A DNA stretch of 64,000 nt from Candidatus Thorarchaeota archaeon (GTDB lineage Archaea; Asgardarchaeota; Thorarchaeia; Thorarchaeales; Thorarchaeaceae): NCBI GenBank assembly GCA_029855935.1, contig JAGSHN010000004.1:32001-96000 (forward strand). Direction: 5' to 3'. Positions 1-64,000 of the stretch are shown here, in pieces. Under the pieces are notes generated by a model. That model was not told the origin of the DNA. It did not search any database and was given only the letters and a program-made list of their open reading frames with translations. The position numbers and the translations under genes were made by a program. Position 1 is the first letter of the stretch; every line of letters begins with the position of its first letter.

Positions 1-132
1 GTGGGAGAGGCGCTGTTTGTGGGAGAGGTCGTGTCTGTACCCACTTTCGTAAAGATAAGGCGCCGCAAGATAGAGCCACAGGGAGTGGGTAGTGACCTCC
101 TTGAGGCCCTCAAGGCAGCCGACCGGGCCTGA
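1..132 (+). CDS. C-terminal end of a HerA/DUF87-like P-loop ATPase (partial, starts before the window)
   Basis: Frame 1 reads VGEALFVGEVVSVPTFVKIRRRKIEPQGVGSDLLEALKAADRA*, resembling the HerA-family C-terminal GEA..VG...P..VKI pattern; not in the ORF track. Confidence 0.55.
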   Translation: MGEALFVGEVVSVPTFVKIRRRKIEPQGVGSDLLEALKAADRA

Positions 133-199
133 TACCACAACAACACTCAAGAGCAATTGGAGTGACCTGGAGGACGGTAAACAGCGGTGGGTACCAGCC

Positions 200-772
200 G
201 TGGCTGAACGCAGACTTGAGGACATAGACGGACTCATCGATCGGATTCAGACGGGACTCGTCGAACTCTTTGATCTCTTCCGCGAGCTGAGAAGACAGCT
301 CCACATAGCCAGCGCCGCTGCAGGAAGGGGTGCGCGGTCGGTGGCGACAGGACAGAGAGAGACAGCCGCACGGCAACCGGGTGTTGCTGGAACGGCATCA
401 CAGAGTCGAGGCAACAACACAGGATCGCACCCAGAAACCACACGGTATTCGACTCAAGGAACAAGAGGCGTAGCGACACCACCAATCTCGCGTAAGACGC
501 TGATCAACAAGGTACTTGACATGTTTGCACGGCATGTCGAGGCGGCTGATGCCGTCGCTAGTGTTCTGGCGCGGGAGCTGGAACGTGCCAGAGCCACACT
601 GATAACGCCCGAGTATCCCAACGAGAGTGTGGCAGGAGATATGGCCATAGTGCTCCGATTCCTCCGGGCCCGTGGAGAGAGAGGAATCAGACCTCAAGAG
701 AGGGACAACATACTTCAGAGGATACACCGGTGGAAGATGCACCTCATTGCTGATGCGACTCGTGGCCAGTGA
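200..772 (+). CDS. hypothetical protein (N-terminal coiled coil, low-complexity linker, helical C-terminal domain)
   Basis: ORF 92..772; GTG at 200 follows GGTGG and avoids overlap with the upstream gene. Confidence 0.6.
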   Translation: MAERRLEDIDGLIDRIQTGLVELFDLFRELRRQLHIASAAAGRGARSVATGQRETAARQPGVAGTASQSRGNNTGSHPETTRYSTQGTRGVATPPISRKTLINKVLDMFARHVEAADAVASVLARELERARATLITPEYPNESVAGDMAIVLRFLRARGERGIRPQERDNILQRIHRWKMHLIADATRGQ

Positions 773-798
773 CAGAGATATATGCTGGCCACAAAACA

Positions 799-1116
799 CT
801 ACTCAAGGTCGATAATTATTCGCTTCACCTTGGTACGGGAGAGTTTCTTCAATCCGTGCTGACCGGGCTCGTATCGACAGTCCAGAAGACCAGCCTCGGC
901 CAATATCTTGATCTGGGCACTTGCATTGGCCTCAGTGCCCCCGAGGTGCCGTGCAACACGGGTGACATCATTCTCACTGTGGAGCAGTAGTTTGAGAATC
1001 TTCAGACGGGTGCCTGATGACAGGGCTCGTCCAATGCGCAGAATTGCCTCATCGCTATTCACGTGCAGTGTTTCTGACAGTGGTAACACCTCGCTTTGAC
1101 TATTGGGATTGCTCAA
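799..1116 (-). CDS. ArsR/SmtB-family winged-helix transcriptional regulator
   Basis: RALSSGTRLKILKLL...VARHLG.TEANASAQIKIL.EAGLL pattern. Confidence 0.85.
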   Translation of the reverse strand: MSNPNSQSEVLPLSETLHVNSDEAILRIGRALSSGTRLKILKLLLHSENDVTRVARHLGGTEANASAQIKILAEAGLLDCRYEPGQHGLKKLSRTKVKRIIIDLE

Positions 1117-1242
1117 GTATCCCTTTATTATAGTTGCCGTTTAGTATAGCATAAAAATGGTCGTCTTTGCCAATGGCGCCAATAGCCTCATATCAAATCT
1201 TATAGGTGTACTGATGCACATCTCACGTGAGAGCTGAGGCTA

Positions 1243-3285
1243 ATGCCAGATGACGCTGGCCATGAATTTATCATCGGCTTCGATATCCTTCCTTCTCACA
1301 GTCCTCGCTCCAAGAGCACGCCGAAGTTCGCCTGCGCCGTGATGCGTGACGGTATACTACTGACCGACTACGATGAGATCTCCCGGAGGCAGTTGCTCGG
1401 CCTCGTGAGGGAGATTGAGCCGGTGTATCTTGCGACCGACAATATATTCGAAATCGTCCCGGACACCAAGACAGTGTTCAGATTCATAGACCGACTGCCA
1501 CCAGTAACAAGGCTTGTTCAAGTGACAGGAATACCTCCGCATCAGACATCTCTCAAGAGCCTGGCCCGGCGATACCGGATACCCTTTCGTGGCAAGCCTA
1601 CACCGCTGGAGAGTGCAAGAGCCGCCGCCAAGCTTGCCTCTATGGGTGTTGGGTACTCACTGGAGTGCTTTGGAGAACAGACCGAGATAAAGGTCACACG
1701 TGGTCGAAAGATGGGACGTGGCGGCCAGAGCGCCAACCGCTATCGTAGAAAGCTGCACTCTGAGATCCAGCAGATGACGAGGTACATCGAGCAACAGCTC
1801 AGGGGGGCAGAGATAGACTATGATGTTGATGTCAGGGCCTCGGACTATGGATATGCCAGTTCGAGGATAGTCGCGTATGCACCACTACCAGTCATCAGCG
1901 GGCTCGTCGAGAGCAAGAGGGGTGGCGACTTCAATGTGATAGTGTCGCCAGTACGAAAACGGGTCGAGTTCTTGCCACTTGAGCCCAAGGCGGTGCCCGC
2001 AGATGTGCATCCACGGTACTTCATAATGGGCATCGACCCGGGGACGACCGCCGCGGTCTGCCTCCTGACCTTCGAGGGGAAGGTGCATCTGCTTCAGAGC
2101 AAGAAGGGTCTGACTAGAGCAGACATAATTCGAACGGTCTACGAGGAGGGGGTACCCGTGCTAGTTGCCACGGACACAACACCTGTTCCACACTTCGTGA
2201 AGAAGATTGCGGGGACACTCAATGCTGAACTGTTCGTGCCAAACAAGCCCATTCCCGTGGTCGAGAAGCAGGAACTTGCAAGAAGTTTCTCAAGCTCGGT
2301 AAGAATCTCGAACTCCCATGAGAGGGACGCGCTCACGGCTGCCGTCTATGCATATCGGAGCGTCTTACCGAAGCTGCAACAGATAGACCATAGAGTCCGC
2401 GAGGAACGATTGCCAATTGACCGAAACCATCTGAAGGCCCTAGTACTGAAGGGTATGCCGATGAACGAGGCGATCGCGCGACTCACTCAGGAGGAGGCGG
2501 AGGTCGTGGAGGTGGCTCCGGCACAGGAGACCGACCACGAAACAGAGGAGGTCCTCTCGGTTGAGAGGATGGATGCCCTGAAACAGAGGATTGCTCAGCT
2601 GGAGACGGAAAACGCAGTACTGACCGAGAAGATAGAGGACCTGAAGAGACTGGTTGAATATCACAAGTTTCGTGAGAGTGAGCTGGCGTACAGCCTTGAG
2701 ATTGTCAATAGAGAGAACTATTGGCGCATCAAGAGGGATCGCGAGGTCGCCAAGAAGAACGCAGAGCTGCAGAAGGCACGACGAGAGATAAGGTCACTGC
2801 AGAAAAGGATACGGGGTCTGTACGAACGTCTGGAGCGTCTGCGGGGCGTGAAACGCCTTGAGATACGGGGCGACAAGATTGCCATCAAGACAATCCCACA
2901 CTTTACGAAGGAGAGCATCGAGGAGTATGCTCAGAAGGTGGGAATACGACGGGGCGACATCGTGCTGTTCGAGGATGCAAGTGGTGGAGGACCGCAGACT
3001 GCAGGACTGATAATTGATCGTGGAGTGAGAGCCATCATAGTGGACACGCCCCTGTCGCATCTGGCTGAGGAGGAGCTCGTACGGGCGACCATCCCGGTCA
3101 TCAATGCCAGTGAGGTCGAGCTTCAGAGAGTGGACGAGTTCGCCTTTATCGACAGGAAAAAGTTCGAACGGCAGTTGCGAGGATTCATGAGGGAGGCAAG
3201 GGAACGCGCTCGACAGAGGGGAGAGGAGCATCTCATCGAGCTCATCGAGCAGTATAGACTCAGGTCACAGGAGGACCCGTACTGA
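1243..3285 (+). CDS. DUF460 / COG2433 protein (RNase H-like folds plus long coiled coil)
   Basis: IIGFDI, LATDNIFE, GRGGQSANRYRR, IMGIDPGTT, HERDALTAA motifs; C-terminal coiled coil. Confidence 0.85.
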   Translation: MPDDAGHEFIIGFDILPSHSPRSKSTPKFACAVMRDGILLTDYDEISRRQLLGLVREIEPVYLATDNIFEIVPDTKTVFRFIDRLPPVTRLVQVTGIPPHQTSLKSLARRYRIPFRGKPTPLESARAAAKLASMGVGYSLECFGEQTEIKVTRGRKMGRGGQSANRYRRKLHSEIQQMTRYIEQQLRGAEIDYDVDVRASDYGYASSRIVAYAPLPVISGLVESKRGGDFNVIVSPVRKRVEFLPLEPKAVPADVHPRYFIMGIDPGTTAAVCLLTFEGKVHLLQSKKGLTRADIIRTVYEEGVPVLVATDTTPVPHFVKKIAGTLNAELFVPNKPIPVVEKQELARSFSSSVRISNSHERDALTAAVYAYRSVLPKLQQIDHRVREERLPIDRNHLKALVLKGMPMNEAIARLTQEEAEVVEVAPAQETDHETEEVLSVERMDALKQRIAQLETENAVLTEKIEDLKRLVEYHKFRESELAYSLEIVNRENYWRIKRDREVAKKNAELQKARREIRSLQKRIRGLYERLERLRGVKRLEIRGDKIAIKTIPHFTKESIEEYAQKVGIRRGDIVLFEDASGGGPQTAGLIIDRGVRAIIVDTPLSHLAEEELVRATIPVINASEVELQRVDEFAFIDRKKFERQLRGFMREARERARQRGEEHLIELIEQYRLRSQEDPY

Positions 3286-3315
3286 CCTGCTGATACTCTA
3301 CCGCGGCCGGAGTTG

Positions 3316-3546
3316 TCATTCCGGAATCTGGATCCAGAGAATGTTGTTTCCACGAATCAATACGGAACCGTACTTTGCACGAGTCTCCTCGCCCTCAAGC
3401 TCTTCAGCGTCGCTCAGAGTGAGGTTCATGTACACGTCACATCGCGTGAGACGACCGCGAAAGACCCGCTGATCCTTCAGCTTGATGGACACAATCTCGT
3501 CAATCATCGACTCAAGAGCCTTGATGGGCATCTGCTCACTCGACAC
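3316..3546 (-). CDS. Sm-like (Lsm/SmAP) protein
   Basis: Sm1 (IKLKDQRVFRGRLTRCDVYMNLTLSDA) and Sm2 (YGSVLIRGNNI) motifs; GTG start at 3546 with upstream GTGAGG. Confidence 0.92.
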   Translation of the reverse strand: MSSEQMPIKALESMIDEIVSIKLKDQRVFRGRLTRCDVYMNLTLSDAEELEGEETRAKYGSVLIRGNNILWIQIPE

Positions 3547-3779
3547 AGGTCTTTCCTCACAGGCAAGCCCCGTTGGGGGGATTATAAACTCTTTGTTACG
3601 CGGAGCGGGGTGGACCTGATTCGAGGTATCATAGACATCGTGATAGGTGTCAATGCAATCACAAGACCATCTCGTTGAGGTGCCAGAGGCGTTGGTGCGT
3701 GGATCGTCCACCCAGGATGGCCGTGTTCAGTCAATATTAAGAGGGGAGCCCGGCTAGAGATGGACGGGTCTGTGTTGAG

Positions 3780-4772
3780 ATGACGCTGATGTGTCTAGGC
3801 CTTGAGGGGACCGCCCATTCATTCGGCGCCGGTGTAGTCACGGATGACGGCAAGGTTCTATCTAACGTATGGGACATGCTGTCACCTAGGGAGGGCGGGA
3901 TTCATCCACGCGAGGCCAGTAGACATCACGCTGAACTTGGTCCCTCAATCGTGAAACAGGCTATTGAGAAGGCAGGAGTCCAGCCGCAGGACGTAGACTT
4001 GATTGCCTTCTCGCGTGGACCAGGTCTCGGCCCCTGTCTTCGTGTGACTGCCACAATCGCCCGAACCCTCTCGCTACATCTGGGCGTCCCGCTGGTGGGA
4101 GTGAATCACTGTGTGGCGCATGTGGAGATAGGGTGTCTCGAGTCGGGATTCCAAGACCCTGTGACGGTATACGTGTCAGGAGGAAACACTCAGATCATCG
4201 CCTTTGCCGGACAGCGGTTCCGAACCTTTGGCGAAACACTCGACATCGCAATCGGCAACATGCTAGACACGCTCGGCCGTGAGATCGGGATGCGCTTTCC
4301 CGCAGGACCAACCATTGAGCGCGAGGCGAGAAGAGGGGAGAGATATTATCAGCTTCCATACTCGGTGAAAGGAATGGACCTGAGCTATTCGGGGATGCTC
4401 ACTGCAGCCAAGCGACTATATCAAGAGGGAATCCCTATACCGGACATCTGTCACAGCGTCCAAGAAACTGCCTTTGGCATGCTCGCGGAGATAGCAGAGC
4501 GTGCGATAGCACACACAAAGAAGAGAGAACTCCTTCTCACGGGTGGTGTGGCTCGCAACAACAGACTCACCGAGATACTCAAGGGAGTGGCACAACGACA
4601 CAGTGCGAGATTTCACAGGGTATCGCCACCGCTTGCAGGCGACCAAGGAGCTATGATAGCGTGGACTGGCATCCTGCAGTTCAAAGCGGGGGATCATCTT
4701 CAAGTGCCCGAGTCGCACGTCCTACCGAAATGGAGGACTGACGAGCAGGACATCATATGGAGGAGGGGGTAG
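3780..4772 (+). CDS. kae1: tRNA N6-adenosine threonylcarbamoyltransferase, KEOPS Kae1
   Basis: LGLEGTAH, GGIHPREA, VNHCVAHVEIG, YVSGGNTQ, GETLDIAIGN. Confidence 0.97.
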   Translation: MTLMCLGLEGTAHSFGAGVVTDDGKVLSNVWDMLSPREGGIHPREASRHHAELGPSIVKQAIEKAGVQPQDVDLIAFSRGPGLGPCLRVTATIARTLSLHLGVPLVGVNHCVAHVEIGCLESGFQDPVTVYVSGGNTQIIAFAGQRFRTFGETLDIAIGNMLDTLGREIGMRFPAGPTIEREARRGERYYQLPYSVKGMDLSYSGMLTAAKRLYQEGIPIPDICHSVQETAFGMLAEIAERAIAHTKKRELLLTGGVARNNRLTEILKGVAQRHSARFHRVSPPLAGDQGAMIAWTGILQFKAGDHLQVPESHVLPKWRTDEQDIIWRRG

Positions 4773-4774
4773 GC

Positions 4775-5407
4775 GTGGTGAACGAGGAGATCTGGGCACT
4801 CGGGGCAGAGTCGGTGATTCTCAGAGTCAGAAGATGGGGGCGAACACTCATCGAGAAGAGAAGGAGGGCAAAGCCGTACCTGCTGCCAGAGATAGACTCC
4901 CTACTGAGGCGCCAGAGAACAAACAGAGAGTGCAGGATGCTCAACCGTGTGAGGAGGCTCGGTGTGCGCGCCCCAACCGTATACGCTGTTGACTGGTCAA
5001 GCTACTCGATTCTTATGGACTTTGTACAGGGAGAGCAGCTCAAGGTCATTGCTCAGACGTGTTCAGATGACGACTTGATGGACCTATGCAAGGAGTTTGG
5101 ACGGATGCTGGGGCTCCTTCACACAGGCGGTGTTGTCCACGGTGACCCCACAACAAGCAACATCATTGTCGACCCGCAACGGAGGCTCTGGCTCGTGGAC
5201 TTTGGCCTCGCGGAATGGAACGCAACAGTGGAGATGATGGCCGTCGACTTGCACCTTGTGCGTCGAACACTGGAAACCACACATTGGGATCGACAGGAGA
5301 TTATGCTCGACGCGGTACTGCAGGGATACTGGGATCAGATGGCCAGCTCGGCAGACGAGATACTCAGCAGGATGGAGGAGATAAGGGAACGCGGGAGATA
5401 CCACTAG
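4775..5407 (+). CDS. bud32: KEOPS kinase/ATPase Bud32
   Basis: GAES, KRRRAKPY, HGDPTTSN, DFGL; directly follows kae1. Confidence 0.95.
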   Translation: MVNEEIWALGAESVILRVRRWGRTLIEKRRRAKPYLLPEIDSLLRRQRTNRECRMLNRVRRLGVRAPTVYAVDWSSYSILMDFVQGEQLKVIAQTCSDDDLMDLCKEFGRMLGLLHTGGVVHGDPTTSNIIVDPQRRLWLVDFGLAEWNATVEMMAVDLHLVRRTLETTHWDRQEIMLDAVLQGYWDQMASSADEILSRMEEIRERGRYH

Positions 5408-5473
5408 TCTGGCAGTGCGGCTCAGCCATCGGGAGTGATTCGGCCCTCGATTTGCCTGTTGACGGGGCCACAC

Positions 5474-5487
5474 GATAACGTTTATAT
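5474..5487 (+). promoter_or_regulatory. BRE/TATA promoter candidate for rps15
   Basis: GATAACG-TTTATAT about 60 nt upstream of the ATG. Confidence 0.5.
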
Positions 5488-5549
5488 CAGCACGCTAAGG
5501 CGGAGGGGAAGACTCGCTCCTCCACAAACCCTGTGAGAGAGGAACGCCT

Positions 5550-6005
5550 ATGGCAAGAATGCATACAAGACGCAAGGGTCAGTCTGGGAGTAGAAGGCCG
5601 TCCGCCCTACGTGTCCCTGAGTGGTTGGATAAGGACGCGGAATGGGTGGAGAAGAAGGTCATAGAACTTGCAAAGGCAGGTAACTCCCCCTCTATGATAG
5701 GTCTCATAATGAGGGATCAGTATGGAGTCCCGCTGGTGAAGGTTGTCACAGGTAAGTCGATTCTGACAATTCTAAAGGAGAACAATCTGGAGTACCGGGT
5801 CCCAGAAGATCTGCGCAATCTCATCAGAAAGGCAACAGTGATTCGCAGGCATATGGAGGAACACAGAAAGGACTTCGTCTCAAAGAGAGCCCTTCAGTTG
5901 ATTGAGAGCAAGATTCACAGACTGTCTAAGTACTATAGACGAAAGGGCGTTCTGCCAGCTGACTGGAAGTACTCACCCGACCAGGCAGCAGTCCTACTGC
6001 GGTAG
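5550..6005 (+). CDS. rps15: 30S ribosomal protein uS15 (S15P/S13e)
   Basis: MARMHTRRKGQSGSRRP, PSMIGLIMRDQYGVP, ESKIHRLSKYY. Confidence 0.98.
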   Translation: MARMHTRRKGQSGSRRPSALRVPEWLDKDAEWVEKKVIELAKAGNSPSMIGLIMRDQYGVPLVKVVTGKSILTILKENNLEYRVPEDLRNLIRKATVIRRHMEEHRKDFVSKRALQLIESKIHRLSKYYRRKGVLPADWKYSPDQAAVLLR

Positions 6006-6074
6006 TCATTTCGATTGGTATCCCCCACTTGGGACGCCATCTTTATCTATATGACAACTCAACGGGCAGGAGAG

Positions 6075-7373
6075 ATGGAAGACCTGCTCAGATTCCCAGG
6101 GTTGTCATCGCTCAGAGACGCCTGTAGGGATATCTCGTTCAGTGCGGATGAGGGCGCACTGCTCATCGTGTCGAGGGATTGCGAGGCCGTTCTTGGAGGG
6201 GCCATTCTCACGAGCGCCCTGTATCGCAGTAACAAGATGGTTCAGGTGACTTTTGTCGAGCCGGTGGTGACCGCGGATGCCCTGCAGAAAATAATAGAGA
6301 GGCGTCATTTCAAAGATGTACTTGTAGTCGGGCTAGATGTGACTGGCACGCTTGAGTCGAAGGACGGTCACACATGCATTGGTGTAGGAACAAGTGCAGA
6401 GGAACTTGATGTAGCCCTTGGAGATACCAGCACTGTGATACCAGCATCGACCGTCTTCTCGATTGAGAAACTGGGGGCTGATCGATACGAGGGGCGAATT
6501 GCTGCCATGAGTGCCGCCGCTGTGGCAATGATAAGGAGTCCCGATGATGTATTGAGGGAGATTATGGACGGCGCTATCAGCGAGGGGATTCTCAATGAGA
6601 GCCGTGCATTCAGGCTGTACGGGACGAACTTTATGCCTCCTCGTGAATGCCTCCAGTACTCGGTCTGGCCGTATCTGAGAGGGATAACTGGGAACCGGGA
6701 GGAGTGCGAGAGGATACTTGAGGAGGCTGACGTCCCGCTGGCCCAACGTGGTTCGCCTCTTGAGAAACTCAGCAAGGAGGTCAAACAACGTATTGTATCG
6801 ACACTGGTACCACGCGTGAATGTGGACCTCCTTCCGCTAGTCGTCGGACCGAACTTCGAGGTCACTGGAGAGCGGCCCACCTCTCCTCTACGATGGGCCT
6901 CTAATATCGCGGTTCTGATGAGAACGGTGTGGATGGAACGGAGAGAGGGCCTTGGTCTTGCCGTGTGGATAGGGGATCGCGCGAGGTCGCTACGTATGCT
7001 GATGGATCTACAGGCAGAACACTCAGCATCCGTCGTCGATGCCATTGCACAGATTGAGCAGACTGTGAACGAGGGCGAAGTGGCAGTTGAGGGGCGAGTG
7101 GCAGTTGTCAGGTCACATGAAGTGAGCCCCGCAGTCCTCAGTGAGTGCGCTGTGATTCTGGCTCGAGATACTATGAGTGAATACGACTACACCATTCTGA
7201 CCTCTGACCAAGCGATTGCTGTGGCCTGGAGGCCAGGGGCCGTGGCATTGATTGACCTAGTGAAACGGATGCAGTCAGCTGGACTCGACCCCATCACAAC
7301 TGCAGAGTCGGCTGTGGTGCTGATGGGGGCGGCGGATAGGTCACTGCTGTTGGAGATGCTCAAGTCGGAATAG
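6075..7373 (+). CDS. GAN/Cdc45-type RecJ (DHH) homologue with degenerate catalytic motifs
   Basis: Lies between rps15 and pcc1, as GAN does in many archaea; GAN-like segment LYGTNFMPPRECLQYSVWPYLRGITGNREEC; no DxDG, DHH or GGGH motif. Confidence 0.7.
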   Translation: MEDLLRFPGLSSLRDACRDISFSADEGALLIVSRDCEAVLGGAILTSALYRSNKMVQVTFVEPVVTADALQKIIERRHFKDVLVVGLDVTGTLESKDGHTCIGVGTSAEELDVALGDTSTVIPASTVFSIEKLGADRYEGRIAAMSAAAVAMIRSPDDVLREIMDGAISEGILNESRAFRLYGTNFMPPRECLQYSVWPYLRGITGNREECERILEEADVPLAQRGSPLEKLSKEVKQRIVSTLVPRVNVDLLPLVVGPNFEVTGERPTSPLRWASNIAVLMRTVWMERREGLGLAVWIGDRARSLRMLMDLQAEHSASVVDAIAQIEQTVNEGEVAVEGRVAVVRSHEVSPAVLSECAVILARDTMSEYDYTILTSDQAIAVAWRPGAVALIDLVKRMQSAGLDPITTAESAVVLMGAADRSLLLEMLKSE

Positions 7374-7389
7374 AGGAGGGGAGCAGGGG

Positions 7390-7659
7390 GTGATGAGAGG
7401 GACAGTCCGGCTGGAGTTTGGAAATCGCAGAGTGGCCGAACAGGTGCATACTGCGATTAGTCCTGATAACAGACCACTGCCATCAGACCTTGTGATTGAG
7501 TCGAAACTCATGGGGGACGTGATAGAGATAACAGTCTCCACTGCGGCGGGCACGCCACGCCTCATGGCAACTCTGGAGGACCTCCTCAGCTCCGTTGACC
7601 TTGCACTGCGGACAATCTCTGAGGTGGCAACAGAGAGCGACTCAGACCAGGGGTCGTGA
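7390..7659 (+). CDS. pcc1: KEOPS subunit Pcc1
   Basis: 89 aa; AISPDN...RLMATLEDLLSSV pattern; conserved position. Confidence 0.85.
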   Translation: MMRGTVRLEFGNRRVAEQVHTAISPDNRPLPSDLVIESKLMGDVIEITVSTAAGTPRLMATLEDLLSSVDLALRTISEVATESDSDQGS

Positions 7660-7675
7660 GAGACACAACGAAGAC

Positions 7676-9145
7676 CTAGAGAGACTCGGACCCCTCGATG
7701 TCGTTGACAAACCGAGCGTATATCTCCTCGGCCTTCGTAATCGCCTGAGCCGCCATCTTCTCTGTGATGAAGCCCCTGTCCACAGCACGTTGAAGTAGAT
7801 GCTGGTCAATGATTCGCACATCGCCGCGATCTGGGACCCTGATCACGTCGATCTCAAGGTCGACATAACGAATCCGGCTTGGTCCACTACCATTAGGCGG
7901 GTAGATCTCGACACCAGTATTGATGTTCACGTACGTGCCTCTCATCTTTCCGGTTCGGGAGTAGTAGTCAGTAACAAGGATGGGTGAGCCAGCAATGGCA
8001 TGAGTTATGGCATAGTCACCCTCACCACGAAAGACGCGGACCTTGCCAAGATCATCATGATTCAACTTCAGCTTCCGGTCAGTATGGCGAAATTGCCTGC
8101 GAATCACTACCATATTTGGCTTAGACTCCACAACGCGCCCGCGAACCAGTATTATGTTCCGACCATCCAGTTTGACATGTTCTATGTTGATTGGGTCGTT
8201 CTCTCGGGGCATATCCCTCTGGATGACACGCTCAAGCCTCGACGTAATGTAGTTGCGCTGATCAGGACGCTCCTCGATGAGCATCTCGGCAAAATCGACA
8301 AGGGCGGAATAGCCGGCACTCTTGTAGAAGTGATGATGCCTGATTGTGGGCTCGATTCTTGAGCGGGCACGGTCCAAGGCCTCCTTGACCTCTGACGGAA
8401 ACTCGATGTCGGCATTGCTTGTCCCCTCAAGAAGGAGAAGAGGACCCTCCGCATCCTGGAAGCGGCTGTACACGTTCTGAGCGATGTCCAGCAGATCGTC
8501 CACCTCATTCCTCAGCTCCTCATCGGTCAGGCGCTCCGCAGCAGTGCGCCACAGTATCCCCCAGTTGTCGGTATACTCACGAATCTTCCGACCAAGAAGA
8601 ATCAGACGCCTACGGGCGCTGGTCCCCTTGATCTTCGTACTAATCTTCACAACGGGCTCGTCAGGAAGAAGAACCGCCGAACGCCCGGGAATTGTGATTG
8701 TTGTGGATAGCAGAGGCGACTTGCGACCATAGTCGTGTGCCTTGACTTGAACCATGACAGGAGCCCCCTTGTCGAGGCCCTTCTCTGGCAGAAGTCCTGT
8801 GATGTCGCCGAGGTCCACCTGGGTATGGCCTGTCTTCTCATCGACACCCATCACGATGCCTCGATAGATCGAGCTCTTTGCGACACGAGGTCGCCGTACT
8901 ATCACGCCACCGAGACGCTTTCTTAACGCATCTGTGAGTTCGGAGAGGACCGAATCGTACGCGATTGCCACTATGCCCTGCAGATCACTACGGTCCCAGA
9001 TGTCGACATCCGGAACGCCATCACGATACGGGAGGCCAAACCGCATCGCGATGTCAGATGTCGGCTGGATTATCTCGAAGTGGCTCTGGAGCATTATCTG
9101 AGTGAGCGACTGCGAATAGATTCCTCTTATCCTCGCCTTTATCAT
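7676..9145 (-). CDS. fau-1: FAU-1 AU-binding ribonuclease (RNase E/G-like N-terminus plus DUF402)
   Basis: RIRGIYS, WGILWRTAA, HHFYKS, GTYVNINTGVEIYP, RYVDLEIDV. Confidence 0.9.
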   Translation of the reverse strand: MIKARIRGIYSQSLTQIMLQSHFEIIQPTSDIAMRFGLPYRDGVPDVDIWDRSDLQGIVAIAYDSVLSELTDALRKRLGGVIVRRPRVAKSSIYRGIVMGVDEKTGHTQVDLGDITGLLPEKGLDKGAPVMVQVKAHDYGRKSPLLSTTITIPGRSAVLLPDEPVVKISTKIKGTSARRRLILLGRKIREYTDNWGILWRTAAERLTDEELRNEVDDLLDIAQNVYSRFQDAEGPLLLLEGTSNADIEFPSEVKEALDRARSRIEPTIRHHHFYKSAGYSALVDFAEMLIEERPDQRNYITSRLERVIQRDMPRENDPINIEHVKLDGRNIILVRGRVVESKPNMVVIRRQFRHTDRKLKLNHDDLGKVRVFRGEGDYAITHAIAGSPILVTDYYSRTGKMRGTYVNINTGVEIYPPNGSGPSRIRYVDLEIDVIRVPDRGDVRIIDQHLLQRAVDRGFITEKMAAQAITKAEEIYARFVNDIEGSESL

Positions 9146-9237
9146 GGATACTCACTGGCCCAGAATATCACCTCCCCACCGGATGGTGGGGGCGGTGGAG
9201 TCTATCGTTTTCTGGACTGTGGCCGCAGATGCCCGCC

Positions 9238-9501
9238 TCAGTCCCGAATTGGCTCCAAGAGACTCGAAACCTGCCAGATTCGTGTTCTTGCGAAGTTTGG
9301 GCAGTTCGGGTCTTGGCTCGGTTCGTCCAGTATTGCAATCACGTTTTGGGCCCGCACCGCGGGGGACTCGGACTCGTTCTCAAGGACCGCAATGGCCTCA
9401 TTAGCCGCACGCCGGATGTTTCGGGGAACGGATGTGTTCTCAGAGATCTCCTTGAGAAGATGCTTGGAATGTTCAATACTTCTTTGTGTTTCGGCGTCCA
9501 T
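9238..9501 (-). CDS. UPF0147 family protein
   Basis: SVPRNIRRAA, DPNCPNFARTRIWQVSSLLE. Confidence 0.92.
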   Translation of the reverse strand: MDAETQRSIEHSKHLLKEISENTSVPRNIRRAANEAIAVLENESESPAVRAQNVIAILDEPSQDPNCPNFARTRIWQVSSLLEPIRD

Positions 9502-9686
9502 AGGGACTCACCTCAGAGAATTGTCTTGGCGCACCCGGACCTGGTGCTTGTAACGTGAAGACTCACCTGCTGATAACATATAGACGTTTTGATAGGAGGA
9601 ACCGCAGTAGACAGGGCGAGTGGCACCTCCAGTGAGGCTTATAGGGAGAGCCGGCCATATCACATCATTGTACGGGTGCAACAGAG

Positions 9687-10031
9687 ATGGACGAACGCGA
9701 CGACGCAGGGATTCGCAGGATGGCCGATCTCCTCAGGAGGGGGGCCACCATGCTAGCCCAGTCTTGCCCGGAGTGCGGTTCTCCCCTCATGAAGGTCGGC
9801 GATGATATCTATTGTGCGACTTGTAACCGCAGAGTCGTGTATGCGAAAGAGGGGACAGCCAGTGTCGCTGAGGATAGTACCGAACTTGCAGAACTACGAA
9901 GAACGCTCACGGACAAGCTCCGGACTGTCAATAGCCAGCTGGAGCAGGAGACCGACATCGAAGTTCTCACCAAACTGACCAACCTGATGGTCCTCCTGCT
10001 GCGCGCCCTGCGAGAACTGAGCAAGATATGA
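9687..10031 (+). CDS. UPF0148 / SSSCA1-like Zn-ribbon protein
   Basis: MADLLRRGATMLAQSCPECGSPL...YCATC plus C-terminal coiled coil. Confidence 0.9.
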   Translation: MDERDDAGIRRMADLLRRGATMLAQSCPECGSPLMKVGDDIYCATCNRRVVYAKEGTASVAEDSTELAELRRTLTDKLRTVNSQLEQETDIEVLTKLTNLMVLLLRALRELSKI

Positions 10032-10112
10032 CTGGACTCGTCACAACAGACACGGACAAAAGAAGAGAGGAGTGTGGGCCACGGGGCCCAACTCTCATAC
10101 AGATCTATGCAC

Positions 10113-12101
10113 CTACTCGCGCTCTGCGACCAGCTTGTCGACAACAGACGGGTCGGCAAGGGTCGTGGTATCACCCAGGTCCTCCACATGACCCGCGGCA
10201 ATCTTCTTGAGGATACGCCTCATGATCTTGCCTGAGCGGGTCTTCGGTAGCGCGTCCGCGAACTGAATCTTCGCGGGAGTGGCAATTGGACCGACCTCTT
10301 TCCTGACGTGCTGGCGCAGCTCCTGCTTGAGCTCCTCAGAGCGCTGGACACCAGCCTTTAGCGTCACAAAGGCGTAGATGTCCTCCCCCTTGATCTCGTG
10401 CGGAAAGCCGACGACCGCAGCCTCCGCCACAGCAGGATGTGACACGAGCGCGCTCTCAATCTCAGCCGTGCCAAGCCTGTGGCCTGACACCTTCAGCACG
10501 TCGTCAATCCGACCCATGATGAAGTAGTAGCCATCCTCGTTGAACCGTGCGCCGTCGCCAGTCATGTACATTGGCCGGCCAGTCTCTGGATCCTTGTACT
10601 GGACCCAGTAGGTCTTGATGAAACGCTCATGGTCGCCGTACACAGTCCTCATGAGGCCAGGCCAAGGCTTCTTGATACAGAGATAGCCACCCTCATCGGG
10701 CCCGACAGGGTTGCCCGACTCGTCCACAATGAGTGGGTCGATGCCGAAGTATGGGAATGTGGCACTGCCTGGTATGAGATCGTCAGCACCCGGCAGCGGA
10801 GTAATGATGACACCACCCGTTTCGGTCTGCCAGTAGGTGTCGACAATCGGACATCGCTTCTTGCCCACGACCTCGTAGTACCAGATCCATGCCTCGGGGT
10901 TGATGGGCTCGCCGACCGTGCCCAACAGGTTGAGTGTCGACAGGTCGTGCTTCTTGACAGGCTCCTCACCGTAGCGCATCAGGGAGCGGATGGCAGTAGG
11001 TGCGGTGTAGAACTGGTTGACCTTCCAGCGCTCGACCTCCAGCCAGAAGCGGTCGACATCCGGATAGGTCGGCACGCCCTCGAACATCATTGTCGTGGCC
11101 CCAGCAGAGAGTGGACCGTAGACGATGTAGGAGTGGCCAGTGATCCAGCCGATGTCAGCAGTGCACCAGTAGACATCACCCGGATGCCAGTCGAATATGT
11201 GCAGGAAGGTGTGTGTCGTGTACACCATGTAGCCACCGAGCGTGTGAAGAACACCCTTTGGCTTGCCAGTCGAACCAGAGGTGTAGAGAATGAACAGTGG
11301 GTCCTCAGCATTCATCCACTCAGGATCGCACTTGTCGTCGACCTTCGCGTACTCCTCATGGTACCAGACATCACGTCCCTCGGTCCACGGGAGGTCGTCG
11401 CGGCCGACTCTCTTCACGACAAGGACCTTCTCGACAGGGGTGCCGTCGAGTGCCCTGTCAGCAGTTTCCTTCTGCTTGATGACCTTGCCGCTGCGGTAGT
11501 ATCCGTCAGCGGTCACGAGAAGCTTGCCCTTACAGTCGAGAATACGGTCGCGCAGTGAGTCGGAACTGAACCCGCCGAACACAATACTGTGAATGGCGCC
11601 AATTCGCACGCACGCAAGCATGATGATGGCAAGCTCGGGAATCATTGGTAGGTATATTGTGACACGGTCGCCCTTCTTGACGCCCAAGTTCTTCAGAACA
11701 TTCGCGGCCTTGTTGACCTCGCTCAGTAGCTGCTTGTATGTGTATGTCTTTGACTCGTCAAGAGGCTCGCCCTGCCAGATGAGAGCAATCTGGTCGCCCC
11801 TGCCAGCCTCGACATGCTTGTCAAGGCAGTTGTAGGCCAAGTTGGTGATACCGTCCTCGAACCATGTGAAGCGGGCGTTCTCGGGGTCCTTCCAGTCTAG
11901 GCCCTTCGTTGGCTCCTTCTTCCAGTAACAGTACTTCTTGGCAATCTCAAGCCAGAACTTGTCGGGGTTCTCTATCGATTCCTTCCAGAGCTTCATCCGT
12001 TCCTCGTGGCTCTTGATATAGGCCTTCTCGACGAAGCTCTTGGGAGGCGGGAACCTCCGCTCTTCGGTCGTAGTCACCGTGATCTTCTTCTCTTCACTCA
12101 A
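10113..12101 (-). CDS. acs: AMP-forming acetyl-CoA synthetase
   Basis: [44 protein letters not shown]. Confidence 0.97.
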
Positions 12102-12289
12102 CGTTGGTCACCCTAAACCAAGCATATGCTCTGCGCTCGCACGTCTATCACCGCATAATAAAGCTTGTCCAAACAGTTAGTGGAGAGAATGAAGAGATGC
12201 CTAGCAATGGGCGTAGTGCGGCGAGATCATAAGAAAGAGGCAGCGAGCCTCGTCCATTGAGGCTCGCCATCCAGACTCGGCCGATGAGC

Positions 12290-12868
12290 CTATTCGACAG
12301 GAAATGTTGGCCAACCATTCACCTCGGCCATAGCGAGATAGAACGCACTGGCACCACAGACTATTCCCTCGTATCCGGCAATTGTCCCAATGATGGGCGC
12401 TGCAGGATTGCCGATGAAGGTCAGGCCATCGGCGATAGCCAGAAGGAAGAAGAGAATCGCCAACGACAGAAACACGAACTGAAGGACACGATTGGTCTTC
12501 AGTGTGCCGAAGAACATGAGGAATGTGAAGATTCCCCAGCACACGAGATAGGCAGACATAGAGGCCTTGTCAGCAGCAGCAGTCCATGCTGGGTCGAAGG
12601 ACGAGAACAGATTCAGGAAGACGAAGGTCATCCAGAATAGGCCGTAAGACAGAAACGCAACCATCCCGAACGTGTTTCCCTTCTTGAACTCCATCACTCC
12701 CGCAAAGATCTGCGCCATGCCTCCATAGAATATGCCCATGGCGAAGATCACGGCCAGACTGGTCTCAGCAGGGATTATGCCTGCTGTCCGAAGATTCAGC
12801 AGCACCGTGGTCATGCCGAAGCCAATCAGACCTAGCGGAGCCGGATTCGCTAGTTCGTTTTCGCTCAT
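12290..12868 (-). CDS. satP: acetate uptake transporter (SatP/YaaH/GPR1/FUN34)
   Basis: [26 protein letters not shown]; multiple hydrophobic segments; upstream of acs. Confidence 0.93.
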
Positions 12869-13029
12869 TCGGTGTAGCCTCCTTTTGGTGGAGAGGAAAT
12901 CTCGCGGTGGGTGAATCTACCCCCCTTATATCGATTCCCGTTTCTTGGCGTCCAAGGACACAACGTCCCCTCAATGTCCATCGCAACTTTTTTATCGCTT
13001 ACAAAACCCAACGTGCCAAGAGGCTGACT

Positions 13030-13107
13030 GGGCCCGTGGCTTAGACTGGTCATAGCACCGCTCTGATAAGGCGGGGGTCGCCGGTTCAAATCCGGCCGGG
13101 CCCACCA
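13030..13107 (+). tRNA. tRNA-Ile(GAT), CCA encoded
   Basis: GGGCCCG/CGGGCCC acceptor stem; CCGCT-CTGATAA-GGCGG anticodon arm; TTCAAAT T-loop. Confidence 0.96.
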
Positions 13108-13140
13108 CTACTTCTGCATACTTCTATACTGCAATCGTAG

Positions 13141-14034
13141 TCAGTGGCGAGAGAACACCTCAGGTGCCTCTCTTGCAATCTTGGCAAGAGACTGCTCCGC
13201 CTCGGCAGTCGTCAGCTCGAATACCAGAGGGCCAGCAAAGGAGTCCCGGAACAATTCCATCATGAAGTCTCTGACGGGCATCTCGCCCTCTCCAAGTGCA
13301 ATATGATCTCGGTGAACGGTCACACCGTCATACTCAGCATAGCTCCCATCGTGAAGATGTATCTCAGCGATGCGGTCCTTATGGCGCCGATAGAACTCAG
13401 TCACCGATTCGGTACCAGAGTAGTGTGTCAGGAGGTGACCCGTGTCAAAACAGATGCTGGTATCATACTCATCGACGAGTTCGCGTGTGAGGGCAAAGGG
13501 GAACTCGACGTTCTCAAGGGCCAGTCTTCGAGAACTGACCTCACTGCGCGTGATAATCTCCTCAAGACTCTGAGCAGCGATTCCATTCATCAGGGCACAT
13601 ATCACATTCACAATATTCTGTGGAAAGTCTAGTCGAGAGAACTCGGCAGCCAGAGCACCCGTTATGTGAAGTACCATGACCTCTGGCTCCAGCGGCTCCG
13701 CTAGGCGTATCGCGTCGACGATGGACTTCACGCTCGCACTCCGGACCGGCTCGTTGAAGCTCGCGGGCTCCAATGACCACAGGGGTAGATGGGCGGTATA
13801 TGATATTTCGAGCTCATCCTTCATGTCAGCCAGCTGGGAAACGACAGAGGGCGTCAATGCCTGCGGGATGATATGAGATATGTCCATCGAGATCTCGATG
13901 ACGGAGATATTCTCCATACTTGCTGCCTCACACACTATCTCAATCAGGTTGAAACGCGAGAAGTCGGGTACACCGTTCACAAGTATTCGCTCGGCTGCAG
14001 GACCAAACTCTAGAGGGACTATTCCAAACCTCAA
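13141..14034 (-). CDS. AP endonuclease 2 / xylose-isomerase-like TIM-barrel metalloenzyme (possibly CbiR-like)
   Basis: YTAHLP, LALENVE, CFDTGH, EIHLHD, DHIALGEG, LVFEL. Confidence 0.8.
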   Translation of the reverse strand: MRFGIVPLEFGPAAERILVNGVPDFSRFNLIEIVCEAASMENISVIEISMDISHIIPQALTPSVVSQLADMKDELEISYTAHLPLWSLEPASFNEPVRSASVKSIVDAIRLAEPLEPEVMVLHITGALAAEFSRLDFPQNIVNVICALMNGIAAQSLEEIITRSEVSSRRLALENVEFPFALTRELVDEYDTSICFDTGHLLTHYSGTESVTEFYRRHKDRIAEIHLHDGSYAEYDGVTVHRDHIALGEGEMPVRDFMMELFRDSFAGPLVFELTTAEAEQSLAKIAREAPEVFSRH

Positions 14035-14130
14035 CTCTTACTGAGCCCCCGGTATAGTGCGTGGGCTATTGAGGTCACACTCTAACGATTATCTCTTCCT
14101 GTTTCGGACTGGAAGAGCGAACCACAGAAC

Positions 14131-14619
14131 TCAGCGAGGGGATGGAAGTTTCACAAGCTCGTGCCGCTCAACGACGGGGTCGACCTCAAGGACCTCCACT
14201 TTGATCATCCTGTCACCCTGTCGGATGCTCTTAACGATATCAAAGCCCTCGACTACACGGCCAAACACAGTATGACGACCATCGAGATGACGACAGTTCT
14301 TCTCGTTCAGAACAATAAAGAACTGGCTACCACCAGTGTCACGCCCCGCGTGGGCCATTGAGAGGGCGCCATTGACGTGTTTCTGGCGGGGACCGTCTGT
14401 TTCGCAGGGAATTGCATAGCCAGGGCCACCAGTGCCATTGCCCAGCGGATCGCCGCCCTGTACGACGAAGTCGGGGACGACACGGTGGAAAGTCAGCCCG
14501 TCATAGAAGCCACTCCGAGCAAGCTCGACAAAGTTCTTGACGGTATTCACGGCGTCATCTGACCAGAGCTCAAGAAGGATTGTACCCCGCTCGGTCTCCA
14601 TTCGTACTCTAGTTGGCAA
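14131..14619 (-). CDS. cyclophilin-type peptidyl-prolyl isomerase
   Basis: [50 protein letters not shown]. Confidence 0.95.
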
Positions 14620-14739
14620 GGTCTCAACTCCAATTGACCGAGAGGCCTGTTGCCCCTATCGCTGGCGACTGGGAACCGGTCCTCTCGCTGGAGCACTACT
14701 TCCTCACCACTTATTAACAGACCGCTGCGGAGCAAATGA

Positions 14740-15942
14740 TTGATGACCGTTCTGAGAGAGTACACTGAGGGACTTGTTCGATTCCTCAGCGCGGACCTTG
14801 AGTACTACTGCGGAGGGAAACAGCAGGCCACAACAGATCTCCCAGTGTTCTACAATCCTAGAATGCAAGTCAACCGCGACCTCTCAGTGATCTTTCTCGC
14901 AGCATATATGGTCACACACAGAGTGGATAGAGTCTGTGAGCCTCTCGCGGGATCGGGTATCAGAACACTGAGGTATCTTACAGAGAGTCCGGGGGACTTC
15001 AAGGCCATCATGTTCGACAACAATCCCGAGGCGGTGAGGGTGGCAAGGGAGAACATCGAGATGAATGGCCTGCAGGACCGCGCCTCGGTCAGACGTGGAG
15101 ATGCAAGAGTCTTGTTGCTGACGGAGTCCAGATCGCTGCGATTCGACTTTGTTGATGTAGACCCATTTGGCTCGCCCGCCCCATTTGTCAACGCGGCAGT
15201 ACAGTCAATACTGCCTAGAGAGGGGCTGCTCGCCCTGACAGCAACCGATATGCCTGCTCTGTGTGGCATCTTCCCAGAAGTGGCGCAGCGCAAATACGGG
15301 GGCCTCTCAGTCCGCGCACCGTTCTCGCACGAGGCGGCGGCGAGGCTTCTGATAGGACTCGCAACATCGGTCGCAGGAATGAATGATGCCTCAATCGAGC
15401 CGTTGGCCAGCCTCAGTACAGATCACTACGTGAGGGTCTGGTTGCATCTCAGAGCAAGCAAGTCAACGGCCAATGTTCATGCGAGAGAGAGGGGGATCAT
15501 AAGATACTGCCAGCAGTGTTCAAGTTTTGATGTGCAGCCATTGGCCGAGGCCACGACCGATTCGCCTCTCCAGCATGTGCCCGGATGCAGGGGAGAGGTC
15601 AGGGCGGCTGGCCCGCTGTGGATTGGCAGTCTATACAACACCGAGTTCCTGGAGCATGCTCAGACATGCGACGTCAACAGGGATGTTCTGCACAAGAGGA
15701 GCGGAAAGATACTTGAGCTGATGCGGCAAGAGGCGGCAATGACAAGATGGCCCTATATTGACCTTCATGCCCTGTGCGACATATACGGACTCTCACCGCC
15801 TAAGATGGCGCACGTGATGGAGACTCTGATAGAGCAGGGCTACAAGACGGTGAGAACACACTTCAGACCAACGGCCATCCGGACGACCGCATCGGTGGCC
15901 GACGTACTGACCGTACTGAGGAGCCTCAGAGGAGGCGGATGA
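14740..15942 (+). CDS. trm1: tRNA (guanine26-N2)-dimethyltransferase
   Basis: VFYNPRMQVNRDLS, GSGIR.LRY, DVDPFGSP, TATDM. Confidence 0.95.
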   Translation: MMTVLREYTEGLVRFLSADLEYYCGGKQQATTDLPVFYNPRMQVNRDLSVIFLAAYMVTHRVDRVCEPLAGSGIRTLRYLTESPGDFKAIMFDNNPEAVRVARENIEMNGLQDRASVRRGDARVLLLTESRSLRFDFVDVDPFGSPAPFVNAAVQSILPREGLLALTATDMPALCGIFPEVAQRKYGGLSVRAPFSHEAAARLLIGLATSVAGMNDASIEPLASLSTDHYVRVWLHLRASKSTANVHARERGIIRYCQQCSSFDVQPLAEATTDSPLQHVPGCRGEVRAAGPLWIGSLYNTEFLEHAQTCDVNRDVLHKRSGKILELMRQEAAMTRWPYIDLHALCDIYGLSPPKMAHVMETLIEQGYKTVRTHFRPTAIRTTASVADVLTVLRSLRGGG

Positions 15943-15943
15943 T

Positions 15944-16561
15944 ATGGGTCGGCCAAAGAAGGACAGACGAGAGGAGCACTACTACAGGCAGGCGAAACGG
16001 CACGGCTATAGAGCACGGTCCGCGTACAAGCTCAAGCAGATCATCCGCAGGTTCAACCTCTTAAGGGGCGTTGACAAGGTCGTCGAGTTGTGTTCCAGTC
16101 CCGGAGGATGGACACAAGTCCTCATGGAGATGGGGCAGAACCTTGAGATCGTAGCAGTCGACCTCACACCGATGATGCCAATCGCTGGAATACATTTCAT
16201 TCAGGGCGATATCACAGAGGAGGCCACACTAGAACAGATAGTCAATGTGATGCGCGGGAGTGCTGACCTCGTTGTGGCCGACTGCTCACCCAAAGTCAGC
16301 GGCCACTGGGAACTCGATGTGGCCAGACAGCTGGAACTCGCAAGACGTACCCTAGAGATAGGACAGAGATTGCTGGGGCCACAGGGAAAAGTCGTCACAA
16401 AGGTATTTCAGGGGCCGGGATTCCAAGAGCTCATGAGAGAGGTACGGCAGACCTTCTCCACTGTACGTCTTGTCAAGCCAGATGCATCGCGACGAACAAG
16501 TGCCGAGATCTATCTCGTGGCCATCGGTCCGAGGCGACAGTACAGCGACGACGAGCTATGA
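15944..16561 (+). CDS. rlmE: 23S rRNA 2'-O-methyltransferase RlmE (RrmJ/FtsJ)
   Basis: GYRARSAYKL, SPGGWTQV, KVFQG, KPDASRRTSAEIY. Confidence 0.93.
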   Translation: MGRPKKDRREEHYYRQAKRHGYRARSAYKLKQIIRRFNLLRGVDKVVELCSSPGGWTQVLMEMGQNLEIVAVDLTPMMPIAGIHFIQGDITEEATLEQIVNVMRGSADLVVADCSPKVSGHWELDVARQLELARRTLEIGQRLLGPQGKVVTKVFQGPGFQELMREVRQTFSTVRLVKPDASRRTSAEIYLVAIGPRRQYSDDEL

Positions 16562-16927
16562 CGACGTGTTGGCGCCCAATATCCACTCCTCAAGACTCTT
16601 GCATGACAGCGGAGAGTCAGGCTGACGTGCACCGCATCTTGAGATCTTCAGGCAGTGGAAGCATGGGCAGCCATTCAGGTCCGATAGACGAGTGTGCTCC
16701 TCTGATGTCACCTGCCCCCGAAGTATGTATCTTGTCTGTTCCAAATCCTGTTTCTGCATTACTTGTCCCTCTGATATGAGCTGTTCCATGGTCGTCTGTA
16801 TTTCGCTGGTGTCAATTGCAAGAGTATCGGTCAATTCCTCGAACAGTAGCCCCCTGCTTCCTGCGGCTCTGAGAGCATCCAGGATACGGTCGGCTACTTT
16901 CATTTCAATGACCTTGTGAATAGACAC
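16556..16927 (-). CDS. TFE-beta / RNA polymerase III RPC34 homologue (wHTH plus Fe-S domain)
   Basis: N-terminal winged helix; C-terminal PCFHC...C...PLSC..LEEW; near trm1 and gar1. Confidence 0.8.
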   Translation of the reverse strand: MSIHKVIEMKVADRILDALRAAGSRGLLFEELTDTLAIDTSEIQTTMEQLISEGQVMQKQDLEQTRYILRGQVTSEEHTRLSDLNGCPCFHCLKISRCGARQPDSPLSCKSLEEWILGANTSS

Positions 16928-17059
16928 ACGACAAGAGTAGACGAATTACGCGGCCCCATATTTAATGTTCGGAAGCTGCCAGTCCACTAGCGTATCACAT
17001 GGTACTAACTTGTGCATAGATGAACATTTCGAACAGGGAATGCGTGTACAAGCGACTAA

Positions 17060-17410
17060 TCATGGCCGACGCTCCCGTCGGCGTTTCTGCTCCACGGTAT
17101 AGAGTGCCGCGCCAATGAGACTATGAGGCCAGTCCTCCGGCAGTGCCTTGGCCAGCGGCGTGCGGGAAGAACGGGATGCCGAGCCGATCTTTCGTGATGA
17201 GCGGGCTTTGCGCTCGGCAATCTCCTGCGGCGAGTAGGGACGTACTGCAACATAGGGATGTTTCACGGGACCAAAGACATCAACAATCATCCCCACCGGT
17301 TCGACGCGCTTGTCAACCACCTCGACGCCCAGAGGGGGCGGCCGATCGCATCGCAGAATGATGGTGCCACGCTTCGATATGTGGCTGACAGTTCCGACAC
17401 GACGGGGCAT
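17060..17410 (-). CDS. gar1: H/ACA RNP subunit Gar1
   Basis: VGMIVDVFGPVKHPYVAV; follows srp19. Confidence 0.88.
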   Translation of the reverse strand: MPRRVGTVSHISKRGTIILRCDRPPPLGVEVVDKRVEPVGMIVDVFGPVKHPYVAVRPYSPQEIAERKARSSRKIGSASRSSRTPLAKALPEDWPHSLIGAALYTVEQKRRRERRP

Positions 17411-17417
17411 TCACTAT

Positions 17418-17777
17418 TCACCTGCGTTTGCGGCCCTTCTTCTTCTTGCTGCGCTTCTCTGCTGCGGCCCTTGCAGCCTCACGCTGCGCCACCAGCCTAC
17501 GTACGCCCTTCGCGAGCACTAACAGGAGCCTCTTCTTCTTGTGCCCTGCCGGGTTGCTCACAACAATGTAGCCAGTTTCTCGCGTCCAGTCACGAGGATA
17601 CCTCTTCTCAGGATGTGGTTCGACCTCAAGCCCAGCAGAGCGTGCAGCGGCGGCAAGGATGTCGAGAGTGACATTTGGAGCAGCCAAGTTCGAGGGGATT
17701 CTTCGGCCCTGCGACCTTGACAGTGTTGAGTCTAGGTAGACGGGCCAGACTATGACCTTTCCCTCGTGCGGACGCAT
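17418..17777 (-). CDS. srp19: signal recognition particle protein SRP19
   Basis: IVWPVYLDSTLSRSQGRRIP, KRYPRDW. Confidence 0.95.
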   Translation of the reverse strand: MRPHEGKVIVWPVYLDSTLSRSQGRRIPSNLAAPNVTLDILAAAARSAGLEVEPHPEKRYPRDWTRETGYIVVSNPAGHKKKRLLLVLAKGVRRLVAQREAARAAAEKRSKKKKGRKRR

Positions 17778-17900
17778 TTCTGCTCAGCCTCATTGTTGAG
17801 AGCAAAACGCGGTCTTTTTATCTTTGCCATAGAGTATTGAGGACCTGACCCGCCTTTGTGGCGAAATGAGCACATTGAGAGTCTCGTGGAGTCGTAGACC

Positions 17901-18383
17901 GTGGTACGAAAGAGCAAGGATGTCTACTTTGCAGAAATAGCTGATCTCGTTTCCTCACGGAGCACGTGCCTCAGAAACCAAGTGGGAGCAGTGTTGGTCA
18001 AGGATGGACAGATACTCTCCACCGGGTACAATGGCGCGCCTCGCGGGCTGCCACACTGTAGCGAGGTGGGCTGCCTTCGCGAGCGGTTGGGAGTGCCTCC
18101 GGGGGAACGACACGAGTTGTGCAGAGGACTCCATGCCGAGCAGAACGCCATAATACAGGCTGCATACCACGGGGTAAGCGTGAGAGGGGCGATACTCTAC
18201 TGCACCACACGGCCGTGCAGCATATGTACAAAGATGCTGATTAACGCGGGGATTGAAGAGATAATCTACATTGAGGAGTATGACGATAAGCTTGCAGCTG
18301 AGCTCGTCAAGGAGGCCGGGCTAAAGATTCGTAGAGTAGATGTCCCGCGTCGCTACGGCAGGACGGCCAGACAGGCAGACTAG
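17901..18383 (+). CDS. dCMP deaminase family protein
   Basis: [27 protein letters not shown]. Confidence 0.92.
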
Positions 18384-18460
18384 TGACCGCAAGACTGTCT
18401 GAAAACGCTTAAAGCAATGTACATCATCAACAGGTCAAACATCGTGAAGAGTGAGCCTGA

Positions 18461-19375
18461 ATGGGTGTTCTGCACAATCTCATTAGCATTCAGGACCTCA
18501 CACGGGATACCATAGACATGATTCTTGACCACGCGCGGGACATGGAGCCTCTCGCCGTCAAGAGGAGCAAGGTGCTCGACGGAAAGATCATGGCCTGCCT
18601 GTTCTTCGAGCCATCCACGCGCACTAGACTCTCCTTCGAGAGTGCTATGCTGCGCCTTGGAGGGAGTGTGTTGGGGTTTGCCGAGGCGGGCGTGTCCAGT
18701 GCAGGAGGCAAGGGCGAGACCCTTGCTGATACGATAAGAACAGTGGAACGCTACGCTGATGTGATTGTCATTAGGCATCCCCTTGATGGGTCCGCGAGAG
18801 TCGCTGCGGAGTTCGCCACCTGTCCGGTCGTCAATGCTGGCAGCGGCGCAGAGGAGCATCCGACACAGGCGCTCTTGGACCTATACTCGATTCGTAGGAT
18901 GAAGGGATGCATTGACGGACTCACTATCTCGTTGTGTGGGGATTTGAAGTTTGGCAGGACTGTGCACTCGCTTGCGATGGCGCTGACAATGTATGATGTG
19001 GATATGATACTCGCGGCGCCGAAACAACTGCGAATGAAGCCCTCCATCATTGCCGAGATGGAGAAGGCGGGGGTCAGGGTTCGACAGGTGAATCATATAG
19101 AGGATGCATTACAGGACGCCGACGTTGTGTATATGACCCGTATTCAGAAGGAGAGATTTCCAGACATCCGTGAGTACAATGCTGTAAGGGGCCACTTCAG
19201 GTTGAGGAGAGAGGACCTCGAACTGCTCAAGAAGGATGCCATCATCCTTCATCCCCTACCACGCGTCGACGAGCTGGATCCGGACATTGATGACTCACCT
19301 CACGCAAAGTACTTCGAGCAAGTTGAGGCAGGTGTTGTCACAAGAATGGCAATCCTTGACCTCATCCTCGGTTGA
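18461..19375 (+). CDS. pyrB: aspartate carbamoyltransferase catalytic subunit
   Basis: FFEPSTRTRLSF, HPTQALLD, GDLKFGRTVHS, HPLPR. Confidence 0.97.
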   Translation: MGVLHNLISIQDLTRDTIDMILDHARDMEPLAVKRSKVLDGKIMACLFFEPSTRTRLSFESAMLRLGGSVLGFAEAGVSSAGGKGETLADTIRTVERYADVIVIRHPLDGSARVAAEFATCPVVNAGSGAEEHPTQALLDLYSIRRMKGCIDGLTISLCGDLKFGRTVHSLAMALTMYDVDMILAAPKQLRMKPSIIAEMEKAGVRVRQVNHIEDALQDADVVYMTRIQKERFPDIREYNAVRGHFRLRREDLELLKKDAIILHPLPRVDELDPDIDDSPHAKYFEQVEAGVVTRMAILDLILG

Positions 19376-20096
19376 ACTGGCTGTCATCGCGAAGGTGCCT
19401 GACCAAGGTTTCCGTTGAGGCAATCCTGCACACACCGAGCGGGATACGCATCTGTTCAGCGAGGTCTATCGCGAGCCGGTCCACAGAGCTCGCTCCGTGA
19501 AGGACCACAAGTGAGGGCTTGAACTCCTGCGACCGTATCGCAATCATTGCGGCACGTCCGGTACTGACCCGGGTGAAGATGATACATCGTTCGGTAGTCG
19601 CGCCAAAGAGCTTGAGAAAAGCATCGCTATTCAGCTCCTTCACCGCGCGCTCGATGTCAACGAGAGTAAAGCCGTAGATGTCGCGATCAAGATACTGTGA
19701 GCCCGCTATCACATCGCAGTCGAGTATCTCACAGAACCTACGCGCCGTAATAGGCGAACTGAACTCCCTCATTGCGAGAACGATGTTCAGGTCGACAAGG
19801 TCGACATCCATCATACGACCATACGCGGAGATCACCTGACCGCCATTCTGTTCATCGAGTTCAAGAAGTGCCTGTACAAAGCGGCGAATTGTGGTAGTTC
19901 CTGGCGATTTCCTCCGACCAGACTCGTAGTCGCTGATGACACTGGGACTGATGTTGAGGTGGTCAGCAAGCGCCGCCTGAGGAATTCGAAATCGCTCTCG
20001 CCAGACACGCATCATGTGTCCCGGATGGTCGGAGAGAGCAATCTCACCAGCAATCCTTCGAGCAAGCTGTTCCCGGACAGTAGTATGTAGCGACAT
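19362..20096 (-). CDS. archaeal XRE-HTH transcriptional regulator (COG1709-like)
   Basis: IAGEIALS, SPSVISDYESGRRKSPG, IFTRVSTGR; start moved to ATG 20096 because the longer ORF overlaps tRNA-Pro. Confidence 0.88.
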   Translation of the reverse strand: MSLHTTVREQLARRIAGEIALSDHPGHMMRVWRERFRIPQAALADHLNISPSVISDYESGRRKSPGTTTIRRFVQALLELDEQNGGQVISAYGRMMDVDLVDLNIVLAMREFSSPITARRFCEILDCDVIAGSQYLDRDIYGFTLVDIERAVKELNSDAFLKLFGATTERCIIFTRVSTGRAAMIAIRSQEFKPSLVVLHGASSVDRLAIDLAEQMRIPLGVCRIASTETLVRHLRDDSQFNRG

Positions 20097-20235
20097 AGTG
20101 ACCACAAGTTCACCCGAGGCGCAGAGGCGAGATAGCACGCCAGCCCCGACTATAGCAGAGTAGTGGAGTGAGAGATAACGATTTCGGCAACGAAGAGCTG
20201 CACGGGCAGAGTTTCGCGGAGAAGTAGAGAGATGT

Positions 20236-20341
20236 TGGTGGGCCGGACGAGATTTGAACTCGCGACCTCTTGGATGCTTGCTCTGGGACAACAGTCACAG
20301 AGTCCCAAACCAAGCGTCATACCAAGCTAGACCACCGACCC
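20236..20341 (-). tRNA. tRNA-Pro(TGG) with 29-nt intron at 37/38 (20275..20303)
   Basis: GGGTCGG/CCGGCCC acceptor; CTTGG-TTTGGG^T-CCAAG anticodon arm; BHB with central TTTG/CAAG helix and CTCTG/CAGAG outer helix. Confidence 0.93.
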
Positions 20342-20411
20342 ACGGTCTATCGTCTTCTCTTCACGATTTCGATATAAGAATAGCGGAGTCGACAGACCTT
20401 CATTAGTGGCC

Positions 20412-22712
20412 TCAACGAGGCGTCAGCTCTATCACGTGGGGCAGGCCATCATCGGACAGTGGTACCTCGGTGTATCGCTCCTTGATCACGCTGTCTGTGG
20501 GCCGACCGTCGACATATGCGATGAATTGTTCTCCAGAGACCGCACGGAACTGGACCCGAATCCTGCGAGAGGGCGGAACCCAAGCACCCAATCGCTGTCC
20601 GAGCGAGAGGCGATAGCCGCCAGAGGAGGTTGTCTCGAACCTCATGGGAGTGACCGAGTGATTGCCCACATTGGATATTCCATCATCCTCGAAGAACACG
20701 AATTCAGAACTGCCTCCGGGAAATGCCCACAATATCAGGTCGCCCTGATCCTCGCCTGTGTGCTGCACAACTCGTCCAGTAGGAATGATATGACCACCAC
20801 GAACAAACACCGGGACCACGCGCAAAGGCGCCTCGACAGTCAAATGTGTCGGGCCTATGATGTGCTCATCGGTCCAGAGTGAGTACCAGATGCCTCGTGG
20901 GAAGTACACCTCTCTAGACTCCATGCCGGGCCTGACAATGGGGGCGACCATGAGCGCAGGGCCCACCATAAACTGATCATCGAGAGCATATGTCGTGACA
21001 TCATCCTGAAACTCAAGCACGAGGGGGCGCATTATTGGGCAGCCAGTCGTGTGGGCCTCCCACGCCAACGAATAGAGATATCGCAGTAGACTATACCTGA
21101 GATCGATAGCTTGCCGAATGATGTCCTCTACCTCTGGTCCAAACAGCCACGGCTCCTGACGCGCAGATGAGATGTTAGAATGGTTTCTGAAGAATGGGTA
21201 GAAGCAGCCCACCTGATACCAGCGGGCCAACAGATCTCCCGTCACGTCGTCCCAGAACCCACCAACATCCGCACCACATATGGGTACACCGGAGAGCCCA
21301 AGATTGAGAAGCATTGGAATGGAGAGACGAAGATGTTCCCAAGATGACCTGTTGTCACCAGTCCACGTGGCCGCATATCGCTGGTAGCCTGCAAAGCCCG
21401 AGCGGGTGAGTATAAATGGCCTCTGAGAGGGACGAAGCCGTTTGAGCCCATCAAATGTAGATATCGTCATATGAAGGCCATAGAGATTCCTAAGACGCGG
21501 CTCCCAGGGTCGCCCCTCAGAGTCGACCACGTTGCGCATAGAATACTCCTCTCGAAGACCGACATAGATGCAGTTGCTGGGTTCATTCATGTCAAGCCAG
21601 CTGCTCAGCGATGTCATTGAGAGACGCTCGTATTTTGAGGCGAACCACTCTCTCACCTCGCTGCGGGAGAAATCCGGAAAGACTGTTTCACCGGGCCAGA
21701 CGAGCCCCACATAGACGGATCCGTCACGATTCCTCAAGAAGTAGTCACTTGCCAAGCCCTCGTCGTAGAGGTCAAAGCCCTCCTCCTTCTTGACGCCGGG
21801 ATCGATGATTGTCATGACTTGAAATCCCATCTGGCCGAGGCGAGCAACAAAGTCGGAGGGGTCGGGGAACACTTGTCTGTCCCAAGTGAATATGCGGTAC
21901 CCGTCCATATAGGCGATGTCCAGCACCAGTGTATCACAGGGAATCGCCCGACGACGGTACTCTCTGGCGAGACTCAAGATGTCGTCCTCACTCTCGTACT
22001 CCATCCAGCGTGAGTGCTGATGCCCCATCGCCCACCGAGGCACGAGGTGCGGCCTCCCAGTCAGACTGGTATATGCATCAATCACGTCTCTCATCCGCGG
22101 GCCGACGAAGACATAGTAGTCCAGTGGACCATCGGGCGCCCCGAATGCGTAGTGTCCGGCAGATGTCGATGCTAGGTCAAAGAAGGTACGATACGAGTTG
22201 TCAAGGAATACCCCATGCGCCCTACCGTCCCGAAGAACAATGAAGAATGGAATGGACTGATAGAGAGGATCGGAGTCAGGGCCGTATTCGGGGTCGTCTG
22301 TATTCCACATCTCATAGTAGAGACCACGCTTGTCGAGACCGTGCGCCTTCTCACCAAGACCATAGAATCTCTCCTCACCAAGCATTGTCCTTCTGCAGAC
22401 GAATCCGCTCTCAGTCCACTCTATCCCGCCCGTGGTGTCATCCTCGGCAATCACGGTCCCCGTGGAGTCTCTCAACACAATCCGGAGCGGTGCGAACTCC
22501 AACGTGAGGGACAGGTCCGGGGTTCTGAGATGCCACGCAGTATCACCCTTGGACACCTCGCATGTGGTCTCTGTACCAAGTCCGACCACTGACCAAGACG
22601 GCTCTCCACGCAACACATCGCTCCGCGATGCCTGAACACGTATTGTGCGCGATGACACTACCGTGATGCGAAGACGACCCGCATCCAGCTCGAAATCGAA
22701 GGCGCGGCCCAT
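20412..22712 (-). CDS. glycoside hydrolase family 31 alpha-glucosidase
   Basis: YGLGEK, WLDMNEP nucleophile, WTGDN acid/base, PFFRNH; ATG 22712 follows GGTGAGG. Confidence 0.93.
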   Translation of the reverse strand: MGRAFDFELDAGRLRITVVSSRTIRVQASRSDVLRGEPSWSVVGLGTETTCEVSKGDTAWHLRTPDLSLTLEFAPLRIVLRDSTGTVIAEDDTTGGIEWTESGFVCRRTMLGEERFYGLGEKAHGLDKRGLYYEMWNTDDPEYGPDSDPLYQSIPFFIVLRDGRAHGVFLDNSYRTFFDLASTSAGHYAFGAPDGPLDYYVFVGPRMRDVIDAYTSLTGRPHLVPRWAMGHQHSRWMEYESEDDILSLAREYRRRAIPCDTLVLDIAYMDGYRIFTWDRQVFPDPSDFVARLGQMGFQVMTIIDPGVKKEEGFDLYDEGLASDYFLRNRDGSVYVGLVWPGETVFPDFSRSEVREWFASKYERLSMTSLSSWLDMNEPSNCIYVGLREEYSMRNVVDSEGRPWEPRLRNLYGLHMTISTFDGLKRLRPSQRPFILTRSGFAGYQRYAATWTGDNRSSWEHLRLSIPMLLNLGLSGVPICGADVGGFWDDVTGDLLARWYQVGCFYPFFRNHSNISSARQEPWLFGPEVEDIIRQAIDLRYSLLRYLYSLAWEAHTTGCPIMRPLVLEFQDDVTTYALDDQFMVGPALMVAPIVRPGMESREVYFPRGIWYSLWTDEHIIGPTHLTVEAPLRVVPVFVRGGHIIPTGRVVQHTGEDQGDLILWAFPGGSSEFVFFEDDGISNVGNHSVTPMRFETTSSGGYRLSLGQRLGAWVPPSRRIRVQFRAVSGEQFIAYVDGRPTDSVIKERYTEVPLSDDGLPHVIELTPR

Positions 22713-22913
22713 CGCATCTGATGCCTCACCGCGGTATCGGACCACTATCACAGTAGACCACTCAATCACGGTTTGGAGTGCTCTCTTTTTTCGCTTTTGA
22801 CTGGCAATCATCTTGGTCATCAAGCGTAATGCCCCATCTGAAATGGCATCCCTCAGCGTGCCATGAGAACTGAGAAAAGGCGCTGCCGCACACAGTTTCA
22901 CCTGGTGATCTCA

Positions 22914-23807
22914 ATTCGACGTAACAATGTGATCATCGATGACACCTTTGCCGAGGCCTTCTCAATGCACATGAACAGGACGATAATCACTGCATATAGT
23001 GCAGAGTGGGCACGAGTGACCGCCCTTGAAGCTACTGGCTTTGGAACCTCTGTCATAATGGCGCCTGCAGAGGCAGGCGTTGAGCGTGTCCTCGGTCCAG
23101 AGGAAACCCCCGATGGAAGGCCTGGTATTGGAGTGATCTTTGCGACAGCGAAGAAGGGCGACTTGGAACAACAGCTGGTTGCACGACTCAGTCAGTGCGT
23201 CCTCACGAGTCCAACGGCCTGCGCCTATGATGACACTCCTGATCCACGAGAAACATATCCTGTGGGACGCAAGATTGCACTATTCGGCGACGGATATCAG
23301 ACAAAGAAAGGACCGATTGGTGGTCGCGTTCTGTGGCTCGTGCCAAGAATGAGTGGGACCTTTGTCATCCAAGAGGGATTTGGACGCACAAAGGGTGTTG
23401 CTGGGGGAAACATCATCTACTTTTGCAAGGACGTAGAAACGGGAATGACAAGTGGTAGGGCTGCTGTACAGGCAATCGAACGGATCGAGGGCGCATACAC
23501 CCCATTTCCGGGAGGGCTTGTCGGCTCTGGCTCAAAGATTGGTTCAAAGTATGGTCTTCCTGCGTCAACGAACGAACGGTTCTGTCCCACAATCAGGACA
23601 CTCGTTGAGGAATCGGAGGTGCCGCCGGAATGCAACTTTGTCGTCGAGATAGTCATCAATGGTCTGAGTGAAACGGTCGTGCGGCGGGCTATGCGTGTCG
23701 CCATTGAAACCGTCTGCGAGTATCCCGGCGTCATCCGGGTCACAGCAGGCAACTTTGGAGGAAAACTAGGCAAGTATATGATTCCCTTGCACGAGTTGCT
23801 CAGGTAA
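22914..23807 (+). CDS. ftr: formylmethanofuran:H4MPT formyltransferase
   Basis: IDDTFAEAF, TGFGTSVI..PAEAG, TPDGRPG, GVAGGN, AGNFGGKLG; start either ATT 22914 or GTG 22905. Confidence 0.95.
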   Translation: MRRNNVIIDDTFAEAFSMHMNRTIITAYSAEWARVTALEATGFGTSVIMAPAEAGVERVLGPEETPDGRPGIGVIFATAKKGDLEQQLVARLSQCVLTSPTACAYDDTPDPRETYPVGRKIALFGDGYQTKKGPIGGRVLWLVPRMSGTFVIQEGFGRTKGVAGGNIIYFCKDVETGMTSGRAAVQAIERIEGAYTPFPGGLVGSGSKIGSKYGLPASTNERFCPTIRTLVEESEVPPECNFVVEIVINGLSETVVRRAMRVAIETVCEYPGVIRVTAGNFGGKLGKYMIPLHELLR

Positions 23808-23877
23808 GCCGCATATCAGCCAACACAGCGGAATCGGGGAAGGACCATTATACGTCAAGAGCACCTCAACAATGTCA

Positions 23878-23890
23878 GAAAGCTTTATCT
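23878..23890 (+). promoter_or_regulatory. BRE/TATA promoter candidate for tRNA-Thr
   Basis: GAAAGC-TTTATCT about 30 nt upstream of the tRNA. Confidence 0.6.
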
Positions 23891-23916
23891 CAGATTCGCA
23901 GACAGCCTCTTGCGGT

Positions 23917-23994
23917 GCCCCAGTAGCTTAGCCCGGTTAGATCGCCTCCTTGGTAAGGAGGAGGCCGCGGGTTCAAATCCCGCCTGGGGCTCCA
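23917..23994 (+). tRNA. tRNA-Thr(GGT), CCA encoded
   Basis: GCCCCAG/CTGGGGC acceptor; CCTCC-TTGGTAA-GGAGG anticodon arm. Confidence 0.96.
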
Positions 23995-24030
23995 CCATCT
24001 AGTTTTGTATCTCATCTGCTGTAGGACGTT

Positions 24031-24255
24031 CTAGTGAAGCCGGCGCCTCTTACCGCGAAGGAGCATCAGACGCTGTGCCTCTTCCGCGCCAACAAGCCTC
24101 GTAAGCTCTCTGCGCGCACGATCTTCGTCAGGCTCAGCCAACCATCTCTCCACCTCTTTCCTCAATGCGGGAGAGAGGTCTTGGGCCAGCTTCTTCGCCC
24201 TACCCTTCTTATCAAGGTCGAAATCGTCAGGTCCGAGAAGACTCATTCTAATCAC
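24031..24255 (-). CDS. small hypothetical protein
   Basis: 74-aa charged helical ORF filling the gap between tRNA-Thr and fwdC. Confidence 0.55.
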   Translation of the reverse strand: MIRMSLLGPDDFDLDKKGRAKKLAQDLSPALRKEVERWLAEPDEDRARRELTRLVGAEEAQRLMLLRGKRRRLH

Positions 24256-24341
24256 TATTCACTCTGCAGTACGAGAATATGACCTTTGGCATCGGGCAGA
24301 GGGGACAAGGGTTTTATCAGAACGACTAATCGGAGTGACTG

Positions 24342-25214
24342 GTGCACTCTCCTGTGACAGTTACACTGCGAATCAGAGAGCCGCCCGATATCCCCATCGA
24401 GGCGGAAACAATCAGACCACGACTGTTCGTCGGAAAGAGTCTCTCAGAGATAGAGCGACTCCCAATACGGCAGGGAAATGCAACGAGGTGCCTGTCGGAT
24501 TTCTTCGATGTTACAGGACAGACAGCATTCACCCCGGAGGAGATGACCATTGTCGTGGAGGGTGACCTGAAACGCGTGAAGATGATAGGCGCGGGGATGG
24601 ATGGTGGCAGAATCAAGGTCAATGGAGATGTCGGGATGTATCTTGGCATGCGGATGCAGGCAGGGCGCATCGTTGTCAGAGGCTCCGTGGGATCTTGGGC
24701 TGCAGCCGAGATGAGTGGGGGGAACATTCAGATTGAGGGCGATGCAGGAGACTATCTGTGCGCGGCACTCAGAGGGAGTACAGAAGGGATGCGTGGAGGC
24801 AGGGTCTACGTTGCAGGGTCTGCCGGACGAGTGATGGCGGCAAACATGCGGAGAGGATTCATTGTCATCCGTGGTGATGTCGGAGAGATGGCTGGTGCTG
24901 GTATGCGTGGAGGTACGATAGTCGTGTGCGGACGGCTCTCTCAGCGTGCGGGTGTCCATGGCACCCGGGGGATGGTCTTCGTAATGGGAGAGGTAACATC
25001 ACTGCCACCCACCTTCAGATATAGTGGGACTGGGCCGAGTGAGTTCATCCCCTATTACCTGAGATATGTTGCCTCCCGAAGACCGGACTTTGTGGAGAAT
25101 GTCGACTACACAGAGGACTGGATAAAGTTTCAAGGGGACTTCGCAGAGGACACGCCACGAATGGAGGTATTTGCAGCGAGCAAGGACAACGAACATCTGA
25201 TATCAGGGGTGTGA
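24342..25214 (+). CDS. fwdC: formylmethanofuran dehydrogenase subunit C
   Basis: LSDFFDV; repeated MxGGxIxVxGxxG beta-helix units. Confidence 0.93.
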   Translation: MHSPVTVTLRIREPPDIPIEAETIRPRLFVGKSLSEIERLPIRQGNATRCLSDFFDVTGQTAFTPEEMTIVVEGDLKRVKMIGAGMDGGRIKVNGDVGMYLGMRMQAGRIVVRGSVGSWAAAEMSGGNIQIEGDAGDYLCAALRGSTEGMRGGRVYVAGSAGRVMAANMRRGFIVIRGDVGEMAGAGMRGGTIVVCGRLSQRAGVHGTRGMVFVMGEVTSLPPTFRYSGTGPSEFIPYYLRYVASRRPDFVENVDYTEDWIKFQGDFAEDTPRMEVFAASKDNEHLISGV

Positions 25215-25218
25215 CACC

Positions 25219-26181
25219 TTGATTAGCGTGAGTGAGGGTGGGCTTCAGAAAATTCAGGAGATTATGGACAGCCATGAGAAACTCAACTGTAGGGTGATAG
25301 AGCAGGACAATGGTGTCACCGTTGTCGACGCGGGTGTGAGCGTCGAGGGCTGCACGGAGTTGGGACGGCTGATAGGCGAACTCTGTCTTGGGGGGCAGGG
25401 GGCTGTGAGACTTTCGCAGGCCCACATAGGAGAGCTGACTTTGCCAGCAGTAGTGGTCGCTGTGGGGGAGGCCCCGATTGCAACACTAGGCTGCCAGTTC
25501 GCGGGGTGGAGAATCAAGGTCGGCGACTTCTTTGCGATGGCCTCAGGACCTGCACGGGCAGTTGCCCGCGTGGAAGCAGAGTTGTTCGAAGAGCTCGACT
25601 ACAGTGACGACGCCGATCGGACGGTTGTCTTCCTTGAGGCATCGCAGCTGCCAAGTCAGGATGTCACCAGCTACATTGCCAGTGAGTGTGAAATCTCACC
25701 GGAGGGCCTCTACTGTGTTGTTGCCCCAACAGCGAGCATTGCAGGTTCTGTCCAGATATCATCACGGATAGTGGAGGTCGCAGTCCACAAGCTCCATATG
25801 CTCGGATTCGATGTGAAACGCATTCGGCGTGGACAGGGCGTCGCGCCAATCGCGCCAGTGGCGAGGACGGATGCAAAAGCAATGGGGCTGACCAATGACT
25901 GTATACTGTACGGAGGAAGAGCGTATCTCTACGTGGTCGGCGAGGAGGGAGAGGACCTTGAGAGGTTGGTGAAACAATGCCCCTCAAGTGCATCGGAACA
26001 GTACGGTCGGCCGTTCTACGAACTGTTCAAGTCGGTGGGCTTTGACTTCTATAAGGTTGACCCGATGCTGTTCAGCCCCGCAGAAATCACGCTCATCGAT
26101 GTGACGACTCGAGAGGGATACGTCGCAGGAGAGGTGAATCCGGAGGTCTTGAAGAGGTCTTTGGAAACATACGGACAGTAG
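25219..26181 (+). CDS. mch: methenyl-H4MPT cyclohydrolase
   Basis: LGCQFAGW, MASGPARA, APTASIAGSVQI, TNDCILYGG, DFYKVDPMLFSPA. Confidence 0.96.
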   Translation: MISVSEGGLQKIQEIMDSHEKLNCRVIEQDNGVTVVDAGVSVEGCTELGRLIGELCLGGQGAVRLSQAHIGELTLPAVVVAVGEAPIATLGCQFAGWRIKVGDFFAMASGPARAVARVEAELFEELDYSDDADRTVVFLEASQLPSQDVTSYIASECEISPEGLYCVVAPTASIAGSVQISSRIVEVAVHKLHMLGFDVKRIRRGQGVAPIAPVARTDAKAMGLTNDCILYGGRAYLYVVGEEGEDLERLVKQCPSSASEQYGRPFYELFKSVGFDFYKVDPMLFSPAEITLIDVTTREGYVAGEVNPEVLKRSLETYGQ

Positions 26182-26255
26182 AGGTGGCCGCAATACATTC
26201 TAGGAGCACAAGTCGCGAGCTGAGGGGCGACGGCGACGAGAGGTGAGAGGGCCAG

Positions 26256-26540
26256 TTGATAGTCACTGTGCGAATGAGAGGACCACTAGCGGAAACTGTC
26301 GGTGGAGATGGGCAGATAGAGATGAAGATAGATGAGGAAAACGCGAAACTGAGAGATCTTCTCACAGAGATCATATCAACCATTGAGGCCATAGGTGCTG
26401 TCTGGCGCTCGGCCGACGAGATTCTGCGTGATGCGCTAGTTCTCAGAAACAACACGGATGTCAGTCTCACCGGAGGACTGGACACAGTTCTCCAAGAGGG
26501 CGACTCGATAGTCATCCTGCCACTGGTACACGGAGGCTAG
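26256..26540 (+). CDS. MoaD/SAMP/Urm1-like ubiquitin-fold sulfur carrier
   Basis: GLDTVLQEGDSIVILPLVHGG C-terminal diglycine. Confidence 0.9.
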   Translation: MIVTVRMRGPLAETVGGDGQIEMKIDEENAKLRDLLTEIISTIEAIGAVWRSADEILRDALVLRNNTDVSLTGGLDTVLQEGDSIVILPLVHGG

Positions 26541-27064
26541 ACGAGCGCGGCCCCTCTATGCAGGCCGAGAGTGTTGATTTCTATTGTCCGTTCGGGGACA
26601 AGGTCACGAAGCGCCGACTCTAGGGCATCTAGGGTCACTACTTTGGAAACCTCTGCCAAGGCACCGAGCATCACCATGTTCGAAACCATCCTTGAGCCGA
26701 GGCCGTCAGCTGTGCGCATGGCTGGCACGGGGACTACTCTGAAGTCATCGCAGTCGTGGCACTGGACCAAGTCAGGATCGACTATCAGGGTACTATGGGG
26801 CTTTGCACCCTCCACATATATGTCAAATGCCTTCTGGGACATAAATATGCTATAGTCAGCTCTGATCACCTTCGGATAACGAATGGGAGTGTCACTGATT
26901 ATTACCTCGCTCTTCGCGGCGGTGCCTCTCGCCTCAGAGCCGTAGCTCTGCGTCTGTACAGCATCGAGGCCGCTGTAAACGACGGCGGCGTGGCCGAGTA
27001 CCACACCAGCCAAGACAACGCCCATCCCACCAGTTCCCGCGATACGAATCTCAGTTCTCATCAA
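26537..27064 (-). CDS. korC: 2-oxoacid:ferredoxin oxidoreductase gamma subunit
   Basis: EIRIAGTGGMG, QTQSYGSEARG, NMVMLGA. Confidence 0.9.
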   Translation of the reverse strand: MMRTEIRIAGTGGMGVVLAGVVLGHAAVVYSGLDAVQTQSYGSEARGTAAKSEVIISDTPIRYPKVIRADYSIFMSQKAFDIYVEGAKPHSTLIVDPDLVQCHDCDDFRVVPVPAMRTADGLGSRMVSNMVMLGALAEVSKVVTLDALESALRDLVPERTIEINTLGLHRGAALV

Positions 27065-27079
27065 GGATGCACTCCCATC

Positions 27080-27898
27080 TCACGACGATAGTAGGCCGAG
27101 GGACTCCAGAAGGCTCACATCCTCTCTGTCGGCAAACTCGCCGAGGTCTTGGCCCATCTTGGTCGGAACAGATGGGGTCAGCGGCTGTCCCCGCTTCCTG
27201 ACTGGCAGTTGTTTAAACCACTTTATCATATCGGGGGCCTGCCCCGCGCCAGTCCGCCGACCATATGCGGTGGGACACTGACTGAGAATCTCGATAAAGG
27301 AGAATCCCTTGCGCTCCAGAGCCTTTCGAATTGAACGTGATGCCTGAATTGGGTGAGCTGTGGTCCACCGTGCAACATAGTTGGCGCCTGCAGCAGCAAC
27401 GAGACGTGCGAGGTCAAACGGCCGCTCAGGATTGCCATATGGTGACGTCGTTGTTCTGTCACCAGTGAAAGTTGTTGGAGCAACCTGCCCGCCCGTCATC
27501 CCATAGATGAAGTTCGTGGAGCATATGACGGTGATGTCAAGGTTTCTTCGCGCAGCGTGAATCAGATGATTGCCGCCGATGGCAGCGAGATCACCATCAC
27601 CACTGATGACGACGACAGTCAGCTCAGGTCGAGCAAGCTTCAGTCCTGTTGCGAAGGCAATGGCACGCCCGTGCGTCGTGTGGAGGGTGTCTGCATTAAA
27701 GTGAGGGGACGGTATCCACGCTCCACAGCCGATACCTGACACGAAGGCGAATCCGCTGAGGTCCTCATGGCCGAGATCGTGGACAGCCTTCAGAAAGGCA
27801 TTGGCAATAATTCCGTTGCCACAACCGGGACAAAACGGCGTGGGGAGGGCCTTTTCACGTAGGTACCGACGCGCGAAATGATGATTCGAAACTACCAC
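27080..27898 (-). CDS. korB: 2-oxoacid:ferredoxin oxidoreductase beta (TPP-binding) subunit
   Basis: FCPGCG, SGIGC, HGRA, GDGD, YGMTGGQ. Confidence 0.92.
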   Translation of the reverse strand: MVVSNHHFARRYLREKALPTPFCPGCGNGIIANAFLKAVHDLGHEDLSGFAFVSGIGCGAWIPSPHFNADTLHTTHGRAIAFATGLKLARPELTVVVISGDGDLAAIGGNHLIHAARRNLDITVICSTNFIYGMTGGQVAPTTFTGDRTTTSPYGNPERPFDLARLVAAAGANYVARWTTAHPIQASRSIRKALERKGFSFIEILSQCPTAYGRRTGAGQAPDMIKWFKQLPVRKRGQPLTPSVPTKMGQDLGEFADREDVSLLESLGLLSS

Positions 27899-28070
27899 TG
27901 TGATGACCTCGCTTTCGCTCTCTGGCCGCTCAATCCGTGTTAATAACTATTCTCAGGCGGCAATTGATGATTCAAGAAGAGAGATGAGGCCAGCGGTGCA
28001 GGCATTGGCGCGCCTTCCAGAGAGCCGCCCACAGGAGCATCCTTTTAAGAGGACGCATTCGAGAATCCCA

Positions 28071-28251
28071 GCGGACTGGACATAGCACCGACTGACTCAA
28101 TGTGGTGAATCAGCTCGCAGGCAGTTGCGCCACATTGTAGAAATCTCCTCTCGGAGGACAGGAGGCGTCTGTCCTGAACCATCAAGTCTGATCCTGACTG
28201 AGAGGGCCGTGTCCGAGTCCAGCTTGCATTCGTGAGAGGCGTAGTCGGACA
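28071..28251 (+). ncRNA. candidate structured leader RNA of the SmAP3 gene
   Basis: TTTTAA box at 28043-28048; four helices of 7-10 bp found by eye (see findings); no known family recognised. Confidence 0.45.
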
Positions 28252-28267
28252 ATAGTGGTGAATAGAG

Positions 28268-28705
28268 ATGTCAGAGGTCGCAGCTACACGGGCTTTCAAT
28301 AGAGAGATGGCATCGGTCATCGGTGCAACCGTAGAGGTTGTCACAAACACTGGGAAGACATACAAGGGGACCCTAAAGGGCGTGGATCAGAACACTCTGA
28401 GCATTGTACTGGCCGATGTGACGACCGGGGACGATGAGGAGACCAAGATCCCCCGTATATTCATCTACGGGAACAGCATTGTTTCGTTCTCCGTCACCGA
28501 GAAAGAGGTCAGTCTGGAGGGTCTTGCTAGAGAGCTCGAAAAGGTGTTCCCACCAGGTGGCGTGAGGTTCTTCCCGGACACGGGTGTCATCGTGGTGATG
28601 AACAAGATTCGGGTCACTCCAGAGGGTGTAGATGGGTCGGGTCCGTTGTACGAGCGGGTCGCAGCCATCGCCAAGCAGTGGATGGAAGAACACGGGCTCG
28701 AATGA
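28268..28705 (+). CDS. augmented Sm-like protein (SmAP3 type, Sm domain plus C-terminal domain)
   Basis: VVTNTGKTYKGTLKGVD.NTLSIVL Sm1, IFIYGNSI Sm2, LARELEKVFPPGGVR...VMNKIRV C-domain. Confidence 0.88.
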   Translation: MSEVAATRAFNREMASVIGATVEVVTNTGKTYKGTLKGVDQNTLSIVLADVTTGDDEETKIPRIFIYGNSIVSFSVTEKEVSLEGLARELEKVFPPGGVRFFPDTGVIVVMNKIRVTPEGVDGSGPLYERVAAIAKQWMEEHGLE

Positions 28706-28845
28706 TTGACTGGACTGGCAACAGGGTGATGATAGAAGAACGAAACAGTCCATAGTGGGATTACAGCTGCGACTACGACCGTTTCACTCACCAGTCATCT
28801 GCCGAGCGCGGCCCTCTCACGAGTGATTGGGCTGGTCCAGTTCAT

Positions 28846-30141
28846 TCATTCTTCGAACAGTTTCCGCACTCCGAGATCCTTAAGCCCCTTGCGGGCGTGG
28901 GCCACCACAGGTGCCTTGGATGTTTCGCCCGGTGGAGTACGTCGTCTTGGCCGAAGCCGGTCTTCCCAGACGGAGGACGGACTCACTGGAAGCTTACCTA
29001 TCTGGCCAAGGTCAGCCCTGATCTTGCGAGGGTCAATCGTACCTGCAGAGCCTGTGCTGCTGAGAAGACCCAATTGGCTCAGGCGATCCCTCGACTGAGA
29101 GAGGCTTGACCTCCGTTTTGTGTCATCTGTTGCCCTTGGCAGCAACTGGGGACTCTTCACCCCCGTGAGGATGAGCATCACACGTAACACCCCACTCAAT
29201 CGTGGGTCCACCCGAGCACCCCAGATGACCTGGGCGTTGGAACTCATCTTCTCAGACACTATCGCACCCACACGGTTCGCCTCGGCAAGGGACATGTCCG
29301 GGCCCCCAGTTATGTGAATCAGAGCACCCGTCGCTCCCGCCCACTCGACCTCAAGAAGTGGACTCTCAAGAGCATTCTTGATCGCCTGTTCTGCACGATT
29401 CTCGCCAGAGGCCTCACCGACACCCACCAGTGCCACTCCGCCATTACAGATGATGGAGCGAACATCTGCATAGTCTAGGTTGATCAGGCTGGGGAGGGTG
29501 ATGGTTTCGGTGATGCCCTTGACCATTCCTGCAAGAACCTCGTCAGCGATTCCAAATGCCTCCTCAAGAGGGAGGTCTGGCACAAGTTCCATCAGCTTCT
29601 GGTTGTCTATTACCACAACTGTGTCGGCATACTCCTGTAGTTTCGCAAGACCTGCCTTTGCCTTGTCAATCCGTGTGCGCTCCAGACTGAATGGCATTGT
29701 GACAACACCGACAACGATTGCGTCGTTGCGTTTTGCAATCTCGGCCACCACTGGTGCGCTGCCAGTCCCAGTCCCACCGCCCATCCCACAGGCGATAAAA
29801 ACAAGGTCGGCGTCGCGTACTAGTTCTGCAATCTGCGGGGCCGACTCCTCAGCAGCAGCACGACCTACGTGAGGATATCCGCCAGCGCCCAGACCTCTCG
29901 TTATGCGTTCACCGATGAGGAGCTTGCGATGCGCGGGTGTGATGGCGAGATGTTGCTTGTCAGTGTTGATTGCGATGCACTCTGCACCTTGGACCCCAAT
30001 CGTCATCAGCCGGCGAATCGTGTTGTTGCCTCCGCCCCCACATCCAATCACGACAATCCTTGCCTGGCCCACGTCACGGGCGGGTGTCGATCCTCTCTCA
30101 AGCCGACTGTGTTCCCTTGCCGATTCTATGAAGGACCTCAT
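28846..30141 (-). CDS. ftsZ: cell division GTPase FtsZ (FtsZ2 type)
   Basis: GCGGGGNN, GMGGGTGTG, T7 loop LINLDYADV; overlaps the upstream RHH gene by 4 nt. Confidence 0.96.
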   Translation of the reverse strand: MRSFIESAREHSRLERGSTPARDVGQARIVVIGCGGGGNNTIRRLMTIGVQGAECIAINTDKQHLAITPAHRKLLIGERITRGLGAGGYPHVGRAAAEESAPQIAELVRDADLVFIACGMGGGTGTGSAPVVAEIAKRNDAIVVGVVTMPFSLERTRIDKAKAGLAKLQEYADTVVVIDNQKLMELVPDLPLEEAFGIADEVLAGMVKGITETITLPSLINLDYADVRSIICNGGVALVGVGEASGENRAEQAIKNALESPLLEVEWAGATGALIHITGGPDMSLAEANRVGAIVSEKMSSNAQVIWGARVDPRLSGVLRVMLILTGVKSPQLLPRATDDTKRRSSLSQSRDRLSQLGLLSSTGSAGTIDPRKIRADLGQIGKLPVSPSSVWEDRLRPRRRTPPGETSKAPVVAHARKGLKDLGVRKLFEE

Positions 30142-30323
30142 TGTGCATTGCCCTCACTGTGGACTCTTAGTCCCGCATTGCCACGTTCCCAGAGCTCTCT
30201 CTTGAGAAGATCCCGAATGGCAATTCGGATAGTCTCGGATCGGTTCGGATAACGACCGTTCTGTACAAGCCGCTCAATATCCTCGACTATCTTCTCAGGC
30301 AGGTGTACGGCAATCAATCGCAT
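30138..30323 (-). CDS. ribbon-helix-helix regulator, CdrS-like
   Basis: MRLIAVHLPE...LVQNGRYPNRSETIRIAIRDLL; directly upstream of ftsZ. Confidence 0.88.
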   Translation of the reverse strand: MRLIAVHLPEKIVEDIERLVQNGRYPNRSETIRIAIRDLLKRELWERGNAGLRVHSEGNAQ

Positions 30324-30447
30324 GGACAGTCCTCAGAATCGACTGGGAGCATGTGACATTTGGATATGTGTAATACCCGTGAGGAGATGAGGTCGGGAGA
30401 AAAGAAAGATGGATTGTGTGGAGAACGAGATCAGCTCGTTCTCCAGA

Positions 30448-31170
30448 CTACCTCGTCTTGCGTCCTGTGCGTCGTGCCGCAATATTCCCGACCTTGCGGC
30501 CAGGCGGTGCGTGACGGCTCACAGTTGTGGGGCGTCCAGGAGACTGATGAGAACCACCACCGTGCGGATGCGAACACGCATTCATTGCGGCTCCACGTAC
30601 GATGGGCCACTTGCGGGCCTTTGGACGTGTATGGTGATACTTGGCGCCGGCCTTGAGAAATGGCTTCTCTGGACGGCCGCCGCCTGCAACAATGCCGATA
30701 GTTGCTCTGCACCTCGGACTGAAGGCCTTCTGCCGACCGCTGGGCAGCTTCACAATGGCCTTTGACTTGTCAATCGAGACTATCGTTGCGGACAGACCGG
30801 ACGCACGGACAAACTTCCCACCATCACCGGGTGAGCCCTCTATGTTGAAGATGGGCGTTCCCTCAGGAATATGCTCAAGCATGAGGGTGTTGCCGTTGGC
30901 TATTGCAGCGTTCGGTCCACACTCGACCATCTGACCAACATAGACGCCCTCGGGAGCAACCATGTAGTGGAGCTTCTTCTCGCCCTCGTACTTGATCTCG
31001 GCGATAGGAGCACCACGACCCGGCTCATGGTAGAGGCCAACAACCTTGCCCACGTACGTCTTGTCAGGGGACCACTTGGGATGCCGGACAGGAGCAATTC
31101 GGAGGTGGCGGCGGTTGCGCCACTGGGTGGTGCCACGTCCCTTTCGCTGGACTAGAACTCTCTTACCCAT
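30448..31170 (-). CDS. rpl2: 50S ribosomal protein uL2
   Basis: MGKRVLVQRKGRG, HEPGRGAP, HPHGGG. Confidence 0.98.
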   Translation of the reverse strand: MGKRVLVQRKGRGTTQWRNRRHLRIAPVRHPKWSPDKTYVGKVVGLYHEPGRGAPIAEIKYEGEKKLHYMVAPEGVYVGQMVECGPNAAIANGNTLMLEHIPEGTPIFNIEGSPGDGGKFVRASGLSATIVSIDKSKAIVKLPSGRQKAFSPRCRATIGIVAGGGRPEKPFLKAGAKYHHTRPKARKWPIVRGAAMNACSHPHGGGSHQSPGRPTTVSRHAPPGRKVGNIAARRTGRKTR

Positions 31171-31182
31171 TTCTGCACCTCC

Positions 31183-31449
31183 TTAGTATATGCCAAGCTT
31201 GGTCGCCAGGTCGACTGCACTGTACTCCGGTGCAAGCCGGACGAAGGCCTTCTTGCGACCATCGGGAAGAATCAGCGTATTGACCTTCTCAACGACCACG
31301 TCGTACAGTGTTTCAACAGCCCACCTTATCATGCTCTTGTTGGCCGTCCGGGCGACATAGAATATGAGCTTGTTCTCGTTGTCCACAGCGTTCAGGCCGG
31401 CCTCGGTGGTGACAGGACCAAGGATTATCTGGTTCGGATCTACCATCAC
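31183..31449 (-). CDS. rpl23: 50S ribosomal protein uL23
   Basis: ENKLIFYV, KVNTLILPDGRKKAFVRL. Confidence 0.97.
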   Translation of the reverse strand: MMVDPNQIILGPVTTEAGLNAVDNENKLIFYVARTANKSMIRWAVETLYDVVVEKVNTLILPDGRKKAFVRLAPEYSAVDLATKLGIY

Positions 31450-31459
31450 ATATCACCTC

Positions 31460-32254
31460 TCACAGGAACAGTTTCTCCTTTTCCAGACGCTCGATGGCCG
31501 ACTTGGTCCAGACCACGAGTCTGCCGGGATGAGTACCCGGTGCCAGTAGCTCTACATTCAGACCGTGAACCTCGACCACATCAACGCCGGGCAGATTGCG
31601 TGCACCAAGCCCGATTCCACGGTCCTCGCCGACCACAATGAGGAATGACTTTGGCGTCTTCATTCTGCGGCCACGCATCTTCCCCTTACCAGCACGTACC
31701 TTACGGCCTCTCACCGCACGGTCCAGGTCCTCATCGAGTCCAAGCGCCCGGACAAAGTCCATGACCGCCTTGGTCGATGAGAGGGTCTCCAGTTCATCAC
31801 TCACCACAAGGGGGATGCTAGGCACCCCAGAAACGCGATGGCCGCGCTCGGCCACGTGCTGCTTGTTGGCCGTCGCGGCTATGGCAGACCGTATGGCCAG
31901 CCGTCGCTCTTTCTTGTTGATACGTTCCACAAGCACCTTTCGGGCCTCGGGAGGATGAGCCACCCTGCCCCCAACGGTGCCGGGTGCGAATGCACCCTGA
32001 TTCGCAGCAGAGGTGCCACCGCCCTTCACGCGTGGGACACGGGACCGACCGTGACCGGTCTGCCAGCTCTCGGCCGTGGTCCGCTTGCCCGCCAGCTCAT
32101 CGACGCCGTGTGGCTGATATCGCTGGGACTGCAGGGCGAGGACAGCCCGCTTGATCAGGTCTGGCCGATAGGGTGTGTCGAAGTGTTCCGGTAGGTCGAT
32201 TGCGGTGCCAGCCTTTCCCTTCAGAGAATATGTCTTGACCTTCATTGTTAACAC
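31460..32254 (-). CDS. rpl4: 50S ribosomal protein uL4
   Basis: RPDLIKRA, AESWQTGHGRSRVPR, LAPGTHPGRL. Confidence 0.98.
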   Translation of the reverse strand: MLTMKVKTYSLKGKAGTAIDLPEHFDTPYRPDLIKRAVLALQSQRYQPHGVDELAGKRTTAESWQTGHGRSRVPRVKGGGTSAANQGAFAPGTVGGRVAHPPEARKVLVERINKKERRLAIRSAIAATANKQHVAERGHRVSGVPSIPLVVSDELETLSSTKAVMDFVRALGLDEDLDRAVRGRKVRAGKGKMRGRRMKTPKSFLIVVGEDRGIGLGARNLPGVDVVEVHGLNVELLAPGTHPGRLVVWTKSAIERLEKEKLFL

Positions 32255-32264
32255 ATCCTCCCGT

Positions 32265-33272
32265 CTACTGCTTCGATGAGGTGCTGATGTAGCTCACCTG
32301 CAGAGGCTTGGCCACGTGACCCTTCTTGGGACGGATGGCAAACCGCAGACGGACCGGACGCTTGATGGTACCAGGTATCGATCCCTTCACCATCACATAG
32401 TCGCCACGGACCACGCCATAGTGGACAAACCCACCGGCAGGTGTGATCTCCTCGCCGCGCTCACCCATCTTCACGACCACGTGGTTATAGCTGACGCGGG
32501 AGTGGAACCCTGTCTGTCCCGGTCGTGGTACTGTGTAGCGTACGTTGGTGGGGCTCCACGGGCCAATACAACCTACACCACGTTTGGTCTTCCTAGACTT
32601 GTGCTGCAGGATTCTCACGCCCCATCTCCGTACGGGGCCCTGAAAGCCGTGACCCTTGGTCACTGCAGCGATGTCCACCAACATTCCCTCTTCCAAGATG
32701 TCTGCAACTCTGAGGTCCGTTCCGAGAATGCTCTTGGCATACTCAAAGGCCTCTGTCACACTTGGCGCGCCAACCTTGTACTCCGTGATGTCCGGCTTCT
32801 TCTTCGGCACTCCAGCAAGTCTTGGCTGAGTATGAACGAGCATTCGAATCTCGGTAAGTCTGTCGAGATGCTCCTCGAACTGCGACATCTTGGCATCAAA
32901 GTCGTATTCCTTTGGCAGCTGAATCTTTCTACGGAGATCGTCTGACAGAGTCTCTGCCAGGACCTCCGTGACAAGTCTCAGCCCATATGGAGTGGCCATA
33001 TAGCCCCTGATTGAGAAGGGGCGAATGGGCGGTGTGTCGATCACAGTTACGGGGATGACTGTTTCCTGACCCTTGAATGGGCTGTTCGGGTTGTCAATCG
33101 TAATGACGGCGTGTGTCATTCCCGCCTTGTAACCAATGAAGCCAAGTAGTTTTGCAGCCGAGCCATCATACTCAGGCCAGTTCTTGATACGGGGCACAAA
33201 CCTAGAGGCCCGACATCGCGGCAAGTAGGCTAGGCTGCCGCGCTTTGGAGCATGCTTCTTTCTGTGTGCCAT
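32265..33272 (-). CDS. rpl3: 50S ribosomal protein uL3
   Basis: PKRGSLAY, GYKAGMTH, TKGHGFQGPVRRWG. Confidence 0.98.
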   Translation of the reverse strand: MAHRKKHAPKRGSLAYLPRCRASRFVPRIKNWPEYDGSAAKLLGFIGYKAGMTHAVITIDNPNSPFKGQETVIPVTVIDTPPIRPFSIRGYMATPYGLRLVTEVLAETLSDDLRRKIQLPKEYDFDAKMSQFEEHLDRLTEIRMLVHTQPRLAGVPKKKPDITEYKVGAPSVTEAFEYAKSILGTDLRVADILEEGMLVDIAAVTKGHGFQGPVRRWGVRILQHKSRKTKRGVGCIGPWSPTNVRYTVPRPGQTGFHSRVSYNHVVVKMGERGEEITPAGGFVHYGVVRGDYVMVKGSIPGTIKRPVRLRFAIRPKKGHVAKPLQVSYISTSSKQ

Positions 33273-33384
33273 CTATAACACCACTTTCCCGTATCGAATG
33301 GCCTATGGACTGGGCTATTCGTACTACTGATGCCGACAACCAATTGGTGTGCTTTTTAAGGTTGCTCTATTGCCAAGATGCCTC

Positions 33385-34251
33385 TCAGTCAATGCCATCA
33401 TAGTAGCCGGGCCTCGAGACGAGATGGCCAAGAGAGACGTTCATCAGTGCAAGACTCGCAATCATCGCCTCCTCAAGGCGCACTGTTTCTGTCCCCTGAT
33501 TCGGTATGGTGTTGACAACATAGTCCACGAGAGAGAGAAACTCCTCCGACCCCTTAACGAGTATGTCGGGAAGACCAAGCTTGGGCCCTCCGAAGAGCGC
33601 GATGAGATGCCGGGGCCCGGTCACCGACTCGACTATATCGTTGATAACCGACTTGAAGTCGGTACCCCGGCGCGAGAAGACCACACGTACGGCTCTATTC
33701 TGTTGTTTCAGCCACTCCACAAGATTCGGCACCACGGCGACCTCGAAGCCGAAGTATCGACTCACACTGTGGCGTTCCACTGGTCGCAGGGTAATGCGGG
33801 GGCTGGTTCGGGTCACCCTGAACAGGGTGGGTGTGCGATTGTCCACGTCAAAGTTGACCTTCACCAGAGAGGCCAGTCCGATGTCCACTGTGCGAGGACC
33901 GACCCCGATGCCCCATCTCACATCACCCACACGTACCTCGCTTGGCGAGGTCTCGAGGGGATGACTCCGTGTTCTGAGTGGAGGCAACAGGCCAGCATAC
34001 CTCAGTGTAGGGGTGCGAGCAAAGACCCGTTTCCGGAGATACTGTGGTGTGTCCATGTATCTGAGAAGACGGACTAGTGTGTCCACATCACGTTGCTGGC
34101 GTGAGGGCAGACGACCGGTGGTATAGACTATGATGCGGTCCACACAGAACACGGCCAGTGCACGGGCAATCCGGCCGGCCAGCACGGTCTTCTCACGAAG
34201 ACTGGTTGTATTGGAGAGAGTCGTATCGGGAACTGCAGCCTCCAGTGTCAA
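33385..34251 (-). CDS. SPOUT RNA methyltransferase (DUF171/MTH1/C9orf114 family)
   Basis: IARALAVFCV, YMDTPQYLRK, GLLPPL, NTIPNQGTETVRLEEA; TTG start at 34251. Confidence 0.92.
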   Translation of the reverse strand: MTLEAAVPDTTLSNTTSLREKTVLAGRIARALAVFCVDRIIVYTTGRLPSRQQRDVDTLVRLLRYMDTPQYLRKRVFARTPTLRYAGLLPPLRTRSHPLETSPSEVRVGDVRWGIGVGPRTVDIGLASLVKVNFDVDNRTPTLFRVTRTSPRITLRPVERHSVSRYFGFEVAVVPNLVEWLKQQNRAVRVVFSRRGTDFKSVINDIVESVTGPRHLIALFGGPKLGLPDILVKGSEEFLSLVDYVVNTIPNQGTETVRLEEAMIASLALMNVSLGHLVSRPGYYDGID

Positions 34252-34270
34252 CGAACCCGCCTCGATGATC

Positions 34271-34720
34271 TCACAGGTCGAGGGTGAACCACAACGTAAC
34301 ACGGTCCGGACGCTGCTCGATCTTCAGGTCCGCATAGGTCATCGCCTTGACCTCGGTCCGAATGGGATGGCGCTCGATGTCAATCTCCTCGCCCCATGCC
34401 TCACCTGAAAGATGCCACCTCTGCTCACCACTGTCGTCGCGAGTTATGTAGTGCACCTTGAATCTGGAGTAGAATCGGTTGTTGAGGTCAATCAGTGCAA
34501 TGAGCTGACCGACCCACTCAACGAGAAGCTCCTCTAGGTCTATTCCATCAACGTCGACCTTGGAGGAGTGAAGTGGCCGTACCTTTGACGTGTCGACCAT
34601 CACCTCAAAGGCTGCGAGCGCAGCAGTTTCGAAGGCCTCCTCAAGGGTGGGTGCCCAGCACTCTATTGTCACGTCAGCTGTGTGTTCGTGGTACCTGAAG
34701 CCTCGAGGACCTTCGCTCAC
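34271..34720 (-). CDS. archease
   Basis: EHTADV, EVKAMTY, FTLDL; start moved to GTG 34720 because the longer ORF overlaps tRNA-Ser. Confidence 0.93.
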   Translation of the reverse strand: MSEGPRGFRYHEHTADVTIECWAPTLEEAFETAALAAFEVMVDTSKVRPLHSSKVDVDGIDLEELLVEWVGQLIALIDLNNRFYSRFKVHYITRDDSGEQRWHLSGEAWGEEIDIERHPIRTEVKAMTYADLKIEQRPDRVTLWFTLDL

Positions 34721-34815
34721 AGCGTCGAACCTCCGGCCTGTAATCGCTCCAAGAAGCTTAAAAGCAGTTCTCAACGGAAGAACAATAGTCGCCTCCTCAC
34801 GAGGCCGACATCTAT

Positions 34816-34903
34816 GCCGAGGTAGCCAAGCCTGGACCACGGCGCTGGTCTTGAAAACCAGTGTGCTCTGCACGCAGGAGTTCAAATCTCCTCCTCGGCG
34901 CCA
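34816..34903 (+). tRNA. tRNA-Ser(TGA), long variable arm, CCA encoded
   Basis: GCCGAGG/CCTCGGC acceptor with G73; CTGGT-CTTGAAA-ACCAG anticodon arm; GTGC-TCT-GCAC variable arm. Confidence 0.95.
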
Positions 34904-34942
34904 TCACTCATTCGCTCACTCGTTCTCCGTCAGCCGGACCGC

Positions 34943-36550
34943 TCACAGACTCTTCGCCAGATACGGGCCATCATCAACGAATCCCAGGTTTCTGTAGTAC
35001 TCCTTTACTCCAGTCCCACTGAGAACCAAGATTCGGTCGACACCGAGGTCCTCCCGTGCAGTCCGCTCCGCCTCACCCACCAGACACTCACCAAGACCCA
35101 GATGCTGCCATCTCTCAGGATCGCGCTCGCCAATCCTCACCATAGGACCAAACACCCTGAGCTCCCGTATGATTGCGCATGGACTGCACCGAACCTCGGG
35201 CCGATGCGCCGCCTCGCTCGGATAGCGGAGACGCAGGAATGCGAAGATTATGTCTTCAACTGGATCCTCAAGGGAGATGAAGACTTCAGTGCCCCCGCCG
35301 GCCTCGTAGACACGCTGAATCAGCGTCATAGTGTCGGGGTTTGCACGCCGTCCTGTACGCATCTCGTAGTGACCGACCTCGCGATAGCGAATTGTGGGAT
35401 TCCGCAGGCCCAGACGACGCATCTCCGCGTGCACGAGCTCTCGCAGATTCCCGCGGGACAACCCAGCCTCAATCTGGTGTAGGGGGATGTCGCGTTGCAT
35501 CCGCTGGATACGAACATACTCCGGCATCTCGCTCACGGCCTGTGCTATCAACGAGACAGTCTCGTCGTCGGTGTAGGGAGAGTAGCGGCCCTCTCTCCAC
35601 CATTCGTAGAGTCGCGTGTTCTTCACCACAAGCGTTGGGTAGATTTTGAGCATATCAGGACGGAAGCGCGGATCCGAGAACATCTGATGGAACATATGCA
35701 GATCCATCTCAATGTTCGAGCCAGGAAGACCGGGCATGATGTGGTAACATACCTTGAGGCCACTATCGCGAAGAATCCTTGTCGCAACTGCAGAGGCCTC
35801 AACATCGTGACCTCGACCAACAAGCGTCAGAACCTCATCTGAGAGGGACTGTACTCCAATCTCCACACGGGTCGCGCCCATCTCAAGCATCTCGTCCACT
35901 GTGGCAGGAGATATCCAGTCAGGGCGGGTCTCGAAGGTTGTCCCAATGTTGCGCACTGCTGCTGTTTCGTTGACCCGTTTGGCCGCCTCCAAAGTAGGAC
36001 TCACAGAGCCGTTCATAGCATCGAGGCATCTCTTGACGAACCACTCGCGGTAGGCACGCTCCTTGGAGCACCAGTCCCCGCCCATGACTATCAACTCCAC
36101 CTTCTGAACGGGGTGACCAATCGTGCGCAGCTGACCGAGACGAGAACGGACCTGCCGATACGGATCAAACTTGTTCTGCAGTCCGCGCATAGTCGCGGGT
36201 TCATATCCAGTGTAGCTCTGTGGCACACCAAGATCAGGTCCTCCGGGACAGTATGCACATTTCCCGTGAGGACAGGCCTGCGGCTCTGTCATTACTGCAA
36301 CAACAGCCACTCCAGAGAGAGTGCGAACAGGTCGCTTCTGAAGAAAGGGGAGGAGAACCTCTCTCTCCTCAGGAACGGCGCACTCGAGCACATCGGCATT
36401 GGAGGGGATGCGGGCCCGGCGAAACCGGCCACATACCCTGTTCTTGATGCGGTTGATTGTCTGCCTTGTCAGAGGCTCAGGAGAACTGAGCAGAGCCTCT
36501 ATGATTGCCCGGTTCACTTCATAGTCGCTAATGGTATCAGTCTGGGCCAT
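34943..36550 (-). CDS. elp3: Elp3 tRNA U34 acetyltransferase (radical SAM plus KAT)
   Basis: KRPVRTLSGVAVVAVM, CPHGKCAYCPGG, ETRPD, KIYPTLV, WQHLGLG. Confidence 0.96.
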   Translation of the reverse strand: MAQTDTISDYEVNRAIIEALLSSPEPLTRQTINRIKNRVCGRFRRARIPSNADVLECAVPEEREVLLPFLQKRPVRTLSGVAVVAVMTEPQACPHGKCAYCPGGPDLGVPQSYTGYEPATMRGLQNKFDPYRQVRSRLGQLRTIGHPVQKVELIVMGGDWCSKERAYREWFVKRCLDAMNGSVSPTLEAAKRVNETAAVRNIGTTFETRPDWISPATVDEMLEMGATRVEIGVQSLSDEVLTLVGRGHDVEASAVATRILRDSGLKVCYHIMPGLPGSNIEMDLHMFHQMFSDPRFRPDMLKIYPTLVVKNTRLYEWWREGRYSPYTDDETVSLIAQAVSEMPEYVRIQRMQRDIPLHQIEAGLSRGNLRELVHAEMRRLGLRNPTIRYREVGHYEMRTGRRANPDTMTLIQRVYEAGGGTEVFISLEDPVEDIIFAFLRLRYPSEAAHRPEVRCSPCAIIRELRVFGPMVRIGERDPERWQHLGLGECLVGEAERTAREDLGVDRILVLSGTGVKEYYRNLGFVDDGPYLAKSL

Positions 36551-36647
36551 GATGCATCTATTCCTGTGGCTCACAACAATAGATGCCTTTTGGATATCTT
36601 TTTATGAACATAGTTCTGGCCATGAGTGAAGGCTGAGGTAGAGAGAA

Positions 36648-36809
36648 ATGCCAGGCTCACACGGTTCACTGACAAAGGCCGGAAAAGTGCGTGAGTCCAC
36701 CCCAAAGGTTCAGGGAAGAGAGAGGCACACGCCAATCCCGCGTATCAGAAACAAGCGGAACTACATCAAGCGGTTTGTACGTGGCAGGACTGTAGGCGTG
36801 CGCGCCTAG
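36648..36809 (+). CDS. rps30e: 30S ribosomal protein eS30
   Basis: Not in the ORF track (<60 aa); MPGSHGSLTKAGKVRESTPKVQGRERHTPIPRIRNKRNYIKRFV... with upstream GAGGT. Confidence 0.96.
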   Translation: MPGSHGSLTKAGKVRESTPKVQGRERHTPIPRIRNKRNYIKRFVRGRTVGVRA

Positions 36810-36834
36810 ACCGTGATGGAGGTTCTGCATCTGG

Positions 36835-37671
36835 TCATCTAATCTCGTCAATCCGTGCACCAGTCGCATCTCGAGAGTATTTCCCGAACTCCACTATTGA
36901 CGCCAGCGTTGACCCTGTGAAGACAGGGCCATCAAGACACACCAGATGACCAGTGGGATCAAGGGCACAGGAACCGCAGAGGCCGCAACCGCACTTCATG
37001 TACCGTTCTAGCGATAACTGAATGGGAATCTCGTGACGCAAGGCGATCCTATAGACCTCGTACATCATCCGCTCGGGGCCGCACGCATAGATCACATCGG
37101 CGGTCTGCTGCTCAAGGAGAGCGGTCAGACAGTCTGTCGCCAGCCCGTGAAATCCTAGTGAGCCGTCGTCAGTCGCCACCTGTGTGCGCAGTCTTGAGTC
37201 TGACTCGGCAATCCTGAGCATCTCATCGTGAAATAGGAGTTCATCTCGCGTGCGGGCGGCTATCAGGACGGTGACTTGCTTCAGACTGGCCAGAAGGGCA
37301 TACACAAGAGGACGCAGCGGGGCCATTCCCACTCCACCGCCCACAACAATGGCAGCGTCTCCCGTAACGGAGAAGGAACGACCGAACGGTCCGCGAATGC
37401 CAATATAGTCTCCGGGTCGCATTCTGACCAGACGCTGTGTCGCCTCCCCCACAGGCCGGACGGTCAGGCCAATATGCTCATCGTCTGACCACGACGCGCT
37501 CAGCGGGATCTCGTCAACATCTGGCACCCATACCATGAAGAACTGTCCGGGAGCAGCAGTGGGACTGTCTGGTTGGCGTCGAAAGAAAAGAGTCACATCG
37601 CGGATATTCTCCCTGACAACACGACTGATTGCAACACTCCGAGGTCTACCGGTTGACAACTCAATATCCAT
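36835..37671 (-). CDS. pyrK: dihydroorotate dehydrogenase electron-transfer subunit
   Basis: PGQFFMVW, GIRGPFG, GGGVGMAP, CGPE, ERYMKCGCGLCGSC...VCLDGPVF. Confidence 0.93.
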   Translation of the reverse strand: MDIELSTGRPRSVAISRVVRENIRDVTLFFRRQPDSPTAAPGQFFMVWVPDVDEIPLSASWSDDEHIGLTVRPVGEATQRLVRMRPGDYIGIRGPFGRSFSVTGDAAIVVGGGVGMAPLRPLVYALLASLKQVTVLIAARTRDELLFHDEMLRIAESDSRLRTQVATDDGSLGFHGLATDCLTALLEQQTADVIYACGPERMMYEVYRIALRHEIPIQLSLERYMKCGCGLCGSCALDPTGHLVCLDGPVFTGSTLASIVEFGKYSRDATGARIDEIR

Positions 37672-37673
37672 TG

Positions 37674-38543
37674 CTATCGCCTCTGAGCCAGGCCAACTAT
37701 GTCTGCGATGTCCGAGAACCCCGTCTCTTGAACGTAGGTCATTACGCCCTCTCTGACTCTGCTGAATACATCAAGTCCAGACAGGACACCGGTCCCTATC
37801 TCGATGGCACTTGCGCCAGCGAGATGCATCTCTACAGCATCCTGCCACGTCGTCACACCTCCAACTCCTATGATTGGGACTGATAGTGACGCATAGAGGT
37901 CGTAGACAGCACGAACGGCAATTGGAAAGACAGGTGGTCCAGACAACCCGCCGACAAGATTGCCCAAGATCGGGCGACGCTGTACTATGTCAATACGCAT
38001 GGCCCGTACTGTGTTGATTGCCACAACAGCGTCAGCTCCTGCACGCTCCGCTGCACGACCAACGGATGTGATGTCCGATGCATTAGGCGTCAGTTTGGCA
38101 AACACCGGGCAGTCGACTGCGTCTTTGACGGCCCGCACGTACTGGAAGGTCAGATCCGGGTCGTGTGCAACCTGCCCAATCTCCGCATGAGGACACGACA
38201 GATTTAGCTCTATTGCCAGAGGCTTGGCCTCAACACCCCGAGATGCTACACTTGCTGCCTCCTGAGGGGAACGTCCAAAGACACTCAGAACAAAGGGGAC
38301 ACCCCACTCTCCTAGCCTATGCAGCTCATCCAGAAATGCGTCTATGCCGGGATTCGTGAGACCCACGGCATTGATCAGCCCGCCATGTGAAGAGGTGCAG
38401 ATGGGCCCCGGGTGGCCAACACGGGGAACGGGCCCGATTGACTTTGTCACAACGACATCGGCACCACTCTCGTGCACTCGTCTAAGGACGGAGGCTGTGA
38501 CTCCCAGAATGCCTGATGCCAACCAGTAACCCTTTATCTCCAA
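37674..38543 (-). CDS. pyrD: dihydroorotate dehydrogenase (class 1B)
   Basis: LASGILG, NAVGLTNPG, ELNLSCPH, KLTPN, GGLSG; likely TTG start at 38543. Confidence 0.94.
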   Translation of the reverse strand: MEIKGYWLASGILGVTASVLRRVHESGADVVVTKSIGPVPRVGHPGPICTSSHGGLINAVGLTNPGIDAFLDELHRLGEWGVPFVLSVFGRSPQEAASVASRGVEAKPLAIELNLSCPHAEIGQVAHDPDLTFQYVRAVKDAVDCPVFAKLTPNASDITSVGRAAERAGADAVVAINTVRAMRIDIVQRRPILGNLVGGLSGPPVFPIAVRAVYDLYASLSVPIIGVGGVTTWQDAVEMHLAGASAIEIGTGVLSGLDVFSRVREGVMTYVQETGFSDIADIVGLAQRR

Positions 38544-38664
38544 GGCCGCACCTACTGTTGACAGAACGAGACCGCGCAAAAGCTTATCGTTCGAGGGATG
38601 TTCCTCAGGGGCCTCATATCCCCGTGTCCACAGCCAAGGCGAAAGCAACAGGGTCTGGTGCCAC

Positions 38665-39894
38665 ATGTCCACATACCTAGTTCCCACTCCCTTCGGGGTC
38701 TTCGTTCACAACGAAGACTGTAGAATACTGTATGAGGTCATTGTCTACCCAGATGAGGAACTAGCCACCAAGATGATGATGCAGATTGCAGACAAGACTC
38801 TGCCTGTCGAGATTCGAGATGCGATTGAGGCGGCACGGCAGGCTGGCGTCAATCGAATTGTTGTTGAGAGCAGTGGACTTGCAGCACTCATCAGGGACCT
38901 CAACGTCGAGGTGATGGTCGACAATGCCTCAAGGGCCATCAAGATGTTCAGGACGAGCATTGACAGTGTTCTCATAGAAAGAGGTGTGCTCGAGTCCGAG
39001 CAGCAGACGACCGACTTCAGGCGACGAGTTGCTCTGGGTATCTCAAGAGAGAAGATAATGCGACATCTCAGATCCCCTGATCTCACCATCAAGTATGCTG
39101 TGGAAACGATTGATAGCCTCGACAAGACAATCAATCTTCTTGGAATGCGGCTGAGGGAGTGGTATGCCATTAACGTGCCCGCTATAGTCAACCATGTTGA
39201 AGATATACAGACCCTTGTCGAAACCGTTCTCTCTGTGGGTACGGGAATGCCAACAGCGGAACACCTTGTCAGAGCAGGACTCCCCCCTGAGGCGGCAAAG
39301 AACATTGTCGAGGAAACCGCTCAAGAGGTGGGAACACCACTGAGCGAGGAGGGTCTCAAACCAGTTCTGGCAATTGCCCAGAGTATCAGAACGATGCTGG
39401 ATGCAAGACGAACGATAGAGGAATACATTGAGAAATCTATGTCGCGTGTCGCGCCCAACATGACAGCGCTCGTCGGTCCACTCGTGGGGGCTCGGCTCAT
39501 CAGTGCGGCGGGATCGCTGGAGGACCTGGCCAAGAAGCCCTCTAGCACGATACAGGTCTTGGGCGCAGAGAGAGCACTGTTTCGTAGTCTGCGGACGGGG
39601 GCGGCTCCACCCAAGCATGGGGTCATATTCCAGGTGCCGCTTGTTCATTCTTCACCCTTTTGGCAACGAGGTAAGATTGCAAGGGCACTGGCAGGCAAGC
39701 TTGCGATAGCTGCAAAGGTCGATGCCCACTCCGGTCAAGACCTCAGTGCCGCCCTGAGGCTGCAATTAGAGAGGAGAATTGAGGAGATTCGGAGGCAGAA
39801 TCCCCGGCCCAGTGCGAAAGGCCAGCCTGAGAAACAACAGCAGAGGCCCACCCGCAAGAGAGGGTCTAGAGGGAGGAGGTCGAGGTCACGTTGA
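38665..39894 (+). CDS. nop5: C/D box RNP protein Nop5 (Nop56/58)
   Basis: RLREWY, APNMTALVG, PSSTIQVLGAERALF, PKHGVIFQ, RGKIARALA. Confidence 0.96.
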   Translation: MSTYLVPTPFGVFVHNEDCRILYEVIVYPDEELATKMMMQIADKTLPVEIRDAIEAARQAGVNRIVVESSGLAALIRDLNVEVMVDNASRAIKMFRTSIDSVLIERGVLESEQQTTDFRRRVALGISREKIMRHLRSPDLTIKYAVETIDSLDKTINLLGMRLREWYAINVPAIVNHVEDIQTLVETVLSVGTGMPTAEHLVRAGLPPEAAKNIVEETAQEVGTPLSEEGLKPVLAIAQSIRTMLDARRTIEEYIEKSMSRVAPNMTALVGPLVGARLISAAGSLEDLAKKPSSTIQVLGAERALFRSLRTGAAPPKHGVIFQVPLVHSSPFWQRGKIARALAGKLAIAAKVDAHSGQDLSAALRLQLERRIEEIRRQNPRPSAKGQPEKQQQRPTRKRGSRGRRSRSR

Positions 39895-40583
39895 GTGTCC
39901 ACGAGACCAATTTCCCAGGCGTATATCAAATCACAGATGGCCAGCACACGTCACTGGCCACAAGGAGCCTAGTTGAAGGCCAGAGCGTCTACGGCGAGAG
40001 AGTAATAACAGTTGGTGAGGAGAGCTATAGGCTCTGGTCTGGACGTCGCTCCAAGCTGGCTGCAGCCATCCGAAACGGACTGGGGGAACTTCCAATCAGG
40101 CCGGGGTCGCGTGTGCTGTATCTCGGAGCGGCGTCCGGAACGACTGTCAGCCATGTCTCGGATATTGTCGGTCCGCACGGCGTGGTAAGCGCAATAGAGT
40201 TCTCGCCAACTGTGGCAAGGGGTTTGGTCAGACTCGCAGAGAGCCGCCCGAATATCATCCCGATAGTGGAGGATGCGAGACATCCGGACCGTTACGCCAC
40301 GCTCGTCGCAGGACCTGTGGATGTGGTCTATCAAGACATTGCACAGCCGGATCAGGCACGAATACTGTATGAGAACATTCGGCACTTCTGTACAATCGGT
40401 ACCTATGCGATGATTGCAATAAAGGCGCGAAGCATAGATTCTACAGCATCGGTGAAACGGGTCTTCGACAGAGAGATACGGCAACTGATGGACAGGGGAC
40501 TGGAGGTTGTCGAACGGGTGAATCTAGCCCCCCTCGAGAGAGATCATCTGATGGTGTCGCTCAGAGTTGTGGAGGATGTGTAA
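39891..40583 (+). CDS. flpA: fibrillarin-like 2'-O-methyltransferase
   Basis: VYGE, RSKLAAAI, VLYLGAASGTTVSHVSDIV, DIAQPDQA. Confidence 0.97.
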   Translation: MSVHETNFPGVYQITDGQHTSLATRSLVEGQSVYGERVITVGEESYRLWSGRRSKLAAAIRNGLGELPIRPGSRVLYLGAASGTTVSHVSDIVGPHGVVSAIEFSPTVARGLVRLAESRPNIIPIVEDARHPDRYATLVAGPVDVVYQDIAQPDQARILYENIRHFCTIGTYAMIAIKARSIDSTASVKRVFDREIRQLMDRGLEVVERVNLAPLERDHLMVSLRVVEDV

Positions 40584-41047
40584 TGGGTCCCTCATTTATT
40601 GAGAGAATCATTGAGAGAGAGATTGATCAGATCAACGACCACCTACCTCAGACCACTATTCTACTCTCCCAACTCGAGAGCGATAGACGCCTCACGTATG
40701 TCACTCGTGGGGGCGACAGCTCCGCATTCAGGGCCGACGAGATTGACTTTCTGCTTCGGGAGGTGCCCCCCCACTTTCGTGATAAGATATCGCTCCCCAT
40801 AGTCATTCTTCGTAGAATTGACCTAGGACCGGGGATGTACACTATATCGGGCGGAAGGCTGGTGTCATTCCTACTGCATCGAGTCCTAGGACAGGTAGAC
40901 CTAGCATGGGAAGATCTGATGGACTGGACAGAGAGAACGACACTTGCTCGGCCGGAGGTACAGGCCATCCGACGAAGACTACCCACAACTACCTGCCTGG
41001 GTTTTGCACATAGTGTACCACGAAGGGCCTTCTCCAAGACCGACTGA
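40583..41047 (+). CDS. DUF61 / UPF0216 family protein
   Basis: INDHLP...LPIVI...IRRRLPTTT; usual position after fibrillarin. Confidence 0.75.
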   Translation: MGPSFIERIIEREIDQINDHLPQTTILLSQLESDRRLTYVTRGGDSSAFRADEIDFLLREVPPHFRDKISLPIVILRRIDLGPGMYTISGGRLVSFLLHRVLGQVDLAWEDLMDWTERTTLARPEVQAIRRRLPTTTCLGFAHSVPRRAFSKTD

Positions 41048-41133
41048 GGCGGCCGAGTGGCTACACAGAGACATCCTCCACTAACAGAATCCTCAAAAGC
41101 ATATTGTAGGAAGGGGCAGGCGAGTGATGCCAG

Positions 41134-42096
41134 ATGACAAGAGCCCGCAGCAGACTAATTGAGGAGGTATGTTCTCAGTTAGAGGCTGCTGGGTTTGATA
41201 TGTCATCACCCTGTGATGTCAGACCGACCTGCTTCGATCTTGTCGCCCGAAGAGATGACCAACTCGTTCTCATCAAGGTCCTGAACAATGTGGACGCCCT
41301 CACGAAGGAGGATGCTGACACTCTTCAGCAGGTCGCCCAATTCTTCAATGCCACACCGTTGGTGATTGGACGAAAGACACGGAGAGGCGAACTGGACGAG
41401 GATGCCGTCTACAAGCGGTACGGAATATCGACCATAACACCGGTCAGCCTCCGAAGAATCATCACAGAGGATGCCCTTCCAAGAGAGTACATCCAGCGGG
41501 GTGGCAGATTTGTGGCCATCGATGGCGCAAAGTTGAGGAGAGCCCGTCTCGAGCGACGCATGAGCAAGCATGACTTGGCCGAGTGCGTACAGGTCTCCAC
41601 ACGAGCCATTCTTGCGTACGAGAGAGAGGAGATGGATGTCAGTGCGGAGGTGGCACAGAAACTCGAGAAAGTTCTTGAAACAGACCTCATCATCCCGATC
41701 GACATACTTAGAGATCGTGGTGCCACTAGCCAAGTGACTCCACCGAGTGATGTGCGTGATATTCCTGACCTTGAGCGTCGTGTCAACGAGTTCTTCGAGA
41801 GGCTGGGAATGAAGGTCCTCTGGACAAATCGGGCGCCGTTCCACGTGGCGGCCAAGGAGCGAGGACCTCCACTTATGTCCGGTGTCGGTTCGCTTCGAAG
41901 TTGGTCGCTCAAGAAACGAGTTCAGATACTGAAGAGTGTTTCAGAGGTCACAGAGTCCGATGCTGTGCTCATCGTCGAGGAGGGGCAGGCTGAAACACGT
42001 GTCGCAGATGTGCCTGTGATCAGGCAGCTGGAACTCGACGAGATTGAGAAGGCTGGAGAGCTCAAGAAGATCATTGCTGAGCGGAGCGAACAATAA
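41134..42096 (+). CDS. archaeal HTH-type regulator (COG1395-like)
   Basis: CFDLVARR, IKVLNNVD, RGGRFVAIDG, XRE HTH, RAPFH. Confidence 0.88.
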   Translation: MTRARSRLIEEVCSQLEAAGFDMSSPCDVRPTCFDLVARRDDQLVLIKVLNNVDALTKEDADTLQQVAQFFNATPLVIGRKTRRGELDEDAVYKRYGISTITPVSLRRIITEDALPREYIQRGGRFVAIDGAKLRRARLERRMSKHDLAECVQVSTRAILAYEREEMDVSAEVAQKLEKVLETDLIIPIDILRDRGATSQVTPPSDVRDIPDLERRVNEFFERLGMKVLWTNRAPFHVAAKERGPPLMSGVGSLRSWSLKKRVQILKSVSEVTESDAVLIVEEGQAETRVADVPVIRQLELDEIEKAGELKKIIAERSEQ

Positions 42097-42124
42097 GAAG
42101 ACTAGCAACCTGCAATAATAATTG

Positions 42125-42805
42125 TCAGGGGAGCCTCTGTTGAGTGTGTTCAGAGGCGGACAATACTCGGATCACAGACTTCCAAGTTCTACGTATGATT
42201 GGTGGCAACGGCACCCCCGCTGTGACAAGGCCACGAACAAAGTCGACCGTCTTCGCATCGGAAGGGTATCCAGAGCCAAAGTCCCCATAGGTGCCGTGTA
42301 AGTCCCTGATGACGGCATCACGTCGCACTTTTGCAATGATTGATGCTGCGGCCACGACCACATTGTGCCGATCAGCGCGGTGCTCGGCCACGAACTGACA
42401 CTCGTCAGACTGCAGTCCGCTACTTGCTGCGACCCTGTCTCGAAACCGGTGGGGGTCGACATCTGCAGCGTCCATATAGACTCGGTCTGGACGAAGCTCG
42501 CGTACTATCTCTGCAAATGCGTCCACCTCAATCTGATTCAGACTGGTGCCTCTTCCCCGTAGGTCGTCGATGACCCTTGCAGGTATCGAGCGTAACGAGA
42601 TGCGATCCACCGTTTCAAGTATGAGGCCATACAGGACCTCGCGGCGATGCGGCGTCAGACACTTTGAGTCACGAACACCAATCTCTTCGAGCTCGGGAAT
42701 CCTGTCCTCGGTGACGAGTACCCCACAGACTATGAGGGGGCCAATCATTGGACCGCGACCAGCCTCATCAATACCCGCGACAGCAAGAGAACCATTTGAC
42801 GACAT
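42125..42805 (-). CDS. rnhB: ribonuclease HII
   Basis: GIDEAGRGP, VRDSK, AAASIIAKVRRD, GSGYPSD. Confidence 0.97.
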   Translation of the reverse strand: MSSNGSLAVAGIDEAGRGPMIGPLIVCGVLVTEDRIPELEEIGVRDSKCLTPHRREVLYGLILETVDRISLRSIPARVIDDLRGRGTSLNQIEVDAFAEIVRELRPDRVYMDAADVDPHRFRDRVAASSGLQSDECQFVAEHRADRHNVVVAAASIIAKVRRDAVIRDLHGTYGDFGSGYPSDAKTVDFVRGLVTAGVPLPPIIRRTWKSVIRVLSASEHTQQRLP

Positions 42806-42950
42806 CGTTGCACTGACGTGTGAAGAATCTGGTATAACCCTTGTTCTTCACAGCAAAGAGGCCTCTGTGACTCGCAATGGGACAGAAAGCTTCATATCTG
42901 CATCAGGTGTTTCGAGCCCTTGGGCCTATGCCCAGACGAGTGCATTGAAT

Positions 42951-43060
42951 GGGGACGTGGCCTAGTCCGGCATGGCGACGGGCTCCAGATCTTATGAAAC
43001 AAGGGGTCATAAGAAGAGCAGACTCGTCGGTCCTGGGTTCAAATCCCAGCGTCCCCACCA
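42951..43060 (+). tRNA. tRNA-Trp(CCA) with 33-nt intron at 37/38 (42989..43021)
   Basis: GGGGACG/CGTCCCC acceptor; ACGGG-CTCCAG^A-CTCGT anticodon arm; intron hairpin TCTTATGA/TCATAAGA. Confidence 0.92.
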
Positions 43061-43179
43061 ATGCAATCACCTCCTTCTTCCTCTCATCTGCAACAGGGTC
43101 GACTGACGATCACACTGCGGGCCACCCAAGACGCTGTCCAATTGCCACCTTCATGTCTGTGAGGAACAGTCATCTAGCA

Positions 43180-43190
43180 CAATCTTTAAA
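43180..43190 (+). promoter_or_regulatory. TATA promoter candidate for 5S rRNA
   Basis: CAATC-TTTAAA about 30 nt upstream. Confidence 0.55.
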
Positions 43191-43218
43191 ACTCGACCGC
43201 AGGACAGACGATACTCGA

Positions 43219-43333
43219 TGGCGGCCATAGGCGCCAGGGTCCACCGGAACCCGTTCCGATCTCCGAAGTTAAGGCTGGCGCCGTTGCCGGAGATGTGCGC
43301 TGCGCGAGCGCGTGACAGGCCGGCAAGCTGCCA
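43219..43333 (+). rRNA. rrf: 5S rRNA (stand-alone)
   Basis: TGGCGGCCATAG...CCCGTTCCGATCTCCGAAGTTAAG...GCTGCCA with paired ends. Confidence 0.93.
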
Positions 43334-43335
43334 CA

Positions 43336-43350
43336 TTTTCCCTTCTTTTC
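43336..43350 (+). terminator. U-rich terminator candidate
   Basis: TTTTCCCTTCTTTTC directly after 5S rRNA. Confidence 0.5.
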
Positions 43351-43479
43351 ATCCCGTCCTGACCTCATTGGGTGGTCACCTGCGTTTCGGAGGGGCCACA
43401 TTCAACCACAAAAAGACCTTCGTATTAGCATAGATAGAAATGATTAAAGCGGTACTACCCTTCCAGCGCGTCGATATAG

Positions 43480-44598
43480 ATGCAGTTCGGAAACGCCTCA
43501 GAGATCAGTTGGATCATCAATCTGGCATTCTTTGCATTCATTCTAATCTTCAGCCTCTATGGTGCCAAGATACAGATGTGGCAATGGTTGAAACAGATAG
43601 AGGCGGGGTTGATTGAGCTAAAGCGTATGGCAATCGAGTCTAGACAGAGGGCGATAGACACATTCAAGGAGTACGGTAGGAGCGAGGAGGAAGTTGCAAC
43701 CGAACTTGACAGATGGCTCGACTATTTTCTGATATACCCTGTAGACCTCGATCCTGCGGGTATACTCCAACGACTTGATCACCTGTTAGATGAGCGCAGA
43801 GATAGATATCGGGAGTTTGTGACCCAACTGGCACCTGAGGCCGGACCGGAGCTCGCACAAAACCTTGAGAATACACTCGAAGTCGCGCAGGTGCTCAGCC
43901 TAGTCTTCCGAATTGTGCGCCATTACTACCTCTTGGGCAAGAAGACGGGAAGCCAGATACTCATAATGCAGATACACATGCAGATGCCAGAGCTGCTGCG
44001 CATTGCACGTGCGTACTTCGAGGCCATTGATGCCTTTGCAGACGGAAAGCCGATTGGCGATGGAGTGGGGCCACTAGTTGTGACGAGATTTGCTAGGGAA
44101 TACGGAGCGACACCCGACCAATACGTCCACGATGTTAGCCGGGAGGTTGGCTACTACAGGGTGGAGTTCGAGGGGCGAACTGTCTTCGCCGTACGAGCCA
44201 CAGGACCTGGAGGAACCGTCGGAAAGCCTGGTGTTGCAGTGAAGCGACTTGTTGAGGAAAACAAAGGCGCCATCTCGAGAATCATAACCGTGGATGCGGC
44301 TCTGAAGCTCGAGGGAGAGGAGCTCGGACGCATATCGGAGGGAACAGGTGCGGCGATAGGAGACCCCGGACCAGAGAAACATGCAATCGAGCAGACCGCG
44401 ACCGATCACGACATCGCCATTGAGGCGATTGTGGTGAAAGAGGATGAGGCTGCAGCGGTCGGAGTAATGAGGAAGAGGATCTTGGACTCTGTTCCAGAGG
44501 TCATCAACAGGGTCAAGTCTGCAATAAGAGAGAGAACAAAGCCAGGTGACAAGGTGATTCTGGCCGGGATTGGGAACACCATAGGGATTGGACTGTGA
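43480..44598 (+). CDS. DUF1512 family membrane-anchored protein
   Basis: N-terminal TM; PVDLDPAGI, PIGDGVGPLV, GPGGTVG, TVDAALKLEGE, GIGNTIGI. Confidence 0.88.
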   Translation: MQFGNASEISWIINLAFFAFILIFSLYGAKIQMWQWLKQIEAGLIELKRMAIESRQRAIDTFKEYGRSEEEVATELDRWLDYFLIYPVDLDPAGILQRLDHLLDERRDRYREFVTQLAPEAGPELAQNLENTLEVAQVLSLVFRIVRHYYLLGKKTGSQILIMQIHMQMPELLRIARAYFEAIDAFADGKPIGDGVGPLVVTRFAREYGATPDQYVHDVSREVGYYRVEFEGRTVFAVRATGPGGTVGKPGVAVKRLVEENKGAISRIITVDAALKLEGEELGRISEGTGAAIGDPGPEKHAIEQTATDHDIAIEAIVVKEDEAAAVGVMRKRILDSVPEVINRVKSAIRERTKPGDKVILAGIGNTIGIGL

Positions 44599-44613
44599 GG
44601 CGGGTGAATGTAA

Positions 44614-44979
44614 TTGGGAGTCGTAACGAAGATAATCAGCCTGTCATTCATTGCACTAGGCACTCTGATAGTAATCACCTATGGAGGCGCTCAGGACCCC
44701 GTCATCTCATTCATTGGCATGTTCGCAGGGCTTATGCTATGGTCAATTGGACTCGCGCTGATGGGCGCGGGAAGGACTACTCAGGTCAAGCCGCCGCCAC
44801 CAACCATCACCGAAATTCGCTGTGATAACCCAGACTGCGATTTTAAGGAGATTAGAGACTTCGAGCCAGGAGACTACATTCTCCGCCCCATGGAGGCCCA
44901 CTGCCCGAAGTGTCAGGGCAGTCTGACAATATATGGTATCTATGTAGTGTTGGAACAGGAGGAGAAGAGCACAATATAG
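44614..44979 (+). CDS. two-TM protein with C-terminal Zn ribbon
   Basis: Two hydrophobic helices; CDNPDC.FKEIRDFEPGDYI...CPKC. Confidence 0.8.
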   Translation: MGVVTKIISLSFIALGTLIVITYGGAQDPVISFIGMFAGLMLWSIGLALMGAGRTTQVKPPPPTITEIRCDNPDCDFKEIRDFEPGDYILRPMEAHCPKCQGSLTIYGIYVVLEQEEKSTI

Positions 44980-44990
44980 GGCAGAGGAGC

Positions 44991-45887
44991 TCATTCTGTC
45001 AGAATAGTCGCACCATCTTCGGAAACAAAGACTGTATGTTCGGTCTGGCTCACCAGCCCTCCACGCTTCTCCACGAGGACGGGATAGCCTCGTATCGCCT
45101 TTGCGCGTAACAGCTTCTTCAGCTCCTCTGCGAGCTGAATGCCCTTCTGCGAGACTCCAATCCATCTTGAGGCAAAGGGGAGAGGACCGTAGCTCTTTCG
45201 GAGGTGCAGTCGGAGCTTCTCTGTCACTCCGGTCAGGGGCTTGTCTACAGGGTTGTTAGAGAATATGTACATCTGCTTGCTATCAACCACTCTCGACCCC
45301 GTTGTGGCAAACGGCTCTATGGCATAGTACTCTCCAGCCAAGATGGGCGTAGAGTCGCGTGTCTTGACATTCGGTATCTGTTTCCCGGCATGAAGGGCGT
45401 ACCTCTTCAGACTGTGACCAGTCAGCTCCCTGACGGGCCGCAGACCATAGTCCTTGATGACCCGCTCTATTACGGCGCCCACCTCACCGACGGTGACACC
45501 TGGGCGGATAAAGGATATTGCCTCGTGGAGTGCCTCTGCGGAGGCGTCGACGAGCGCATCGAGAGTACCATCGAGATCCACGGTCCGTGCAGTGTCAGCG
45601 ATATGACCATTAATATGAACGCCAACATCGACCTTGACAACTCCAAAATCCGGAATCACGGAGGGGTCGTTCTTCGGAGATGTGTAGTGCGCGGCAACCT
45701 CATTGACAGAAACGTTACACGGAAAGGCAGGTCGTCCACCAAGCTCGAGAATCCGCTTCTCGGCAAGAGCGCAGATACTGATTATCTTCGCGCCCGGACG
45801 AACTGCCTCGCATGTTTCTCCAAGTACTCGTGCTGCAATCCGTCCGGCCTTGACACTGTCGGGATGAGGTCTTCTTGCCATTGTCAT
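44991..45887 (-). CDS. map: type II methionine aminopeptidase (copy A)
   Basis: AFPCN, AAHYT, KVDVGVH..G.IAD, GH, AIEPF, QTEHT. Confidence 0.95.
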   Translation of the reverse strand: MTMARRPHPDSVKAGRIAARVLGETCEAVRPGAKIISICALAEKRILELGGRPAFPCNVSVNEVAAHYTSPKNDPSVIPDFGVVKVDVGVHINGHIADTARTVDLDGTLDALVDASAEALHEAISFIRPGVTVGEVGAVIERVIKDYGLRPVRELTGHSLKRYALHAGKQIPNVKTRDSTPILAGEYYAIEPFATTGSRVVDSKQMYIFSNNPVDKPLTGVTEKLRLHLRKSYGPLPFASRWIGVSQKGIQLAEELKKLLRAKAIRGYPVLVEKRGGLVSQTEHTVFVSEDGATILTE

Positions 45888-45952
45888 TCGCTTGAGTGGC
45901 ACTGGGCAACAATGAAATAAATGTTGGTTGGACGGTGGGGGACTCCCGCCTT

Positions 45953-46852
45953 TCAGACAGCGGTTGTGACGACTGGGCCGTCCTCTGTGACCAGAACCGT
46001 ATGCTCAAACTGGCTGACGATGCCTCCGCTTGCCTCGACAAGGACGGGATAGCCTCTGATGGCCCCTGCATTGATGAGCGTACGGAGGTTGGCCTCGACA
46101 TCCGGTAGCCCCATCTGCTGGACCCAGCGAAGAGCGAAGGGCAAAGTCCGAAACCGCTGGTGAAGTGTCTTCAGGAGATCTCTCGCAGCAGCGGGCAGGT
46201 CGGGCCTGCCAAACGTTGTACCAGAGAAGATCAGAGTGGGCCGACGCTCAGCGACCGCACCAGTGCCGTCCGTTGCAAATGGCTCGATGGCATATACGTG
46301 CCCCGCCTTTATCTCATATTGTTCCGCGGAACTGATGTTGGGAATGGAGAGCCCAGCGTGCAGAGTCCATCTACGCATCTCATGGCCCGCGAGCTGATAC
46401 ACGGGAGTCAGCCCAATCCGGCGGATTTCTCTTTCGATGACAGTGCCGATGTGACCGACAGTGACTCCGGGATGCATCTCCGCGATTGCAGCTTGTAGTG
46501 CGCTATGCGCTGCAGAGATGAAATTAGGATGCGACCCATCAAGGTCAATGGTGAGTGCAGAGTCTGCCAAGTAACCGTTCATATGTGCACCGATGTCAAC
46601 CTTGACAAGACCACTATCAGGAATCAACGTCGAATCGTGTTGGGGACTCGTATAGTGAGCGGCAACATCGTCAATTGAGATGTTGCAAGGAAATGCCAGC
46701 CCTGTGGCCCCGCGGTCAAGCAGTCTGTGTTCCGCCAATTCGCAGATGTCCACGACTCGTGCACCCGGACGAATCCGTTGGGACACCTCCCTCAACACGT
46801 GTCCCGTTATGCGGCCGGCAAGAATGATGTCATCAAGGGAGTCGGCGCTCAC
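45953..46852 (-). CDS. map: type II methionine aminopeptidase (copy B)
   Basis: AFPCN, AAHYT, KVDIGAH..G.LAD, GH, AIEPF, QFEHT; GTG start at 46852. Confidence 0.93.
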   Translation of the reverse strand: MSADSLDDIILAGRITGHVLREVSQRIRPGARVVDICELAEHRLLDRGATGLAFPCNISIDDVAAHYTSPQHDSTLIPDSGLVKVDIGAHMNGYLADSALTIDLDGSHPNFISAAHSALQAAIAEMHPGVTVGHIGTVIEREIRRIGLTPVYQLAGHEMRRWTLHAGLSIPNISSAEQYEIKAGHVYAIEPFATDGTGAVAERRPTLIFSGTTFGRPDLPAAARDLLKTLHQRFRTLPFALRWVQQMGLPDVEANLRTLINAGAIRGYPVLVEASGGIVSQFEHTVLVTEDGPVVTTAV

Positions 46853-46977
46853 TCCAGATGCCTCAGAGTGGTGAGAACGACTGGTCTTATCAGTCCACTG
46901 AAGCTGGCACACCAGCAGGTCAGTCGAAAAAGAAAAGAGCAGCATACGGAGGAGAACTCCCGGAGTGTGATTGGTAG

Positions 46978-47649
46978 ATGAGGTTCACATACCTTGGTCA
47001 TGCGTCTTTCAAGGTCGAGTCGGACGGAAAGGTGATCTTTGTTGATCCGTGGCTCAATGGCCCTACGTCACCAGTGAAAGTCGACGATGTTACAGAGGCA
47101 GACATAGTACTTGTGACCCATGATCACGGGGATCACGGCTATGATGAGGCCATCGAGATCTGCAAGAAGACTGGGGCCTGGTTCGTTGCAATAAACGAGT
47201 TAAGTCTGAGAGCCAAAGAGGCAGGGGTTGAGAATGCACACACTCTGAACATTGGTGGCAGTGTACAGATTGATGGGGTCACCGTGACGCTTGTTCAGGC
47301 ATTTCATTCGTGTGGAGTGGGTGCACCAACAGGGTTCGTCGTCAGGTTCCCAAGTGGAACGTTCTATCATGCGGGAGACACTGGCCTGTTCGCAAGCATG
47401 TCACTGATTGGCGACCTGTACAAGCCCGATGTGGCACTGCTCCCCATCGGGAGCTACTACACGATGGATGTGCATCAGGCAGCGCTGGCCAGCACATTGC
47501 TCAAACCCAAGTGTGTCGTGCCGATGCATTATGATACATTCCCCGTGATCGGTGCAGACCCAGCAGAGTTTGCCAAGCTCGTCGCCCAGAGAGACGCCTC
47601 AATCAGAGTTGCCGTCATCAGGGTCGGCGAAACTATGGATTTGCCCTGA
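46978..47649 (+). CDS. UPF0173 metallo-beta-lactamase-fold hydrolase
   Basis: LGHAS, THDHGDH, YHAGDT, PMHYDTF. Confidence 0.92.
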   Translation: MRFTYLGHASFKVESDGKVIFVDPWLNGPTSPVKVDDVTEADIVLVTHDHGDHGYDEAIEICKKTGAWFVAINELSLRAKEAGVENAHTLNIGGSVQIDGVTVTLVQAFHSCGVGAPTGFVVRFPSGTFYHAGDTGLFASMSLIGDLYKPDVALLPIGSYYTMDVHQAALASTLLKPKCVVPMHYDTFPVIGADPAEFAKLVAQRDASIRVAVIRVGETMDLP

Positions 47650-48086
47650 GCAGGTCAGACAACAAGAATGTGGAGCCGATGCCTGTCGCCCGACACACTA
47701 ACTCCCAACGTCACAGCATCGGAGTGTTCCGGCTCCGTTGAGTGGTCTCGTGGTGGGCCGTGACGGCATCGGTCCACCTGCCAATGTGTGAGCCGTGGGT
47801 GACACCAGTCTCATCTGCGGATGGCTGGACCATCCATCATCGACTAGGTCCGTCTTGGCTCGATGCTTGACAGGTGAGCAGGATGTCGCCCGCCCCTTGC
47901 GCTGCACTTCATCGATCAGAGATCTCCGTGTGCCCTCGTGAGCGGGACTTTCTCCTGACACACATCAGTCCGCGAGAGGATATTAGCCTTGTTGTGCGTC
48001 GCGTAGCATACTCGCCAGTCGAAAAATGGTTGGGAGTGCAGTCCCGTATGACAACGTTCAAATACAAGGCCCCTCCCGTAGGAGAA

Positions 48087-48378
48087 GTGACGTGATTGTA
48101 TCACGCTCACATCAACATAATCATAATTACCGTATCACAAGACGCCACGGGGTCTCGTGACTCGGAGAAGGAAGAGTCAGCGAGCGACCGCAAGAGATGA
48201 AATGAAACGCTTATGACTCTCATCACATCACAGGATCATCAAGTCACAGTCATTTCGAATCTCTAAGGGAGAGTTCACAGGGGAATAGTCCGGCTGTATA
48301 GAGGAATGAAAGGGGAACACCCTAGAGAAGTGGGGTCGCGGCGATAACTTCTCAGAGTCATTGTAAAGACACGTGGCG
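48087..48378 (+). ncRNA. candidate long structured leader or ncRNA upstream of dnaG
   Basis: TATA-like CAACG-TTCAAATA at 48052-48064; nested helices spanning 48143-48378 (see findings). Confidence 0.5.
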
Positions 48379-48397
48379 GGACACATGGGAGACGTGC

Positions 48398-49699
48398 ATG
48401 GAAATAGGAACCGACTTTGATCAGAGCACTGCCAAATACGTCATCAGAGCCCGAATAGATATTGACGGCGTTGTTGACAAGCCCGATGTCATTGGGGCCA
48501 TCTTCGGACAGACGGAGGGACTCCTCGGCGAGGACCTCGACCTACGCGAGTTACAACGAACTGGTAGAATAGGGAGGATACAGATTGCCATCAGGTCAGA
48601 GGGTGGTACCAGCAAAGGCGAGATTGTGATTCCCGTGTCACTGAACAAGACTGCCACTGCCATTCTTGCAGCCGCTCTCGAAACCGTTGACCGGGTGGGG
48701 CCGTGTACGGCGAAGGTCACTCTCGAGAAGGTTGAGGATATCCGGGGGGCCAAACGTAGGAGGGTCGTCAGTAGAGCGATAAGCATACTAAAGGGCTGGG
48801 AAGAAGATGTGGCTCCGGGGACGGAGGAGATAACCGGTGCCGTTGAGAGAGCCAGCCGAAAGACCATTGTGAAGTTTGGTCCCGAGAAGCTTCCGGCTGG
48901 TCCCGACCTAGAGAGCAGCGATGAGATAATCATTGTCGAGGGGCGGGCCGATGTTATCAATCTACTGAAGAACGGCATAACTAATACGGTGGCTGTTGAG
49001 GGCACTCATATCCCCAAGTCCATCGTGGAACTGACGAAGAAGAAGGGGAAGCGGGTCGTAGCGTTCCTTGACGGTGACAGAGGCGGCGACCTTATTCTTC
49101 GCGAGCTGATGCAGGTGGCCAAGGTTGACTATATAGCGAGAGCGCCGGAAGGGAAGGAAGTCGAGGAGCTGACCAAGAGAGAGATATCAAAGGCGCTCCA
49201 GACAAAGATTCCCGCGGACCAAGCTCTAGCACTCGTGGAGGAGCGCAAGGCACCATCACCACGGAAACGCAAGACGCCAAAGAGATCGACAACAAGGCCG
49301 AAGAGAGAGGAAATTGCCGCTCCCCCCCCGACACCAGCGTTGGAAGCCCCTCATACGTCGCGCAGAATAGGTAGATCCGTTGTCAGGCCGCCCATCGAGC
49401 TTGATGAGGAATATATTGCGAAGGTTGACGAGATAAGGGAGTCGTTCAGAGCAGTGCTGTTCGATGCAGAGAAGAACATCATTGCTGAATGCGGTGTTGC
49501 CGAACTGACGAGGCATCTGGAGGATGTGGAGTCGGTCCACACTATCGTGTTCGATGGAGTTGTCACCCAGAGACTTGTTGACCTAGCCGCAAAGAAGGGG
49601 GCCACACTCATAATTGGGGCTGCAGCTGCGGACATTGAAAACAAACCACCGGGTCTGAGGTATATCACGTTCGAGGACATAGACCGCAGAAGACAGTAG
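48398..49699 (+). CDS. dnaG: archaeal DnaG (TOPRIM; exosome-associated)
   Basis: DVIGAIFGQTEGLLG, LRELQRTGRIGRI, IVEGRADV, FLDGDRGG, FDGVVTQRL. Confidence 0.97.
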   Translation: MEIGTDFDQSTAKYVIRARIDIDGVVDKPDVIGAIFGQTEGLLGEDLDLRELQRTGRIGRIQIAIRSEGGTSKGEIVIPVSLNKTATAILAAALETVDRVGPCTAKVTLEKVEDIRGAKRRRVVSRAISILKGWEEDVAPGTEEITGAVERASRKTIVKFGPEKLPAGPDLESSDEIIIVEGRADVINLLKNGITNTVAVEGTHIPKSIVELTKKKGKRVVAFLDGDRGGDLILRELMQVAKVDYIARAPEGKEVEELTKREISKALQTKIPADQALALVEERKAPSPRKRKTPKRSTTRPKREEIAAPPPTPALEAPHTSRRIGRSVVRPPIELDEEYIAKVDEIRESFRAVLFDAEKNIIAECGVAELTRHLEDVESVHTIVFDGVVTQRLVDLAAKKGATLIIGAAAADIENKPPGLRYITFEDIDRRRQ

Positions 49700-49787
49700 G
49701 GCGCAGGGACGGACGGGTATTACACACAGTTATGATGGCGTGTCTGACAAGTAGCTCCTAGAACCGCTTGCCCAAGGGGCTGACAAG

Positions 49788-51248
49788 GTGCTAGGCCTAT
49801 TGGACAGTATCGAGTCCACAGCCGATATCCCGATACCGGAAGACCCGTTTGAGAGGATAGTAGGACAGGACCGTGCCGTCGCACTTGTGAGAACCGCCGT
49901 CCTGCAGCGGCGCCATGTTCTTCTCTGTGGGGCGCCAGGCGTTGGAAAGTCCATGCTTGCAAAGGCAGCAACAACACTTCTACCTCCACCAAGAGAAGAG
50001 ATTCAGATACACAACAATCCTAGCCAGCCAAACCGGCCGACTGTGGTAGTTCGTCACTACGATGAGAGAACAGAGAACTCCCGGTCACACCAGACCGAGA
50101 GTGAGCTGTGGAGTGGAGCGGAAACCTACTATGTACGCCCCGAGGACCTGCCGTTCGATGTTGCTGTGAAGATGGGGTATAGATGCCCCAACTGTGGGGC
50201 GCTCTCAATCCCCGACCAGGGAGTATGTTTTGACTGTGGAGGGGCAAAGCGCTGCGACTGGAGGGGAACAGATGCGTACATTGGACTGTTCAGAGCACTG
50301 GACGTGATATATGAGAGAGCACTCCCTGAGGTTGTCACCGAGGAGCGGGTGGCAGGTCAACAGAGGACCGTGACCTACCGGAGAGAGGGGTCACTTGACA
50401 CAATCCTTGTCACTGTCACAGAACATCGGCAGGTCGTAGAGAACGACCCCGCACCAGTCCCAGATAGCGTCAATGTGATAGTGCCAATCAACTCGCCTCG
50501 CTTTGTGAGAGTTACAGGTGCCAGTGCTGTAGAGCTCCTTGGGGACATCAGGCACGACCCCTATGGAGGCAACAGTGAGATAGGTACACCGCCATATATG
50601 AGAGTCGTACCGGGAGCAATACACGAGGCGCACGAGGGCATTCTCTACATCGACGAGATTGCCACTCTGGGGCCACTCCAGAAGTACCTGCTCACTGCGA
50701 TGCAGGACAGACAATATCCAATAGCAGGTCACAACCCTCAAAGCTCAGGTGCTGCCGTCAGGGTTGATGGCGTCCCCTGTGACTTCATCCTCTTCGCATC
50801 GACAAACCCTGAAGATCTCCCGGGAATAATTCCACCTCTCAGGTCACGGATAAGGGGCTATGGGTATGAGATCGTCCTCGCATCGTGGATGAAGAGAGAT
50901 GCACAGGCCATAGATGGGCTGGCGCGCTTTGTGGCCCAGACTGTGACGGAGGATGGGAGGATCCCACACTTCACTGTTGATGCCGTGAGAGCTGTCATCG
51001 ATGTGGCGGAGAAGATGGCACTCTCCCTCGATGGGCAGACGGACGCACTCACACTGCGGCTACGGGAACTTGGAGGAATCGTCAGAGTGGCAGGAGATCT
51101 CGCAGTGCGGGACGGGGCAGAACTGGTGGAAAAGCGTCAGGTGAAGGAGGCAGTACGGCTCAGCAACGGAGCAGTGTTGGAGTTGACCCGCGGCGGACGC
51201 GGCTCCGCATCTAAACCATCGAGGGAGTACGGAAGCTATTTCTTCTGA
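49788..51248 (+). CDS. LonB-type AAA+ ATPase without protease domain, with Zn-finger insert
   Basis: GAPGVGKS, LLGDIRHDPYG, PGAIHEAHEGILYIDEI, PLRSRIRGYGYE, LTLRLRELGG; ends about 50 aa later in YGSYFF. Confidence 0.88.
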   Translation: MLGLLDSIESTADIPIPEDPFERIVGQDRAVALVRTAVLQRRHVLLCGAPGVGKSMLAKAATTLLPPPREEIQIHNNPSQPNRPTVVVRHYDERTENSRSHQTESELWSGAETYYVRPEDLPFDVAVKMGYRCPNCGALSIPDQGVCFDCGGAKRCDWRGTDAYIGLFRALDVIYERALPEVVTEERVAGQQRTVTYRREGSLDTILVTVTEHRQVVENDPAPVPDSVNVIVPINSPRFVRVTGASAVELLGDIRHDPYGGNSEIGTPPYMRVVPGAIHEAHEGILYIDEIATLGPLQKYLLTAMQDRQYPIAGHNPQSSGAAVRVDGVPCDFILFASTNPEDLPGIIPPLRSRIRGYGYEIVLASWMKRDAQAIDGLARFVAQTVTEDGRIPHFTVDAVRAVIDVAEKMALSLDGQTDALTLRLRELGGIVRVAGDLAVRDGAELVEKRQVKEAVRLSNGAVLELTRGGRGSASKPSREYGSYFF

Positions 51249-51279
51249 CAGTCCCGCAACAGCAGAGTGGTAGTGACGA

Positions 51280-52368
51280 GTGAAGATCCTCAAGCGCGAC
51301 CTGAGAGAGGGAAAGATCACACTGAAGATTGAAACCCTTGACGACCTCTGGCATCTGTACAATGTGATTCAGGTCGGAGACACTGTAATAGGACGCACAA
51401 CACGACGGGTGCGGATTGGTGACGAGGACTCAAGGAAACAGGAGAGCGTGAGAAAAACTATGACGCTCACGCTCAAGGTTGATGACGTGTCGTTTCACAG
51501 CTTTGCGAACAGGGTCAGAATCAAGGGGAGGATTCTGCAGGGCCCAGCCGACTTAGTCAGCATTGGCTCCTTTCATACTCTCAACATTGAGTTGGGGAAC
51601 ACCATTACGATAATCAAGGAACACTGGCCACAGTACATCCTGAAACGGTTGGAGGAAGCGCAAAGATCGCGGGCCAGCCCAATAGCGCTGATCGTCACAA
51701 TCGAGGATGGAGTTGCAGAGCTCTTCTTGGTGGCCGACTTTGGAATAAGGCAGATGAGCAGGATAAGAACGAGTATCTCGCGGAAACGTGGAGACCAGAA
51801 GGCCTACGATTCGTCGATGAGGGAGTTCTTCCAAGAAGTTGTCACTGCAGTACGTACTGCGCTGGAACAAAATGAGGTCGGCCTGGTCGTTATCTGTGGG
51901 CCGGGGTTTGTCAAAGACCACTTCAGAGAGTTCCTCCTGAGCTCGCAAATCAAGGGCCTACCACCGGTAATCGCAGAGGCGACGAACACCACTGGCCTCC
52001 CCGCTGCCAGGGAGATTCTCTACAGAGGTGTCGTGTCAAAGGTTCTGACTGAACTGAAGATTGAAACCGAAACACGGCTGATGGAAGAACTACTGACACA
52101 TATTGCGAAAGATGACGGCCTGGGCGCATATGGAGATGAGGATGTCGCAAGGGCTGTGCAGTTCGGAGCAGTTGAACATCTTCTCATAACAGACCGCAGA
52201 CTCAGGCAGGTCCCCAACAACGAGAGGAGAGAGATGGACACGCTCATACGCGAAACCGAACGGTCACGAGGGGCAGTTCATATCGTATCGACAGAACATC
52301 CTGCGGGTGATCAGCTCGATAGCCTCGGGGGAATTGCCGCCATCCTGAGATTCAGAATAGAACACTGA
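51280..52368 (+). CDS. pelA: ribosome rescue / mRNA surveillance protein pelota (Dom34)
   Basis: ETLDDLWHLYN, GSFHTL, GPGFVK, AYG, LGGIAAILRF. Confidence 0.96.
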   Translation: MKILKRDLREGKITLKIETLDDLWHLYNVIQVGDTVIGRTTRRVRIGDEDSRKQESVRKTMTLTLKVDDVSFHSFANRVRIKGRILQGPADLVSIGSFHTLNIELGNTITIIKEHWPQYILKRLEEAQRSRASPIALIVTIEDGVAELFLVADFGIRQMSRIRTSISRKRGDQKAYDSSMREFFQEVVTAVRTALEQNEVGLVVICGPGFVKDHFREFLLSSQIKGLPPVIAEATNTTGLPAAREILYRGVVSKVLTELKIETETRLMEELLTHIAKDDGLGAYGDEDVARAVQFGAVEHLLITDRRLRQVPNNERREMDTLIRETERSRGAVHIVSTEHPAGDQLDSLGGIAAILRFRIEH

Positions 52369-52384
52369 GGAGACCTCCGCTCTC

Positions 52385-53500
52385 TCATACTGGCTCGAAC
52401 AGCGTCTGCAGTCGGTCCCAAGTCGGGTATTCATAGGCGATGCCAATCTCCAATGCACCCCCGTAGCTGAACTCCTTCCGAATGTCGTCGACTATGTCTA
52501 GCAATACCCATGGTGCAATCTCGATTCGGGACAGGCGCCTATCAATATTGACCAGATGATGTGGGACATCAAACTTGTCCGTCAGAAGTGTCAGCAGGCG
52601 CTCCATTGTCTTGTTGGAGAGTGTGCTCCCGTGCGGCGCCCGTATGACGCCCACAATCAGTAGCGGATCCTCATCGTCGAGCTCTTCAAAGGGCCGCTTT
52701 ATTCTCTCACGTCGTCGAAGGAGACGATTTCGCATCTGGACTGAGTCTTTAAACCTTGATGAACAGAAGTGCACAGTCAGAGTTTTGAGAGTGACAGATG
52801 CCCACTCAAGGATACGTTCTGCCGTTTCCAGGCTGCCAAGAATGCTGGCACCAGAGAGATCACGGAGCCTGTATCCCCGGGAGAGCAGCGCAGAGAAGTT
52901 GGTCTCACTCGCCTCGAGCTCGTTAAGATTCACGAATGAAACGCCCATCTCTTCGGCCCTCAGGAGGATATCACAGACGGCCTCGTCACTGTCAGGTAGT
53001 ACTGGAATCTCGATTCCAACATCCAGACCGATGTCCAGCGCCCTGCTCACACCAGTCCAATCGTCGTCTTGGGGATGGAATCGTATCTCATCAAGGCCTG
53101 CATCATAGAGGGGCCGAATCACGCTGCTCTCAGCATCGGCACGAGCGGTATAGAGGTGGATGTGAAACGCAGGGCCAAACTCGCGCTTGAGAAGACGAAT
53201 ATAGCGGATTGTCCTGTCAAGCTGGCACAAGGGATCGCCACCACTGATTCCTGCCCCCTCGGCACCTATCGACTCGGCCTCATAGACTACGTCGGCATCC
53301 GACGAAACAGGCGTCTCGTCCGCGAATACTACGTCTCTGTTCGCCTTATCGGCGGAGAGAGGACAATAGAAACACGCAGCATCACATAGACCGGTGGCAA
53401 ACAAGACCATCTTCGAGCCACGAGCGCACAGCTTACAGCCTTGTGGGAGTTCTCCCACGTAGAGTGAGCCACCATCACGAAACTTTACCTGACGACTCAT
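52385..53500 (-). CDS. radical SAM protein (COG2108-like)
   Basis: GCKLC..GSKMVLFATGLCDAACFYCPLS, GLDEIRFHP, NLNELE, HFCSS.FKD. Confidence 0.9.
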   Translation of the reverse strand: MSRQVKFRDGGSLYVGELPQGCKLCARGSKMVLFATGLCDAACFYCPLSADKANRDVVFADETPVSSDADVVYEAESIGAEGAGISGGDPLCQLDRTIRYIRLLKREFGPAFHIHLYTARADAESSVIRPLYDAGLDEIRFHPQDDDWTGVSRALDIGLDVGIEIPVLPDSDEAVCDILLRAEEMGVSFVNLNELEASETNFSALLSRGYRLRDLSGASILGSLETAERILEWASVTLKTLTVHFCSSRFKDSVQMRNRLLRRRERIKRPFEELDDEDPLLIVGVIRAPHGSTLSNKTMERLLTLLTDKFDVPHHLVNIDRRLSRIEIAPWVLLDIVDDIRKEFSYGGALEIGIAYEYPTWDRLQTLFEPV

Positions 53501-54216
53501 AATCTAGTGCTTCCTCCTCTCCTGCGTATGGTGCGTCGTAGTGCGGGGTCGCTGTCGCACAGTATCTTTGCCATCTCCTCAAACGTTGTACCATCGGGGA
53601 CATGACGGACTATGTAGACTCCTGTCCGTCCAACCCTGCTGCGACGCAAAAGGACTCGCACGCGCTCCTTGGCAATGTCTATGCTGACACCCAGACGTTT
53701 GGCGACCTCACGCTCACGCCCAATCACCCCGGACTCGATGTGCCCCTCAGGTATGGGCTCGATGAGTAAGAGACGCTTGTTCACACCAAGGACTCGCTGG
53801 TCACCCTTGAGCTGGTCGGAGTCAACAACACCACCCCAGCGATAGAACTCCTCCTCACGCGGCATCATCTTGAGAAGAGGGAACGTCACCACTATGTTGT
53901 CCTTAACATGAATATGTGCCTTCAACACAGAGGAGGGAGTCGCCTGCACAATCTCCCGGCGTATCCACCTACCCAGAGCTAGTTCTACGCGAAAACTCGG
54001 AACGGAATACGGAACGACTATGTCAATATCGGACCTCGGTCTGACATCCCCACGGGCCACTGAACCATGCACCAGTGGCCTAAGCGACTCATGCTCCAGC
54101 CGAGTCATCACCTCAAGAGCCTGTTGTCGCAGACGCCTCAGATGTGCCCAACGTTCTGTGGTATAGGTGATCCGACGGGGCTCGTGAAGAATCTCAGGTT
54201 GACGGGACACTATCAC
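53497..54216 (-). CDS. Pol-beta-family nucleotidyltransferase (COG2413-like)
   Basis: HGSVARGDV...SDIDI, IVQATP, GVNKRL, ERVRVL.RR...GRTG. Confidence 0.88.
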   Translation of the reverse strand: MIVSRQPEILHEPRRITYTTERWAHLRRLRQQALEVMTRLEHESLRPLVHGSVARGDVRPRSDIDIVVPYSVPSFRVELALGRWIRREIVQATPSSVLKAHIHVKDNIVVTFPLLKMMPREEEFYRWGGVVDSDQLKGDQRVLGVNKRLLLIEPIPEGHIESGVIGREREVAKRLGVSIDIAKERVRVLLRRSRVGRTGVYIVRHVPDGTTFEEMAKILCDSDPALRRTIRRRGGSTRL

Positions 54217-55160
54217 TCACCATTGCGGTTGGCATCAATCTCCTCCAGAATCAGACAGGTCTTGCAGACGCGTCCGGTGGTGGGCGCACCACATCTCTCA
54301 CACGAGGTCGCTCGAGTCGTGTCGCTCAGAGTGCTCTCCAGCGCGGACGCCACTGTTTCACCAGACCGGAGTATTGCTAGCATCGTCCCAGGACGCTTGT
54401 GCTCCATCTGGCTTACGAAAGCACGGATATCGTTTCGCAGGGCCTCTCCAGCATAGGGGCATGGAACATCATGATAAGGTAGCTCTGCAAAATGGGCATA
54501 CGCGACTACGTCGCGTTCTGATAGCTCGATTATGGGCTTTACACGAGGGACAAACCCAGGGACCGCGTATTCCCTCAGTCTGTTCGTACGGGCAATACGT
54601 CTGACATCGCCCCGGAGAATGTTCATGATTATGGTCTGGGCCTCATCATCAAGGTTATGGCCCGTTGCTATCACGTCCGCACCCAACTCCCGAGCAGCAT
54701 CATTCAACGCCCTGCGACGCAGAACTCCGCAGTAGGAACAGGCCCCGACGGTCCTGTCCGCGCGACGACGTACTATCGAGTCCAGAGAACTACCGAACAG
54801 TTTCTCAAAGCTCCATACGTGCAACTCAAGATCAAGAGAATGCGCCAACTCCTGCGCGCACTTGAGAGCCTGATCTCGATAGCCACGAATTCCCTCATCA
54901 ATCGTGATTGGGAGTAATTCAGACTGGGGATACTTGGCCTCAATCTCTGTGAGAATGTGCAGCAGAACTGCACTGTCCTTGCCGCCAGAGATTGCGACCG
55001 CAATTCGGTCCGTTTCTCGTAGCATCTTGTACTTGTTTATCGAGCGCTGTACTCGCTGGACGGTCGTAGACAACAGACACCTAGCGCATAGGGCCTCGGA
55101 TGTGTGTCGTCTGAGATAGACTGGAGGGGCAGTTCCACATCTTGTACAGTTTGTCGCCAT
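54213..55160 (-). CDS. ncsA: tRNA 2-thiolation protein NcsA/Ctu1/TtuA (TIGR00269)
   Basis: SGGKDS PP-loop, DEGI.GYR, CSYCGVLRR, TGHNLDD, flanking Zn fingers. Confidence 0.92.
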   Translation of the reverse strand: MATNCTRCGTAPPVYLRRHTSEALCARCLLSTTVQRVQRSINKYKMLRETDRIAVAISGGKDSAVLLHILTEIEAKYPQSELLPITIDEGIRGYRDQALKCAQELAHSLDLELHVWSFEKLFGSSLDSIVRRRADRTVGACSYCGVLRRRALNDAARELGADVIATGHNLDDEAQTIIMNILRGDVRRIARTNRLREYAVPGFVPRVKPIIELSERDVVAYAHFAELPYHDVPCPYAGEALRNDIRAFVSQMEHKRPGTMLAILRSGETVASALESTLSDTTRATSCERCGAPTTGRVCKTCLILEEIDANRNGE

Positions 55161-55215
55161 GTTTGCTCATCCGGCTCTGTTTCCGTACTCGGTTGATTAC
55201 AGTTCACGGCACGTT

Positions 55216-56388
55216 TCAAAATAGCCCTTTGCCAAGTGCCAGACTCAGCCCGATGTTCAGAAGAACAATCATCAGAGAGAGTATCCTGAGGGGGTACATT
55301 ATCGCCTTGATCTTCCGTTCATCACGAATGATGAGGCTCAGGCCGTTTGACAATAGTTTGTCACCATCCAGTAGTGGAATGGGCAGGAGGTTGAATAGCG
55401 CGACGGAGAATAGAATGACAAAAGACCATGTCAGAGTCTGCTGGATATGGAAGGCATACATAGGTCCGCCGGGAATCCACTCCCAGCCTGGTCGTGGCTG
55501 CCAGTAGTCTGCACCATAGATGCCGATATAACCTCTACTCGCATTCAACTCGTGCGGAGCGAGAGTTATTGTGATATTGCCCCGATTGAGGGTGACGATT
55601 GTCAGCTGGCTTCCTGCAGGGGCATTGACCATGAAATGTGATACATCGTTCCAGTTGCGAATGGCTGTGTCATTGAGGCCCACAATCACATCACCGACCT
55701 GCAGAGCACTGGCAGCAGGGCTACCGGGAACGACATCATAGATGTACGCTCCACTCGGAGGATAAAAGGCGACAGACATGATGGCTCCAAAGTTCGATAT
55801 CAAGAGCAGCACAACAAAGGCCGAGATTATGTTGGCGTAGGATCCTGCGGCAAGAAGACGCATTCTCGCCTTGGGAGATGCCTTCTTCTCAAAGACCTCC
55901 TCGTCAGGCTCGACAAAACCGCCGAAGAGAAGCAGGAAGAAGAGCAGTCCCGAACTCTTGATGGGGATATCGTCTCGGGCGGAGGCAAGACCGTGTGCGA
56001 ATTCGTGTGTGAGCAGGGTGATCGCAAGGGCGATGGTGAGATAGATGAGAGGAATGCCTGTGACTGTGACCCCAGGAACTATGGGCACAACGCCCCCGGC
56101 AGAGGCGGGCACAACAAAGAACTTGATGAGATTGTCGAGAAGCATCCAGAACCCGAATACCATACCGCCAAATGCCACAATGATACCGACATTGAAGAAC
56201 ACACGAGGAATCCGTCTTCCAGTGCGCGTTAGAAAGTCATTGAGCCGCTGAGTCTTGAGAATAATCAGGAGTGGTGTTGATGCCTCAATGCCTCGTGCAC
56301 TCAGGTTCTCTGGACCTATGGCCTTTGCAACGAGGTAGATAACGAGGTAGAGCAGCGCCAGTGTTGCGAGGAGCGTCATGGAATCCAT
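55216..56388 (-). CDS. site-2 (M50) membrane metalloprotease with PDZ domain
   Basis: HEFAH, GFVEP, AAGSYAN, NLLPIPLLDG; ATG at 56388. Confidence 0.93.
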   Translation of the reverse strand: MDSMTLLATLALLYLVIYLVAKAIGPENLSARGIEASTPLLIILKTQRLNDFLTRTGRRIPRVFFNVGIIVAFGGMVFGFWMLLDNLIKFFVVPASAGGVVPIVPGVTVTGIPLIYLTIALAITLLTHEFAHGLASARDDIPIKSSGLLFFLLLFGGFVEPDEEVFEKKASPKARMRLLAAGSYANIISAFVVLLLISNFGAIMSVAFYPPSGAYIYDVVPGSPAASALQVGDVIVGLNDTAIRNWNDVSHFMVNAPAGSQLTIVTLNRGNITITLAPHELNASRGYIGIYGADYWQPRPGWEWIPGGPMYAFHIQQTLTWSFVILFSVALFNLLPIPLLDGDKLLSNGLSLIIRDERKIKAIMYPLRILSLMIVLLNIGLSLALGKGLF

Positions 56389-56579
56389 AGCTGTCACAGT
56401 CTTGATGGTGATGCGTTGTTCTGGTCCACGAGCCAAGGTCGTGGATATAATGCTTGCGAACTGGGAGAGAACGGCAGTTTGAAGACGCAGGGACCACAAC
56501 CCTCATAAAGTGAACGCAAATCGCTTGACCGTTGTCCGAAGGGACGTCAGCTCAACGAGTGAAAAGCAGGCGACGGACC

Positions 56580-56963
56580 GTGCCGTTCAAACTAGTGATT
56601 TCAGACCCTGAAACTGGGAGAGCCATTCAGTATGAGTTGGATGAGGCAAAGACCAACGCACTCATAGGGAAGAGGGTCGGTGATGTGATTGAGGGAGATA
56701 TCATCGGGCTGCCCGGGTACAAGCTGAAGATCACGGGCGGAAGTGATTCCTCCGGTTTTCCAATTCGTCCTGACGTTCACGGAAGCGGCAAGAAGAAGAT
56801 ACTCATCCGGGGACCTCCGGGATTCAGACCCAAGCGGAAGGGCATTGCGCGGCGCAAGACCGTACGAGGAAGAGAACTAGGCCCAGACATAGTCCAGGTC
56901 AATATGAGGATAGAGGAGAAGGGCAGCACACCACTCGAGGAATTCATTATGAAGACCGCATAG
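56580..56963 (+). CDS. rps6e: 30S ribosomal protein eS6
   Basis: FKLVISDP, KITGGSD.SGFP, RKTVRG; GTG start at 56580. Confidence 0.97.
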   Translation: MPFKLVISDPETGRAIQYELDEAKTNALIGKRVGDVIEGDIIGLPGYKLKITGGSDSSGFPIRPDVHGSGKKKILIRGPPGFRPKRKGIARRKTVRGRELGPDIVQVNMRIEEKGSTPLEEFIMKTA

Positions 56964-57069
56964 TTCCTTGCGGCCAAGAACCAACGACCGAGGGCGTGCA
57001 AGACCATAGACTTCTTATGTGGACTCGCCGAGCTCCGCATCTGAAGAAGTCCACGGAAGTGAAACGCGG

Positions 57070-58326
57070 GTGAGCGGAAAATACGAAGGACAGTCTGAGG
57101 TGAACATAGGGGCGCTTGGGCACGTCGACCACGGAAAGACCACTCTTGTAGAGTATCTCACTGGAGAGTGGACAGACCGTCACTCCGATGAGATCAGAAG
57201 AGGCATATCGATCAGGCTCGGGTATGCTGCAACGACGATTCTCAAATGTCCGAGATGCCCAGAGCCCCAAGCGTATACGACCTCTCATCTGGCCAAGGAT
57301 GGAAAGTGCCCACACTGCGGCGCCCAGCTGGTGAAGCTAAGAGAAGTGTCCTTCGTAGATAGCCCAGGGCACGAGTCGCTTATGGCCACCTGTCTCAGTG
57401 GCGCCAGCCTAATGGACGGAGCAATCCTAGTGATAGCAGCAAATGAGCCCTGCCCCATGCCCCAGACAGCAGAGCATCTCCACGCACTGGAGATTGTCGG
57501 CGTCACGAACATAATAATCGTACAGAACAAGATTGAGCTGGTCAGCGAGGAAGAGGCGAAGGAACACTACAGGCAAATCAAGGAGTTCATCAAGGGAACG
57601 TCAATCGAGGATGCGCCCATCATTCCGGTTTCTGCAGTGTTCGGCGCAAACATCGACCTATTGATTCAGAAGATAGAGGAAGTGATTCCAACACCGGAAC
57701 GGAATGCCGATGCTCTACCGAAGATGTTTGTGGCCAGGTCGTTCGACATCAATAAACCCGGGACCTTGCCTCAGGATCTGAAGGGCGGAGTGGTAGGCGG
57801 GTCGATAGTTCAGGGCCGCCTCAGGGTTGGTGATGAAATAGAGATTGCACCGGGAATGAAGACAGACAAGGGCTTCAAGTCGATACGGACAAGAATTGTC
57901 AGTCTAGTTTCAGGCAGCGGCAACCACCTTGAGGAGGCCTATCCGGGAGGACTGATAGGGGTCGGCACGACTCTTGATCCCGCAATGACACGTGCGGACC
58001 GTCTTGTGGGCAATGTCGTGGGGAAAGTTGGAAAGATGCCCAAGACCGTGTATAAGCTGACGATAAGACCGCAACTCATGCAACGTGTGGTCGGCATGGA
58101 CTCCGAGCGTGAAGTCGAGAGCCTCAAGCACAATGAGGCGTTGATGCTTGTCGCAGGCACAGCCGCGACCGTGGGCGTCATAACGCGGCTGCACGAGAAC
58201 GAGATTGAAGTGACACTGAAGCGACCAGTCTGTGTCGAGAACGGGCAGAGAGTGGCTCTCGGAAGACGGGTTGACAACAAGTGGCGTCTCATAGGCCACG
58301 CCGTGATAGGAGCGAAGAAGGCGTAG
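57070..58326 (+). CDS. eif2g: translation initiation factor aIF2 gamma
   Basis: [51 protein letters not shown]. Confidence 0.97.
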
Positions 58327-58332
58327 TGTAGA

Positions 58333-58749
58333 GTGAGTCCCGTGCCCATCAGAGTTGTTGTGGACACGAACTTCCTCACAGTCCCGTCCCAGTTTGGGCT
58401 GGATGTCTTTGTTGAAACAGAACGCCTCCTCGAGAGATCTGTCGAGTTCCTTGTGCTGGAATCGGTCAAGAGGGAGGTTGACCATAAGATTGCACGTAGC
58501 GGTCCGGGAGAGGCACGCCACTTTAGAGTGGCAAAGCACCTAATGAGAGAGAGATGCACAATTGTGCCCGTGCCAGCTGACCTCGTGCGGTGGCCTGTTG
58601 ATGACCAGCTGATAGAGTTCGCACATCGAAACGGTGCTGTGCTAGCAACGAACGATAGACATCTGAGGAAACGCGCTAGGGAGATAGGAGTCCCCGTGCT
58701 CTTGCTCAGGGGGAGAAGACGGCTCTGGTTAGAGGGGGATATGCCATAG
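58333..58749 (+). CDS. PIN-domain protein (Fcf1/Utp24-like)
   Basis: VVVDTNFL, VDD, LATNDRHLR; conserved position after aIF2 gamma. Confidence 0.9.
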   Translation: MSPVPIRVVVDTNFLTVPSQFGLDVFVETERLLERSVEFLVLESVKREVDHKIARSGPGEARHFRVAKHLMRERCTIVPVPADLVRWPVDDQLIEFAHRNGAVLATNDRHLRKRAREIGVPVLLLRGRRRLWLEGDMP

Positions 58750-58789
58750 CTTGACGAGGAGAAAATGGTGACACAGAAGTGGCAATGTC

Positions 58790-58802
58790 ACAACGTTTTT
58801 AT
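58790..58802 (+). promoter_or_regulatory. BRE/TATA promoter candidate for rpo7-spt4
   Basis: ACAACG-TTTTTAT, preceded by a GTGACA/TGTCAC inverted repeat. Confidence 0.5.
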
Positions 58803-58939
58803 GGTGACTCACTCGTTGCTGCGCTGAGCCGCCGGGTCAGTACCATGGTAGTATGATGCCTAGGGTCTGATTGTTCTAAGAACAAATCTGGTAGAGAAGA
58901 GAGCAACAGACGTGGATATCGCACAAGGAGGTTCCACCG

Positions 58940-59539
58940 ATTTACTCAGTCGTCACGGTAAAGGACATCGTTAGAATTCCCCCATCTCAGTTTGGCCAGC
59001 CCCTGGAGGAGGCAGCCATAGTACATCTGAGGAAGAATCACGAGAACGTCTTGGATCGTGACATCGGCCTGATGATAGCAGTGATTGGAATAGATGAGAT
59101 TGGGCAAGGGAAACTCGTCCCCGGAGATGGAGCCACATATCACTCGGTAACGTACAGGGTGCTGGCATTCAAGCCTATCCGAGGCGAGGTTGTGGAGGGC
59201 AATGTTGTCGAGATAATGGACTTCGGGGCGTTCATACGCATAGGTCCTCTTGATGGCCTATGTCACGTCAGCCAAATCTGCGACGACTTTATCACCCAAG
59301 ATCCAAAGGGTAACTCTCTGATGGGTAAGGAAACCGGGCGTGTATTACAGGAGGGAGACCAGGTCCGTGCGAGAATCACCACAATACGCTTTGACACGGG
59401 CGGTAGATCTGGAAAGCTCGGGCTGACTATGAGGCAGCCTTTCTTGGGCAAGATTGGCCCAGATGTGTCTTGGATTGAGGAAGATGTCAAGAAGGCCCGC
59501 GGCGAGTCAGCGAAGAAATCTGAGAAGAAGGAGGGGTAG
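58940..59539 (+). CDS. rpo7: RNA polymerase subunit Rpo7 (RpoE'), apparent ATT start
   Basis: Frame continues upstream of the tracked start as IYSVVTVKDIVRIPPSQFG; GGAGGT 7 nt before ATT; GDGA.YH, S1 domain, LTMRQPFLG. Confidence 0.95.
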   Translation: MYSVVTVKDIVRIPPSQFGQPLEEAAIVHLRKNHENVLDRDIGLMIAVIGIDEIGQGKLVPGDGATYHSVTYRVLAFKPIRGEVVEGNVVEIMDFGAFIRIGPLDGLCHVSQICDDFITQDPKGNSLMGKETGRVLQEGDQVRARITTIRFDTGGRSGKLGLTMRQPFLGKIGPDVSWIEEDVKKARGESAKKSEKKEG

Positions 59540-59545
59540 TAACAT

Positions 59546-59758
59546 ATGCCACGGCTACGTGCATGTAGACAATGTCACTATCTCACCACAGAGAACATCT
59601 GTCCAAACTGTGGGAGTACAAACCTCTCGTCATCATTCACGGGTATCGTGGTGATTCTCCCTGGACGCGACCCTCACGAGGATCCGCGAAAGACCTCGTA
59701 CATTGCGGAACGACTGAACATAGACAAGCCCGGCAAGTACGCTCTCAAGGTGCGGTAG
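59546..59758 (+). CDS. spt4: transcription elongation factor Spt4 (RpoE'')
   Basis: RACRQCHY...CPNCGS, SYIAERLNI.KPGKYALKV. Confidence 0.95.
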   Translation: MPRLRACRQCHYLTTENICPNCGSTNLSSSFTGIVVILPGRDPHEDPRKTSYIAERLNIDKPGKYALKVR

Positions 59759-59899
59759 GACCTCATCATCCTGCGCGACTCTTGTCCAAAGTCACTTACC
59801 CCACCTTCTACCCTGCAGCATCGTTTCACTGAAAGCTTTATTAGACAACCGCGGGTCGGGGGGCTGACTCGCCCTGAATGTCCGATAGAATCAGAGTGA

Positions 59900-60202
59900 T
59901 TGACGATGAAGATTGAGATCCTTCGTGAGAGAGCTAATAAGCCGCTTCGAAGAAAGGAGGTTGAGTTCAGGATAGATCACATTGGCGGAACAACTCCTAG
60001 CCGCCCTGACGTGAGAAACAAGATTGCGGCCAAGTTCGATGCCGACCCCGAAACCGTCGTCGTCAAGATTCTCAAGACTGTATACGGAGCAGGGATAACG
60101 CATGGACGGGCTCACATATACGAGAACAAGTCCGATGTGCGAACGATAGAACACGAGTATCTACTCAAGAGACACGAGAAGAAGGAAGAGGCGGGGGCCT
60201 GA
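59900..60202 (+). CDS. rps24e: 30S ribosomal protein eS24
   Basis: N.PLRRKEV, TPSR.DVR, TVYG.G...G.AHIY. Confidence 0.96.
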   Translation: MTMKIEILRERANKPLRRKEVEFRIDHIGGTTPSRPDVRNKIAAKFDADPETVVVKILKTVYGAGITHGRAHIYENKSDVRTIEHEYLLKRHEKKEEAGA

Positions 60203-60206
60203 GTGA

Positions 60207-60365
60207 ATGGCAAGCACGTACAAACTCTATAAGGTCGACAAGAGCGGAAAGGTCACACCTCTACGCAAGCAGTGTCCTAGGTGCGAGAAGGGGACGTATA
60301 TGGCGGAACACTTCAACCGGTTCTCGTGCGGGCGATGTGGCTACACGGAGTTCAAACGCAAGTAG
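60207..60365 (+). CDS. rps27ae: 30S ribosomal protein eS31 (S27ae)
   Basis: Not in the ORF track; [52 protein letters not shown]. Confidence 0.96.
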
Positions 60366-60372
60366 AGTGAGA

Positions 60373-60672
60373 TCATTCGACAAGCACAGCGGCCATCCAG
60401 CGGACGAGCAGAAGCATACTGACTACGAGCCACACAGAGATACAGATCAGAGTGGCTCCGGGTAACCACCCCTCGACGGCCATTGCTAGGACTATGGCCA
60501 ATGGCAGAGTGATGATATGAGGGAGAAATGCGACTGTGAGAGAAACTATCTCACAGGACGACATCGCGGCAATTGTGGATATCATCCAGATACAGAGTAT
60601 GCCCACCAACAGAGTTGCTTCAATCATATGGAGTTTCACCGAGCCATCCTGCATGTCATAATCGTATTTCAC
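60373..60672 (-). CDS. small membrane protein (about 3 TM)
   Basis: Mostly hydrophobic 99-aa ORF. Confidence 0.55.
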   Translation of the reverse strand: MKYDYDMQDGSVKLHMIEATLLVGILCIWMISTIAAMSSCEIVSLTVAFLPHIITLPLAIVLAMAVEGWLPGATLICISVWLVVSMLLLVRWMAAVLVE

Positions 60673-60926
60673 CAGTGGTGTGAAGTAGCCGAGATCAATA
60701 TCCCGCGACGCTGATTCCGGCGGAGGGCGGAGAGTGTCGCGGTCGCCTACTACCCAGTCCTACTCGTTCTGTAGGACAATCTATAGTTTCCGTCCAGGCC
60801 ATATATTTTCCACACGCTGGCGCTGTGCTCGCGCTGGGGGAGAAGCAGCAATGGCTCTGGTGACAAGGGCGTGCAGACCGGGATGCTATGATGAACCGTT
60901 GGTCGGGCAGAAACGCTCTGTAATAT

Positions 60927-60940
60927 GAAAAGCCTTAAAA
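60927..60940 (+). promoter_or_regulatory. BRE/TATA promoter candidate for tRNA-iMet
   Basis: GAAAAGCC-TTAAAA 24 nt upstream of the tRNA. Confidence 0.6.
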
Positions 60941-60963
60941 CCCCTCTGGCGAGAATTTCATAC

Positions 60964-61073
60964 AGCGGGTTGGGGAAGCCAGGGATTGGCGGACCTGCTC
61001 CGCAATCGACTAAGTCTATCCCGCGGGGCTCATAACCCCGAGATCGGTTGTTCAAATCAACCACCCGCTACCA
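60964..61073 (+). tRNA. initiator tRNA-Met(CAT) with a ~31-nt D-loop intron (about 60983..61013)
   Basis: A1-U72 (AGCGGGT/ACCCGCT); CGGGG-CTCATAA-CCCCG anticodon arm; insertion between D-stem halves GGGA and TCCC. Confidence 0.9.
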
Positions 61074-61091
61074 TTCTCTCTCTTTATTGTC

Positions 61092-61418
61092 CTACTTTTT
61101 CAAGGAGGGCTCTGTGTCCTCTTGACCGTGACCAATGACAAGCGGACGGCCCTCAATGAGCGACTGAACGACCTTCCGTCTGGCGGTCATCAAGAGACGC
61201 CATATCGTTCCGCGAGATAGACCCATTGCCATTCCTGCCTGCTCCTGATACAGCCCCTCAAGATCAATAAGACGAAGGGCCTCTACCTCCGCCAAGTCGA
61301 GATGGATGGGGCGTGAGTCAATCTGAGGATCGGGTATCAGGCGCCTGACACGAGGGTGACACTCTATGTGAGGCTGAATCGGAAAACGTCCGCGGGACCC
61401 TCGTCGTCTTCTGTGCAA
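61092..61418 (-). CDS. DUF134 HTH protein
   Basis: EVEALRLIDLEGLYQEQAG..MGLSRGTIWRLL..ARRKV. Confidence 0.92.
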   Translation of the reverse strand: MHRRRRGSRGRFPIQPHIECHPRVRRLIPDPQIDSRPIHLDLAEVEALRLIDLEGLYQEQAGMAMGLSRGTIWRLLMTARRKVVQSLIEGRPLVIGHGQEDTEPSLKK

Positions 61419-61500
61419 GGTATGCCACCACCAATAACACGACGTTCGCCGAGGCTTAAGACGTTACCGAAGCCACGTGCCAGATTGCAATCATTTATAA

Positions 61501-61514
61501 TGTGCGTATGCACA
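61501..61514. promoter_or_regulatory. palindromic operator candidate next to a TATA box
   Basis: TGTGC-GTAT-GCACA immediately 3' of TTTATAA (61494-61500), between divergent genes. Confidence 0.5.
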
Positions 61515-61524
61515 GAATTATCTG

Positions 61525-61860
61525 GTGATTGATGTGAGCTGGAGATGGTATGGATACGGAAGAGGTAACAGAGGTGCAGGCAGTGGCCTGTGGCCAGGAA
61601 ACGGCCCGTTCCGGAATCTGCCACCTTGGCAGAGACCAGGATGGCTCTATGGTCCGGGATCATGCTGGGCCCTAGGTCTGTTGCCAACGGGCACCGGACC
61701 GACCCCTCCGGCGTGGCCTGTGGGGGCAGCAACTGAGGCGGAGATACTCAGCAGGCAGAAAGACCTGCTGGAGCAGCAGCTCTCAGTCATGAGAAACACC
61801 ATAGACCAAATATCCAAGCGCCTTGAGGAACTTGAGCGTGAGTCTGCGGAGCGTCAATGA
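61525..61860 (+). CDS. DUF5320-like Gly/Trp/Pro-rich protein with C-terminal coiled coil
   Basis: WPGNGPFRNLPPWQRPGW; E.EILSRQKDLLEQQL...ISKRLEELE. Confidence 0.75.
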   Translation: MIDVSWRWYGYGRGNRGAGSGLWPGNGPFRNLPPWQRPGWLYGPGSCWALGLLPTGTGPTPPAWPVGAATEAEILSRQKDLLEQQLSVMRNTIDQISKRLEELERESAERQ

Positions 61861-62744
61861 CGACCGCGGGCTCTTTCTATTTCTGTCAACAGTTCTACGA
61901 CTCGATTCCACATAGAACGCAGTGTCTGAGTAATCCCGCTCCCGGGAGCGTATTCCGGCAACGTCCTCGCTTGGACCATCGATTCGGTCATTATCGGGTT
62001 GAAGGGGATTCGCCCCAGTATCTCAATTCCCTGCTCACGACAGTACTCTTCAATCTCTTCGCTCTTGCTTGGGTTCAAATCGTATTTGTTGAGTATCACA
62101 AGAGGGGTAACACGGAATCTCGCCATCAGGTCAAGTACCCGTTCCATATCATGAATCCCCGACACAGTAGGTTCTGTCACAACAATACCCAGACGAGCAC
62201 CCGTGAGAGTCGCAATCACTGGACACCCAACACCCGGAGAACCATCTATCAGAACCTTTTCCAGTCCCGACGTCTGCGCGAGGCGGAGAGCGCGCTTGCG
62301 TACCTCTGTCACAAGCTTCCCGGAGTTCCCCTCGCCGGGATGTAGGCGGGCGTGTGACATGGGGCCAAATCGCGTCTGAGATTCGTAGGTCATACCAGAC
62401 ACCTTGTCCTCTAGCCGGATTGCACCAGTGGGGCAGACATACTCACACACTCCGCACCCTTCGCATGCGATGGTGTCAATATGCGGAGGATAGGCCGCAC
62501 CATACCGGCAATGCGTTACACATAGACCACAATCTGTACACAGGTCGGGATCAATCACTGCCACCTTTGAAGCGATGAAGTCCTCTTTCTTGTTGATGGT
62601 AGGATGTAGCAGGATATGCAGGTCGGAGGCGTCCACATCACAGTCCGCCAAGACAAGTGGCGCACCAATTGCTGCAAAGGATGCTGCTATGGTGGTCTTA
62701 CCAGTTCCACCTTTGCCACTCACAACCGCAATCTCGTGAATCAA
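61854..62744 (-). CDS. MinD-superfamily P-loop ATPase with inserted 2x[4Fe-4S] ferredoxin (COG1149)
   Basis: SGKGGTGKT, DCDVDA, CTDCGLC...C and CEGCGVC...CP, DGSPGVGCPV. Confidence 0.92.
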   Translation of the reverse strand: MIHEIAVVSGKGGTGKTTIAASFAAIGAPLVLADCDVDASDLHILLHPTINKKEDFIASKVAVIDPDLCTDCGLCVTHCRYGAAYPPHIDTIACEGCGVCEYVCPTGAIRLEDKVSGMTYESQTRFGPMSHARLHPGEGNSGKLVTEVRKRALRLAQTSGLEKVLIDGSPGVGCPVIATLTGARLGIVVTEPTVSGIHDMERVLDLMARFRVTPLVILNKYDLNPSKSEEIEEYCREQGIEILGRIPFNPIMTESMVQARTLPEYAPGSGITQTLRSMWNRVVELLTEIERARGRH

Positions 62745-63580
62745 TGCGAAGACACCTCTTGACGAATGCGTTCGAAGAGATCCACGAATCTCTTCCGCCA
62801 CTCGGGGAGCACCTCTACGAATGGCGTACCACGCGAGTACAGCTCTGCAATTGTACGTTCGAAGGGTATCTCAAGCAAGACAGGAATCCCACGTTCATTG
62901 CAGTACTCTCTGACCGAGTCGTCTCCAATGCCGGCCTTGTTGATGATGACACCAAACGGGGTCTCGAGGCCTCTCATTACCTCTACGGCCAACGATAGGT
63001 CGTAAAGCCCGAATGGGGTAGGCTCTGTTACAAGGACTATATAGTCGGAGCCGCGTACGGACTCAATCACCGGACAAGCGGTCCCCGGTGGGGCATCTAT
63101 GATGGCAATCTCCGAGGGATGTATCGCCGCCTTCACGGCCTTGATGACCGATGTGGCAATTGGCTCACCGATGTTCAGGGTTCCGTATACAATCTGATGC
63201 CCCTTTGAGTTGCCCCTGTATAGTCGACCGATAGGCCGAGGCATTTCTGTGATTGCCTTGACTGGGCATACGAGAGCACATCCACCACATGAGTGGCATA
63301 TCTCAGGATAGATCACTACGCCACTTCTCCCCACGAATATGGCATTGAACTGGCAGAAGTCTGCGCATTGCCCGCACCGTGTGCAGACGTCTTGGTCGAC
63401 CACTGGCACTGGGAGCGTGATATCTTCGAAGTCGGTGATATCGGGCCTCAGCATGAGATGAACATTCGGTTCCTCAACATCACAGTCGTAGATGCTCGAT
63501 CCCTCGATGGAGAGGGCCAGATTCACCGCGACCGTTGTCTTGCCGGTCCCACCCTTGCCCGAGGCAACAGAGATTATCAT
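62741..63580 (-). CDS. second COG1149 P-loop ATPase/ferredoxin
   Basis: ASGKGGTGKT, DCDVEEPN, CTRCGQC...C, CHSCGGC...CP, DAPPGTACPV, EPTPFG. Confidence 0.92.
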   Translation of the reverse strand: MIISVASGKGGTGKTTVAVNLALSIEGSSIYDCDVEEPNVHLMLRPDITDFEDITLPVPVVDQDVCTRCGQCADFCQFNAIFVGRSGVVIYPEICHSCGGCALVCPVKAITEMPRPIGRLYRGNSKGHQIVYGTLNIGEPIATSVIKAVKAAIHPSEIAIIDAPPGTACPVIESVRGSDYIVLVTEPTPFGLYDLSLAVEVMRGLETPFGVIINKAGIGDDSVREYCNERGIPVLLEIPFERTIAELYSRGTPFVEVLPEWRKRFVDLFERIRQEVSSH

Positions 63581-63614
63581 TGCTCGGGTCACACTCTCCG
63601 AAATGGAATGTTTC

Positions 63615-63980
63615 TCAATGCCCGTGTGGCTCAGCACAGGCCTCTGTCAGTGGTGCGAGTTCGCCATGGACATACGCTGTGACGGCTTGGTCGGTTTCCG
63701 TGAGGATGGTACGATATACAGCGACTCCGGCCTGCTCAAGTGCACTCAGGCCCCGTGGGCCCATTGAATAGACTATCAACGCATCTGGGCGTAGAGCCAT
63801 TATGTTATCGTGGGTATGACCACGACCACCCAAGTGCTCACTGCGATTGACCGCCACCTGACGATCGACGGTCTCGTCACCATCTACGTCAAAGATAGCA
63901 AGATATGGAGCGCGACCAAAATGCATTGCGACCTGCTTGCCTGATGCATCTTCTGCTGGAATCACCACTCTCCGGACCAC
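63615..63980 (-). CDS. NifB/NifX-family metal-cluster-binding protein
   Basis: HFGRAPY, MGPRG...L.QAGV.VY. Confidence 0.9.
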   Translation of the reverse strand: MVRRVVIPAEDASGKQVAMHFGRAPYLAIFDVDGDETVDRQVAVNRSEHLGGRGHTHDNIMALRPDALIVYSMGPRGLSALEQAGVAVYRTILTETDQAVTAYVHGELAPLTEACAEPHGH

Positions 63981-64000
63981 TGATCACCAGCCTCCACCGT

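Follow-up and report, generated by a model that had tools for sequence, protein, structure and literature searches.

A protease-less, soluble ATPase of the LonB lineage in Thorarchaeota with a zinc ribbon insert and an HbYX-type C-terminal tail

Archaeal protein quality control is dominated by two ATP-dependent systems, the membrane-bound protease LonB and the 20S proteasome with its ATPases PAN, Cdc48 or AMA. LonB is defined by a membrane-anchoring insert with transmembrane (TM) helices between Walker A and Walker B (PMC9569914). The HbYX motif was defined by the pattern [LVIMGAPFYW][FY]x in a survey of classical AAA proteins only (Forouzan et al. 2012, PMC3493965). The same work described that PAN-A of M. 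mazei, which naturally has a penultimate Phe, activates its own 20S proteasome, and that its F439Y variant is stronger. More recently, binding was attributed to the "YX" part together with the carboxylate on alpha-K66, whereas the gate opens when the Hb pocket is filled, for which a Tyr or Phe side chain suffices (eLife 2025).

Here we analyzed a stretch of 64,000 nucleotides (the window) of a Candidatus Thorarchaeota archaeon (GenBank assembly GCA_029855935.1, contig JAGSHN010000004.1, positions 32,001 to 96,000), in which an ORF encodes a protein with features of both systems (Table 1). With archaeal LonB (3k1j, 4zpx; TIGR00764; MEROPS S16.005), the Thorarchaeota (Thor) ATPase shares the B-type AAA+ module (approximately 50% identity over residues 238 to 460), the long aromatic pore loop 1, the arginine finger, sensor 2 and the LonB lid, and both carry a large insert in the same place between the two Walker motifs. 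Unlike LonB, it has neither the Ser-Lys protease domain nor the TM hairpin, its insert is a soluble zinc ribbon domain, and it has a disordered tail of the HbYX type. Furthermore, trees put it in a different clan, and its TIGR00764 score does not reach the cut-off.

Like PAN, Cdc48/VAT and AMA, the Thor ATPase would be a ring ATPase without a protease of its own (here the ring is predicted), with a flexible tail ending in [small or hydrophobic]-[Y/F]-x. Unlike them, it is of the Lon lineage and not of the classical AAA clade, and the family therefore lies outside the 2012 survey. Furthermore, PAN, Cdc48 and AMA use N domains for recognition (coiled-coil/OB or double-psi barrel), whereas in the Thor ATPase this role would fall to the zinc ribbon insert within the AAA fold. 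HslU (ClpY) and Mpa/ARC are also protease-less AAA+ rings, the C-terminal tails of which insert between the subunits of proteasome-type peptidases and activate them; the tail of Mpa is an HbYX variant. In contrast to the Thor ATPase, they belong to other AAA+ clades and other domains of life and have other inserts (the I-domain in HslU). Finally, LonC (Meiothermus taiwanensis MtaLonC, 4fw9) is likewise a soluble Lon protein with an insert in its AAA-like module, but its insert is helical, its ATPase is degenerate and its protease is retained, whereas the Thor protein has an intact ATPase and no protease.

Table 1. Features of the ATPase gene and its neighbors (positions in the window; residues of the 486-aa product; conservation in an alignment of 70 family sequences)
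Feature	Position	Strand	Remarks
dnaG (archaeal Toprim primase and exosome subunit)	48398..49699	+	NF003108, 490 bits
Protease-less soluble LonB-lineage AAA+ ATPase ORF	49788..51248	+	486 aa, GTG start, TGA stop
Walker A GAPGVGKS	49929..49952	+	Residues 48-55; G48, P50, G51, G53 and K54 invariant
Insert domain	50046..50498	+	Residues ~87-237, between Walker A and pore loop 1
Zinc ribbon CPNC-x10-CFDC	50184..50237	+	Residues 133-150; C133, C136, C147, C150 and K154 invariant
Pore loop 1 RHDPYGG	50550..50570	+	H256 and P258 invariant; D257 and Y259 >90% conserved
Walker B LYIDE	50643..50657	+	Residues 286-290; D289 and E290 invariant
PLRSRIRGYG, arginine-finger region	50835..50864	+	Residues 350-359; R352 and R354 invariant
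LTLRLRELGG, sensor-2 region in lid	51048..51077	+	Residues 421-430; R426 invariant
C-terminal tether	51192..51245	+	Residues 469-486, predicted disordered (AF2)
Terminal Y-F-F, HbYX-type motif	51237..51245	+	Hb = Tyr, penultimate Phe
pelota	51280..52368	+	TIGR00111, 313 bits; starts 31 nt past the ATPase stop

A sequence-only reading of this DNA had described the LonB AAA+ motifs as intact, and each motif that it quoted was indeed found at its place in the translation. In addition to the residues in Table 1, N340 is among the positions that are invariant or more than 90% conserved in the family alignment. A second possible start codon, TTG at 49800, would yield a protein of 482 aa; the N-termini of the orthologues favor the GTG. 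Pfam analysis of the ORF revealed AAA-type domains, a weak LonB_AAA-LID match and zinc-ribbon families. The nearest solved relatives by sequence are the structures 3k1j and 4zpx of T. onnurineus LonB (TonLonB; E about 1e-79), and the alignment to them is interrupted precisely by the insert and reaches no further than the lid. In pore loop 1, Y259 aligns with F216 of TonLonB, which presumably lines the axial pore of that enzyme.

An AF2 model calculated from the family alignment (pLDDT 87.9) was used for Foldseek analysis, which returned TonLonB first (E 1e-34) and MtaLonC second (E 1e-13). ComM, MCM and BchI followed further down with low TM-scores, and RuvB was also among the weaker structural neighbors. 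PAN models matched the ORF in Walker A only (E 0.0035-0.05), the best matches being of the Lon lineage and not of the classical AAA clade. On homology to TonLonB alone, the Thor ATPase is predicted to be a hexamer, and it probably translocates polypeptides. Overall, we consider it highly probable that the gene product is an active, soluble, ring-forming protein translocase of the Lon lineage with a zinc ribbon recognition domain.

The absence of the Ser-Lys protease domain, also claimed previously, was confirmed. The LonB profile TIGR00764 matched the ORF with an E value of 3e-102, and only at profile positions 4-102 and 148-392 of 608; its score of 343.3 bits is below the curated equivalog cut-off of 516.6. 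Since the profile is matched only to position 392 and the score is below the cut-off, the protease part is missing. Lon_C (PF05362) had no Pfam match in the ORF, which ends 26 residues past the last residue matched by the LonB profile (460 of 486). When the ORF was aligned to a canonical Asgard LonB, its stop fell where the protease domain would begin. LonC_helical was not matched in the ORF either, and the Walker motifs are intact, in contrast to the LonC-like protein of another Thor genome.

The insert domain is located at the site of the LonB membrane anchor. In the AF2 model it is a separate domain, made up of a helix, the zinc ribbon and an antiparallel sheet of three to four strands. In the alignment to a canonical Asgard LonB, this zinc ribbon domain fills the place of the hydrophobic TM hairpin, and no hydrophobic stretch was detected in the ORF (maximum Kyte-Doolittle 19-residue mean, 1.02). 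When the insert was folded alone, Foldseek found nothing at E below 0.04. The best VIA-align match was PAS-like, with a Z-score of 4.5 that lies within noise; no fold was assigned. The view that the membrane insert is replaced by a hydrophilic region with the CPNC-x10-CFDC motif is thus correct for the anatomy, but "replaced" implies a local event, and the family is an ancient paralogue (see below).

The C-terminal tether exits the lid where the protease domain of LonB would start. In blocks of 10 residues, the mean pLDDT of the last approximately 26 residues falls from 60 to 51 and 43, and it is below 50 for residues 478-486. The coding sequence ends with GSYFF and TGA (51231-51248). The proposed flexible linker and aromatic, HbYX-like end are supported by the AF2 disorder from residue 469 and by Y-F-F, which fits the published HbYX pattern.

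Thor-type tails have the consensus [SDN]-Y-[FY]-[FLI]. All 151 distinct tails of this type fit the pattern [LVIMGAPFYW][FY]x, and all 151 have a penultimate Phe or Tyr. Among 172 distinct non-Thor tails, 95 fit the pattern and another 63 carry Ser or Thr at position -3; 162 end with Phe or Tyr as the last but one residue. Altogether, a penultimate Phe or Tyr is present in 313 of 323 distinct family sequences, across phyla, confirming that aromatic C-termini are conserved among the homologues, a point on which the sequence-only reading had made its idea depend. As a control, we analyzed 36 canonical LonB representatives, only 2 of which fit the pattern and 4 of which have a penultimate Phe or Tyr. 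In the ORFs of this genome with at least 200 aa (n = 2165), Tyr is penultimate in 1.8% and Phe in 2.5% (approximately 4% together). We conclude that the conservation of the tail is far beyond chance.

The residues preceding the motif vary in sequence and length among the orthologues. Tails of other Asgard families end in LARYG, QSLYG or NLWNG, and the LYG/RYG ends resemble those of p97 and PAN. Outside Thor, the Hb residue is Gly or Ser in most members. Under the eLife 2025 model, the Thor tail, with Tyr as Hb, looks competent for gate opening, while the Gly/Ser-type tails of other lineages may mainly bind and open the gate poorly. A few family members have no tail. Tail loss could not be linked to proteasome loss: the single tail-less genome that was reached (Anstonellales) has 20S subunits.

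Judged from sequence comparisons and trees, the protease-less LonB-like ATPases are an ancient archaeal paralogue family present in several phyla. Members were gathered from sequence representatives and by a genome scan with the full-length family alignment. The closest homologues of the ORF are in Thorarchaeota, and other Asgard families have forms 44-49% identical to the Thor ATPase. Full-length members with the zinc ribbon were found in Aciduliprofundum boonei and other DHVE2, in Thermoplasmata, Methanomassiliicoccales, Cuniculiplasmataceae and Sysuiplasma, and also in Methanobacterium (including the complete M. ferruginis genome), a Methanopyri MAG, Altiarchaeota, Anstonellales (DPANN) and Korarchaeota. 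Cultured Thermoplasmatales with a member are T. acidophilum (Q9HLX6; 493 aa, ending DDRSYE), T. volcanium (P58275), Picrophilus and Thermogymnomonas.

The Q9HLX6/P58275 proteins are colinear with the Thor ATPase over the full length (42-48% identity), have the same zinc ribbon and type of tail, and are placed together with it in the tree. The Thor ATPase differs by its shortened tether, by the shifted motif (Y-F-F instead of x-Y-x), by pelota downstream of its gene and by a genome in which no canonical LonB was found. The family is already labelled in annotation resources, as "Putative lon protease homolog" in Swiss-Prot (Q9HLX6/P58275) and as "LonB like ATP-ase no protease domain" in an ESM Atlas cluster. 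Our literature searches revealed no paper on a protease-less LonB-like family and none joining HbYX with LonB, and ProEnd does not mention such a family.

In trees built from the shared columns, a single branch separates the family from canonical LonB, with 100% support in FastTree (86 rows) and 99% SH-aLRT support in IQ-TREE under a mixture model (42 rows). Within the family, the Thor branch is long (0.61). These trees ruled out a recent truncation of LonB. Moreover, genomes of other phyla encode canonical LonB alongside the protease-less ATPase, which is therefore an old paralogue and not a truncation. The notion of a repurposed Lon motor thus holds insofar as the motor is protease-less and of the LonB lineage; it does not hold as a local event because the family is old and spans several phyla.

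We also analyzed the proteolysis genes of the source assembly (2.97 Mb, 97.3% complete). The assembly contains no LonB-like locus besides the present gene. Neither the Lon_C (PF05362) nor the ChlI (PF13541) profile had a match in it, and a LonC-like protein of another Thor genome used as a query had no match. Hence, a separately encoded Lon protease domain as a partner, which the sequence-only reading had named as an outcome against its idea, was not found with these profiles. In 41 sampled Thorarchaeaceae genomes, canonical LonB was not found; 35 had no Lon_C match, and the remaining 6 encode only LonC-like proteins of approximately 800 aa. The protease-less ATPase is present in 26 of 26 Thorarchaeaceae genomes, and in every genome checked the 20S proteasome is encoded alongside it. 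This genome encodes two alpha and two beta subunits of the proteasome, a single PAN (ending FYG) and a pair of Cdc48 proteins (ending AYV and AYI). Both alpha paralogues have what we take to be the K66 equivalent, assigned by T. acidophilum numbering with an alignment offset. While alpha1 keeps L21 and V24, the Hb pocket of alpha2, a Thor lineage-specific paralogue, has Ala-Ala where Q23-V24 would be.

To characterize the gene neighborhood, we counted loci with enough flanking sequence. In the window, dnaG ends 88 nt upstream of the ATPase start on the same strand. This arrangement, with dnaG directly upstream on the same strand, was found in 68 of 72 loci (31/32 Thor and 37/40 non-Thor); 21 of the non-Thor loci have the two genes no more than 25 nt apart, frequently overlapping by 4 nt. 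The position of pelota just downstream, previously noted, was borne out by the profile match (Table 1). pelota directly follows the ATPase gene in 31/32 Thor loci and in 0/40 non-Thor loci, and coupling to pelota as a family trait was rejected on this count. Since the wider neighborhood is syntenic within Thorarchaeaceae, the adjacency carries little weight. The conserved genomic partner of the family is dnaG and not pelota. In two Asgard families lacking the dnaG link, an overlapping SAM methyltransferase gene is next and RNA-processing genes are nearby. Where dnaG is not adjacent, the neighbors include EndA, LigT and the CCA-adding enzyme. A proteasome gene was adjacent to the ATPase gene in none of the loci examined.

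We propose, at roughly even chances, that the Thor ATPase acts as an unfoldase of the Lon lineage and uses its tail to dock on the 20S proteasome. According to this model, the protein would be a soluble, ring-forming AAA+ unfoldase/translocase of the LonB lineage that never carried the protease domain or lost it very early. ATP hydrolysis would drive the substrate through the aromatic pore loop (Y259), and the zinc ribbon insert, which takes the position of the LonB membrane anchor on the entry side, would recognize substrates or a partner. The flexible C-terminal tethers would emerge from the exit face, where the protease ring of LonB would sit, and their Y-F-F ends would enter the pockets between neighboring subunits of the 20S alpha ring (K66, V24/L21 pocket). 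In this way, the 20S proteasome would stand in for the missing protease, as for PAN, Cdc48 and AMA, and the ATPase would bind it and open its gate.

Docking is the best single explanation because the extreme C-terminus is the most conserved noncatalytic feature across phyla, because the conserved motif sits on a variable tether, and because the tail leaves the face where the protease belongs. We do not rate it higher since the strongest genomic link is to dnaG and not to proteasome genes, and since tails of this kind can also bind other proteins, as in eukaryotic p97, whose LYG tail is bound by PUB and PUL domains. Further points speak against docking. The known HbYX ATPases are classical AAA proteins and not of the Lon lineage, and the genome already has PAN and two Cdc48 proteins. 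The Thor tail carries a penultimate Phe, a residue less effective than Tyr in PAN-A of M. mazei. The prevalence of Gly or Ser at the Hb position outside Thor and the tail-less members, one of them in a genome with a proteasome, also count on this side.

The dnaG pairing could instead reflect a stand-alone remodeller acting with DnaG and the exosome, which would unfold or strip RNA-protein or primase complexes without handing them over to a protease, the tail docking DnaG or another cofactor or regulating the ring. The frequency and tightness of the pairing, the RNA-related neighbors at loci where dnaG is not adjacent, pelota as the next gene in Thor, and the lack of adjacent proteasome genes are in line with this. 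However, the LYG/RYG tail is kept in lineages without dnaG adjacency, a variable tether followed by a free x-[YF]-x end is the signature of docking on the alpha ring, and co-transcription is no proof of contact. Moreover, no fusion to DnaG or to a protease was found among proteins longer than 852 aa, although this is weak evidence. We regard the remodeller as rather unlikely. The conserved dnaG operon and the zinc ribbon would also suit a motor acting on nucleic acids, a translocase or helicase that partners the DnaG primase, comparable to DnaB-DnaG or to the Lon-related helicases ComM and RadA, and ComM, MCM and RuvB are indeed among the weaker structural neighbors. Such a motor is hardly to be expected, as LonB proteases are by far the closest relatives, the TM-scores of ComM and MCM are only 0.2-0.3, and the tail would be left without a role; in addition, the aromatic HDPY pore loop, aligned with F216 of TonLonB, is of the polypeptide translocase type.

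Alternatively, the motor could feed a separate peptidase other than the proteasome, such as a stand-alone Lon-like domain, a LonC-like protein or another self-compartmentalising protease. It is common for AAA+ motors to work with a protease on a separate chain (ClpX-ClpP, HslU-HslV), HslU uses its C-terminal tails, and LonC-like proteins do occur in the 6 Thorarchaeaceae genomes mentioned above. We consider this improbable: the present genome has no Lon_C, ChlI or LonC-like match, the LonC-like proteins have an ATPase-like module of their own, and other phyla pair the family with a complete LonB, which needs no extra motor. The fact that two of the three LonB modules are missing might also suggest a decaying, truncated LonB pseudogene or an assembly artefact. 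This reading is refuted by conservation and has next to no probability, given full-length orthologues with invariant catalytic motifs in several phyla, the presence of the gene in every one of the 26 Thorarchaeaceae genomes, and the position of the family on one side of a branch with 99-100% support.

If docking on the proteasome is true, a Lon motor uses the proteasome as its protease, which would be a cross-over of the LonB and 20S systems, by a regulator invisible to the published survey of classical AAA proteins. T. acidophilum, the classic 20S model organism, which is without PAN, would then gain a second candidate gatekeeper beside Cdc48. The near-universal pairing with dnaG may point to a link between RNA/primase complexes and protein unfolding. 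Tentatively, and with somewhat less confidence than for docking itself, we suggest that Lon-lineage ATPases could be a third, overlooked class of archaeal proteasome regulators, which in Thorarchaeota would be the sole Lon-type route of quality control, maybe coupling the DnaG/exosome and pelota pathways to proteolysis.

For the soluble, protease-less LonB-lineage ATPase of the window, there are two candidate start codons: GTG at 49788, with a run of GGGG ahead of it, and TTG at 49800. The latter is the start in a public gene call and yields a protein of 482 aa. The N termini of the orthologues agree with the start at 49788. Ahead of dnaG, the usual upstream neighbor of the family's genes, no credible open reading frame was detected in the gap of approximately 750 nt (47650 to 48397). 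Among the loci at which dnaG does not adjoin the ATPase gene, L022 shows an overlap of the ATPase gene with that of a SAM methyltransferase, and at L025, genes for a tRNA-intron endonuclease, LigT, and the CCA-adding enzyme are located near the ATPase gene.

Two metagenomic proteins (P0146 and P0178; 442 to 443 aa) form a degenerate sub-branch of the ATPase family. Both lack the C-terminal tail and the pore loop HDPY, and the acidic pair of Walker B is altered (LYLPD, LYISD). P0146 and P0178 are likely to be inactive derivatives. Another AAA protein, encoded on contig C17 of the window's genome, has a PDYVL end; since the sole aromatic residue of this end is at position -3, the tail is not in the HbYX register. 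Furthermore, LonC-like genes similar to that at L116 were found in 6 of the 41 Thorarchaeaceae genomes, and none was found in the window's genome.

Features located outside the window
Feature	Location	Strand	Remarks
AAA protein	G000 C17:119178-120323	+	Window's genome; open frame, 381 aa
Second proteasome alpha paralogue (alpha2)	G000 C8:76791-77570	+	Window's genome; counterparts at loci L132-L137
LonC-like protein	L116:1417-3825		Thorarchaeota bin27, CP070761.1; 802 aa; LonC_helical, AAA_32, LonB lid, partial Lon_C
Class I SAM methyltransferase	L022:3958-4875	-	After ATPase gene; Asgard family without upstream dnaG
Class I SAM methyltransferase	L025:3919-4734	-	After ATPase gene; Asgard family without upstream dnaG

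In all six Thorarchaeaceae genomes checked, alpha2 contains GRIFAAEYA, and the residues corresponding to Q23-V24 in the HbYX hydrophobic pocket of T. acidophilum alpha are changed to Ala-Ala. Q-V is kept in alpha2 of other Asgard families. The lineage with Ala-Ala is the same one whose ATPase tail turned Y-F-F. Because this represents one evolutionary event only, the sequences provide a weak lead that the alpha2 pocket and the ATPase tail may have coevolved.
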